DNA of 64,000 bases from Octopus sinensis (Eukaryota), in NCBI RefSeq assembly GCF_006345805.1, contig NC_043009.1, positions 62,310,001 to 62,374,000 on the forward strand, in the 5' to 3' direction. Shown here in pieces: positions 1-64,000 of this stretch; within the stretch, counting starts at the first letter, position 1, and every line of letters starts with the position of its first letter. The notes beneath the pieces are model-generated. The model had not been told where the DNA came from and made no database searches. It was given only the letters and a program-made list of their open reading frames with translations. A program made the translations under genes and the position numbers.

Positions 1-121
1 CACATACATGCATGCATACATACATACATACATACATACATGCATACATACATGCACACATACATACATACATACATACATACATGCACACGTACATACA
101 TACACGCGCGCGCACACACAC
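1..121. repeat. (CATA)n/(CA)n microsatellite
   Basis: Direct tandem repeat; explains the HTYI-rich ORFs 8..541 and 40..222. Confidence 0.95.
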
Positions 122-128
122 CTATGTG

Positions 129-512
129 TGGAGGCGCAATGGCCCAGTGGTTTGGGCAGCGGACTTGCGGTCGTAGGATCGCGGTTTCGATTCCCAAACC
201 GGGCGTTGTGGGTGTTTATTGAGCAAAAACACCTAAAGCTCCACGAGACTCCGGCAGGGAGTGGTGGCGACCCCTGTTGTACTCTTTTGCCGCAACTTTC
301 TTTCACTCTTTCTTCCTGTTTCTTGTCCCCGACTTCCTACGCAACCGCTGAGCCTGGATGCGCATCATTCATCCGTCGATGCCCTCGGTGTCGGGGGTTG
401 ACCTGCTTTTTCTCTTCGGCGGGTCTTACGAATAGCAAAGGATCACGTTTCGGACTTCTCCCACTAATGGGACGAAGACCGCTTAACTCAACAAACAAAC
501 AAACAAACAAAC
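129..512 (+). mobile_element. tRNA-derived SINE (family D) with (AAAC)n tail
   Basis: Pol III A-box-like TGGCCCAGTGG and B-box-like GGTTTCGATTCC in the head, structured body, ends in AACAAACAAACAAAC. Confidence 0.75.
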
Positions 513-1032
513 ACGAACAACAAATACAAAAACGACACTAACAACGTCGATGACAATGACATCAACAACAGCACGATCAACAACATTATCAACGACGACA
601 ACAAAAGTTGTCTTATAATGTTAATTTTCTCCATCAGATTTTAGAAAATGGCTGACAAAGAAGACGGTTGTAAAGCAAGCGTTATTAACTTACATAAACA
701 GCCTCACGTGATCTTAATTTCTTGATTTCAATCTGAAACAGGAAATTATTAATGTTATGGAACTGATTAAACCAGAGATGGTTGAGTTAGATTTAACAAC
801 AACATTGGAGAGAAAATCTGGAATACGTTATTTTCATGTCAAAGAACTGCGGTCTATTTTTCTTCTTTTTTTTTTCTCTTTTACATCGAAGGAGGCATGT
901 TGGTATGTTTGTTGCTTAGCGACAAAAATCGGCTCTGATCGAGAATCCTATGAACAACAGCGTTCTAATCATGACCACCTAGTCTTATTTTTTTGTGTAG
1001 AATATATATGACGACATTATCCCTAATATCAT

Positions 1033-1250
1033 TAAGGCGGAGAATTGAGGGAGCTGTTAGCAAGTCGGACAAAAGCTTAGCGGCATTTCGTCCGTCTTAA
1101 CGTTCCGAGTTCAAATTCCGTCGAGGTCGACTTTGCTTTTCATCCTTTCGGGGTTGATGAAATAAGTATCAGTAGAATACCGGGGTTAATGAAGTCAAGT
1201 AGTCCCCTCCCACGAAACTTCATCTCTTATGCCTATAGCAGAAAGCATTA
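1033..1250 (+). mobile_element. SINE family B, tail type 2
   Basis: AAGGCGG head, GAGTTCAAATTCC B box, body CTTTCATCCTTTCGGGGTTGATGAAATAAGTA shared with ~20 copies in the window. Confidence 0.85.
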
Positions 1251-1256
1251 GCCTTC

Positions 1257-1832
1257 ATATGATTCCGGAATTTTTTCTTTCTTTTAGATGGTAGAGTGTA
1301 ATTTTAAAGAGATTTTGTCGCCATTTTTAGCAGGTGAAACGACCACGTGGAGGTTCCTTCGTTAACAGTTGTCCACTACAGATGAATCATTGTGACTCGG
1401 ATTGGTGGAGTGATAGTCTATCACTTATTTACATCTACCAGAGATGTTAAAGAGTCTAGCTATAAAAGAGAGAAACAGTTGCTAAATCTTCTTCAAATTA
1501 CACCCTAAAAAATCGGCTTATGGACTGTAAGTCTGAAAATAAGACTGAATGGTTATGAATAGAATTCCCCACAAAAACATAAACCTGATCAATCAAATTT
1601 AACTTAAGGTTTAACACAGGCGTCGGTAGATGGCGTGCAAATGAGTAATCTTGCGACAGACTGGCGACCCTTTCGAGAGGAGTGTTATCTTGTTGATCAT
1701 TTATATGCCATAGAAATCGTGATTGTAAGGAGCAGGGGTTGATAAAAATGATGTTATGTGTAATATACTGTCATACTCTCTCTCTCTTTCTCTCTCTCAC
1801 TCACTGACTGTCACACACATACACACACACCA

Positions 1833-1880
<48 letters not shown>

Positions 1881-2657
1881 TGTGTGTATGTGTGTGTGTG
1901 TGTTGTATGTGTGTGTGTGGGGTGGTGTGTGTAATATAGATAGATAGATAGATAGAGAGATAGAGAGAGAGGGGGGAGAGAGTGAGAGTGGTGTGTGTGT
2001 GGTTGTGTGTAACTTCGAAATCACTGTCCACTTATTTATATATATATATATTTTGTGTGTGTGTATGTGTGTGACAGTCAGTGAGTGAGAGAGAGAAAGA
2101 GAGAGAGAGTATGACAGTATATTACACATAACATCACTTTTATCAACCCCTGCTCCTTACAATCACGATTATAGATCTCATAGGACCCGTTACCCGATTT
2201 CTATGGCATATAAATGATCAACAAGATAACACTCCTCTCGAAGGGTCGCCAGTCTGTCGCAAGATTACTCATTTGCACGCCATCTACCGACGCCTGTGTT
2301 AAACCTTAAGTTGAATTTGATTGATCAGGTTTATGTTTTTGTGGGGAATTCTATTCATAACCATTCAGTCTTATTTTCAGACTTACAGTCCATAAGCCGA
2401 CATTTTAGGGTGTAATTTGAAGAAGATTTAGCATCTATTTCCCGCTTTTATAGTCAGACCCTTTAACATCCCTGGTAGATGTAAATAAGTGATGGACTAT
2501 CACTTCACCAATCCGAGTCACAATGATTCATATGTAGTGGACAACTGTTAACGAAGGAACCTCCACGTGGTCGTTTCACCTGCTAAAAATGGTGACAAAA
2601 TCTCTTTCAAATTACACTCTAGCATCTAAAAGAAAAAGAAAAAATCCAGAATCATAT
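1257..2657. repeat. Long inverted duplication (foldback), arms ~1257-1830 and ~2055-2657, microsatellite spacer
   Basis: Arms are reverse complements (e.g. GAAACGACCACGTGGAGGTTCCTTC vs GAAGGAACCTCCACGTGGTCGTTTC) with scattered substitutions and one 29-bp indel. Confidence 0.95.
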
Positions 2658-2745
2658 TATTCCTTGTAAACGTTTGACTTATACCCTACAAAAGATATTG
2701 AGTAATCCTTCAGTAGTTTTAATCCTCAATTGTTTTTATGTATAT

Positions 2746-2786
<41 letters not shown>

Positions 2787-3278
2787 TCTGGAAAACATAA
2801 AAACATAAACATATATATATATATAACTTGACATAAAAACAACCAGTAATGTGTGTGCGTGTGTGTGTGCGCGTGTGTGTGTGAGTCGGTGCAGGCATCG
2901 TTGCCTGGTGAGAAGTTAGCTGCATGGTAGCACAATATGCAGGTATCTTCTATTATACCCCAGTCAGAGAGGGAAGGGAAGGTAGAGTGACAGACTGACA
3001 GTAACGCAAACGTTAATCGAACAAACTCAGTCACAAAAATGAAAAGAAGTCAAATATTTATTATAAAATGGCTGACGGCGAAGTCGAATTTGTGCCAAAA
3101 GTTTTATTTATTTATTTATTCTTGAAAAAGGGGGGATTACTCGGAATAGCAATTCACTATGCGTCTTAGGAATAGAGGTTAAAAGTAGCGCCGCTGAAAG
3201 GAATCCGTAGCAGAAGGAAACAGCGTGGTAAACAATAGCGAACAGAGAAATGTCGAAAACTCGAGGTATTATAATATA

Positions 3279-3671
3279 CTTAGCAGTATCGCCCGGCGTT
3301 GCTCGGGTTTGTAAGGAAATAACTATAAAGCATTTTTAGAGAGTTATAGCCAAAATATAGCAAAAAATGCATTAAAAATGGAAAAAAATTATGGTAAATT
3401 TTTTTAAATCGTTGACTCATCGTAGACATTTTTAGAGAGTTACTTCCCTTATATAATAGCGAAAAAATGCATTAAAATGGAAAAAAATGATGGTAAATTA
3501 TTTTAAAAATCGTAGACTCATCGTAGACGCGCGCTAATACCCAGAAGGGCTTGATATGAATCACGACTATAAGATACCCGATTTTGGTTAAACTGCACCG
3601 CAAAATGTGGGAGTAGTTAGGAATCTAAATCGGAGTAGACAGACACACAACCTTTCTTTTATATATAAAGA
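3279..3671 (-). mobile_element. Non-autonomous Helitron-like element (~395 bp)
   Basis: Reverse complement of 46004-46401; 5' TC, subterminal hairpin CCCGAGCAACGCCGGG, 3' end CTA(A)G, no TSD. Confidence 0.85.
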
Positions 3672-4080
3672 TTATAATATATTATAATATATTCGTTACG
3701 TATGGAAAAAGAATTGATTATTAAAATTTAGTATAAGAGAGTGTGTTTTTCAAACTGTGATAGTAGATGAAAACCGAAATAACGTGAATTTTGAAATATA
3801 GGGGAAAACGGTTTCAACCGTGACGGTTGAAATTAAAATATGTAATTAAAAGAGGTAATTAAGAACTATTTTAACTAAACGAACATATAATGCTTTTATC
3901 ACATTAATGGGGATTGTAGTTGAATTAAGGATAATTGACTATAAAGAACGTTTAAAAGGGTTTAAAGTAATGATGCAATTAGAAGTGTTCCCCAATTTTA
4001 ATTAAAAGTTTGTTATATGTGTTGCCTCGAGAACTGATTCAATTTAGAATAATAAAGTGAAAGTAACGTATCAGTTAAAT

Positions 4081-4796
4081 CGGGGATTCTCAACCGTTTT
4101 TATTTATGGACCCTTTGATTATTATTTTATTCTGGTGAACCCCTAAAACCATTTTTATAGAAACTTCTTTCCAAATTCCTATTTTGCTTTTTACCCATTT
4201 ACTTGCGTGGGTCAAAATCTGTAAAATGTCATAGGCGCAGGAGTGGCTGTGTGGTAAGTAGCTTGCTTACCAACCACATGGTTCCGGGTTCAGTCCAACT
4301 GCGTGGCATCTTGGGCAAGTGTCTTCTGCTATACCCCGGGCCGACCAATGCCTTGTGAGTGGATTTGGTAGACGGAAACTGAAAGAAGCCTGTCGTATAT
4401 ATGTATATGTATGTGTGTGTGTTTGTGTGTCTGTGTTTGTTCCCCTAGCATTGCTTGACAACCGATGCTGGTGTGTTTACGTCCCCGTCACTTAGCGGTT
4501 CGGCAAAAAGAGACCGATAGAATAAGTACTGGGCTTACAACAAGAATAAGTCCCGGGGTCGAGTTGCTCGACTAAAGGCGGTGCTCCAGCATGGCCGCAG
4601 TCAAATGACTGAAACAAGTAAAAGAGTAAAAGAGTAAAGAGTAAATCTTGCTGTTTCTTACAATAAATAAATCTAATGCAAAATTATTTCGCGGACCCTT
4701 AAAATACTAACGTGGGTACCCAATTTATTACCGTGGACCCTCAAAAATCTTGTATGAACCCCCTAGGGGTCCTTTGGATCCATTTGAAAACCACCG
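4081..4796. mobile_element. Degenerate hAT (Charlie-type) MITE interrupted by a SINE
   Basis: Ends CGGGGATTCTCAACC and TTTGAAAACCACCG resemble CAGTGGTTCTCAACC-type TIRs; repeated GGACCC subterminal motifs; TSD not recognisable. Confidence 0.55.
4233..4645 (+). mobile_element. SINE family A, full length
   Basis: tRNA-like head (TGGCTGTGTGG ... GGGTTCAGTCC), internal (TA)/(TG) microsatellite, tail GACTGAAACAAGT(AAAAGAGT)n. Confidence 0.92.
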
Positions 4797-5084
4797 AAAT
4801 TAGCTGGATAAATGTATATTGTATTAAAATTCTAAACCCAAAAGGTGGAGGGGAGATAATATTTAAAAATGTGAATCGGTGGAGTTCATGCAAGAATCTC
4901 TAAAATTACACAAACTGAGATATGTAAGACAGAGTTTTTTCCTTTTCTCTTCTACTTGTTTCAGTTATTGGACTGTGTCTGGGCTGGAGGACCACCTTAA
5001 AGGGTCTAGTCAAACAAATTGATTCCAGTACTTACTTAAAAAAAGGTCTGGAACTAATAGAGTTATATCAAATTCCATAAAGCG

Positions 5085-5237
5085 TTGGCTGTGTGGTAAG
5101 AAGCTTGCTTCCCAACCACAAGGTTCTGGGTTCAGTCCCACTGCGTGGCACCTCGGGTAGGTATCTACAACTATAACCTCGGACAGATCAAAGCCTTGTG
5201 AGTGGATTTGGTAGACGGAAACTGAAAGAAGCCCGTC

Positions 5238-5279
<42 letters not shown>

Positions 5280-5477
5280 TTATGTGTGCATCTTTGTGTC
5301 TGTGTTTGTTCCCCCACCATCGCTTGACAACCGATGTTGGTGTGTTTATGTCCCCGGACCTTAGCGGTTCGACAAAATAGACCGATAGAATAAGTACTAG
5401 GCTTACGATTTGTTCGATTAAAGGCGGTGCTCCAGCATGGCCGCAGTCAAGTGACTGAAACGTGTAAAAGAGTAAAA
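5085..5477 (+). mobile_element. SINE family A
   Basis: Colinear with 4233-4645. Confidence 0.9.
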
Positions 5478-5597
5478 AGGGATCCACTAAAACTATCTCT
5501 ACTCCTAGGGGATGTGTCATAATTACCCAGCGGCATTTAAGATCGGCTCCTCTTCAGAGGTCTTAACTGCCATTTGGTAACTTTGGTATTATCATCT

Positions 5598-5958
5598 AGG
5601 CGCAGGTGCGGCTGTGTAGTAAGAAGCTTGCTTCCCAACCACATGGTTCCGGGTTCAGTCCCACTGCGTGGTACCTTGGGCAAGTGTCTCCTATCGTAGC
5701 TTCGAGCCGACCAACCAATGTCTTGGATTTGTGTGTGAGTGGATTTGGCGGACGGAAACTAAAAGAAGCCCGTTGTGCATGTGTGTGTGTGTGTGTGTGC
5801 ACGCGTGGGTTGTGTGTGTGTTTGTGTTTGTGTTTCTCCCCCACCACTGCCTGGCAACCGATGTTGGAGTGTTTACGTCCCCGTAACCTAGCGGTTCGAC
5901 AAAAAATTCTTCAAGGCGATGCTCCAGCATGGTCGCAGTCTAATGACTGAAACAAATG
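5598..5958 (+). mobile_element. SINE family A (internally deleted)
   Basis: Colinear with 4233-4645. Confidence 0.9.
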
Positions 5959-6925
5959 ATAATAAAATTAAAGAAGCGGAGATCAATAACAGAACAACAG
6001 TCCTAAGAGATCGAAGCTGTGAAGAGGAATATTTCATGGCGACAGCTTATTAGTAATGCTTTGGTCGTAATAGAGAATCCCTTGTCGTGGTTGTTCAGGA
6101 AATGCAAAAGATACTTGATACGAGCATCAGATGAAAGAAGGATTGCCTTCGATTTAGCCACAAGGCAGTAGGATGGTTGGACAGTAGATGTAAGTACCGA
6201 AGCAACCCGTCGGGGTTTGCCTACACAAGCGTAGCTTTAAGACGACGCTCTGTTGTCTCAAGATCTCTATCGAATTAATCTGGAACTGTAAAGTACTCAG
6301 CGACCGTGTGTGACTGCAGAGAGATTTAGCAAGAGTCTTGGTGTGTAGGGGGGGGGAAGGAGAGAAAGAGAGAGAGAGAGAGAGAGGGTAAGACAGAGGT
6401 CGGGGTGCTGTGTACAGGCCAAGGAAGATTAATACACCAGGCTTCTTCTCGCTTCATGATACCTGCTAACCGGCGATAACGAGTCGTAGAGAAGCGGGTT
6501 GCACACACACACACACGCACACACACACGCACACACACGCACACACACGCACAAACACACACACACACACATACACGCACATACAGACACAAACATGTAT
6601 GTAGATACATGATGTCAGACACACAATCACACACGCACACAAATGCAGACACACACTCACGCTGATGCTTCATGCATTAAAAAAACAAAAAGACATCTCA
6701 AGGAAAGAACGAAAGAAAGAAAGAAAGAAAAGAAGGAAGGAAAAAAGGAAGGAAGAAATAAAGAAAGGAAGGAAAGAAAAAAGACGAGGCACAGGAAATG
6801 AAGTTTTCAGTGAGAGTCCAGCCATAACTAATCAATAAATGTGACGGTTGTCGGCAAATAGCTTTGTATGGTCTGGCAGCAGATAACGTTGCTATTGTAG
6901 ACTTCTGTCTGTTTATCTGTCTGTC

Positions 6926-6926
<1 letters not shown>

Positions 6927-6966
<40 letters not shown>

Positions 6967-7235
6967 TCTCTCTCTTTCCTTCCTTCTCTCCCTCCTTCTC
7001 TCTCTTTCTCCTTCTCTCTCTCTCTCCTTCTCTCTCTTTCCTTCCTTCTCTCCCTCCTTCTCTCTCTCTCTCCTTCTCTCTCTCTCCTTCTCTCTCTCTC
7101 TCCTTCTCATCTCTCCTTCCTTCTCATCTCTCCTTCCTTCTCATCTCTCCTTCCTTCTCTCTCTCTCCTTCTCTCTCCTCTTCCTTCCTTCTATCTCTCT
7201 CTCTCCTTCTGTGTGTGTGTGTGTGTGTATGTGTT
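6927..7235. repeat. Polypyrimidine (CT)n/(CCTT)n tract then (GT)n
   Basis: Direct inspection. Confidence 0.9.
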
Positions 7236-7254
7236 TCTTTTATATATTTTTAAT

Positions 7255-7920
7255 CTTTTGCTTGTTTCAGCCATTAGACTGCGGCCATGCTGGAGCACCG
7301 CCTTGAAGAATTTAAGTCGAACGAATGGACTCCAGCACTCTTTACTTACTTGTTTCACTCACTTGACTGTGGCCATGCTGGAGCACCGCCTTTAGTCGAT
7401 CGAGCAAATCGATCCCAGGACTTATTCTTTGTAAGCCTAGTACTTATTCTATCGGTCTCTTTTGCCGAACCGCTAAGTTAGGGGGACGTAAACACACCAG
7501 TATCGGTTGTCAAGCGATATTGGGGTGACAAACACAGACACACACACATATACACACATACATATGCATACATATATACTACGGGCTTCTTTCAGTTTCC
7601 GTCTACCAAATTCACTCACAAAGCTTTGGTTGGCCCGAGGCTATAGTAGAAGACACTTACCCAAGGTGACATGCAGTGGGGCTGAACCCGGAACCATGTT
7701 GTTCGTAAGCAAGCTACTTACTACACAACCGCTCCTACGCCTATTCTTTTCTGGTACCTATTCTATCCTGGTACCTATTCTATCGTTAGTTTTGCCGAAC
7801 CGCCACGTTACAGGGACGTAGACACACCATCACCGGTTGTCAAGTGAGGGTGGTGAGGAGGAGGGTACAAGCACAGACACAAATGCACACGCACTCACAC
7901 GCACACACACACATACATAC
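7255..7920 (-). mobile_element. Cluster of SINE family A copies (full copy ~7346-7744 plus two fragments)
   Basis: Reverse complement of family A segments. Confidence 0.85.
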
Positions 7921-8131
7921 ATAAATATGATGCTCAGTTCTCCGAGTGTATGAATCTAAATATAAACCAATACTTGTGCTGCTACTCCGAGTTAGTCAGG
8001 ACGTCATCGAAGAAATAAAACGGCATCGATTTTGGTCGTTCAGCGTTTGATTTATTGACTTTTTGTTGTCTGCATTTGTTTAGATTTTATGTCCGAATTT
8101 AGCAGCGGCGGAAGCAGCAGCAGTAGCAGCT

Positions 8132-8173
<42 letters not shown>

Positions 8174-8539
8174 AGTAGTAGTAGTAGTAGTAGTAGTAGT
8201 AGCAATTACGACAGCACCATATTTATCCCAACAATTGCTATAATAGTATAACAGCTGATTGTATGTCAGTTGATTAATACGGTTTCTGATAAGAATTTCA
8301 GAGATTCAAGCAATGTTCGTAGATTCATTCACAAAGACAACAGCGCATTTTCGTTGTTCACGATGCCTCTGTTTCCATACATCACCAGTTTTTACTCTAC
8401 ATTGTCTACACAAGCAATACAAACATCTCAAGTCTTTTTTCTCCAAGTCCGCTGATGAAGGCATCGCGTGTTCATATATTTGTAAAAGTATCTGACTACT
8501 AGAAACACGATCGCTTCCGTAGAAGATATGATAATAGAA

Positions 8540-9030
8540 TATGACATTCGGCTCACGATCCTAATGTCGTTTCCCGGCGGTGCATTTTGTCCTTGACCAA
8601 GGCACTCTATTTCACGTTGCTCCATTCCACTCAGTTGGCAATGATGCGTCGTACCTATATGTAGTGGAAGTGACTAAAGGTGAACTGACTAAAGTAAAGA
8701 ACTGTATGTAGTGGAAGTGACTAAAAGTGAACTGACTAAAGTAAAGAACTATATGTAGTGGAAGTGACTAAAGGTGGACTGACACATTATTATGAAGTAA
8801 AGAACTGTGAGTGATTGGCAGTTCGGGTGGGTAGCAGTTCACTGCAAACCGTTATAAAATAGTAGTGCGTCGTGTATATACTTTCTTCCCACTTGCTTCG
8901 TTATATTATGTATCCAATACAAGGACATAAAACTATATTTCAATGGCCATCCTTGTCACTCTCTGTGTCATGCTGAATCTCCGTGAGGATTACATTCAGA
9001 GCACAAATATTGGTAGAGTCCTCTGTCACA
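8540..9030 (+). mobile_element. SINE family C interrupted by a ~280-bp insert at 8660-8937
   Basis: GTCCTTGACCAAGGCACTCTATTTCACGTTGCTCC and CCTTGTCACTCTCTGTGTCATGCTGAATCTCC match the uninterrupted copy at 38757-39072. Confidence 0.75.
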
Positions 9031-9252
9031 GATTCAAATCTGAAGAAGATGCAAAAGACAGCCTTTCGTGAGTTTATCGCCTGTTGCTCTCCAGAATTCT
9101 TTGCTGCTGGCATAAAGAAGCTACCGAGAAAATGGCAAAACTGAGATGATAATTTAGGTGCATATTTTGATTAACTGCATTGCTTTTTGTTGAGATAAAG
9201 TAAAGTGAACTTTCAGTTCAAAATCGAACATTTCATTCTTAATGACCTGATA
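9030..9252 (+). mobile_element. mariner 3' remnant (transposase C-terminus and right TIR)
   Basis: Translates (one frameshift) to FKSEEDAK/TAFREFIACCSPEFFAAGIKKLPRKWQN*DDNLGAYFD*, typical mariner C-terminus; ends CATTCTTAATGACCTGATA. Confidence 0.85.
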
Positions 9253-9295
9253 TGTATATGTATCTATATATATATATATATATACACACCCATAG

Positions 9296-9330
<35 letters not shown>

Positions 9331-9344
9331 TGTATGTATGTATG

Positions 9345-9375
<31 letters not shown>

Positions 9376-9383
9376 GTTTAGAT

Positions 9384-9428
<45 letters not shown>

Positions 9429-9451
9429 CATAGATAGATAGACAGACAGAC

Positions 9452-9525
<74 letters not shown>

Positions 9526-9600
9526 ATAGATAGACAGACGTAGAAATATGTGCGTGTATGTATACACACACACACACACACCTTTATATATACTGTATAG
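9253..9600. repeat. Compound (TA)n/(TATG)n/(GATA)n microsatellite
   Basis: Direct inspection. Confidence 0.95.
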
Positions 9601-9603
9601 ATA

Positions 9604-10840
9604 CACAGACATGACAGAAGTAAATAGGCACCCTTGTGATCATTAAAATTTATTTAAATTTCAAATTATGCATTCATATTATTTATTAATTATTATAATA
9701 TGAATATTTAATATTTAGTAGACATTTGCATTCTTCAATGCAAGGATCGTATGGGGCATGATACTGATCAGATGACGAATATTCTCTTGGGGAATTTCTT
9801 GCCAAGTTTCATGCAGTAATATCAAAAGATTTGGCTTTGAAGATTCTTTCTTGTTCTTTTAACGAAGTGTCCTGTGCCTTATGTCCCTAAGGTGTTCAAT
9901 AGGGTTCATATCTGGTGACTGGCTCGGCCATAGAAGTTTTTTAATGCTATTCTTTTCCAACCGATCTTGGGTCATTTTAGTCATGTAACAAGGAGCCCTA
10001 TCTTCCATAAATAGCCTTCTTCAATCATTTCATCATTGGAGAAGATTGGAAAGAGTCCTTTCTGCAATATGGACACATATTTATCTGAGTTTATGTTACC
10101 CTGACACTCCACCAGCTCTGATTGACCATTGCTCCATATTGCTCCCCAGATTATCTCAGGGTAGCTGCCTTGTTTCATTGTTGGATGCAATCTTTGCATG
10201 TCAAATTCTTGATCACAGAGTCTCCAGACCCACACTCGACCGCTGTCAGAGAATACAACAAATCTGGACTCACCAGAGAGTGTGACTGTGTCCCAAAATG
10301 TGTCCCTCTCCATCATCTCACTGGTCCAATCTTTTCTCCACTTGATATTGGTTGGTCGAAGAAGTGGCTTCCTTCATGTTGCTCTGCCATAGTAGCCAAG
10401 TTTGTGGAGATACCTGACAGCTGTTCTGGGACTGACATCAACTTGTTCTGCTATGCCAGGGGCCCTGCAATGAGGATTATCCTCCACATTTCACTTAACA
10501 AAGCAAAGGGTCCTATCAGAGGGCTCTGGTTGACTTGAACAAGGTGAGGCTGACTCGTTCCCCTCTCTGGTGAATTGCACAGTCACCCTATCAACTGTAG
10601 GAAACGGTATCCCAAGGTTTTATGTGATTATACGTTAAGACCCACTTTTAGATTGACCCACAATATGGCCGCTTTGAAATTTGGATAGTTCGAAGGCTTC
10701 TTTTGTACGAGCCATGATTAAACAGTCACATAAAGAACCTGAAACATGTCCATTAATAAAACAAATATAAATCTTTTCGAATAAAAAAAAACATAAAACA
10801 ATGTTTTAAGGGGTGTCTATTTACTTCTATCATGTCTTTG
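9604..10840 (-). mobile_element. Full-length Tc1 DNA transposon
   Basis: ~30-bp TIRs CACAGACATGACAGAAGTAAATAGGCACCCTT / AAGGGGTGTCTATTTACTTCTATCATGTCTTTG, TA on both sides, internal transposase. Confidence 0.95.
9708..10715 (-). pseudogene. Tc1 transposase pseudogene, DD34E
   Basis: MARTKEAFELSKFQSGHIVG start, IIWGAIWSNGQSELVECQGNINSDKYVSILQ, FMED(34 aa)E ending WPSQSPDMNPIEHL, C-terminal STKY*; several stops and frameshifts. Confidence 0.92.
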
Positions 10841-11459
10841 TACATATATGTATTTATGCGCTCGCACATACACACATACAAGTTTGTGTGCGTGTGTGTG
10901 TGTTTTGGGTGTGTTTGTGAGGGTGTGGAGTATTTAACAAAGCGAATGGCTGGTTTCCAAGTATTTTCTAACTAGATTATCTGTCAAACGCCAGTCCCGA
11001 TGATATTTCAAGCTGCTGTTTTGACAGTTCAAAGGAAATTCCTCCGAAATCTTTCCATTCAAGATTTAACAAGATGAAGCGACAAACCAAAATGGCGGAA
11101 AGCGTAGAAATTTGGGCGACGTTGGCGGGAAATCTTAAGAAAGAGTTTTCAAAGCTTCAAGTAGTTTGTGTATTTATAGAAAACAACCAAGAAAAGGATT
11201 GGTCTATAAAGCAATTAATCGACTTCCTTTTAGAGAGCTCTTTTAAGCAAACAATTGTTTATCCACATACGGATATATGCACCGATACATATGAGGCATA
11301 TATACAATTGCGAATATCTCATTCTGATAAACACGTATGTACTATTGTGTGTGTGTAGGCAGATACACGCACATGCGCACGCAAGCACACGCACACGCGC
11401 GCACACACCGCACAAATACACACAAGTGTGTGTGTATGTGTATGTGTGTGTGTGTGTGT

Positions 11460-11955
<496 letters not shown>

Positions 11956-11979
11956 TTCTTCATATACATTCAAATCATA

Positions 11980-12610
11980 AGGACAGACAAAATACCGCTA
12001 AGTATTTCGCCCGGTTTGCTAACGTTTTTTATTTCTTTACTGCCCACAAGGGGTTACATACATACAAACAAGGACAGACAAGCTATATCGACCCCAGTGA
12101 GTTACTAGTACTTATTTAATCGACCTCGAAAGGATGAAAGGCAAAGTCGACCTCGGCGGAATTTGAACTCAGAACGTGAAAACGGACATAATACTGCAAA
12201 GCATTTTGCCCGGCGTGCTAACGTTTCTGCCAGCTCGCCACCTTTCTTTAGCCAAAATATTGTGAGAAATGGGTAAGAAGGATAAAAAGCAAAGTCAACT
12301 TTGGCAGAAATTTGACCTTAGAACGCAAAGAGCCGGAAGCAATACCGACAAGTATTTTGTCCTTCACGGACATTGCTTTGTAATAATAATAATATTAAAG
12401 GAAGATGGCAGTGAGCTGGCAGAAACGTTAGCACGCCGAGTGAAATGCTTAGCGGTGTTTCGTCTGTCTTTAAGTTCTGAGTTCAAATTCCGCCGAGGTT
12501 GACTTTACCTTTCGGGATCGATAAATTAAGTACCAGTTGCGTCCTGGGGTCGATCTAATCGACTGGCCCTGTCCCCAAACTTTTCTGGCTGTACCTAGAA
12601 TGGAAAATAA
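11980..12610. mobile_element. SINE family B copies (minus ~11980-12243; plus ~12405-12610)
   Basis: Family B head, B box and body motifs. Confidence 0.85.
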
Positions 12611-12909
12611 TATTTTCAAGAAAGCAAATTTTTTATACCACATTAACAGATTATCACTTATTAGAGGATTATCTTGTTTACATCCGCCTGCGGTTAATCC
12701 TTAATCCAGTTTAGTCAAAATTAACAGAACATATTCTTCAACTTTTCTTTTATGTTCTTCATCAGAGTCCTAAATTCTTCTAAGCTACTCACAAGAACAG
12801 CGAAATCGGTTTATCTGAGATTGGTGAAGAATTTTCCATGGATTTTAATTGTTACGGAAGCTTCTAGATCTTTCTTCGAGGTACATTTTGCTGAGAATGT
12901 TAATTGTAT

Positions 12910-13026
12910 ACTCTTTTAACTCTTTTACTTCCTTCCGTCATTTGACTGCCGCCATGCTAAGTTACAGGGACGTAAACACACCAGCATCGGTTGTCAAGCG
13001 ATGGTGGGGGGACAAACACAGACATA

Positions 13027-13067
<41 letters not shown>

Positions 13068-13225
13068 TTTAGGGTTTCTTTCAGTTTCCGTCTACCAACT
13101 CCGCTCACAAGGCTTTGATCGGCTCGAGGGTATAGTAGAAGACACTTGCCCAATGTGCCACGCAGTGAGACTGAACTCAGAACCATGTGGTTGGGAAGCA
13201 AGCTTCTTGCCACACAGCCACTCCT
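12910..13225 (-). mobile_element. SINE family A (internally deleted)
   Basis: Reverse complement of family A. Confidence 0.88.
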
Positions 13226-13323
13226 TATTAAAATGTATATTGAATAAATACACATTTCTTCTATTTGGGGACGGTCATTTTGCGAATAAGCACACACACA
13301 CACTACTTGATTTTCATTTTAGC

Positions 13324-13682
13324 TTTATTAAGGCGGAGGAAATAATAAAATCGTGTTTGTTGTCCGCGGGCAAGATATCTCAAGAACCGCTGGATGGATT
13401 CGGATGAAAGTTTCAGGGATGTTTGGCCTCGTGACTGGCACGAACCGATTAGATTTTGGGATCGATCCGGTACCGGGCAAGGATTCTGGATTATTTTTCC
13501 GGTTTTCTTTTTTTTTTACTTAATTTTTGAGAGCGTTTGGGTTCATTTTTTAGTATTCCCGTTTGTGAGAGCAGTCGAGTTTATTTCAGATATTCTCATT
13601 TTAAAAATCACCTCTGGCTAATCATTGAGAAGACGTTGGTGTTGCCTTGGCAGAGGTTTGCACTGTCTTAGTGCTCTTGTTA
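13324..13682 (+). mobile_element. Non-autonomous DNA element of DINE-1/Helentron-associated or Crypton-like style
   Basis: GTTGTCCG...GATATCTCAAGAACCGCTGGATGGATT...GAAAGTTTCAGG core and 3' CCTTGGCAGAGGTTTGCACT...AGTGC hairpin; class recalled from memory. Confidence 0.45.
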
Positions 13683-13965
13683 TAATTAGTTTGTCAGAAT
13701 TCTTTCGTCTCATATTCTATGACCTCTGTACATTTACACTGAACAAAAAACAAAAAAAAAAAAAAAAAAAAAGAGAGAGAGAAAGGATAAATTCTTGTTG
13801 TAGTCTCTGCTCAATTTCAAATCTCTGTATGGAGTTTATATTCCTTTTGGCTGTTACCAGTTGCTGAGAATAAAATTATTTCAATAATTCTGTAAAAGGC
13901 CGACGAAATATCGATTCTGCCATCTTTGACCATTATTTGGTGAACATAACTTTGTTAAAAGTTAT

Positions 13966-14156
13966 ATACATACATACATACATACATACATACATACATA
14001 CATACACACATAGATACATACATACATACATACATAGATACATACATACATACATACATACACACACATACATACATACATACACACATAGATACATACA
14101 TACATACATACATAGATACATACATACATACATACATACATGCATACATACATACA

Positions 14157-14192
<36 letters not shown>

Positions 14193-14238
14193 TATGGGGA
14201 AAGTAAGAAGGAAAAGAAAAGCGAAAATGCACAAGCCT

Positions 14239-14273
<35 letters not shown>

Positions 14274-14384
14274 TATATTTATTTATTTATTTATTTATTA
14301 TTTATTTATATATTTATTTATTTATTTATTTTTTATTTTTTACGATATCCAATGTTCATTTTCGCTTTTCTTCTTGCTTTCCCC

Positions 14385-14415
<31 letters not shown>

Positions 14416-14833
14416 TGTATGTATGTATGTATGTATGTATGTATGTATGTATGTATGTATGTATGTATGTATGTATGTATGTGTGTGTGTATGTATGTAT
14501 GTATGTATGTATGTATGTATGTATGTATGTATGTATGTGTGTATGTATGTATGTATGTATGTGTGTGTGTATGTATGTATGTATGTATGTATGTATGTAT
14601 GTGTGTGTGTATGTATGTATGTATGTATGTATGTATGTATGTATGTATGTGTGTATGTATGTATGTATGTATGTATGTATGTGTGTGTGTATGTATGTAT
14701 GTATGTATGTATGTATGTATGTATGTATGTATGTATGTATGTGTGTATGTATGTATGTATGTGTGTATGTATGTATGTATGTATGTATGTATGTATGTAC
14801 GTCTGTATGTGTGTGTGTATGTATGTATGTATG
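13966..14833. repeat. Foldback: (CATA)n, 42-bp arm, (TTTA)n, inverted arm, (TATG)n
   Basis: 14192-14233 ATATGGGGAAAGTAAGAAG...AAAAGCGAAAATGCACA is the inverse of 14353-14388. Confidence 0.88.
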
Positions 14834-14857
14834 TGAAACCAACGCTGTCTTTAGTGT

Positions 14858-15075
14858 CAAGGTGGTGAGCTGGCAGAATCGTTACCACGCTGAGCAAAAA
14901 TGCTTAGCGGCCTTTCGTCTGTCTTCACAGTCTGAGTTCAAATTCCACCGAGGTAGACATTGCCTTTTATCTTTACGAGGTCGATAAAATGAGTACCCTG
15001 ATGTAATCGACTTATCTCCTACCACCACCACCACCACCGAGATTGCAGGCCTTGTGCTCATATTTGAAACCATTA
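14858..15075 (+). mobile_element. SINE family B, tail type 2
   Basis: Family B motifs. Confidence 0.85.
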
Positions 15076-15914
15076 TATCTCTCACCTTCACAATGAGGTG
15101 AACATTCATTTAGTTCGCTCATTTTAGTTCTATATTTTGTGTACAGACAATATAACAATTTGATGATTTCATTAAGGCTTCTGCCCCATTTTCCCAAGTT
15201 TCCGCAACTCTCATCTATTCCGGGACCTTTCTTTTCTCTCAGACTATTCACAGCTTTTGTTTTTAAACTTCATGTCTCAGTAGTGGAGGCTCTGGTTCCC
15301 TTAACATAATTTTGATCACTTTCCCGTTTGATCCACATCTGGTATCCTTCTGGTTATCTTCTTATACAATCTATATTTTTGTGTACAGACAACATAACAA
15401 TTTGACAATATAACAATTTCCGTTTGATTCACATCTGGTATCCTTCTGGCTATCTTCTTATACAATCTGTAACAATATTTCTTTCTCTATCTTTCCTTTA
15501 CATCTTTTCCTGCATAAACATATTACCGTCTTTGTTTTTGATATAATTTCGTGATACAAATTTTCTCGTTACCAATTCTTTTGCATTGCAAAGATCTTTA
15601 CTTGCATTTATTATTCAATTCTTCGCAATTCCATCGCAGACTTTGTATATTACTGCTTGTCTTTTATCATCATGACTTGAATTTCATGGCTCAGCAGTTG
15701 ATATCGTCCTTCAGACTAGGATTATATCATATCATTGGTTTTCTTCCAGCAGTGTTATATAATCTTCTTCCAGCAGTGTTATATAATGGTTATATAATGT
15801 CTTGCTGAACTTTTAGCTTTATTCTGCTGTTCTTTCAGGAAAGCTTTCTTCTTTACGTTGTCAAATTTGTTCAAAATGGTTTTTTTCTCTTTTTATTCTT
15901 TAATTTTATTATTA

Positions 15915-16300
15915 TTTGTTTCAGTCATTAGATTGCGGCCATGCTGGGGCACCGCCTTGAAGAATTTTTAGACGAGGTAATTGACGGCAGTACATTTTTT
16001 TTAAAAATCTGGTATTTATCCTATCGCACTGTTTTACCAAACCACCCAGTTACGGGAACGCAAACACACCAACACCGGTTGTCAAACGGTGGTGGCGGCG
16101 TTGGCGGTGGTGGTGAACACACAAATGCACACACAGACATATACAAAGGGCCTTCTTTCAGTTTCCGTCTTCCAAATCCACTCACGAGGCTTTGGTCAAA
16201 CCGAGGTTATAGCGGAAGACACTTCCCCAAGGTGCCAAGCAATGGAACTGAACCCGGAACCATGTGGTTGGGAAGCAAACTTCTTACGGTCACGTTTGCC
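15915..16300 (-). mobile_element. SINE family A, degenerate
   Basis: Reverse complement of family A. Confidence 0.85.
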
Positions 16301-16519
16301 CCTGTTTTATTTCATTTTAGGAACATCTTAATTTGGAATGTTTGCAAGATCACATGGTCCAACTTCATCTTCACCAGTTAAATAGGTGTGGAAAAACAGC
16401 CAAGAGGTATCTCTCCTTGCAACACCTCATCGAACATTTTCTTTAGAATTTCTTTACCATTGAACTTCAGGAAGAGATTCAGTTATGCCAACATGACTTT
16501 TTATTCGTTCTTATTTTTT

Positions 16520-17143
16520 TATTGCCCACAAGGGGCTACACAAAGAGGGGACAAACAAGGACAGACAAACAGATTAAGTCGATTACATCGACCCCAGTGC
16601 GTAAATGGTACTTATTTAATCGACCTCGAAAGGATGAAAAGCAAAGTCAGCCTCGGCGGAATTTTAACTCAGTACGTAACGGCAGACGAAATACTGCCAA
16701 GCATTTCGCCGGCGTGCTAACGCTTCTTATTTTTTTATTGCCCACAAGGGGCTACACAAAGAGGGGACAAACAAGGACAGACAAACGGATTAAGTCGATT
16801 ATATCGACCTCAGTGCGTAACTGGTACTTATTTAATCGACCCCGAAAGGATGAAAGGCAAAGTCGACCTCGGCGAAATTTGAACTCAGAATGTGGCGGCA
16901 GACGAAATACCTATTTCTTTACTACCCACAAGGGGCTATACACAGAGGGGTCAAACAAGGACAGACAAACGGATTAAATCGATTATATCGATCCCAGTGC
17001 GTAACTGGTACTTATTTAATCGACCTCAAAAGGATGAAAGGCAAAGTCGACCTCGGCGAAATTTGAACTCAGAATGTAGCGGCAGACGAAATACGGCTAC
17101 GCATTTCGCCCGGCGTGCTAACGATTCTGCCAGCTCACCGCCT
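16520..17143 (-). mobile_element. SINE family B head-to-tail trimer
   Basis: Three tail-1 units; junctions at ~16725 and 16904-16917. Confidence 0.92.
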
Positions 17144-17708
17144 TAGATTCAGGCTTCTTATTCGTTCTAACAGAAGAATTCCCAGCCCAAAAGTCTAGCC
17201 CAAAAAAGGTAAACATACACAGCATAAAATGGACAGCTAAGACATATATGCATAGTTATACAAAGATTGTAATAATAAATAACAAGAAAACACCTTGCGC
17301 AGGAGTCATAGAAGTACTAGTTAGGCTACGGATGGACGGTCTGCTTAATCAATGCTGACATTGGAGTCAACTACAACAACAAATTAAGCAGTGAAAACAC
17401 GTCCGTCTTGTTTATTCCCTACACACAAATCATCCTTTTCGCTTACTTCTGTAACTATATATTTCTGTCTGTCTGTCTGTCTGTCTGTCTGCCTCTCCTT
17501 TTCTCTTTTCCTCTACACACATGCATACACGCACGCACGCACACACGAATCCACGCACATACGCCCGTACATACACAACACACACGCACACATTAATGTA
17601 TATGTATATTATGTATTCACACCTAGCTACCTGGCTTTATAAATCTTTATAAATCTTTATAGCAACTTAACTACCTACCCACCTACCCACCCATCTAATC
17701 TATCTATG

Positions 17709-17792
<84 letters not shown>

Positions 17793-18022
17793 ATCCGTTC
17801 ACTAAGCAACGTCAACCGGCGGCGCAATTTAAGGGAGACAACTCTATCAGTAACTATTTTATAATTATCTCCCTTACCTTACTTTTAGTTTGAGACAAAC
17901 ATTTCGCTGGAGGTTACATCACTGAAGGAATATATACGATGTGTTTGCTGCTGCTGCTGCTTTTACTCTTTTACGTGATGACGGCGGCGGCGGCGGCGAT
18001 GACGACGACGACGAGGAAGAGG

Positions 18023-19410
18023 ATTTCTATTCTTTTATTGGTTACAAGGGCCCACGATACTGAGAACAATATAGAAGGATGAGATGCATCTCACAGAAAG
18101 TGGTATTTACATCGATCTAAAGGAAACCAACCCCATTAAAGATATGACAAAAAAATATATATATATAAGTAGAATTCACAAAATTTCAACAGGAAAAATT
18201 CCCCAATAACTGACCATTCAGTCCACACAGAATAATTCGCAGGTAGGACCTCACACCGAAAGATCCGGATTACTCAACCATCTCCAAGGCGTCGAAATTG
18301 CCATCCCGCGGTTTATTTCTTCTTACTTACAAAAACCTTGTCAGTATTTGCTCAGACTGACTCGTCAGTCTTGCCACACTCACTCACATTTCTTTAAATC
18401 ACTTGAAAGCAACACTGTCGACCATCACCTTCTTCGTAAAATGGTACTTGAAGATATTGATGAGAATTTGGCCAGGTAGAAGACGGCGAGCTGGCAGAAT
18501 CGTTAACGCGTCGGGCGAAACGCGTAGCCGTATTTTGTCTGCCGTTACGTTCTGAGTTCAAATTCCGCCGAGGTCGACTTTGCCTTTCATCTTTTCGGGG
18601 TCGATAAATTAAGTACCTGTTACGCACTGGGGTCAATATAATCGACTTAATCCGTTTGTCTGTCTTTGTTTGTCCCCTCTGTGTTTAGTCCCTTGTAGGT
18701 AGTAAAGAAATAGGTATTTCGTCTGCCGTTACGTTCTGAATTCAAATTCCGCCGAGGTCGACTTTGTCTTTCATCCTTTTCGGGGTCGATTAAATAAGTA
18801 CCAGTTACGCACTGGGGTCGGTGTAATCGACTTAATCCGTTTGTCTGTCCTTGTTTGTCCCTTCTATGTTTAGCCCCCTGTGGGCAATAAAGAAGTAAAT
18901 TTGGCCAGGTAGGAGAAAGCTTGACTGCAAACGTTTCAGACGAGTCCATTCTTCTTTGTCAAAGAAGCAGACGCGTCGATCTTTACTATGAACTCGGTGG
19001 ACGACTAGATTCGTCCTATGTGTGGAAGCAACTCTTCGACGCAAGCCTACAAATCGCTAAAGCACACACACACCGAAGAAAGACATGTTGGACGATTCTG
19101 TCCGACGGCAAGCATTTCGGAGAGGTTCGGCTTTTGGCGGTTCCATGCCTGTTGAGCTTTTCTCCGGGCCTCTAGGTCCAGTGCTAAAAATCTCCACTGG
19201 CCAACATGGATTTGCCTTTTTAAGTGTCTAGCTTCAAGGCCACCGACTTGTTCTGGCTCCTGTGTACTCCTGAACAGTATAGTTTTTATATTTGAAATAC
19301 TAGACACCATGATAGGGACCTCATACTCGCAACTTCCCGTTGAAGAAATGGCGGAGAGCCATTCTCGTAACAAGCGCTTCGTTTCCAATGCCTCCTCCAT
19401 GTACCTCTTC
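18023..19410 (-). mobile_element. L1/Tx1-clade LINE 3' remnant (ORF2 C-terminal Cys/His region and 3' UTR)
   Basis: RHGTAKSRTSPKCLPSDRIVQHVFLRC / FSDL*ACVEELLPHIGRI / WTRLKRLQSSFLLPGQI, continuing past the SINE as LINIFKYHFTKKV...FKEM*VSVAR; ends CCCTTGTAACCAATAAAAGAAT. Confidence 0.7.
18480..18897 (+). mobile_element. SINE family B dimer with 15-bp TSD
   Basis: AATTTGGCCAGGTAG at 18465-18479 and 18898-18912; junction at 18707-18720. Confidence 0.95.
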
Positions 19411-19595
19411 TAAGAGACTAACTAGTTTCTGATTTTTCTTTTTAGTGAAACCCCACCACCTGTTGTTGATGATGGCCTTCATCAGTTACTGCCTGATACG
19501 AATAATAATAATAATAATGCTGACTGTAGACAACTGACACTTTCCATCATACCCTGCAAAATCAGTTGAAAGTTCTCATCAAATATTGAAAATAA

Positions 19596-19666
<71 letters not shown>

Positions 19667-19684
19667 TGGTGGTGGTGGTGGTGC

Positions 19685-19719
<35 letters not shown>

Positions 19720-19722
<3 letters not shown>

Positions 19723-19950
19723 CCTCGTTCAGGGACTTTTTCAGTGGGACGGGCTACTCGATCTGAAGAAGATTCTAACAGGGCCCCCACCCGCAAGGTC
19801 ATGCGCTGCTTATCTTGATATGAGATCGCCAGGTCACACACATATGGTTGTGATGCACGTGCCTGTCGGGTATATTGGAGCTTCGTGTATTTGTACCCCA
19901 ATATCACTTTGATGGCTTGTATTGCTCTCTCACTCAATAATAATAATAAC
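19720..19950 (+). mobile_element. 3' part of another retroposon ending CTCTCTCACTC(AAT)n
   Basis: GC-richer block between microsatellites ending in a simple-repeat tail. Confidence 0.4.
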
Positions 19951-21362
19951 AACAACAACAACAAATACAACGATGTGTAGTACCACTTTGACACATAGAA
20001 CATACGGAAAATGGAGCTCGCAAAATTCGATATCAAAATCAAATAAGTAGGTATCCGTCGAAAATGATGACGATCTAAAGAAAATACGAAATCTACTTCT
20101 TTGGCCGCACAAATGCAACGAAAATGGAACAAATGGATTTGAGGTCGGTATGTTTCTATACAATATGGATATTTTACACCTATATTCTACCCTTAAAATA
20201 TTCTCGTATAAAATTTGGAGACAAATAAAAAATGATATTGACTCGCAGCAAACTAATCAACTATAGAAATTAAGAATTTTCAAAAGCAACAAATTATCAG
20301 AGACGAAATAGAAGAGCCAAAAGAAAGCATGTACAAGAAAAACATAAATAACCAATAGAAAAACAAAACAATGAAAGTAAAATTATAGTCAGAATGTAAA
20401 CCGTGGCGAATCTAGGCAAAACGAAGAACGAATACTAACCAACAAATATTGAACCTGAACAACACAAACAGCAATATGAATGAAAGGAAATATGAAAATT
20501 ATCAATATGGCAATTTAAGGGTGGAAATAATTGAAGAATTAAAGTCAATATATTTTCCCAGAGATAAGATTGAAATATAAAATAGCAATGGTATAAAACG
20601 TAAATCTGGCTCACCCAGATTTAATGAAAACGGACACGAACATCAATAATACCCGGTTAAACGAAATAATATATGTAACAGCTATGGTAGTTGCAAGGGA
20701 AAATGGGTTTTTCTTCGGTTGTACTCATATAACAACATTAGAATCCTAGTAAAAACACACACATAAAAAAATATACAGAAATGGCTTTTTAAAAGATAAG
20801 AGAAAACATCTCTCACTTCGTTAAGAAATCAATGACAACTGACTCAGCTGAAAGAGGAAAAAGAGACGAATATTAGAGAAATGAAATATAAATAAAAAGA
20901 ACAAAAAAAAAAGAAAGAATTCAAAAACACCTGAAACAAGAGATCCTCGCTAAAATCGCAAAAGAATCGGTTGCTACAAAAAACAACAATTTTTTGGAAC
21001 AAAACAAACATCTCAGCTCCAATCGAAAACAAATTTGTGAATAATTAGGTGAAAATTAAATAGAAATTAATGCAGTAATAACAGAAAACTATAGAACCAT
21101 TCTGGGGGAGAAATATGGATGGCGAAGGAAGCGAATTGACTCAAAGCAACAAATATAGAGCCAAAACGAACGTGAAGAGACCATAAAAACGCAAGATGCA
21201 GTAAATAATACAACTTCTAGCTAAAACATTCAGCAAGAACACTTAAGATAGTAGCAGGGGTTTTTTTTTTCTAAAAGACTGGAGAAGTCGGAGATTATAC
21301 ATGACACTGTGTGAAAAACTATCTTAATTTCCATGACTAAAGAAATGGCAAAGCTTAAATCC

Positions 21363-21574
21363 TTTTCTACTCTAGGCACAAGGCCCGAAAGTTTAGAGGA
21401 GGACTCCAATTGATTAGATCGACCCCAGTACGCAACTGGTACTTAATTTATCGACCCAGTAAGGATGAAAGGCTAAGTCGACCTCGGTGGAATTTGAACT
21501 CAGAACGTTAAGCCAGACGAAATACTGCTAAGCATTTCGCCCAGCGTGCTAACGTTTCTGCCAGCTCGCCGCCT
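21363..21574 (-). mobile_element. SINE family B, tail type 2, 17-bp TSD
   Basis: TGGCAAAGCTTAAATCC at 21346-21362 and 21575-21591. Confidence 0.95.
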
Positions 21575-21704
21575 TGGCAAAGCTTAAATCCCATGACCTA
21601 AAACCTACCTAAACTAACAAATAATTTTGCGATGCAAACAAAAATAGGAAAGAATAAAAACTGTCCTTATTTCTGATAGAAGGAATGTTTCAAGACATTA
21701 TGTC

Positions 21705-21920
21705 GATGAACTGGCAGAATCATTACCGCACCGAAAGAAAAAAAATGCTTAGCGGCATCTCTTCCGACTTCACGTTCCGAGTTCAAATGCCGCGAGGTCG
21801 ACTTTGCCTCTCATCTTTTCGGGGTCGATAAAATAAGTACCAGTTGAGCACTGGGGTTGGTCTAATCGATTTTCACCCTCCCCCACCGTTGTTGGCCTTG
21901 TGCCAAGGCTTTAAGCGAGT
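21705..21920 (+). mobile_element. SINE family B, tail type 2
   Basis: Family B motifs. Confidence 0.85.
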
Positions 21921-22288
21921 ATTTCAAAGCGTTCCTGCTCTCCCCCTCTTTTCTATCGAGCAATAAACACCTTTAACCAAGCTGGACTACGATACAAACG
22001 CTACGGGAAGCAAGCATCAAGTGAGGGAAGTTAATTGACAATAGAAATACCAGACTATATAACGAAAGAGATAAAGGAATTAGACCAGACAGACTTAACA
22101 AAAATACTTAGAAATCAATGTACTGAGCAGAGAAGAAAACAACAATAGAAAAAGAGGTAAGATGGAATACTATAAACACATCAGATTTATACTTAAAACA
22201 GTTAAATACAAGAAAAAAGAAAAGACAGTAAAAGCATCAATACTTGAACTGTTCTTGTAAAAGTAATCGTTATAATAGTCTCAAATGG

Positions 22289-22600
22289 AAGGCGGCGAGT
22301 TGGTAGAATCGTTAGCACGCCGGACGAGATGCTTAGCGGTATTTCGTCTGTCGCTAGGTTCTGAGTTCAAATTCCGATGTAATCGACTTAATCCGTTTGT
22401 CTGTCCTTGTTTATCCTCTCTGTGTGTGTAGTAAAGAAATAGGTATTTCATCCAGCTTTAAGTTGAGTTCAAATTCCACTAAGGTCGACTTTGCCTTTCA
22501 TCCTTTCGGGGTCGATAAATTAAGTATCAGTTGCGTCCTGTGGTCGATCTAATCCCCCTCCCCCAAAATTTCGGGCCTTGTGCCTAGAGCAGAAAAGAAT
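22289..22600 (+). mobile_element. SINE family B heterodimer (deleted tail-1 unit plus tail-2 unit)
   Basis: Junction GAAATAGGTATTTC at 22436-22449. Confidence 0.88.
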
Positions 22601-23384
22601 ATTCTGAAATATTCTGGAAGGTAATGAACAAGCAAGACTAAACTGGAAAACAAGACAAATATTGTTTGCATTTAGAGTGCATCAGCCAAACTCTGTCTTA
22701 GTAAGACGATGAATAGGAAAGGCAAGAGCCTTGTGCCATTAGAAAACTATTGTAAAATATCCACTGTGGGGCAATAAGTGTATCTTGTGAAGAACGATAG
22801 AAAATTAATACAAATAGTTATAAAAAAAAGGAAGAGCAAAATATATTTTCTGTCTTCAAGAAAGCTTCAAGAAATAGGGAAAAAGCATGACCTGGAAAAG
22901 CAGACAGTTGTAAGGAGAGAAAAAAGGATCAAGAAGCACCAGAAAAGATCTCAAAGAACAACAAAGGAACCATAGACTGGAATATGGTAATCTATACAGA
23001 CAAGGAGATCAAGGCAAATCGACCCAAAAATTGTTTAAAAGGATCAACAAAGAATAAAGTACCTCTTAATCGAAATATTAGTCAACAATTGATGGCGGTG
23101 AGTGTCTAAAGGAAACGGATAAATTACCTGAACATAAAGAGAGAAAAATAGTGAAAATCAGAATGTGGTCACTGAAAACAGAAGCGGTTTCTGTAATAAC
23201 AGATGTCATGGGGATTATTGAAATGATGCATACAATACATAACCAAAACATCAGGACTTACAAATATACACAATGTATAAGAAATTGTACTATTAAACAC
23301 TGCATACACTTAAGGTGTGCAAAGTTGCACTCGGCACTGGAATGAATGCATGCGATGAAGATAAGGCTATTGAAGTATAATAAT

Positions 23385-23951
23385 CTTGTCTACTAAAGGT
23401 AGAAGGTCTGAAATTTGACAGGGAAGGGTTAGTCGATTACATAGAGCCCAGCACTCAGCTGGCGCTTATTTTATCAACCCTGAAAGGAAAGTCAACATCG
23501 GAGGCATCTGAACTCAACATAAAGCTAGACGAAATACCTATTTCTTTACTACCCACAAGGAGCTAAACACAGAGAGGACAAACAAGGACAGACAAAGGGA
23601 TTAAGTCGATTATATCGACCCCAGTGCCTAACTGGTACTTAATTTATCGACCCCGAAAGGATGAAAGGTAAATTCGACCTCGGCGGAATTTGAGCTCAGA
23701 ACGTAGCGGCAGACGAAATACCTATTTCTTTACTACCCACAAAGGGCTGAACACAGAGACGACAAACAAGGACAAACGGATTAAGTCGATTATATCGACC
23801 CCAGTGCGTAACTGGTACTTATTTAATCGACCCCGAAAGGATGAAAGGCAAAGTCGACCTCGGCGGAATTTGAACTCAGAACGTAGCGGTAGACGGAATA
23901 CCGCTTAGTATTTTGTCTGGCGTGTTAACGATTCTGCCAGCTCGCCGCCTT
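23385..23951 (-). mobile_element. SINE family B trimer (two young tail-1 units, one degenerate tail-2 unit)
   Basis: Junctions at 23531-23544 and 23715-23728. Confidence 0.92.
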
Positions 23952-24672
23952 ACTATTGATAGATGATGATGATGATGATGATGACTCTTGGAAAGACAGA
24001 TGATCCAGTCTCCCCAATGGACTGAGGCTCTTTGAGAGGTCTTTTGTCCAGAAATATTTTACTTCATTTGAGAACCTTTTGTTTGTTTGTATCTTATCTG
24101 CTGGATGCAAGAAACTGTTCTTGTCGAAGTCCTCCTTCTTCGCTTCTATTACTGTGTTGCAATAATAGCAATTTTAGGTCCTTAATGTTTGTGGAAATTT
24201 TGTGGTATTTTGTTGTTTTTGATCTTTCTTCTGTAGGAGTTTTTGTGTTTGTGAGTTTTTTGTAGTTGTTGCTATTGGTGGTGGTGGTGGTGGTGTGTTT
24301 GTGTATTCGGTTGATTTTTGTTGTTTTTCGTGTTATCGTGTTGGTGGATCTTATTATGTGCCGCTGAGTTGAAAGTTTTTGGATTCCCCTCCCACACCTT
24401 TTTGGTTTTTGTGGTAAGACAATGACTTGTTGTTTTTTGTCTTGACTCCCCTGACGATACACCATTCTCTGATTACCTCCTCCTGCTCGTCGTCATTTGA
24501 TGAAAGTTGGAAAGGCAGTGAGTCGGAGGAGGTTTGTTGGTGGCGCATGTCATCGTTGTTTGTGTTGAGGTGTTTTTTTTTTTTTTTTTTGAGAGAGAAG
24601 GAATTCCTGTAAGGTGCCTTCTCTCGAAATTGACGATGGCTTTCACTGCTTTGCTTTTGATTATGGTTTTTG

Positions 24673-24908
24673 TAAGGCAGCGAGCTGGGAGAAACGTTAG
24701 CACGCCGGGCGAAATGCGTAGCCGTATTTCGTCTGCCGTTACGTTCTGAGTTCAAATTCCGCCGAGGTCGACTTTGCCTTTCATCCTTTCGGGGTCGATA
24801 AATTAAGTACCAGTTAGGCACTGGGGTCGATGTAATCGACTTAATCCTTGTTTGTCCATCCTTGTTTGTCCCCTCTATGTTTAGTCCCTTGTGGGTAATA
24901 AATAAAGA
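24673..24908 (+). mobile_element. SINE family B monomer, tail type 1
   Basis: Near-consensus copy. Confidence 0.92.
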
Positions 24909-27769
24909 GGTTTTGATTTTGGTTTTTGTTGTTGCTGCTGCTTGTTATTACTACTCTCTCTCTGTTACGTCTGATGTTATTGTGGCTGCGGTACTGGCAG
25001 CAAGGAATGTTTTCAATTCTTCAAGAAGAAGAAGAAGAAGAAGAATTTTAACATATGTACAGAACGAAAAGTTCCATACGCAGAGTGCAATCTATTAAAT
25101 TGGCTCCATAACTCGGTTGGTGCTTACGAAAGACAAGGATGAGAGACAAAGTTTAGAATAATGTGATTTGAACTCATGACTTAATTGAATAACACATGAC
25201 TCTCCTGCAGCAGAAGATAAGAATGAGGATGATGAGGAAATAATGGAGGAAGAGGAGGAGGAATCTAAAGAGATAAAATGAGTGTTTGGAAATTTAAAAA
25301 GGTAGCGCAGCATCCCTTTATCTGCTGCTCAGTTTGATGTTTCAATCAATTCGTGAAGCTAAACAGCCTGCTACAGCCACATATAAAACTAAACACTGAT
25401 CGTCTGGCCTACTTTTCTCGTAAAAGATTCATTGAAGCAGACGATACATTAAAGGCAGTTTTGTAACGTTGATTTTAAGAGAACAAAAAGGCAAAGAAAA
25501 AACACCAACAACTACCATTACAAGAATAACAGCAACAGGAAAAATCACAATAGTAACTACAAAGGATTTGTTATAAAAATTCTGTTTGTTTTAATATACA
25601 TAGAATAGAGGGGATCAACATTTTTTCAAAGGTGTCGGCCATTTCTGGTTATTTAAATGGTTTTCATAAGCGACGCCATTTAAAGATTACTCATCATTAA
25701 TCCCTGCAGTGGAGCTTAGAATCTTTAATGGATTAATGGAGATTAATTCAGGGTCTGACATCAATCATATTCATCTGGTATTGGTGACGGTGGCGGAGGT
25801 GGCAGTGGTGGTGGCAGCGGTTGTGGTGGTGGTGGTGGTGGTGGTGGGTATATTGATGGCGGTTTTACTGGCAATGATGGTGGTGGTGAAGGTGCTGGTA
25901 GCGTTACTGGGGCTTTGTATCCCCCAGTGATTTAAATCCTGATGGCGGTAGTATGGATGGGGATAGGATGGGATGGGAATGGGGTGTGGTGGTGGTAGTG
26001 GTGTGATGGCGATTGTTGACGACGATGATGATTGTTGTTGTTTAACCCCAGGTCAGCATCGATCCAACAGGTCTCTGATCTAAAAGTGTTTCGATCTTGT
26101 GCTTTATTCTGACAATGTTGTCTAGATTCACATTATCCAATGCGATCTTTCCTTTTACCGAGAATGGGCAATAATTTGAAGACTTGGTTACTGTTTCTAG
26201 CTTTGTGCCAAAGGACATCGTTATGGACATCATTATTGTAATAAGAAATCACTGGAAATTGCATCAAATTAATTGCTTTACAGTGAACTGAGAGAAAAAA
26301 GGAGATAGGAGGGAGAAATTTTAGAAATTGTGTCAAGGCAACGCCTTGCATTCTTGTGTAAAGAAAGCTTTTATTAGTTCCTGTTCTTAATAAAGTCATA
26401 GCAAAGTGGTGATGGCTTCTAGAGAGTTGCCAGGCGACCACTGAGCTCCACCAACTGAACAATAATGTCAGCGAAGCAACAGCTCTCGTATTCTAAATTG
26501 GATTGGTTAACGACATAAAACACGACAGCCTGGAAAGTTACTCAAAGCGTCAACGCCAAAATTCGAATCTGTTTTTATTATTGTTGTTGTCGTGTTTTTT
26601 CCACGTCACTAAGAAAAGCAACATTAGGAAGACACAAATACAACAGCCAAAAAAAAACATCAAAAGATACAACAAAAACAACAGCAACACCAACAAACAA
26701 ACATACAAAAAAGCCCCCCCCCCACCACCACCACCCCAACACACACACCGATTCCCGGCAATGTTGTAAATGAGGTGAACAACGGCGAGTAGCTGAAATA
26801 AATAGTAGAACACACACAAAAAATCTTCGAACAGAAGGCGAAATGTTTGCAGTGCGAAAACCAAACCACCACCGGACAGACTTCTTTTGCTAAAGGCGTC
26901 ATCAAATATCTGTAAGAGAATGTGAATGGCAGCGTCCGGAAACGAAGTAAGAAACTCTTTAAAGGAAATTTTAATCCTCTCCACTGAAACCACAGGGTTA
27001 CACATTGTTCTCCAAAAACAAGGTACACAGCCTCTCGCTTATTTTTTTTTTTTCCGATCAGTCTGTTCGTAATCCAGATCAACCGTATAAATTCACGTAG
27101 CTTGGGGCTCTCTGGCTCAACATATGTCGAGCTGACACACATAGAATTAATAGCCATCAAGGAAACAAGCAAGACACACTCGTATCGATCTCCTTCCATT
27201 AGGAGGTCGAGGTTTACGAATCATGAGGATTTTATCGAATCGAACGTAGCAGTTTTATTTCGGAATGCTTTGGCTCTCGAAAGATGGACAATTATTTTAA
27301 ACCCGGACATTATGTTGGAGACGCTTGCGTGAACAGCAGCAAAACCAATGCCATCAGACAGGTGACTCTCAATGTCCTGACCGAGCAGAACTACAGGATC
27401 TCTACAGGCACCAAGGGAATGTTTCGATCTTTAGTACGGGTAAGGGATTGGTATTCTTTACGTATGCTGGGATTGCGTGATGTTCGCCGATAGTAAAACC
27501 GAACAGACTTGTCCAGACTGTCCCAACTATCTGATAGGCATCGAATAGATTCCCCATTCCATTGACAAGTTGGGGGTCATCTGCAGCCAAAACCTCAACG
27601 TAGAGAGCTCGACATGTGCCGATATGCGCTGAACCTGTGGTATCTACAAAGATTCCTAGAGAGAAGGTGAGTTCGCATTTTGTTGGGCACGTTTTCTCAA
27701 ATCTTTAATCTGGTGGAACTTCGGTCAAGCGAAGAACATGGCTTGGCACATGAGATCGGGAATGCTGTC

Positions 27770-27940
27770 AGCCGTTGACAGTCTTCTACAACTTCGAGCA
27801 ATACACTGAATCTAAGGACTACGCTAATGGTACGCATCTCTGTGGAGTGTTCAGTCACTTGCACGTTAATTTCACGAACAGATCGTTCCGTTGGTCGGAT
27901 CACCTGGAACACTCGTCGTCGTAACCGATGGAGGACCAGT
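27770..27940 (+). mobile_element. SINE family C 3' fragment
   Basis: CACTTGCACGTTAATTTCACG...CTGGAACACTCGTCGTCGTAACCGA matches 36130-36215 and 38985-39070. Confidence 0.8.
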
Positions 27941-28296
27941 TATGCTCAGAGGGGCGCCTACGTTATTCATTCTATAGAAACCAAGTGACGCAAAAGAGCA
28001 TCGATGTTCTCAGAGAATCTCTGGGCGAGAACCAATCGGCTGCTCTGTTCCATGTGACCTAGGGTTCAGTGACGAAGGATAACTTCCAGAAAACCAAGAT
28101 CACGTTGTGCTGCCTTCAAGCATTCTGGTTCGAAGCGAAAAGAAAGTAATTCTTTCTCAAATCTCGAAAAATCAATATGGCATCTGTTTATCTACCCCAA
28201 GCCACCCTTCAGGCTCCGTATTTCTGTTTTTCTTGATGTAGGCAAGTCCTTTCCTCCAGGGCACAGCAATCGTTTGTGTGTATGTGTGTGTGTGTG

Positions 28297-28342
<46 letters not shown>

Positions 28343-28380
28343 GAGAAAGAGTGTATGACTGTATAATATATGTGTGTGAA

Positions 28381-28415
<35 letters not shown>

Positions 28416-28692
28416 CGGTGTGTTTGTACCGGTATGGGTGTACGCATAAGAAAATGTACGTGTGTACGAGTGACAGAGAGAGAGAAAGCGAATGAGATAG
28501 CGTGTGTGCAATGTAAGGCTCTGTGTGTGTGTGTGTGTGGTGTGTGTGTGTGTGTGTGTGTGTGTGTTGTCTGTGTCTGTGTGTGTGTATGTGTGTGCGT
28601 ATATGTGTGTGTCTGTGTGTGTGTGTACGCTGATTCAGTCAAGAACAGATGTGACGAATAATCTCGAGTATAGATTAGGTCTTCTGCTGCTG

Positions 28693-28731
<39 letters not shown>

Positions 28732-29127
28732 GCTGTTTCCACTATTTATATTGATGATGACGACGACGGCCGCAGCAGCGGTGATGTTGATGGTGATGTC
28801 GTTGATGTCGACGACGGCGACGACGAGAAACTGAAATAACAAACAATATTTCTTCAAAAGTAACCAAGTACAACGAAGCATGAAATATACACATCCATCC
28901 ACCCAGCCGCCCTCCAACCCTACCGCAAACACACAGACACACACATCACATATCGGGCTACGTGAATGAACATACACACACACACACACAGAACATAAGA
29001 CATGCACACACATAGTCATCCCAATACACACCTCAACGCCTTAACACAGAACCTCACCTTGCAACGCAAACATACTATACATCACACACACACACACTTC
29101 TACGTTCACACGAGATCCACACACTTC

Positions 29128-29540
29128 TATTTCTTTACTACCCACAAGGGGCTAAACACAGAAGGGACAAACAAGGACACACAAACGGATTAAGTCGATT
29201 ATATCGACCCCAGTGCATAATTGTACTTAATTTAACGACCCCAAAAGGATAAAAGGCAAAGAGACCTCAGCGGAATTTGAACCCAGAACGTAACGGCAGA
29301 CGAAATACCTATTTCTTTACTACCCACAAGGGGCTAAACACAGAGGGGACAAACAAGGACAGACAAACGGATTAAGTCGATTACATCGACCCCAGTGCGT
29401 AACTGGAACTTAATTTATCGACCCCGAAAGGAAGAAAGGCAAAGTCGACCTCGGCGGAATTTGAGCTCAGAACGTAACGGCAGACGAAATACGGCTACGC
29501 ACTTCGAACGGCGTGCTAACGACTGCCAGCTCGCGGCCTA
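29128..29540 (-). mobile_element. SINE family B dimer with 15-bp TSD
   Basis: AGATCCACACACTTC at 29113-29127 and 29541-29555; junction 29302-29315. Confidence 0.95.
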
Positions 29541-29559
29541 AGATCCACACACTTCATCA

Positions 29560-29800
29560 AGTCGTGAAGCCTGGTATTAGGGTCTTGTACGCTTCATCTT
29601 GCGATCGGGATTTCGATTCCCGGAGCAGGCAGTGTGTTGTGCTCTTGAGCAAAACACTTCACTTCTCGTTGCTCCAGTCCACTCAGCAGGCAACAACGAA
29701 TGACCCTGCGATGGACTGGCGATTTGTTCATGGTTGAAATTTATAATCTCGGTCACTATCACGCCATGGAATCTGAGTAACTAGCCCTAGATGTCCTGGG
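29560..29800 (+). mobile_element. SINE with family C-like head and a different 3' body
   Basis: TTCGATTCCCGG B box, CTTGAGCAAAACACTT...GCTCCAGTCCACTCAGC, then CCCTGCGATGGACTGGCG; related minus copy at 43530-43735. Confidence 0.7.
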
Positions 29801-29940
29801 ACTCGATACAGTAATGTCCAGCAAGATTTACTGCTATACACACACATAAGTCACATCACATACAATTTAGACTACGCATCACATATACACAGACATACAC
29901 ACACACATACACTTACATACATTTCTTATATATAGGCGCA

Positions 29941-30865
29941 GGTACTTAATTTATCGACCCCAAAAGGAAGAAAGGCAAAGTCGACCTCGACGGAATTTGA
30001 GCTCAGAACATAAGACAGGCGAAATACCGCTAAGCAATTCTTATTTCTCTATGTTTAGCCCCTTGTGGGCTAAACATAGAGGGGACAAACAAGGACAGAC
30101 AAAGGGGTTAAGTCGATTAGATCGACTCCAGTGCATAACTGGTACTTCATTTATCGACCCCGAAAGGATGTAAGTCGACCTCGGCGGAATTTGAACTCAG
30201 AACGTAGCGACAGAAGAAATACCTATTTCTTTACTACCCACAAGGGGCTAAACACAGAGAGGACAAACAAGGACAGACACATGGATTAAGTCGATTATAT
30301 CGACCCCAGTGCGTAACTGGTACTTATTTAATCGACCCCGAAAGGATGAAAGGCCAAGTCGACCTCGGCGAAATTTGAACTCAGAACGTAGCGGCAGACG
30401 AAATACCGCAAAAGCATTTCACCCGGCGTGCTAACGATTCTGCCAGCTCGCCGCCTTCAGATTCATACTCGTTGCAGCGGTCGTAAGCCTTGCAAAAGAA
30501 CTCCAGCCAGGCCTTTCGCGAGACCCATAAAACCAGGAACTTTTCAGCACTCCCTCATGTATATATGTGTGTGTGTATGTCCATTGCTTGACAACCGATG
30601 TTGATGTGTTTACGTCCTCGTAACTTAGCGGTCTATGACCCTTGTGGACAATAAAGAAATAAGAAACGTTAGCACGCCGGACAAAATGCTTAGCAGCATT
30701 TCGTCCGTTTTTACATTCTGAGTTCAAACCCCATCCAGGTCGACTTTGCCTTTTATTCTTTCAGAGTCAATAAAATAATTACCAGTTGAGTCCTGGGGGT
30801 CAATGTAATCGATTACTCCCCACCCGACACACAAATTTTCAGGCTTTGTGCTTACAATGAAAACG
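29941..30865. mobile_element. SINE family B array (minus, 29941-30457), mariner-like TIR fragment (~30500-30562), SINE A fragment and SINE B (plus, ~30640-30865)
   Basis: Junction 30216-30229; CCAGGAACTTTTCAGCACTCCCTCATGTA resembles a mariner terminus. Confidence 0.8.
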
Positions 30866-32134
30866 ATTGTTTTCCTCCATCATATGTAGACGCACTTTTA
30901 GATATCTGTCTGTGTCATCGTTACAGCTTCTGTACAATATTTATATTGTTAGTAAATTTATGTCAAAGTCAAGTTGTCTGAAGTTATGTATAACTTATAT
31001 GCGTAGAGGAACAGATAGACTAAACAACTCTACTCTCCTTCATCAAGCTATTTCTCACCGGGTGAGTTCATTTAAATGGTTGAGGTATTTTTGTTTGGTA
31101 AGGATGAAACCAATACCTGCTAGACAGTAGAAATGTTTCTTCCAAGTAGATATTCTGACACTACCACCACCTCAAAAAAAGAAGAAAAAAGTGGTAACCT
31201 GTTCTACTGGATGAAAAGCAGCGGAAGGAGAAACTGATATGACTTGTAAATGATATTAACTATAGAATATTAACGCTAGGAAAAATTCAAATTACATTCT
31301 CAATTAAGAATTGAAAGTATGAAAATGCTATCACAATACCTTTCTATAAACTGTCTTCGATCTTTGACCGAAGATGGCACTTGCTATGAACTTTGATCTT
31401 ATGCTAATATTCAGGAATTTAAACCCTTCGTTCTTACAGTCGACTGTCTCAATGTTCCTTGGGAAAAATTCACTTCGTTGGCGTGTCATGTGGTGTGGAT
31501 TGTCATAAATATTTTCTCTGTCACCACCTAAAAAGATAGCAAAAAGTTTATACTGTGTCAGTAAGCCGAGACTATCTTTGTCTTTCTATTCAGTATTGAT
31601 GTAGCGTGGTGTGTGATATATTTCTCAGTCAAACGTGAATTTAACTGTTTCGAATCAATACAGACGAAGATATACCTTGAGATGAGAGTGGAGTGAAAAC
31701 AATAGATTTTTTTTTGTTTTTTGTATTTTTGTTTTTCCAAATGTATTTCAGGAGTGACGTATTATTTTCTTTGTGATGGCGTCTGGAACACTGTTGCACT
31801 GGGTAAAAGAAAATAACGAAACATGTCTGTAAAAAAAAACAGTTATAGTCACGGCTGGAATGTCTTTGGTCATTGATCGGCTCCAACAGAACTGATGCGG
31901 ACCCAAACAACAGCAGCAAGGCAGCCTCCACAAGTTCGCTCGATCTGCTAGAAATAACAGCTTTACGTTACTCAAATTACATACTACCGATTTAAAGGTG
32001 GTAGATATACTATCAATACTGTAACACACGAAAGTCACACGTTGAAACTTTTGTTTGTAGGAAGAACTTCTGTTTGGGAAGAGTTGAAAGATTAAGTGTT
32101 ACAGTGATTAGTAAGGAAGGCGAGAAATAAAAGG

Positions 32135-32557
32135 GAATGTAAAAATCTTACTGACTTTCCTAAATTACCGAAACGAACAAGTGACTGCTTCAAAAATAGA
32201 TAAACTATTATCCATCTCTAAATCTTTAAACTTTTTTTTTCCCCAAACAACTTCGGAGTTCTCTATTTTGAACATCGGAAATTCCGGAAGTTCCTATGCC
32301 CCATAATGCAATATTTTTGTTTGGCTCCGGCTACTGATCCTCACTTCATCTTGAGAAAATATAACTTATTACAATCTACACAACGTCTTGGGTTTTATAC
32401 GATAGGTTTATTTTACAGTATTTGTGGACTAACACCAGCTACAAACTGTATCACATTGTGCATGAGGTGCTTTACTTATTTTAAAGTATTTGCACATTTT
32501 GAAGCATTTATTTTTCGTTTCGGTAATTCAGGAAAGCCAAGTTAGATGTTTACATCA
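32135..32557. mobile_element. Old MITE-like element with ~70-bp imperfect inverted repeats
   Basis: ATGTAAAAATCTTACTGACTTTCCTAAATTACCGAAACGAA vs TTCGTTTCGGTAATTCAGGAAAGCCAAGTTAGATGTTTACAT. Confidence 0.65.
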
Positions 32558-33584
32558 CCCATTATTGATCGTCTGCCACACTTGACATTATTACATCGCA
32601 TATATTTTATTAAAGTGCACCACATGAAATGTTGTTTTTAAGAGAAAAAAATAAACACATTATAAATGAGATAAAGCAAATTTATTTAATCAAAATACAG
32701 CGCCATTATATTAAATTGACTTTTGTCAATGTGATATTAAATTAAATATTCCTAGATTAACATATCCTTCGTCTTTTAAGATTATGAACTTTTCAAATGT
32801 TTCAGCTGCGGCTTCTTGATTCGTATCTTTTATTGCGTATAAACAGTTCCAAGTGTTTGAAATGTCGATATTTTGTTAGGAAGATGTCAGCAGAGTTGCA
32901 GGTGAATGCAACACAATTTCAAAACCTAGTGTAGGATCATTGATAAATGAAAGAACTACTTACGTCGCTGACAACATTGACCAGTAAGGGTCACTTACGA
33001 CAAGGAACAATAGTGGGAGCGGCTTCAGCTTTAAAGGAAAGACATAACAGTGATGTCATTGTTATGCAAATTAGGCGAACATTTGGATGAAAGCTGACCA
33101 AAGTTATTTAAGGACAGCAGGGCGACCTTTTGATCGACAGAATATGATACGATACCTGGCGGTTAATTCTTTTCCGAAAAGTGATTTGAGAAATGTGTGG
33201 TCGAACGTTGTCAACTGGTCCATATCTGCGGAGCAGTCTTGATTGTTTTGATTTCAGGGGGGGGGGGGGGTCTGTCTGTTTTTTTTGGGGGGGGGGTGCT
33301 TTGTCTTGTTTTTTGTTTTGTTTTTGATTTCCTGTCAGAATGGGATATGCAGTGATTAGGTTCCCCTGCTGCGAAATAAACTCGTGGATTATATTTTTTT
33401 TACAAACCACCTTACAGTCGCCATAAGTTTTGGAAAACGCGCTGGAAATCACTGTGGAAACTGGTTTGTGTATGGCCGTTGCCCAGAACGTGTATTTTTG
33501 TTAAGCATTTCTCATCCAAAGAAACGATACGCTGCAAGAGGACTTATGTTTACTGTGAATTAATAAGGTTCAGTATTTTTCATA

Positions 33585-34150
33585 GTTTACTTGTTTCAGT
33601 CGTTGGACTGCGGCATGCTGGAGCACGGCCTTAAAAGATTTAGTCAAACAAATCGGCCCCGGTGCATATTTTTCTAAAGTTTGGTACTCTTTCTATCGGA
33701 GGCTTGTACCGAATCCTTAAGTGACCGCCACGTAAACAAACCAACACCGGTCATCAAGTGATGAGTGGACAAACACATACGCAAAGACATACACACATAT
33801 ACGACAGGCTTCCACACAGTTTCTGTCAGCCAAATTCACTCAAGCCATTGGTCGGCCCTGGGCTATACTAAAAGACACTTTAAGGCGGCGAGCTGGCAGA
33901 ACCGTTAGCACGCCGGGCGAAATGCGTAGCCGTATTTCGTCTGCCGTTACGTTCTGAGTTCAAATTCCGCCGAGGTCGATTTTGCCTTTCATCCTTTCGG
34001 GGTCGATAAATTAAGTACCAGTTATGCACTGGGGTCGATGTAATCGACTTAATCCGTTTGTCTGTCCTTGTTTGTCCCCTCTATGTTTAGCCCCTTGTGG
34101 GTAGTAAAGAAACATATACTAAAAGACATTTGCCCAAAGTGCAACGCATC
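33585..34150 (-). mobile_element. Degenerate SINE A hosting a young SINE B (plus, 33881-34113)
   Basis: TSD TATACTAAAAGACA(C/T)TT at 33864-33880 and 34115-34131. Confidence 0.9.
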
Positions 34151-35429
34151 AGATTTTTTTGACTCGCGAAGAATATCGCAGCTGCTTAGTACATTTGCAC
34201 TTAGCCTTCCAGCTAAGAACCAATGGAGCAGCCTCCAAGTGGTTGCTCGTCTTGTAAGAAATAGCAACTAATCCTTCTTCAAAATCGTATTACTGCCTTA
34301 AACCAGGAAGGATACGTGAGATGATGTAGTTCCGGAGATACTGAATGAAGGACAAGTCGGTTACAGCTGCAATGTCTTTGATCATAGACCTACTCGAGCA
34401 GAGTCGACTCGGGGTTAAACAATAACGTCAATAACTCCAGCTAAAGAGGTTACTACAGATAAAGCACTAAAAATATCGATTCTGTTGTTAAGTTATTTTA
34501 CAACAATCTCTCTTTCCCCCTCCCCAATATCCTAGAGATCTTGTTTTGTTTTCTTCTTCTTCTTCTTCTTCTTCTTCTTCTTCTTCTTCTTCTTCTTCTT
34601 CTTCTTCTTCTTCTTCTTCTTCTTCTTCTTCTTCTTCTTTACTGACACCTTTATGTCACTTTATGTGCTACAAGTCTCACCTATCACAAAATACACATCA
34701 CCCCTTAATCAATACTTCATCATGATCGCTCGTACGCGAAAGAAACAAAAAAACTGTTTTTCCCCAGCATCCAGTTTCTAGTTTATTTTTCTTTCTACCT
34801 GATCCTTAATGTTATTTACGCTTGGCTGAAAGTTTCCTCTCGTCTGACACCCTCTTCCTTCGAACAGACTACACTGTCAGCTTCACTGACACTCGCTTCC
34901 CTCCAATAACGAAACACATTGTCGGCTGTAAAAGTCTTTATCGGCCAGAAACGAATCTGTCTTCATCCATGTTTATCTACTTAAACAGAAATGTTAGAAA
35001 TATTCTGGAAGACAGATTAGGTTTAAAACATTGCCTTTTTAAGTGTTTACCTTTATGTATATACGCTTCGCTACCAAATGATTATACACAGTTAAGTAGA
35101 TACCTGTCTGTCTATCAAATGTTCTATTATCTATCTATTATCGACTTATTTTTCTATCTGTTTACCTAGCTCTCTATTTCCCTGTCTACCGATCTATATG
35201 TCTATTTATCTTTCTAACTTCTTTATGCCATGCATTTGTTAAATAAACGTCTCGTTGGTCGGAGGGTTCCAACAAGTCAATCACTGGTTCACTGCATCTC
35301 CAACGGCGAGACTTCCAAGAAGCGCTTCTGAACGCGGTGTTTGAAAACAAATCTTACAACAGTCTCTTGTAGTGCCACTCAATCCTTTTTTTTTCTTCTA
35401 TTCCTCCTTTAATCACTTTGTCGTCCCGA

Positions 35430-36220
35430 AGGCGCGTAGTTTGGTGATTAGGGTATTCGTCTAAACGGTCATAAGGTCGTGAGTTCAATACCCGGCGACT
35501 GCTCGAGCAAGGCACTTTATTTCATGTTGCTCCGATCCATTCAGCTGGCAAAAATGAGTACCGTAAATCCTCGAATATAGTTCACCCTTGAGTATAATAC
35601 GCAGGAGATTTTTAGGGGACTGTTCCTCTGAAAATCCTAAACCTTGTGTATAATACGCAACCCTTCTCTAACTTGAGTCAAGGTCTATATAACGTCCTTG
35701 GTTTGTAAAACTGTATACGGTAACGTCCTTTATTATAATTGTATAAATAACATAATGCAAACGTGTAGCTTTTTGTGCATTTTGTTGGCAAAAAATAAAG
35801 AAATAACAGTAATAACGTTTAATAAATGTTGCTAACTGCAAGTTAGGGATGATTTAAGGTATTTTCGTGCCGACATCACGAAATGCGTCTGAATAAACAT
35901 TGCCGGAAAGCAAATAGAGACTCGGACATTGCTTAGAAAATAATTTTCATTTTTAACCTCGTATATAGTTCGCACTAGGGATTTCGACCTTCAAATTTTG
36001 GGGAAAAAATGCGGATTATACTCCAGGATTTACGGTAGTACCTGTAATTCTAAAGGCCAGTCTTGTCGCATTCTGTGTCACGCTGAATTTCCCTGCGAAC
36101 TACGTTAAGGGTACACGTGTCTGTGGTGTACTCAGCCACTTGCACGTTAATTTCACAAACAGGCTGTTCCGTTGATCGGATCAACTGGAACACTGGTCAT
36201 CGTAACCGACAGAGTGCCAG
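35430..36220 (+). mobile_element. SINE family C interrupted by a MITE
   Basis: Removing 35561-36037 restores colinearity with 38757-39072. Confidence 0.85.
35561..36035. mobile_element. pogo/Tigger-like MITE
   Basis: TIRs CCGTAAATCCTCGAATATA / TATACTCCAGGATTTACGG with TA duplicated at 35559-35560 and 36036-36037. Confidence 0.9.
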
Positions 36221-36529
36221 AATCCCGATTTCCTGACCACATACGAAAAGTAAAATGTAGTCTTGTATACAACACAAACTATTGCACAATTTTGTTCTCT
36301 CTTGAGAAAGTCACTACGCCAATAATAAACACACGCACAGGTTCAATTTCACTTCATTATTATTTGTCAATCGGTAAGTTATTTAAGTAACTAATTGATT
36401 TCTTGCTTAATCACTCGATCGAACCAGTGTATGTGGTTATTAATGATGCCATGACTCTCCCAAGAAACCGTAAAATATGTTTCAACACACTAGTTTCCAT
36501 CAAGAATCTTGCAAAACAATTATAACATA

Positions 36530-37030
36530 ATACTGACTTCAAATTTTGGCACAGGGCCAGCAATTTCGGAGGTATGGGTAAGTTGATTACATCGAGTCAA
36601 GTACTCAACTGGGGCGGGGGATTACAAACGTGTTTCGTGGTCTGCTACCACAACAGCTCCTTTATAGGATCCAGTTAGCTCAAGACATCATCAGGAGGAA
36701 CCACGTCCGGTTTCGGCCCTTACTCCTCTACCGTTTTTACGTGCCCCCACCCTTTCGGAGGTGTCTTCAGCTCTGGTATTGGGTGCATAGCTTCTTTCTT
36801 CTGTTCCCTGGCCTCTTCGATGTATCGTCAACGAGTGTCAGCCGGTGACTGACTGTCTTGTCAAATTTTTCCTTGCCCCAGCAAGTTGTCACGTGACACT
36901 GTCTCACCTTTATTTATTTAATACCGAAAGGATGAAAGGCAAAGTCAACCTCGGTGGAATTTGAACTCAGACGAAATGCGGCTATGCATTTTTCCCGGCG
37001 TGCTAACGATTCTGCCAACAAGCCGCCTTA
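36530..37030 (-). mobile_element. SINE family B split by an unidentified ~295-bp GC-richer insert (~36613-36908)
   Basis: SINE body stops at CTCAACTGG and resumes at TATTTAAT..CCGAAAGGATGAAAGG. Confidence 0.75.
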
Positions 37031-37689
37031 AATTATTACATAATGTTAACAGCTTTATATTGATTTACCGTTAGCGTCCCTAAAAAGCAACATTAAAGGA
37101 AATAAATCTAACGAAAATTGTGTAAATAATGATAAAGAATTTTTCAACATAAAAACAATTTCCTCCATTAGATTTTCTAGATTTACTCCAGGAATTCAGA
37201 AATTCCATCTCCACCCCTGACGGGAAAATTACTCCAAGAATTTCAGCTCCGGAAATTTATTTTAAATTCTGTTAGTCGAGTACAAGAATTTACACCCTAC
37301 AGTGCACGTTTGAGCCAAACCGAAATATCGCTTGACAGTGTTGCTTTCGAGAGATTCTTTACCAATTCCCCACCTTTACCATGTCATTTCTTTCATGTAG
37401 ATTTCTCTCATGTGGTGCTGTTGAGCGCGTCCACAGTCTCAGTTTATTACACAGATGTAGTTCCTATGTCTACTGATTGTTCAGCGTGGTAGCGGCAGCG
37501 CCGACAGCCGCAAAGGAGAGTACATTCAATATTCACTGAGAGCTTTTTGGTGAGTTCAAAGATCACATACACCCCACCCCCAGTTTTCAATGACAAGGTT
37601 AGGGCCTGAAATCTTCCAAACTGACACATGACATGCCACTTAGTTGAATTAGCATTTCATTTACTCCACCAATGTTTTGTTTCCAACGC

Positions 37690-37774
37690 TACACCTCCCC
37701 TACATCACATTAACTGTACCATATATACAAACTATGCCATTTAAATCCCGAGCAATGCCGGGTATGTCTGCTAG
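37690..37774 (+). mobile_element. 3' terminus of a second Helitron family
   Basis: CCCGAGCAATGCCGGG hairpin then CTGCTAG followed by T; same end design as 46004-46401 but different upstream sequence; 5' end not located. Confidence 0.7.
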
Positions 37775-37775
37775 T

Positions 37776-37839
<64 letters not shown>

Positions 37840-37840
<1 letters not shown>

Positions 37841-38223
37841 TTTTACTTGTTTCAGTCATTTGACTGCGGCGATGCTGCAGTACTGCTTTTAGTCGAGTAA
37901 ATCGACCCTAGGACTAATTCTTTGTAAGCCTAGTACTTATTCTTTTGCCGAACCGCTAAGTTACTGGGACGTAAACACACCAGCATCGGTTGTCAAGCGA
38001 TGTTTGGGGAACAAGCACAGACACACAAATACACACACACACACATATATATATATACATATACATATATACGACGGGCTTCTTTTCAGTTTCCGTCTAC
38101 CAAATCCACTCACAGGCCTTTGGTCGGCACGAAGCTATAGTAGAAGACACTTGCCCAAGGTGCCACGCAGTGGGACTGAACCCGGAACCATGTGGTTGGT
38201 AAGCAAGCTACTTACCACACAGT
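37840..38223 (-). mobile_element. SINE family A
   Basis: Reverse complement of family A. Confidence 0.92.
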
Positions 38224-38233
38224 CACAAAAATA

Positions 38234-38296
<63 letters not shown>

Positions 38297-38319
38297 CTAT
38301 TTCGTTTCAATGTAAATAA

Positions 38320-39210
38320 GTGTCTAAGAATAACCTGAGTGTAAACTTGTTTATGAGTGTAGCTATCTGAGTGTGACCTGATATATGAATATAATCTCGT
38401 GGTTCAGTGTAAGCTGGTATTTGGGTGTTACCTTATGTATGAATGCAACCATGTATCTGAGCGTCGCCATAAGTGTGTGTGTAATCTTATGCCTTGTCTG
38501 TGTAAAGTAACATTGAATATAACGCTGTGTCTAAGTATAAATTTGTGTATGAGTGTAACTAACAGTATGAGCGTCGCTTAGTGTCTGGGTTGAATCATAT
38601 GACTGAATGTAACCCTGTACATGAGGTTAACCATGTTTCTGAGAGTCATTTTGCATCCTATGTAAGCATCATCCGGAATGCAACGTTGTGCCTGAGTGTA
38701 ATTATGCATAAGTGTAACTAGGCGTGTGACAGTAATCTTGAATCTAAATGTAACTCCGTGCATGGCTTAGTGGTTAGGGTGTTTGTTCAAGGTCATAACG
38801 TCCTGAGTTCGATTGCTGGTGGCGTACTGTGTCCTTGAGCAAAACGTATAATTTCGCGTTGCTCCAATCAACTCAGCTGGCAAAATGAGAAGTATTTCTA
38901 TTTCAAAGGACTAGCCTTGTCACACTCTGTGTCATGCTGGATCTTCCAGAGGACTACGTTAAAGGTATGAGTGTCCGTGGAACGCTCAGTCACTTGGACG
39001 TTAATTTCACGAGAAAGTTGTTCTGTTAATCGGATCGACTGGAACACTCGTCGTCGTAAGCGACGGAGTACCGGTTTGTGTCCGAGCGCAACCGTCTCTG
39101 GGTGTAACCTTGAATCTCAGTCAAATCAGCTGTATGAGTGTACTTGTAATTGAATGTATTCTACTATATTCGTGTAACCATCTCTGTGACTGTAACCTTG
39201 AATCTCAGCG
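38320..39210. repeat. Degenerate ~14-18 bp TGAGTGTAAC(C/T) minisatellite, interrupted by SINE C
   Basis: Recurring TGAGTGTAAC / TGAATGTAAC cores. Confidence 0.65.
38757..39072 (+). mobile_element. SINE family C, full length
   Basis: TGGCTTAGTGG A box, GAGTTCGATT B box, conserved body. Confidence 0.88.
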
Positions 39211-40547
39211 AACTAGATTCTTTATTTCCTTGCCTTCTTTGTTCTGTCTTTCATTCTTTCAGATCTGTTGCGTGTTCTTCCCTTATTTAACCTCGCGATT
39301 TCTCTGCCTTTCCATTCTTTCTTCCATTCTTGCTTTCTTTTCTTCTCTTCTATTTACTCCTCCTTTTTTCTTTCATTCCCTTCCCTTTCTTCATTCGTTC
39401 TCTCCACCGTTACATCCCACCATCAACACAACCACTGCAACCGTCTTGCCTTTATTTCCCAACGTCTTGAAGCAACTTGTCTGCGATTTTTCAGCAAAAC
39501 TTACAGAACGAAGTAAATGATGGATGGATGGATTGGAGAATTAGAGGGAGGATTTTAATATTATAACATCAACGGCAATAACAACAACTACGACGACAAC
39601 AACAACAACAGCAATATTTAAATAGCGTTTTTAATCTCAACAACAACAAAGCAACAAACAAGATATATAAAAGTATTTAGCAACAACAACAACAAGGTGC
39701 GACTATCAATAATATAACAACAGCAATAAGAAAGACAACAACATCAATAACAACCGACACTTCTGATACAACAACAACAATAACGGTAAGAACAGGAGCT
39801 GCAGCAGCTGTACGGTAGCAAAAGACTAACAACAGCAACTAGGTACCATAAAGATATACAACAATACAAAATGATAGCAAAAACAACAGCAACAGTAACA
39901 CACTCAACAACAATTGCAACTATGACAACAACAACGGTAGCTGAATCATATGTCAGAAATATAATTTGTTGATGAAAAGAAAAAGTAAATAAGTAAAAAT
40001 CGTAAGATAGAGTGAGAGAGAAAAAATTAATATCAAAAGCAAGTCGATAATGAACAGTAAATGATAGAGGGAACGTACTATTTCTTCCTTCAACTATAAT
40101 AATTAGTATGAACCCTTTCTTTATTCCTTCTCTTACATGCACTTCCTATAAATTCCTTCAAATTCCCTGAAATTCCTTGAAATTCCTTCACATTCCTTTA
40201 AATTCTCTTTTCATTCACTTTACATTTACTTTACATTCACTAATTCAATGAGCAGACGACACAGCAGCCGCCATTTTGCTTTACGATATATTTTTTTCTC
40301 TGACTGTGAAGCGATTTCTCACACCTTCTGTGTATCACTCGAATACTCCCTCTTTCTTCCTTATTTCTTTCTTGCTTTCTTCCTTTCTGTCTCTCCCTGT
40401 CTTTCTGTCTTTCTTTCTCTCTTTTTCTTTCTTTCATTCTCTCCTTTTCTTTCTTTCTTTCTTTCCTTCCTTTTTCTCTCTCTTTCTCTTTTTCACGTAT
40501 ATTTCCTCCCTAAATCACATACATACTTTCACTTTTACTTTCTATCT

Positions 40548-40582
<35 letters not shown>

Positions 40583-41092
40583 ACAACACTATTTTTATTT
40601 TACACTCCGTCTCTCAATTTCTTATCCACACAAATGCAAGCACGCACACACACACACACACACTCACATACACACACACTATCACTCTATTAAATATACT
40701 CTCAGACGTATACTTATTCTCTCTCTATCTCTTACACACATACATACACACAGAATCAAACACACATTCGATTACACATACATTCCCCCCCTTCTCTCTC
40801 TCTCTCTTCGCTCTATGTTTTCTTTCCCCTCTCCCTGTCTATATGTCTGTCTGTCTCCCCCTTTTCTTTCTTTCTCTCTCTCTCTCTCTTTCTCTTTCTT
40901 TCTCGTACATTTTTTTCCTCTCACAAATTTAAATATAAATTCTGATCTCCATTCAATTCTTTCATAGTAAAAACTGAACATCTCCAACGGAGAAACTTAG
41001 TTAAAGATCTTTTAGTCTACATCTGCGCAGATATCTCTAGGAATGAGTCTTTCTCTCTCTGCGTCTGTTTTACACATACATACACATATAGA

Positions 41093-41123
<31 letters not shown>

Positions 41124-41224
41124 GTGTGTGTGTGTGCGTGTGTGTGTGCCTTGTGCGTTCAATGGAAATGACGTGACACATCAGGCCGCCAGGTGGGATG
41201 AAAGAGATAAGTAGAATAGGTTAT

Positions 41225-41764
41225 GTACACACACACATACACATACACTCCATACATATATATATGTGTGTGTGTGTGTGTGTTCGTGTGTGTGTATATA
41301 TATATGTAATGGTTAGTTATATATCTTTATATATATATATGTATATATATATATATGTACGTACACACATATACACACACATACACACACATGTATATGT
41401 ATATCCATACATACACACACACGCATGCATACATGCATACATACATACACACATACACACATACATACACACACATACATACATACATACATACATGCAT
41501 GCATACATACATACACACACATACATACATACGTGCATACATACATACATACACACACACACATACATACATACATACGTGCATACATACATACATACAC
41601 ACACATACATACAAACATACACACATACATACATACACACATACATACACACATACATACATACATACATACATATACATACATACATACATGCATACAT
41701 ACATTCACACATACATACACATACATACACACACATACATACATACATACATACATACATACAC

Positions 41765-41797
<33 letters not shown>

Positions 41798-41912
41798 TAC
41801 ATACATGCACACATACATACATGCACACATACATACAAACATACACACACATACATACATGCACACATACATACATACATACATACATATACACACACAC
41901 ACACACACATAC
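41225..41912. repeat. (CATA)n/(CA)n compound microsatellite
   Basis: Direct inspection. Confidence 0.95.
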
Positions 41913-42125
41913 ACCTCCCCTTCTTTACACTGTGTACAGACAGATGTTAGCTACGCGTTGGCAATCAATCTACATTTAACAATCCATGTCGTCTTCGCCT
42001 CGTTCCTGGAACATGTTGGCGATTCAGATAATATCACTGATTAACGACGATAAAAAAGCCAGATAGATAGACTGATATCATGGAATGGAGAAAATAATAT
42101 CATCGCCACCAACATCGACATCTTT

Positions 42126-43289
<1,164 letters not shown>

Positions 43290-43290
<1 letters not shown>

Positions 43291-43735
43291 CTTGGCGGCA
43301 TTTCGTATATCACTACGTTCTGAGTTCAAATTCCGCCGAGGTCGATTTTGTCTTCTATCCTTTCGGTGTCGGTAAAATAAATACCAGTCAAATACTGAGG
43401 GTCAATGAAATCGACTTACCCCTTCCTTCGAAAGAAACGACCTTGTGCCAAATTTTGAAACCAATATTTTGCTGCCTTGATGCAATACCAAGGGTCAAAG
43501 GGATCAAAAATCCTTCCCCAGCTATGCGCTCATAAGGCCGGCTTCTTTGATTCTGTGGTGTATGTCCCCCCTCCCCACTCTCGGACGGACGCCGCTCCGT
43601 CGCAGGATGACTTTTTTTTGCCAGCTGAGTGGACCGGAACAATGTGAAATGCAGTGTTTCACCTGACCCAGGAATCGAAACACCGAAGCATGACCGTGAG
43701 TGTAGTACTCTAACCGCTAAACCATGCGCCCTCAC
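43290..43735. mobile_element. 5'-truncated SINE B (plus, 43290-43468) and C-like SINE (minus, 43530-43735)
   Basis: Family motifs. Confidence 0.8.
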
Positions 43736-43789
43736 TTAGTGCAATAAAGTGTTATGTAATGTGGTGTAGAGTAATGCACAGGTACCTGG

Positions 43790-44150
43790 CCTCCTCATTT
43801 TACCGCAATAGCGAGGCGTCCGTTAGCTGGGCCATGCCCACTACTTGTCAGATGCGAGAATCCAAAAAGACCTGCTACACAGTGGGTTGACTACACGTTG
43901 GAGACTGGAGCTAGACAAGGGTTTAATAAGACGAAGGGTGACGCCTATGATTGCTGAGGAAGGGAAGCATATTCGAAGAAAATGCAACATCAAACCAAGA
44001 CTACCTGACAACACCATTAAGTGTAGACTCTGAAACCGCGACTGCCATTCACATGTGGATTTCTATAGTCACTTAGCAAAGGCTGTTTTGCTAACAGGAC
44101 CAAAACCAGGCGCAGATCTCTGGCCTCGCGAGATTAACGATTGCCTTTTC
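43790..44150 (+). mobile_element. RTE LINE 3' remnant
   Basis: TTRWRLELDKGL...KHIRRK...TIKCRL*NRDCHSHVDFYSH matches the RTE C-terminal CxxC...SRIGLxSH finger; short hairpin 3' UTR. Confidence 0.8.
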
Positions 44151-44194
44151 CCCAGTGCTCTGTTGACGCAAAGTGGTGGTGTGTTGTGTTTAGC

Positions 44195-44630
44195 CAGGAC
44201 CAGATTAGTGCAATATAAATGCCCTAAGCACTTCAAAGATTTTGGTGCCCCCATATATATAATTCAAAATACAAACAATAAGAAACCATAAAATAGATAT
44301 TTTATTTTTCAAAATGAAACAAAAAACTAACAATAAGATAGAAAATAATGTTTATTTCTCTATACTTCCACTTTATTCATATTTGATATGTTTTTTCTCC
44401 TACTTTTTTTTTAATAGCAAAATCTTTGATCAGATTCTCACCGTGACATCATGAACAGTTCGAAATTATATTTCCGATCATATAAACCATTTGGAATATT
44501 ATTTTAGAAAGTTTAAAGAGATTTCTTTTGTCCCGCAAACCATTTACCATTTATTTCTGTGGTGTGTCTCCACCCTTCCTTTGATGTCCTAAGCACATGC
44601 TTATTTTGCTTAATGGTTAATCCAGCTCTG
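44195..44630. mobile_element. hAT MITE with perfect 8-bp TSD
   Basis: TIRs CAGGACCAGATTA / TAATCCAGCTCTG; TGTTTAGC at 44187-44194 and 44631-44638. Confidence 0.92.
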
Positions 44631-44821
44631 TGTTTAGCGTAATGTAATGCCGTGCAGTACGATAGTGCAATATAGTTTAATGTAATGTAACGTTCAATTG
44701 TATTATTTTTGCAACACACTGTTGAGTTTGTGCAATGTAGTATAATGTTGGCGTGATTTAGTACGAGTTATTATAATGTAGTTATTACAGGGATGTGTTA
44801 TGGCATAATGTAAACTAGTTT

Positions 44822-45224
44822 AAGGCGGCGAAGTGGCAGAAACGTTAGCATACCGGGTGAAATGCTTAGCGGTGTTTCGTCTGTTTTTATATTCTGAGTT
44901 CAAGTTCCGCCGAGGTCGATTTTGCCTTTCATCCTTTCGGGGTCGATAAATAAAGTACCAGTTGCGCACTGGGGTCGATATAATCGACTTAATCCGTTTG
45001 TCTGTCCTTGTTTGTCCCATCTGTGTTTAACCCCTTGTGGGTAGTAAAGAAATAGGTATTTCGTCTGTCTTTACATTCTGAGTTCAAATTCCGCCGAGGT
45101 CGACTTTGCCTTTCATCCTTTCGGGGTCGATAAATTAAGCACCAATTTGCGCACTGGGGTCGATCTAATCGACAGACCCCCTCCCCCAAAATTTCGGACT
45201 TTGTGCCTAGAGTAGAAAAAAATA
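44822..45224 (+). mobile_element. SINE family B heterodimer (tail-1 unit plus tail-2 unit) inside one 17-bp TSD
   Basis: ATAATGTAAACTAGTTT at 44805-44821 and 45225-45241; junction 45049-45062. Confidence 0.95.
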
Positions 45225-45554
45225 ATAATGTAAACTAGTTTCGTGTTGTGTTATAGCATAAATGTAATGCAATATTGTACTGTGAAAGTGTAATAGAAAT
45301 CAGTGATGCATTATGTAACGTTATGTAGCATTGTGATGTGTTGACGTAATCTAGTGTAATGATGTGTATTATTAGTGCAATATAAAGTGGTATTAGTATA
45401 ATTTAGTGTTGTGATGTGTTTCCATGGTTTTGTTATTGCTTGTGTGATATAGCATTGCGGGGGTGCTGTGTTGCTGTAATAGACTGAGTGATCTGTTGTC
45501 TTCTTTTTTTTCCTTGTCTTTTTTCAATTTTTTCTGTAGTTTTGTATAAAATAG

Positions 45555-45930
45555 CAAGCTGGCAGAATCGTTAGCACTTTGGACGAAATGCTTAGCGGCA
45601 TTTCTTCGAACTCTTTACGTTCTGTGTTCAAATCTCACCAAGGTCAATTTTGAGATCGATAAAATAAAGCACCAGTCAAGTGCTGGACTAGACTTACTCC
45701 ATCCTCATAAAATTACCATTATAATGCTGGGTAAGACGGTGAGCTGGCAGAATTCTTAACCCGTCGGACGAAACGACATTTCTTCCGCCTATTCACGACC
45801 TGTGTTGAAACTTTGCCTTTCATCCTTTCGGGGGTCGATAAAATAAGTACCAGTTGAGCACAGGGGTCGATGTAATTGGCTATTCCCTCCCTCTAAAATT
45901 GCTAACCTCATGCGAAAATTTGAAACTATT
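45555..45930 (+). mobile_element. Two degenerate SINE B copies
   Basis: GCTGGCAGAAT heads at ~45558 and ~45742. Confidence 0.8.
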
Positions 45931-46003
45931 TGAAGCCCTTATAGTATTGTGTTATTCGTCTGGTGCCTCACAATGTGTGTTTTTAAATAATGCCATGCTG
46001 TAA

Positions 46004-46401
46004 TCTTTATATATAAAAGTAAGGTTGTGTGTCTGTCTCCTACGATTTAGATTCCTAACTACTCCCACATTTTGCGGTGCAGTTTAACCAAATCCGGGTA
46101 TCTTATAGTCATGATTCATATCGAACCCTTCTGGGTATTAGCGCGCGTCTACGATGAGTCTACGATTTAAAAAAAAATTTACCATCATTTTTTTCCATTT
46201 TAAATTATTTTTTCGCTATTATATAAGGGAAGTAACTCTCTAAAAATGTCTACGATGAGTCAACGATTTAAAAAAAAATTTACCATAATTTTTTTTCCAT
46301 TTTTAATGCATTTTTTTGCTATTTTTTGGTTATAACTCTCTAAAAATGCTTATATAGTTATTTCCCTTACAAATCCGAGCAACGCCGGGCGATACTGCTA
46401 G
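46004..46401 (+). mobile_element. Non-autonomous Helitron-like element
   Basis: Starts TC, ends CTAG, sits between host A and T, subterminal hairpin CCGAGCAACGCCGG, internal ~100-bp direct duplication. Confidence 0.9.
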
Positions 46402-47259
46402 TACGGTATAACATGATTTCCCGTAATACAATGCAGTGAAGTAGAGAAGATATGCAGTGTTGTGCATCGTAGTGCAGCCGTTTTAGTGTTTTAGTACGTT
46501 GCAACGCTTTACTGTATAAAATTGTGATTATTGTTATTGTTTAGTTTTATTATTGTTATGGTTTGCTGTTGATCTTAACCAACAGCAAACCAGAGATCAA
46601 AGATATATCAGCCTTCATCTTCTCCCATCTTTTATTCAAGTGTAGCGTATCCAAGACACATTATCTAGCGTGTTCTAGCAACCAGCGTTGATCCAACAGA
46701 CTTGACATCAATGATAATCCAGTTCTGATCGTCACATTCTTTGATTCAAGTTTAAAACTTCCAACATTCCATTATCCAAAGTGTCTTTCTCCTTTTTTTC
46801 CTTTCTTTATTTAAAAAAAAGAAAGAAAAGAAAAACCAAACCAGAAAGTAAGCTGTGACTTCATATAGATTTGACAGCCTTTTCTAGTATGTCGAACGGT
46901 CGTGCAGAGGCTCTCTTGTTGCTTCCTATTAAGAACTGTCAGCTATCGAGTAAGAGCTGCTAAAGTGGTTCCTATATTCTCCATGCTTCTATAAGACACA
47001 TCTTGACGTCGCAGCACATTCCAATAATTTAATGCCGCTTAGTTGCAGTGTAGTTGCAGTGTATTTTACAAATGTGTTAACGCTGTAATATTGTTGTTTG
47101 ACTCCCGTTGATCTAGAATACCTATGATCGAAGCGCTCCAGTCATGACCAACCAATCTTATTTTCAGATATTCTAGCTAAGACTACATTATTTAATGTGT
47201 CCTTCCATTTTTTTTAGGTCAGGTTTGATATGAAGAGAATTTTTTGTTAATATTTCTCA

Positions 47260-47792
47260 CAGAATCGTTAGCAGGCCGGTCAAAATGCACAGCGGCATTT
47301 CGTCCGTCTTTACGTTCGAAGTTGAAATTCCGCTGTGGTGACCTTTGTCTTTCGTCCTTTTCAATGATCCTGAACACTCAGGGTCGGCAATTCCGAATGT
47401 GATCCATTTTCTACGGTAAGCAGTTTGCTTCCCAACCATCTGGCTCAAGGTTCAATCTTACCTCGTGGCACCCGAGGCAAGTGGCTTCTGCTAGGGCATC
47501 GGGCCGATCAAAATCTATAAGTAGATTTGGTAGACGGAAACTGAAAGAAGGCCGTCGTACTACATGTGTGTGTATGCCTTTGAGTCTATCAACTACCACT
47601 TCTTGGAAACCGGTGTTGGTGCGTTTACGTCCCCGTGATCTAGCGGTTCGCCAAAAGACACTACTAGAATAAGTGAACCCGAGGCTATCTATAGTAGATG
47701 ACATTTGGCCTAGGTGTCACGCAGTGGGACTAAACCTGGAACCACGTAGTTGGTTAGCAAACACTTCTTACCACACGGCCACGCCTGCGCAT
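47260..47792. mobile_element. Degenerate SINE B fragment and SINE A pieces in both orientations
   Basis: Family motifs. Confidence 0.75.
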
Positions 47793-47826
47793 ACATATAC
47801 AGTATATATATATATATATATATGTG

Positions 47827-47870
<44 letters not shown>

Positions 47871-47873
47871 ACG

Positions 47874-47966
<93 letters not shown>

Positions 47967-48044
47967 ATGTATGTATGCGTGTGTGTCTGTGTGATATTTC
48001 CATTATTAATCCTCTTTTTGGCATAAGTCACAGTCTGTGTTTCT

Positions 48045-48085
<41 letters not shown>

Positions 48086-49218
48086 GTTTGCGGGTGCGCG
48101 AGAGTGCATGCGCATGCGTATGCGTATGCATGCACGTACTCGACTGCGCGTGTGCACATTCCAAAATAAGCCCAGCGAGTTACGTACACGTGTCTTCTCG
48201 CGTCGCCTTCTCGATGATCAACATCGGTAAATACGGTGTCGCCGTAACAACTTGTCATGTGAACGAGAGGACCTCTCACTGTAGTGCTTGACACATCAAT
48301 ATATTCCGGTATAAGCAGCTTTCTGATTGGCTCATTCATTTTCCGTATAAAGAACGAAGACAAAACATATGCTTAGAATTACGTTTCATTTTTTTTTACT
48401 TCTTAAAGTTCTTATTAAAAGTAACTTAAGATACTATAGCAGTTACGCGCTTAATATTATATTTTCTCTCTCTCTTGTTTCATAAAAAAACGTATTCTTG
48501 TTTCAGAACGTTGTACGTTGACAGAATGTCGAGATTGTATTGCAGAATGGCAAGTAAGGATATTATCGGTGTACATGGCTTCATTTTAAATATATGTAGT
48601 TTATTGTAAACGCTAGAATAACTACAGACTATGGACAGGAGTCGATGCGAGACTTAGCAAAGTGTTACATAAATTTAGTTTTATTTGAGTACAACAAATG
48701 TATATTTATCGTTCTAGACAAAAATTCTATTTCCAACACACACGCACGCGCGCACTGAGATGTATTTGTGTGTGTGTGTGTGTGTGTGTCTGTGTCTCTA
48801 TCTGTGTATACATATATATGTGTGTGTGTGTGTGTGTGGAGTATACATAATATACACATGTATGTATGTGTGTGTATGTATATATGTATGAATGTATGTA
48901 TGTATGTATGTGTGTGTCTATGTATGTATTATGTATGTATGTATAATACACATATGGGAATATATGTGTGCAAATACAAATCTCTGTATATATATATATA
49001 CATACATACATACATACATATATATATACACACACACACATATTTATATGTATGCATAAACACGCGCGTGCACACACACATACACATACACATATGTGTC
49101 TGTGTATGTTTGTGTGTGTGTATGTGTAGCATTAATGAAATATCTACATCATATACAGATATGTCTGTGTAGACAGACAGACAGGCAGACAGACAGACAG
49201 ACAGACAGACCGACATAC

Positions 49219-49279
<61 letters not shown>

Positions 49280-49280
49280 T

Positions 49281-49311
<31 letters not shown>

Positions 49312-49312
49312 T

Positions 49313-49370
<58 letters not shown>

Positions 49371-50389
49371 TCAAATATACCTCAAACAGATAAAAAGTAT
49401 CGTTTACGTGGCATGTTTACGAGAGGCCTCAATACCCGTAAATAAAGTTAGAGCGATGATATTATAACATGCAATGTAAACAACTTTACAAGCCCGGCAG
49501 AATACAGAACACGTTGGTTTTTGCCCTTCAAACATAATTTACGACTTTTCATGATTTTGCTTTACGTCAGACACGAGTGTATAAAATTGAGTATACTTCG
49601 AATCCTGCAGCCTCCAATGGAAGAGTATATATTACACACGCACACACAAACGCACGCACACACACACACACACACACACACAACACACACACACACACAC
49701 ACACACTCGCACACAAACACACACGCACACAAACTCTCTCTCACACACACACATACATACACAAACACACACATATAACTCTCTTTCACTCTCTCTCACT
49801 CTCCCCTCTCTCTATATATATAACACTGTGTGCGTGCATGTGTGTGTACATACTATGTATGTATGTGTGTGTTTGTATGTATGTGTCTATGTATGTGTGC
49901 ATGCATGGATGTGCGTGTATGTATGTGTGTATGTATGTGTCTCTATGTATGTACGTGTGTATGTATGTGTGTGTATGTATGTATGTATATATGTATGTAT
50001 GTATGTATGTGTGTATGTATGTGTGCATGTATGTGTGTATGTATGTATGTATGTATGTGTGTATGTATGTGTCTCTATGTATGTATGTGTGTATGTATGT
50101 GTGTGTATGTATGTATGTATGTATGTATGTATGTATGTATGTATGTATGTATGGCGGTCCATTTATGTATTTATGTTGTTTCAGTCATTAGTCCGCGGCC
50201 ATACTGGGGCACCGCCGTGCAGAATTTCTAGTTGAATTAATCGTCCCCAATACTTAGTATTTTAAGCCTGTTATTTATTCTATCGGTCTCTTATGCCGAA
50301 CCGTTAGGTTACGGGAACAGAAACACACCAGCATCGGTTGTCAAGCGATGATGGGGGACAAACACAGACACAAAGACACACACACGCAG

Positions 50390-50427
<38 letters not shown>

Positions 50428-50498
50428 CACCACACACACAAACACGCATATATATAATATATATATATATATACTTTATTTCAAAGCAGCAGAAATTC

Positions 50499-50552
50499 AA
50501 CAAAACATGTTACTCTGAGTTTCACGTTCCCGTTCGTCGGACAGTATTTGTT
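50499..50552 (-). ncRNA. Second hammerhead copy on the opposite strand
   Basis: Minus strand reads CTGT-CCGACGA-ACGGGAACGT-GAAA-CTC A GAG-TA^ACAT. Confidence 0.75.
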
Positions 50553-50581
50553 AACAATTTTAACAAATTTTAACAGATTTT

Positions 50582-50635
50582 AACAAAAACTGTCCGACGA
50601 ACGGGAACGTGAAACTCCGAGTAACAGGTTTTGTT
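50582..50635 (+). ncRNA. Minimal type I hammerhead ribozyme (U4C core variant)
   Basis: CTGT-CCGACGA-ACG GGAA CGT-GAAA-CTC C GAG-TA^ACAG: stems I, II and III all pair around the core; predicted cut after A50623. Confidence 0.8.
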
Positions 50636-50736
50636 GAATTTTGCTGCTTTGAAATAAAGCATATTACTCTACCCCTGGTATTTGAGTACTCTTTTTTCCA
50701 CCTTATTTCACATTTATGTGTTTACTCCGGTATATA

Positions 50737-50830
<94 letters not shown>

Positions 50831-51192
50831 CATATATATATACAACCGGCTTTCGTCAGTCAAATCCACTCAAGCCGACGCTATAGTAGAAGACACTTGC
50901 CCAAGGTTCCACGCAGTGAGACTGAACTCGGAACCATGTAGTTGGGAAGCAAGCTCCTTATTACACAGCCATGTATGTAAGCATTTATGTATGTGTGTAT
51001 GGTTTATTGAAACAATGTTTTTCTTGCATTTCGAGTTTTAAGTCACCGCGATCTACAGGTGAGAACAGTTACAACTCGGTTTGGTGGTAGTTCCTTTTAA
51101 CTCGGTGGTGTATTTGTCATTTCTTGCATACGTATGTTTGTGTATACATATATACATATACATTATATATACACACACACACACAAACACGC

Positions 51193-51297
<105 letters not shown>

Positions 51298-51464
51298 TAT
51301 ACCTGCATAATAAACTTTGTGTATATTTTTGTGTGTGTATATGCATGAATGACTATATATTCAAACTGCCAAAATAAGAATAGCCTTTTCGTGGTTTTGG
51401 ATTTAACTCCCATTTCTAGCGTAATTGAAAACCACTTAGTGGCTTTCCCTCAGTGTATAACTCT

Positions 51465-51508
<44 letters not shown>

Positions 51509-51631
51509 GAGAGATAGAGAGAGAGAGAGAGAGACAGAGAGAGACAGAGAGAGAGACAGAGAGAGAGAGAGACAGACAGACAGACACAGACAGAAAGACA
51601 GACAAACAGACAAACAGACAGACAGACAGAC

Positions 51632-51699
<68 letters not shown>

Positions 51700-51900
51700 T
51701 TTCATCAGTTTCAAGATGTTTGTAGATTTCGACAATGCGTACCCCAGTTGTTCGTTCAACCGAACTGCCGAATCATTGAATTACATGTATATTGGGTTGA
51801 CTCCTCTACACATAGGGGTACCCATAACGTAATCTTCGGGTACGATCAGAGTCGCACAGAGTGACAAGGCGGGTCTTTAAATTAACAGGTGCATCTCGTT
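51700..51900 (-). mobile_element. Degenerate SINE family C 3' half
   Basis: CACAGAGTGACAAGGC and CCCAGTTGTTCGTTCAAC are reverse-complement family C motifs. Confidence 0.6.
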
Positions 51901-51944
51901 TGATTCTACGTGTTAATTTATAGTGTCTGCCGCCCCCAAATCAC

Positions 51945-52015
51945 TCACACACACCACATATATATATACATGCATATATATATATACATACATACAATAT
52001 ATATATCTATATATA

Positions 52016-52063
<48 letters not shown>

Positions 52064-52092
52064 ATATACATATATATACATATATATATAAC

Positions 52093-52125
<33 letters not shown>

Positions 52126-52373
52126 ATGTTATATATATGCATACATATATATATATATATAATATATATATATATTTTATACATAATATATACATATATA
52201 GATATACATTATATATATACATTATATATACATATATAATATATACATATATATATACATATACATATATACATATTATATATACATATACATATATATC
52301 TATATATATTATATATATATATATATAATATATATTATATATGTATGTATTATATATATATATATATATATAG

Positions 52374-52432
<59 letters not shown>

Positions 52433-52435
52433 CGT
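51945..52435. repeat. Imperfect (TA)n tract
   Basis: Direct inspection; similar tracts at 50730-50842, 51140-51295, 61275-61770. Confidence 0.95.
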
Positions 52436-53934
52436 ATATGGTAACTTTCTGCGTCTGTTTTTCGTTTGTTTCTATGTTTTTTAACCTGGGGGTAACGGGA
52501 AAAAAAATGATATCTTACGCCGGCCCGGCAACACCTTAATTCTATGTGTCCACGTTGAATGGAAACGGCAGCTGCAAATACAGACAGGCTTAGACAGACG
52601 GACAGCTGAGACAGACAGACGGACGGACGGACTGTCAGAGAGACAGACAGACGGACGGACTGACGGACGGATGGACAGACAGACAGAGGTTGTGAGAGAT
52701 TGAGAAAGTAAGAGGAAGAAAGGAGAGTATGAAGACTGTAAAAAAAAAAATAAAGGAGTGAGATTTTGAGGAAGTGAGGAAACAATTATCCGGTCGCTGA
52801 TTATATTAAAATGGAAATTTTTAACAATGTCGCGTATGAAGCTAAAATACTCACACACGCATACACACACATATACACGCACACAGGTACTCATACACGC
52901 GCGAGCTCACAGATAGAGGCAGGCAGACGAGACCTACACATACCTACGCATACGCACAGACGACATAACGTACAAAAGGAAAGAATTAATTTTTTTTTCT
53001 TCTTTTTTGCTTTTTCATATTGCTTGGAATGACCCGAATGTCTAGTCGGGTAAGAGAGGTGGAGAAAGGGTGACGGAGGACGAACCTAACACTTAACGGT
53101 GTTAGCAATAGCTGAGGCGGCGGCGGTGGCGGTGGTGGTGACGGGAAAAAAATGAAGCGGAAAGAAAGAGGTTAAGAGAGAAAGAAAGAAAGCAAGAAAG
53201 AAAGTAGGATAAAGAGAAAGAAAGGAAGGAAAAGAAAAAGGAAGGAAGAATTACGGCGTTGTGAGGTGTTGTGTTGGAGTAAGACTAGTAGTAAAGAATT
53301 ATGTCAGTAATGGTCTCCTGTAGTGTTTTAGTAAGTTGTGGGGGGGGGGTGCTGCACTGGTACAGTCACCCTCGACGGGGAACCCATTAATAGTGAGGAG
53401 TTGGTAAGTTTGGGAGGACGGGAAGGGGAAGGTTTGTTTCTGTTGATGGTTGTGATAGTGATGATGCTGATGTTGGTAGAAATGGTAATGCAGAGATGGC
53501 GGTGGCGGCGGTTTTGATTGTGCTGGTTGTGTTGGTTGTGTGATGGTGATGGTGATGGTGGTGGTGATGATGGTGGTGGTGGTGTGGTGGCGGCGGCGTC
53601 GGCAATGGTGATATAATGGCGTTAGTTGCATTGGTGGTGGTGGTGGTGTTATTGATTGTAATGTATATGGAATTATTAGAGGTAGTCATGGCTGTGTTGT
53701 CATCATGCTGGTGGTGGAGTCATGACGCTGTTAATAATGGTGGCAGTATAGATGGTAAAGATGGTGGTGGGGATGATGATGGCATTGATGGAGCTGATAA
53801 AGATCGTGGAAGTGAAGATAATGGTGGAAATATTTATTAATATTGCAGATAATCATAATGGTGGTGTTAATGGAGTTAACTATGTGAGAAAAAGAAATCC
53901 AACTAGTTGTTATTACATAACATCGCCGATACAG

Positions 53935-55469
53935 AAGTGGTGAGTACACCATGAAGTGGACCATCGTGGCAGAGAACAGATGAAGCAACGGTAAGTTGCC
54001 GAGGCAGAACGCATATATGGTAATAGTAAACCTTGGTGAATAGTGGCGGCAGACGATAGACGAAGTAGGGTAGATTTGTTGTGACGGACGTAGAGCAACT
54101 TTTGGACTGTAGTGGCAGACAACGGACAGAGCAATTGAGGGCTATGGTAGCAGACGATAAGCAGAAAAATGCTGGAATGTCGTGGCAGACGATAGCGAGG
54201 CAGTGGTGAACTGTTGCAGCAACCCACAGACTGATTAATGGTGGACTGTAGTAGCAGATAACAGGCGAAACAATGCTAGAGTTTTGTGTGTCTTGGCAGA
54301 CAACAGTCAGAGCAAAGGTAAACAGATAATGGTGGGCTGTGGTAGTAGACGACAGGAAGAACAATGCCGGGTTGTAGAAGACGATAGCAGAGCAATTGTG
54401 GACTGTTGCAGCAGATCACCGGCAGAGTAATGGTGGCCTGCGGTGGAAGACGACAAACAAAATAGTAGTAGACCGTTGTGGCAGACATAGAGCCATGGTG
54501 CACTGTTTGGAATAAAGCAATGGTGGGCTGTGGTTGCAAACGACAAAGAAGTCAACTGTGGATTGTGGTAGCAGACGACAGACAGAACAATCTTGGAATG
54601 TCGCGGCAAACCATAGATAGAGTAACAGTGGCTTGTTTTGGTGGACAACGAACAGACCTAAGGTAAACTGTAGCGGCAGACGACAGACAGATCAATAGTG
54701 GGCTGTAGTAGCAAACGACAGACAGACAGAGCAACGTTGAGCTGTTGTAGCAGACGATAGACAGAGCAATGGTAGGTTGTTGTAGCAGACGATAGATGAA
54801 GCAATTTTGAGCTGTGGTTGCAGATTAAAAACAGACTAATGGTGGATTGTTAGTTTAGACAAAAGACCGAGCAAGTAGACTGCGGCAGCAGATGACAGAC
54901 GAAGTAGTAATAGACTCTGTGACCAATATAGATCAATGCCAGACTGTGGCGGAAGAAAAAAGGCAAAGCAATGGCGAGGTGTAGTGATTGGCAATTGACA
55001 GGGCAACTATAGACTATCTTGGTAGATAATGGATAGCGCAATCATGGACTGCGATGGCAGACGACAAACACAGTAGTGATAGACTATCTTGGTGGACAAC
55101 AGGCAAAGAAATAGCGAACTGTGGTGGTACACGAGAGACAGAGCAGAGGGGCACTGTCGTGACAGACCATAGAGAGGATAAAAGTCCACTGTCGTGATGG
55201 ACGACAGAAAAGACAATAGTGGACTATAGTTAAAGTTATGAGTAAATCAAGACATTAATGTCTCGAGTCATACGACTGGTAGGACCGATTACCTGGTTTC
55301 GATGGCGTATAAATGATCGAGAACGACATATCTCCCCACCCCTGAACGTGACGCCAGCCTGCCGCAGAGCAACGGGAAATGAAGTGTATTGCTTAAGAAC
55401 CACTCAATCCAAGAATCGAATCCACACCCTAATCACTAGGCCATACAATTTCACCAGACTGTAGTAGTT

Positions 55470-55521
<52 letters not shown>

Positions 55522-55680
55522 ACAATTAAGGAAATAATAAACTGTTGTGACTGACACCAAAAGAGTGATAGTGGAGTGTTAACAGATGACGGAGAGAGCA
55601 ATGGTGGAGTGTCTTGATAGACGACAGACAGAATTAAGGCTTATCGTAGTGGCAGACGACAGGCAAATTAGGGTAGACAA
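53935..55680. repeat. Degenerate 35-bp minisatellite (main block ~53935-55230, resumes ~55520-55680)
   Basis: Consensus ~GACTGTGGTAGCAGACGACAGACAGAGCAATGGTG; three consecutive units near 54740-54845 are each 35 bp. Confidence 0.85.
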
Positions 55681-56439
55681 CATCAAGACTTTCTATAGAG
55701 TCACTCAACCAACACGATATAGCAGCTAAATCCCCCTTAAGTTTCGCGTTACTGACTTGAGGTAGGATTGGTTAATATAATCTTGGGTATGCGTTACTCA
55801 ACTAAATGAGAGGATAGTCACGGTTGCCTTGATTCGTTAAATATTTGGATGAAGGTGGACATAGTCAGTTCAATCGCTTCCTAGGAAAAGAAAAAGCAAA
55901 CAGCTCAGAATTTACTTTTTAACGAGATTTGAACTCAGAACAGGAAAAGGTGCAACTAAATACTGCCATTAACTCATTAGATAATGGAAATAAAAGTTTA
56001 TTGAAAACAATTCAATTACATTAGATATTTGAGTTGAAGTTCTTTGGAAGTAAACTCTTCATTATCTCAGATACTTATCGTCGTCGCCATTATCTGACAC
56101 AGAACCCCACAGGTAAGGATTAAACTTGTCAACTCTTTAGATGTTATGATGTTATAGTTGCTTTGCTCGAAATCAGACTTCATGAAGCATACTTATTATA
56201 AAGGCGTTTCAGCCTTAGCCATCTCATTCTTTTTTCTCATTAATCAAAGTGTTCTATATTTTTAAGGTAATGGAGTGCAATCTGAGGGAGAATTAACTGA
56301 CATTTCTAGCATGTATATCATCCACATAGGGCCTCTTGTAACCATCTCCAGTGTTAGAGTTACAATTAACGAGTGAATATAAATATAGTTCGAGTGCTAT
56401 TTAGACGGTGGGAAGCCATGAGTCAAACTCTCAACTATA

Positions 56440-56925
56440 TCCATTCGATTTCAAACACCACGATGAAATAGCTCAACACTGAAGCTATTCCACACTAAAG
56501 TAGCCCCACTCATGTAATTCCACAATTAATAGTTCCGCGATTAAGTAGCTCACACTCAAATACGTACACACTCAAGTAGCCCCACTCATGTAGTTCTATA
56601 GCCAAATGGTTCCACTGTTAAGTACTTAAGTCAGCATTCATGTATCAACAAGCACACATAGTTCTACACTCGAATAGTGACACAGTAGTATTCCACAGAT
56701 AAATAGTATTACACTCAAATAGTTCCACAGTTAAATACCAACACACTGTTGTAGTTTTAGACCAAAGCAGCTTCACAGTTAAATAGCTGCAATCTCTTGA
56801 AGAGTCATACACAAATAACACTACGTTCATGTAGTTCTACACTCGAGTAGTTCCGCATTTAAGTAGCCCCACACTCTAGTAGTTCCACTCCAAAGTAGCT
56901 CCACTCCCGTTTAGTCAGTCTACTC
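56440..56925. repeat. Degenerate ~15-16 bp minisatellite
   Basis: Recurring AA(G/A)TAG(C/T)TCCACA(C/G)T units. Confidence 0.7.
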
Positions 56926-56999
56926 AAAGACAAAGAGGTTGATATTATTTTACTAAACAACGTAGATCAATTCAAACTCTCAATTTCCATTCATTTCAT

Positions 57000-57380
57000 C
57001 TTCCATACGTCAAATATTATCAAGAGAGGCATGCAGATCACAACTTAGAATTTCTTTTCCTCTAAAAGCATCAAATTTCCTACCTATGTAAGAAAGGCTT
57101 TCTTTCTTTCTTTTTTTAATAATGATCGCTTTGCCTATTAGCATAGACTGCAAAATAATCAATGCCAGCGCATACACCTCGCCACCGTTTCGTCTGCTAA
57201 TACTCCATTGAAAATAGAACACTGCAACCGTGATTCCGTGCATTTGTCTATTGAAAGACACAAGCAACTCAATTAAAGTATAACTTTTAAAGCTGTGATT
57301 ATATTTCCTATATTATCAACTCTTCTGAATAATATAGCATCAGTCCAGGATATTCAATCAAATTCTTTCATCTTCTTTGA
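57000..57380 (-). mobile_element. Very decayed hAT (Buster/Charlie-like) transposase trace
   Basis: ISWTDAILFRRVDNIGNI and LSIDKCTE resemble LSxxTIxRRI and LxxDESTD motifs. Confidence 0.35.
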
Positions 57381-58434
57381 AGTAAACCTTATGAAATATG
57401 CTTTCAACTGATGAAAAATAACACCATTTACGTTATGTATTGAAGCATGCAACATAACGGAGCGTGCCATCTCGTAGCTCCTTCGCTTTTATTATATTTT
57501 TTTCCTCTCATTTCTATTTCGCAGTCCGTAGGAGAGTTATTCTCTTTCTAAAAAATATATATATATATGTATAGACCCTTTTGTAGAATAATAGTGTATA
57601 ATATTATTGTTTGTTGTGTTTTAATGTTTATTGTAGTTATATCCATATAAAACTTCTTCTCGAAACCGTCTATTTAGCAACTGCATGCGTCTCCTGTTTA
57701 AATGGATATTCAAAATCGATGATTGGAATAATTGATTTACCACGTAGGTGTGCGCATGTATTTCTCGTTCTAAAAACCTCATTCCTCAACCATAAAAGAA
57801 ATTCCCCACCCTCACAAAAAGAAATTCCAAGCTATCAAATTCCTCAGAAAATTAAAACAAAGTTTTCTGAAATATCTGAACGGAAATGTCTCCCCAAATT
57901 TTTTCCCAATACTTTCGAAATATCTCGTCAAATTTCTGCTTATTTCGTTACATGACGGCCATCACCGACCTCATTACTGGAGAGAAAAGAGCCGCGGTAT
58001 TGTTTAGAAAATAATGGAAATCAATCTTATCATTCTTTGCAAAGTTAGTCAGTGTAGTTAGATGACAAACTCAACTCTGAACTAAGATTACTCATAGACA
58101 GTAAACTAACCATAACATCGACATTCACTTTAGATCTGAAATATAGGTTCGGTTTCCAGACGTCATTCAATTTCAAGGAGTGAGCTTATCAAATACCGAA
58201 ATCGCATTATGCATCGTTACTGTAAATATCACCCGATTCGTTTCATTGACTACCATTGCAGTGACGACCAAATGATCCATTGTTCACCACTGCTGTTAGC
58301 ACTGTCACTTTATTTCTTGCCTCTCACTGTTGTCACCTGATTTCTTGTCTATCATTACGGTGAATGCCAACTTACACAAGCACTGCTAATACCACTACGT
58401 GGTCTATTTTTCGTATAGGAATAGTTTGGAAGTA

Positions 58435-58745
58435 AACAGATGCAACATGTCTTCGCCGTCACATTTCGCCATGTGCAGCATATTCTCACCGATACCACAC
58501 TTACTATATACAACATGTCTTCTCTGCCACATTTAACCAGGCACAATATTTCTCCGCCACACTTCACACACAGCACGTCCTCACCATCATACTTATCCGC
58601 GCACAAAGTTTTTACCGTTACATTACACGCATGTTCTTACTGTCACACTACATAACATGGCTTCAATACTACACGACACAGCTTGTTTATACAGCTACTC
58701 TGCACATACAACATATCCTCGCTGTCAGGCTACGCTCTTCACAAT
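58435..58745. repeat. Degenerate ~30-bp minisatellite
   Basis: Recurring CAACAT(G/A)TC(C/T)TC(G/A)CCG...CACA units. Confidence 0.6.
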
Positions 58746-58879
58746 ATGAAGGTAGTGAAGCTCATATTAATATCGGAGTGAACTATTTTAAAATGGCGTT
58801 AAAAATCTCTTCTAAAATACTGTAGGGTTTGTTCGTTACGTTTATCGTACTCAGCAGTATAGCTATCTGGAACTTCCGG

Positions 58880-59620
58880 TTTGTCTACCGACAGTACTAT
58901 CTTTGTTTACTCTAGTAAATCAATCGGATTTTAATTTGGCCTGTACATGTATCTTTCCATGATGATACTTTCACATGATTTCCGGTTATGCTTTTATTTA
59001 GCTCATCAGATTATGATGAATTAAGATGTGGTATTCCTCAACTGTGCAGATATGACATTAATTTATTTTGTTTTTTCTAATCTCTTCCATTCTGGTAGAC
59101 AAACAAATCATTTCCTTCTCTGTTTATGGTTCGACGAAGTTATCCCGTTTCTTTTTCCTCGTCCCAAAGTGAATATATGGTTGAGAAAAACAAATAGAAA
59201 CTCTCTCTCTGCACACACCGACACAGTTTTTCTTCATTTGTACAAAACACACTGAGAGATTTTAATATTGTTCCTTAATTAATTGTTTTCTTTAAATATT
59301 TGCCATGAAATGAGCAGATTCCTGGCGCCCAACGATTACTTTGTGGGACTAAAGGAAACTGCTCGAGGTTGCTGTTTTGTTTGTTCTTCAGACCTTGATA
59401 ATTATAATGTTATCTACATTCTTTGTGAAGCTGCAACTACATTTCATGTTGTTGTTCTTAAATAACTTAACGTACTTATGGTTGGAAGGGAACTGACTCT
59501 TGAATAACACTAAGAATGCCTTGGCTCCATTAGTTACCATAGTCTTATTTAAAATGGACTAAACCAGTTGATAACAGGTTCAGTGAACTTTCTGCGCTAC
59601 TACTCGCATCAGTTAAGAAG
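58880..59620 (-). mobile_element. Very decayed hAT transposase trace
   Basis: MVTNGAKAF (cf. TDGAxAM), RQESAH (cf. HQEAL), LNKSITGN (cf. LNLSLQG) in correct order. Confidence 0.35.
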
Positions 59621-59713
59621 TTGATTATCTTTAAACATCGATTTTTGAGCAGTATTGAAATTATTGATTACTGTCTTGAAAGTGACCCTATCTAAAGAAG
59701 TCTGCGCGCGCGT

Positions 59714-59770
<57 letters not shown>

Positions 59771-59814
59771 TGTATGTGTGAGTGAGTGAGTGTGTGGTGT
59801 GTGTATAGGGTTTA

Positions 59815-60298
59815 TTTGGACAAGTGATTTCTACTATTACCCCGGGGTCGACAAATGTCTTGCGAGTGAATATAGTACACGGAAACTGTGTGGAAGCTCG
59901 TCATATATATAATGTGTGTGTGTGTGTGTTTGCATTTGTGTTTTGTCCCCTCACTGCTTGGCAACCGATGCTGGTTTGTTTACGCCCCCGTAACTTACCT
60001 GTTTCGGCAAAAAAAAAAGACGAAAAAAAAAACTACGAAAGTTAAAAACTAAATACTGAGGTGGTGCTCCAGCATGACATATATAACCGACATGACATAA
60101 TCATAGCTCTCTTCCATGTTTATCAATTTGTATGATTTGTCATCCATATGCTGTTGAAACAGCCGTAAGTATAGAATAAATGTGACAGCAACAACGACAT
60201 TCTTCACTTGTTATATACCTACCTACCTACAAACAAGGTGGCGCTCCGGCATGGCCGCAGTCCAATGACTGAAATATGCCAAAGATAAAAGGTAAAAA
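59815..60298 (+). mobile_element. Degenerate, interrupted SINE family A
   Basis: GGAAACTG..GAAGC, GGCAACCGATGCTGG, GGCCGCAGTCCAATGACTGAAA. Confidence 0.75.
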
Positions 60299-60808
60299 GT
60301 AATGCGCATTCACTCCTTCTGCGTCTTTCCTTATGGCCGCCCCTCGTCAGTGTCCACGTGTAATGTTTACAAGGTAATTTATGCTAAGATCGTTGGTAAT
60401 AATAATTTTTGGACGAACTCGTAGAAAGCGAGGTTCAAGTCATTGTCATATCTAGAAAGCTCGTTGGTATTAAGGTCTCGCGCTACAGAAATTGCCGCGT
60501 TAAATAAATATATAAACGTTGATTGTGACGAGAGAGTCGGGAAACATGGGTGTGTTTTTTGGAAGCGATGTCAAGAAACATAGGTGTTTTATGGAAGTGA
60601 TGTCAAGAAAAGAAGGTCGGTTTAGAGTGGCGGTGCCGGCAAATGGGGAAGAAGAATTCGACGTGCATAGATAAAAGCTATTATGATTTTTTTTTTATTT
60701 TACTGTTAATGATACAGAGGTGTCCACAGATGGATCAGTGTTTATAGTGAGAGGAAAAAATAGGCAGAAAATAGGGGTATTGGGGACAGACAAAGGTTAG
60801 ACAGGAAG

Positions 60809-60867
<59 letters not shown>

Positions 60868-62449
60868 GGCGAAGGGAGATGGGCGGGTAAATAAATAGAT
60901 TGATAGGTAGGTAGGTAAATAGATAGGTAGGTAGATAGATTGTCAGGTAGAAAGAAGATGAAGATGAAAGAAAGAATAAATGAAAGAAAGAAAGAAGGAA
61001 AGAGTGAAACAAAGAAAAGCAAGTAAGGAAGAAAGGAAGAATATAGGAGAGTGGAAAGTGTATTATGTTTTCTGTAAATAACCAGCTCAGCCTGCACATC
61101 TCTGCAACAATAGATGCAAGAGTTTTGTGCAGCAGTTTAATTAAAGACTGCACATAGAGTGTCATTGTGTTCTAGGTGCAGCAGAGAGTAGAGGGAACGG
61201 GGAGGGGATATATTGTGGTAGGTATGTTTTGTGATCTATGTTCGATACGATGTGTGTGTGTGTGTGTGTGTATGAAATTACTTATAAATGTATTATATAT
61301 ATAAAACTATATATTATATTTACATATATAATTACACACACACACACACATATATATATATGTGTATGTATGTATGTATGAATATATATTATATATATAT
61401 ATTATATTATATATATATATGTATTATATATAATTATATATAATATATTATATCTATATTTTTATATATTATATATATGTATATTTATATATATATATTA
61501 TATATTATATATATATGTATGTATATACATATTATATATATATACATATCATATATATATGTATATACATATATATATATATGTATGTATATACATATAT
61601 ATATGTATATATTATATATATATATAAATATAATTTTAGACATATAATATATATATATATATTTTTTTGTATGCACATATATATGTGTATATATATACAT
61701 GTATGTATGTAGGTATGTATGAATGCATACAGTGATGCGTATGAGTACATGTGTGTGTGTGTGTGTGTTTGTGTAAATTAAATGACATAATTAGATAATT
61801 GTGTTGAAGTCCAAATCAACAATACAAAATGTTCTAAATGGAAGTTCACAATAGTTCAATTTTGACTGCCTATTGTAGATTTACTGTAGATTTATTTAGA
61901 TTTATTGAAGGTTTATTAAATAAGATTATACCTTCGCAAATATGAGCCACAACACATCAAAAGTTTAGACATATATACATATTTACACACATTAACACAT
62001 CTTTACATATTCACACATACACGTGTACATAGACACACGCGAATACGCGCGCATACATACATATAAAGTAGAAAGCATTAAAAAAAAAGCCAAAATCTAT
62101 TTTCTAGAGATTTGCAAATGAAACATCTTCAATGCCATAGAAAACCGGGACATTGCTTAAAGTAGATGCTTCGCTGGCTGCAGATCCTTAAAAGGTATGT
62201 GAAATACAAAATGAATAATTCAACAGTGTTTTGACAATCGCGCTGGAACATATATGCAAATAGCTAAGCGAGACGAGATCTTCAATACTGCAACTTTATG
62301 TAAGTACGCCGTAACCATGAATTACAGCGGTATACAGGATGTAATATTAGCCATAGATAGAATATATATAAAGTAGCAACAGGCTCTGATACTTTCTGAA
62401 CAATTCTCCTAAAAAAACATATGAAAGGACCTTAACCTAAACTATTTCA

Positions 62450-63300
62450 GTTATTTTTCCAAAACTTCCTGGGAAGAAGTATACTTCTAAAAACATAAAA
62501 TAAAATGAAAAGGTTAAAGAAGGCTGTAGTAGCTGAAGATTATAGAGCTATCTCACCGATTTCGTGTATCAGCAAGGTCGTGAAATGAATTATCAAAGAG
62601 AAAATGATTAGAATTTATGGCACTGATTTAGGTGGCACTCTATTGTGCTTAAGGTACCACTCACTTCATTCTGAGTCGGTTAGATGCTGCATTACCTTGC
62701 TACACAAAGGAACATTAGCTCGTTAATATCCTGCCGAAAAACAGCATAATAGATTTATATGGAGTTAATGCCAGCGCATTCAAACAATGCTTGAATATGA
62801 TAGTAAGATCGCAGAAAAGCCTGTCACAACAGGAGATGTATGTGAGGACAAGAGCATCAAATTCTCTCATTCGCCTACACCAAGGACAACGAACTTGTAA
62901 GGAAGCCTCTACGTGGCTGTTCGAGCTGCAACTAATAGCAGCTAAATTTTCCTCAAATATTACAGAAGGACCTTAAAATGGTTAAATATACAGGGTAGAT
63001 AATACTGAATGCAATATGTTTCAAGAAAAGTAAAAGATATATACACGACAGATAAAAATATTTTAAGTTGATTCACGGAAGCAGGACTTTCAGTGAACAT
63101 AGAAGAATGAGGAGGTGTCAGGAAGGCCAGAGTCATATGAATTTCAACCATCAATGTTTTAGATTGAGAATATCTTACTATTATTGCAGTGGAAGTCAAA
63201 AGTTATATAAAAGAATGAGCTAACCCAAACAATGGACTATTCCAAGTATATGCTATTAGAAAAAACAAGACTATGTTCTTGCAGAAAGAGTGCCTTCACT
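62450..63300 (+). mobile_element. Decayed CR1/L2/Jockey-type LINE RT remnant
   Basis: EDYRAISPISCISKVVK*II (cf. NYRPISLTS..CKVMERII) at ~62535-62595; possible GVxxxxVI trace near 63115. Confidence 0.5.
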
Positions 63301-64000
63301 CACTATTGTAAATTGCTGTGTTGCTTATATAATCTGGTGTATTGCTATTTGGCTCGTTCCCCGTTACTTAGAGCTCCTCCTTTCAACAAGACACAACAAA
63401 TTTGGTTTGCCATCAGAGAACGACAGTAGCTACGAATCTGCATGAAGTGGGTTTTAATGTATCTACTCAATACGTACCCCAACACACATTTACAAATATT
63501 CCAGAAAAATGGAGGGAAATTGACAACAGGCAATATCTTTTAAATATACCCCTTTCCATACACCACGGGTACGCACAAAATACTTTTAAACATAAACGTT
63601 TTACATACAAAATTCAGATTGTAAACAACCCAATAGAAATCTAAAAATATTTGCAATACAGCACGCTAACGGCATTGATAACATTTTTATGGAGTCAAAT
63701 GATTTTATCATCATACACGGCATCCACATTGAAATAATACAGAAAAATATTCTTACTCCAAAAACATAAAGCTCCCAGCATTCCAAATATGCTCAAATAA
63801 GACTAGAGAGATCTTATCGATGCGGTGTGAGATGAACTTTATAGCAGTATACATTTTTTTAAAAATCTGCATTCAATATATATAGACATACGTTAATGAT
63901 ATTCATAAACCAATAGATGGAGACACTGAGCGACAAATGCAGGCTTTTAAAATAAAACGAGCAGCATGAAGCACATTAACATAATAAACCGGAACACACA

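What the first reader, a model, noticed from the sequence alone, without database searches (positions are those of the whole stretch)
50474..50731. Palindromic insert with a hammerhead ribozyme fold on both strands and a non-canonical U4C core
Seen: 50474-50554 and 50579-50659 are near-perfect inverted repeats around short TTTTAACA-type repeats. The plus arm reads AACAAAAACTGT-CCGACGA-ACG(GGAA)CGT-GAAA-CTC(C)GAG-TA^ACAGGTTTTGTT: stem I pairs over ~12 bp with one mismatch, stem II is 3 bp with a GNRA loop, stem III is quasi-palindromic, and the cleavage triplet is GUA. The minus arm has the same fold and differs at the stem III centre base and two stem I positions. Both have CCGACGA rather than CUGANGA, so the variant predates the inversion and strict-core searches would miss it. 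Known: minimal type I hammerheads with palindromic stem III occur in Penelope-like terminal repeats and metazoan retrozymes, often cleave as dimers, and Penelope insertions often carry inverted 5' segments. Inferred: a (TA)n-targeting ribozyme-bearing retroelement family; any read-through transcript holds one ribozyme downstream of its own antisense, which could mask it and create an ADAR or Dicer substrate.
Basis: partly seen in the sequence, partly recalled or inferred. Interest (0 to 1): 0.85.

Follow-up and report, generated by a model that had tools for sequence, protein, structure and literature searches.

The report
Penelope retroelement stub with variant hammerhead
This palindrome is one of thousands of short head-to-head stubs left by a Penelope-like jumping gene, and its hammerhead motif carries a C where hammerhead ribozymes nearly always have a U, a change that most subfamilies of the element share and that likely weakens self-cutting without having stopped the element from spreading.

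Summary
The palindrome is a 5'-truncated insertion of a 3.4-kb Hydra-clade Penelope-like element (PLE) in (TA)n. The fold-back shape is routine: 81 of 130 sampled loci have it, and 79 of those 81 pair one 'long' end with one 'short' end about 70 nt apart, the known PLE tail signature. C at hammerhead position 4 is not local decay: 1,012 exact copies in this subfamily against 80 with U, close to the mirror CpG-decay control (52); 2,374 of 5,094 family-wide. The oldest subfamilies sampled carry C4; the canonical U4 dominates only the youngest, probably a reversion (the outgroup tree did not confirm the direction). Every other core base and stem pair is unchanged across subfamilies, while the free positions vary. 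Copies do not begin at the cleavage site; they pile up 33-50 nt upstream of it, at the 5' edge of stem I. Cleavage was not tested, and nothing supports a masking, ADAR or Dicer role. Natural U4C is known from a viroid; I found no report of it in a retroelement. Verdict: new variant of a known kind, useful as a natural allelic series for what PLE hammerheads do.

The parts
50450..50473 (.). Left (TA)n target flank
   Evidence: sequence; its last 5 bases also match the first letters of the tail
50474..50554 (-). Inverted arm of the PLE 3' end, beginning at the proximal ('short') end site
   Evidence: same start in the partner arms of the best genome hits
50496..50554 (-). Hammerhead-like motif, minus copy: C4 at 50539, putative cut 50511/50510, stem I damaged by two substitutions, loop III base A
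50555..50578 (.). Junction filler: short tandem copies of the element's own sequence just 5' of stem I, likely polymerase slippage while the two arms were joined
   Evidence: similar fillers at other loci; mechanism inferred
50579..50731 (+). Direct arm of the PLE 3' end, running to the distal ('long') end site
   Evidence: 97% identical over 153 nt to the best of 40 scored genome hits; 4 differences in 148 columns from the majority of related best-hit arms
50579..50638 (+). Type I minimal hammerhead-like motif: core CCGACGA 50594-50600 (C4 = 50595), 3-bp stem II with GGAA loop, palindromic stem III, putative cut 50623/50624, loop III base C
   Evidence: stems I and III match the published Hydra-2_aMil motif
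50660..50731 (+). 72-nt 'tail' between the two end sites; in full-length copies it continues into the 5' UTR and the ORF (ATG 175 nt after the cut site)
50731..50842 (.). Right (TA)n target flank

Best explanation
The palindrome is a truncated head-to-head insertion of a Hydra-clade Penelope-like retroelement, likely made when the element's enzyme primed reverse transcription on both cut strands of a (TA)n target, and its hammerhead motif has an inherited U4C core that likely cuts slowly, if at all. Steps: (1, shown) full-length copies are about 3.43 kb, with hammerhead, tail, a 712-codon RT/endonuclease ORF, a long 3' UTR and a second hammerhead. (2, inferred from the Anolis PLE biochemistry, PMC11167929) the protein nicks both strands of AT-rich DNA and starts cDNA at two sites about 70 nt apart; one strand uses the distal site, the other the proximal site. 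(3, shown as a pattern, cause inferred) both cDNAs usually stop 33-50 nt upstream of the cut site and are joined by microhomology or slippage; I favour run-off at the RNA's 5' end slightly over annealing at the A/T-rich 5' strand of stem I. (4, shown) the templates were uncut RNA, because the copies span the cut site. (5, inferred) the hammerhead fold is still under selection, as a slow dimer- or protein-assisted ribozyme, while fast cleavage is not needed for making insertions, which is why a weakening U4C allele could found thousands of copies; the youngest subfamily regained U4, a CpG-type change.
For: Family: 1,993 candidates for the arm. ORF with RWK, DKT, YRDD, CxCx5C linker, no CCHH, CxxC and CxH matches the Hydra definition and, by eye, the published Hydra-1_Obim protein; a model of the closest database homologue (59% identical) has an RT fold, with TERT among the top Foldseek hits. 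End rule: 79 of 81 loci with an inverted pair have one long and one short end. Two priming events: several multi-kb copies end short at one side and carry an inverted long arm at the other, which a single fold-back cannot make; the two arms carry different family alleles (A against C) at loop III in 4 of 15 best-hit pairs, this locus among them. C4: 1,012 against 80 U4 and 52 G5A; in 8 of 11 sampled U4 loci with two readable arms the partner arm still has C; C in 21 of 26 readable cores of subfamily E and 13 of 15 of F. Ages by non-CpG divergence of the tail: F 8.7%, E 10.3%, D 4.2%, C1 5.9%, B 4.5%, C0 1.3%, A (U4) 0.9%, n = 4-16 each. Constraint: 6 of 39 motif positions differ among subfamily majorities and 4 of them are the 4 free ones (hypergeometric p 2e-4, or 5e-3 with a looser definition); 0 of 33 remaining positions vary against 24 of 122 upstream (p 0.002). 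ORF kept under selection along the C4 lineage: 80 of 119 fixed differences are at third codon positions. 5' ends: 47 of 59 partner arms at risk stop at -50..-33, 3 of 71 at the cut site; U4 subfamily counts 3,298 just 3' of the cut, about 2,700 at the core, 396 at -68..-43.
Against: No cleavage was measured. No compensatory pair change within the family; 11.1 goes U, G, A, breaking the 10.1-11.1 pair; counting positions 4 and 11.1 as constrained gives 2 of 35 against 24 of 122, p 0.07. The tail is about as conserved as the motif, so the constraint could come from a promoter or protein-binding role. The set of 'free' positions was fixed after seeing the data. Stem II is only 2-3 bp, shorter than in nearly all published Hydra motifs. 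The protein tree with distant outgroups (quick method, careful run unfinished) put its root among the U4 copies, and site polarisation was split (closest outgroup 6 for A, 10 for C; top-40 majority 18 for A, 12 for C), so the reversion rests on copy ages from small samples. U4 exceeds the G5A control slightly (80 against 52, p 0.02), and 3 of 11 U4 loci have U in both arms, so a few U4 source copies may have existed in the C subfamilies. In an unselected sample of 30 U4 arms the pile-up is milder (12 stop at -33..-50, about 14 run further once two indel artefacts are corrected) and one arm starts at the cut site. The 396 count misses a sequence variant of that subfamily. No GIY-YIG structure appeared among the listed Foldseek hits; Pfam and PDB sequence searches found nothing.
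Confidence: 0.62

Rival explanations
1. The motif is catalytically dead in the C4 subfamilies and is kept for another reason (RNA structure bound by the element's protein, a stop or joining signal for reverse transcriptase, or an overlapping internal promoter); U4 in the youngest subfamily is a neutral CpG change.
For: U4C is reported to reduce in vitro activity considerably (PMC3088659); stem II is minimal; copies span the cut site in both C4 and U4 subfamilies; dead hammerhead mutants did not impair insertion by the Anolis PLE in vitro and no RNA-seq reads ended at its cut site (PMC11167929); the tail is equally conserved.
Against: All eight other single-stranded core bases and GUA are unchanged from the oldest to the youngest subfamily while N7, the loop 2 N, loop III and the stem I mismatch base change; a viroid with U4C stays infectious.
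Confidence: 0.25
2. The C4 motif is a fully active natural core variant, rescued by dimer formation, loop contacts or the element's protein, and cleavage is part of the cycle at a step that leaves no trace in the insertions (for example processing or circularising tandem transcripts).
For: More than 2,300 exact C4 copies over several successive subfamilies; palindromic stem III dimerises in prediction; the Anolis PLE hammerhead is protein-assisted.
Against: Published effect of U4C; the most recent large expansion uses U4; no 5' ends at the cut site.
Confidence: 0.1
3. The palindrome is itself a selected unit: a small non-autonomous element or regulatory hairpin in which one arm masks the other ribozyme or feeds ADAR or Dicer.
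For: A read-through transcript would form a stable hairpin.
Against: Junctions differ from locus to locus, so the palindrome is rebuilt at each insertion and not copied as a unit; the locus sits among simple repeats with no recognisable coding context; this copy has ordinary decay, including a break in stem I.
Confidence: 0.03

Closest known systems
Hydra-clade PLEs (Craig et al. 2021, PMC8557442; section 11, passages and supplement parts 1-2 plus search hits read), including Hydra-1_Obim and Hydra-2_aMil
   Same: C-terminal endonuclease, RWK, DKT, CxCx5C linker, no CCHH, CxxC/CxH, (TA)n targets, 3' hammerhead with palindromic stem III; stems I and III of Hydra-2_aMil match this motif.
   Different: A separate family from Hydra-1_Obim (different hammerhead, about 3.4 kb against under 3 kb); core CCGA where all 26 listed Hydra rows have ctga (these were found with a canonical-core descriptor, so the table cannot show C4 cases); stem II only 2-3 bp.
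Minimal hammerheads of metazoan PLEs (Cervera and de la Pena 2014, PMC4209133; parts 1-2 of 4 and supplement passages read)
   Same: Type I motif in the pLTR, dimer-type stem III, thousands of truncated copies, pairs on opposite strands, low activity expected.
   Different: Core variant reported there is the compensated U3-A8; no U4C in what I read; G10.1-C11.1 is absent here.
Poseidon PLE of Anolis, PAc (Frangieh et al. 2024, PMC11167929; parts 1-2 of 4 read)
   Same: Two reverse-transcription start sites that define the tail; both strands cut and extended; uncut RNA is the template.
   Different: Other clade; tail 72 nt here; the ORF starts 175 nt after the cut site, not inside the ribozyme; the near-strict one-long-one-short rule and the 5' stop at stem I are genomic patterns measured here.
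Natural U4C viroid hammerhead (Ambros and Flores 1998; paper not held, known to me only through one sentence and the reference list of PMC3088659)
   Same: Same core substitution; reduced in vitro activity yet compatible with replication.
   Different: A viroid variant, not a fixed state of a high-copy retroelement lineage.
Inverted pLTRs with junction palindromes in Adineta vaga Penelope elements (Arkhipova et al. 2013, PMC3846280; passages read)
   Same: Head-to-head inverted pLTR, tail at one end, palindrome at the junction.
   Different: That paper proposes self-priming; the long copies and allele-discordant arms here fit two priming events better.

Membership tests
Hydra-clade PLE | Single ORF with PLE-type RT followed by a C-terminal GIY-YIG-type endonuclease | tested here: met
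   712-codon ORF in longer copies; RT fold for the closest homologue; the endonuclease is recognised by motif (GVVY..TYTG, R, H, E, N) only, with no Pfam or fold hit
Hydra-clade PLE | RWK and DKT motifs; CxCx5C linker; no CCHH; CxxC and CxH around the conserved E and N | tested here: met
   most copies read CNC in the linker, some CNF
Hydra-clade PLE | (TA)n insertion preference | tested here: met
   183 of 202 outer ends
Hydra-clade PLE | Phylogenetic placement with named Hydra elements | not tested
   similarity to Hydra-1_Obim judged by eye; no tree with named references
Hydra-clade PLE | Length under 3 kb (typical, not strict) | tested here: not met
   3,405-3,486 nt between hammerheads in 5 copies, owing to a long 3' UTR
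PLE (general) | pLTR from partial tandems, inverted 5' copy, tail at one end | tested here: met
Hammerhead ribozyme | Three helices around the core, NUH triplet | tested here: met
   stem III closes only in a dimer
Hammerhead ribozyme | Conserved core CUGANGA...GAAA | tested here: not met
   U4 is C in this copy and its subfamily; all other core bases match; the youngest subfamily meets it
Hammerhead ribozyme | Match to an Rfam hammerhead model | tested here: not met
   the U4 version also fails, so the test is insensitive to this minimal type
Hammerhead ribozyme | Covariation of stem pairs | tested here: inconclusive
   none within the family; present by eye across other Hydra families
Hammerhead ribozyme | Site-specific self-cleavage | not testable with these tools
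   only assembled contigs were available
Non-LTR retrozyme | Non-coding head-to-tail tandem monomers, each with a type I hammerhead | tested here: not met
   copies are dispersed stubs of an ORF-bearing element; definition from bioRxiv 10.64898/2026.07.22.740005, part 1 of 5 read

The most novel reading that the evidence does not exclude
A retroelement lineage kept its hammerhead tuned down: for several successive subfamilies and thousands of insertions the source elements held a U4C core with every other catalytic base intact, then switched back to U4 in the latest burst. The fold does a second, non-cutting job, its 5' edge marking where two cDNAs, often copied from two different RNA molecules by a dimeric enzyme, stop and are joined, which mass-produces hammerhead palindromes.
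Probability: 0.22. Interest if true: 0.7.

Novelty: new variant of a known kind. Interest (0 to 1): 0.42.

Why it matters
What PLE hammerheads are for is still open (PMC8557442, PMC11167929). This family offers a dated natural allelic series (C4 or U4; U, G or A at 11.1; three GNRA loops) with copy numbers attached, so cleavage rate can be set directly against transposition success. It also shows that strict-core searches can miss about half of a family's motifs, and gives genome-scale support for two-site, two-strand priming in a second PLE clade. The single locus has no sign of a function of its own.

Tried and rejected
Rfam: only sub-threshold miRNA-hairpin hits, no hammerhead. Pfam and PDB sequence searches of the ORF and homologues: nothing useful. 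Local decay as the source of C4: rejected. An older U4 ancestor inside the family: not found; E and F carry C4; still older relatives were not reached. Cleaved RNA as the main template: rejected, no excess of 5' ends at the cut site; the 3 arms ending there are also explained by stem I microhomology. A splice acceptor at -41 as the cause of the 5' pile-up: subfamilies A, B and C0 have an AG there, but C1, D and E do not and show the same pile-up, and no recurrent exon-like filler was seen by eye. Single fold-back self-priming as the only mechanism: cannot give multi-kb short-ended copies with inverted long arms. Rooting with database homologues: uninformative or contrary. Neptune clade, my first guess from memory: dropped when the motifs matched Hydra. 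Expression: no RNA holder listed on record; contigs of 4 runs, two only guessed to be RNA, hold both U4 and C4 (29, 19, 81 and 55 contigs with C4; organisms coded A to D) but cannot show RNA ends, strand or level. Literature searches for U4C or this family: and supplement searches; only the viroid case turned up. The library lacks most subscription papers, Repbase and Dfam were not available, and one supplementary file of PMC4209133 could not be searched, so an earlier description cannot be excluded.

Full report
1. Observation. The two arms are there as described, with three substitutions and one single-base indel, around a 10-nt tandem filler. The plus arm has the full type I layout with CCGACGA at 50594-50600 and the cut site at 50623/50624. 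Rfam finds no hammerhead, here or in the U4 version of the family. As a monomer the hammerhead fold is 4 kcal/mol above the minimum-energy fold, while the palindromic stem III pairs in trans, the usual dimer arrangement of PLE hammerheads (PMC4209133).

2. What it belongs to. The plus arm has at least 1,993 candidate relatives in the genome. Walking upstream through longer copies gave full elements of 3.4-3.5 kb: hammerhead, 72-nt tail, short 5' UTR, a 712-codon ORF, about 1.1 kb of 3' UTR and a second hammerhead. The copies I translated carry stops or frameshifts. The ORF has every motif given for the Hydra clade and resembles Hydra-1_Obim by eye, whose hammerhead differs, so this is a separate family. 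A confident model of the closest database homologue matches reverse transcriptases including TERT. The host looks like an octopus-type cephalopod; that rests on recalled repeat sequences and the Hydra-1_Obim likeness and was not tested.

3. The palindrome is routine. Of 130 sampled loci, 81 have an inverted pair, and in 79 one arm ends at the proximal site and the other at the distal site (one search lists 83 rows because two loci were counted twice). Thirty of the 130 were chosen for a full long arm, the other 100 by genome position and an exact core. Outer ends run into (TA)n in 183 of 202 cases. Junctions differ between loci. This is the known inverted-pLTR-plus-tail structure (PMC8557442, PMC3846280), and the two ends fit the two reverse-transcription start sites shown in vitro for the Anolis PLE. 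Two priming events fit better than one fold-back: multi-kb copies with a short end carry inverted long arms, and in 4 of 15 best-hit pairs, this locus included, the arms carry different family alleles at loop III; no such A/C discordance occurred in the other 42 pairs.

4. Position 4. In this subfamily context there are 1,012 exact C4 copies, 80 U4 and 52 of the mirror CpG-decay product G5A. In 8 of 11 two-armed U4 loci the other arm still has C. So C4 was in the source elements. Family-wide a degenerate pattern gives 5,094 matches, 2,374 with C4; by hand count 54 of the first 100 listed are one U4 haplotype, subfamily A. The subfamilies form a ladder D-C1-C0-B-A (E and F had too little upstream sequence to enter the tree). 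The most diverged copies, E and F, have C4 in 21 of 26 and 13 of 15 readable cores, with U4 and G5A at similar low rates, and A is the least diverged. I read U4 in A as a reversion, at about 0.75. Against this, a quick protein tree with distant outgroups rooted among the A copies and site polarisation was split; C0, which has C4, is nearly as young as A, so more than one lineage was probably active at once. Both alleles occur in contigs of four runs coded as four organisms.

5. Is the fold selected? Among subfamily majorities 6 of 39 positions vary: N7, the N of the GNRA loop, the loop III base, the stem I mismatch base, 11.1 and 4. The first four are the positions a hammerhead leaves free (p 2e-4 to 5e-3, partly post hoc). 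The other 33 never change, against 24 of 122 upstream positions; with 4 and 11.1 counted the contrast falls to p 0.07. There is no compensatory change within the family, and the tail is conserved too, so this shows constraint that matches a hammerhead, not catalysis. Across other Hydra families stems I and III covary and Hydra-2_aMil shares both with this motif; all 26 rows there have U4. U4C is known in nature from a viroid, with much lower in vitro activity but retained infectivity (PMC3088659); I found no retroelement case.

6. Where copies begin. If cut RNA were the template, copies would begin at the cut site. Only 3 of 71 partner arms at risk do, whereas 47 of 59 stop 33-50 nt upstream, a roughly 20-fold higher stop rate per base than inside the core. 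Genome counts for the U4 subfamily agree: 3,298 just 3' of the cut, about 2,700 over the core, 396 further upstream (patterns differ in length and the last misses one variant). An unselected sample of 30 arms shows a milder pile-up and one arm at the cut site. So uncut RNA is the main template in C4 and U4 subfamilies alike, as in vitro for the Anolis element. The cause of the upstream stop is open: an RNA 5' end there (about 0.45) or annealing at the A/T-rich 5' strand of stem I (about 0.4).

7. Verdict. The element class, the palindrome and the dimer-type hammerhead are known. New are the family itself, a U4C core held through several amplifying subfamilies with a probable late reversion, and the counts behind the one-long-one-short rule and the 5' stop. 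Activity is untested. New variant of a known kind; interest 0.42.

Noticed in passing
L050:2918 (+), L083 (- strand, 799), upstream part of L023: Another repeated minimal hammerhead-like motif with core CUGUUGA (A6U) and a 4-5 bp stem II; possibly a second family with a fixed core variant.
   Followed up: no
L175:1010 (+), L187, L258: A third motif family with the same stem II, one copy reading CCGACGA and two reading CUGAYGA; could be an independent C4 case or a single mutation.
   Followed up: no
L101 5028-5030 (- strand) and other subfamily A/B1 copies: In the U7 subfamilies the core contains an ATG opening a 29-codon upstream ORF; the C7 subfamilies, including this locus, lack it. In the Anolis PLE the main ORF starts at this place.
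   Followed up: no
L215, L216, L219, L174: Nearly the same inverted junction recurs at independent loci, pointing to a preferred microhomology just 5' of stem I.
   Followed up: partly
L003, L128, L163, L175, L181, L192, L209, L211, L217: When arms run beyond the usual stop, both tend to be of similar length, as if the two cDNAs advance together.
   Followed up: no
L067 (oriented 7513-8013): An unrelated PLE endonuclease fragment with cysteines inside the GIY-YIG motif lies inverted next to a copy of this family.
   Followed up: no
window 16508-17094, 18530-18894, 23481-23902: Tandem pairs of a 180-216 bp SINE-like repeat.
   Followed up: no
window 9981-10373 (-): Fragment that reads like a Tc1/mariner-type transposase (label from memory).
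   Followed up: no
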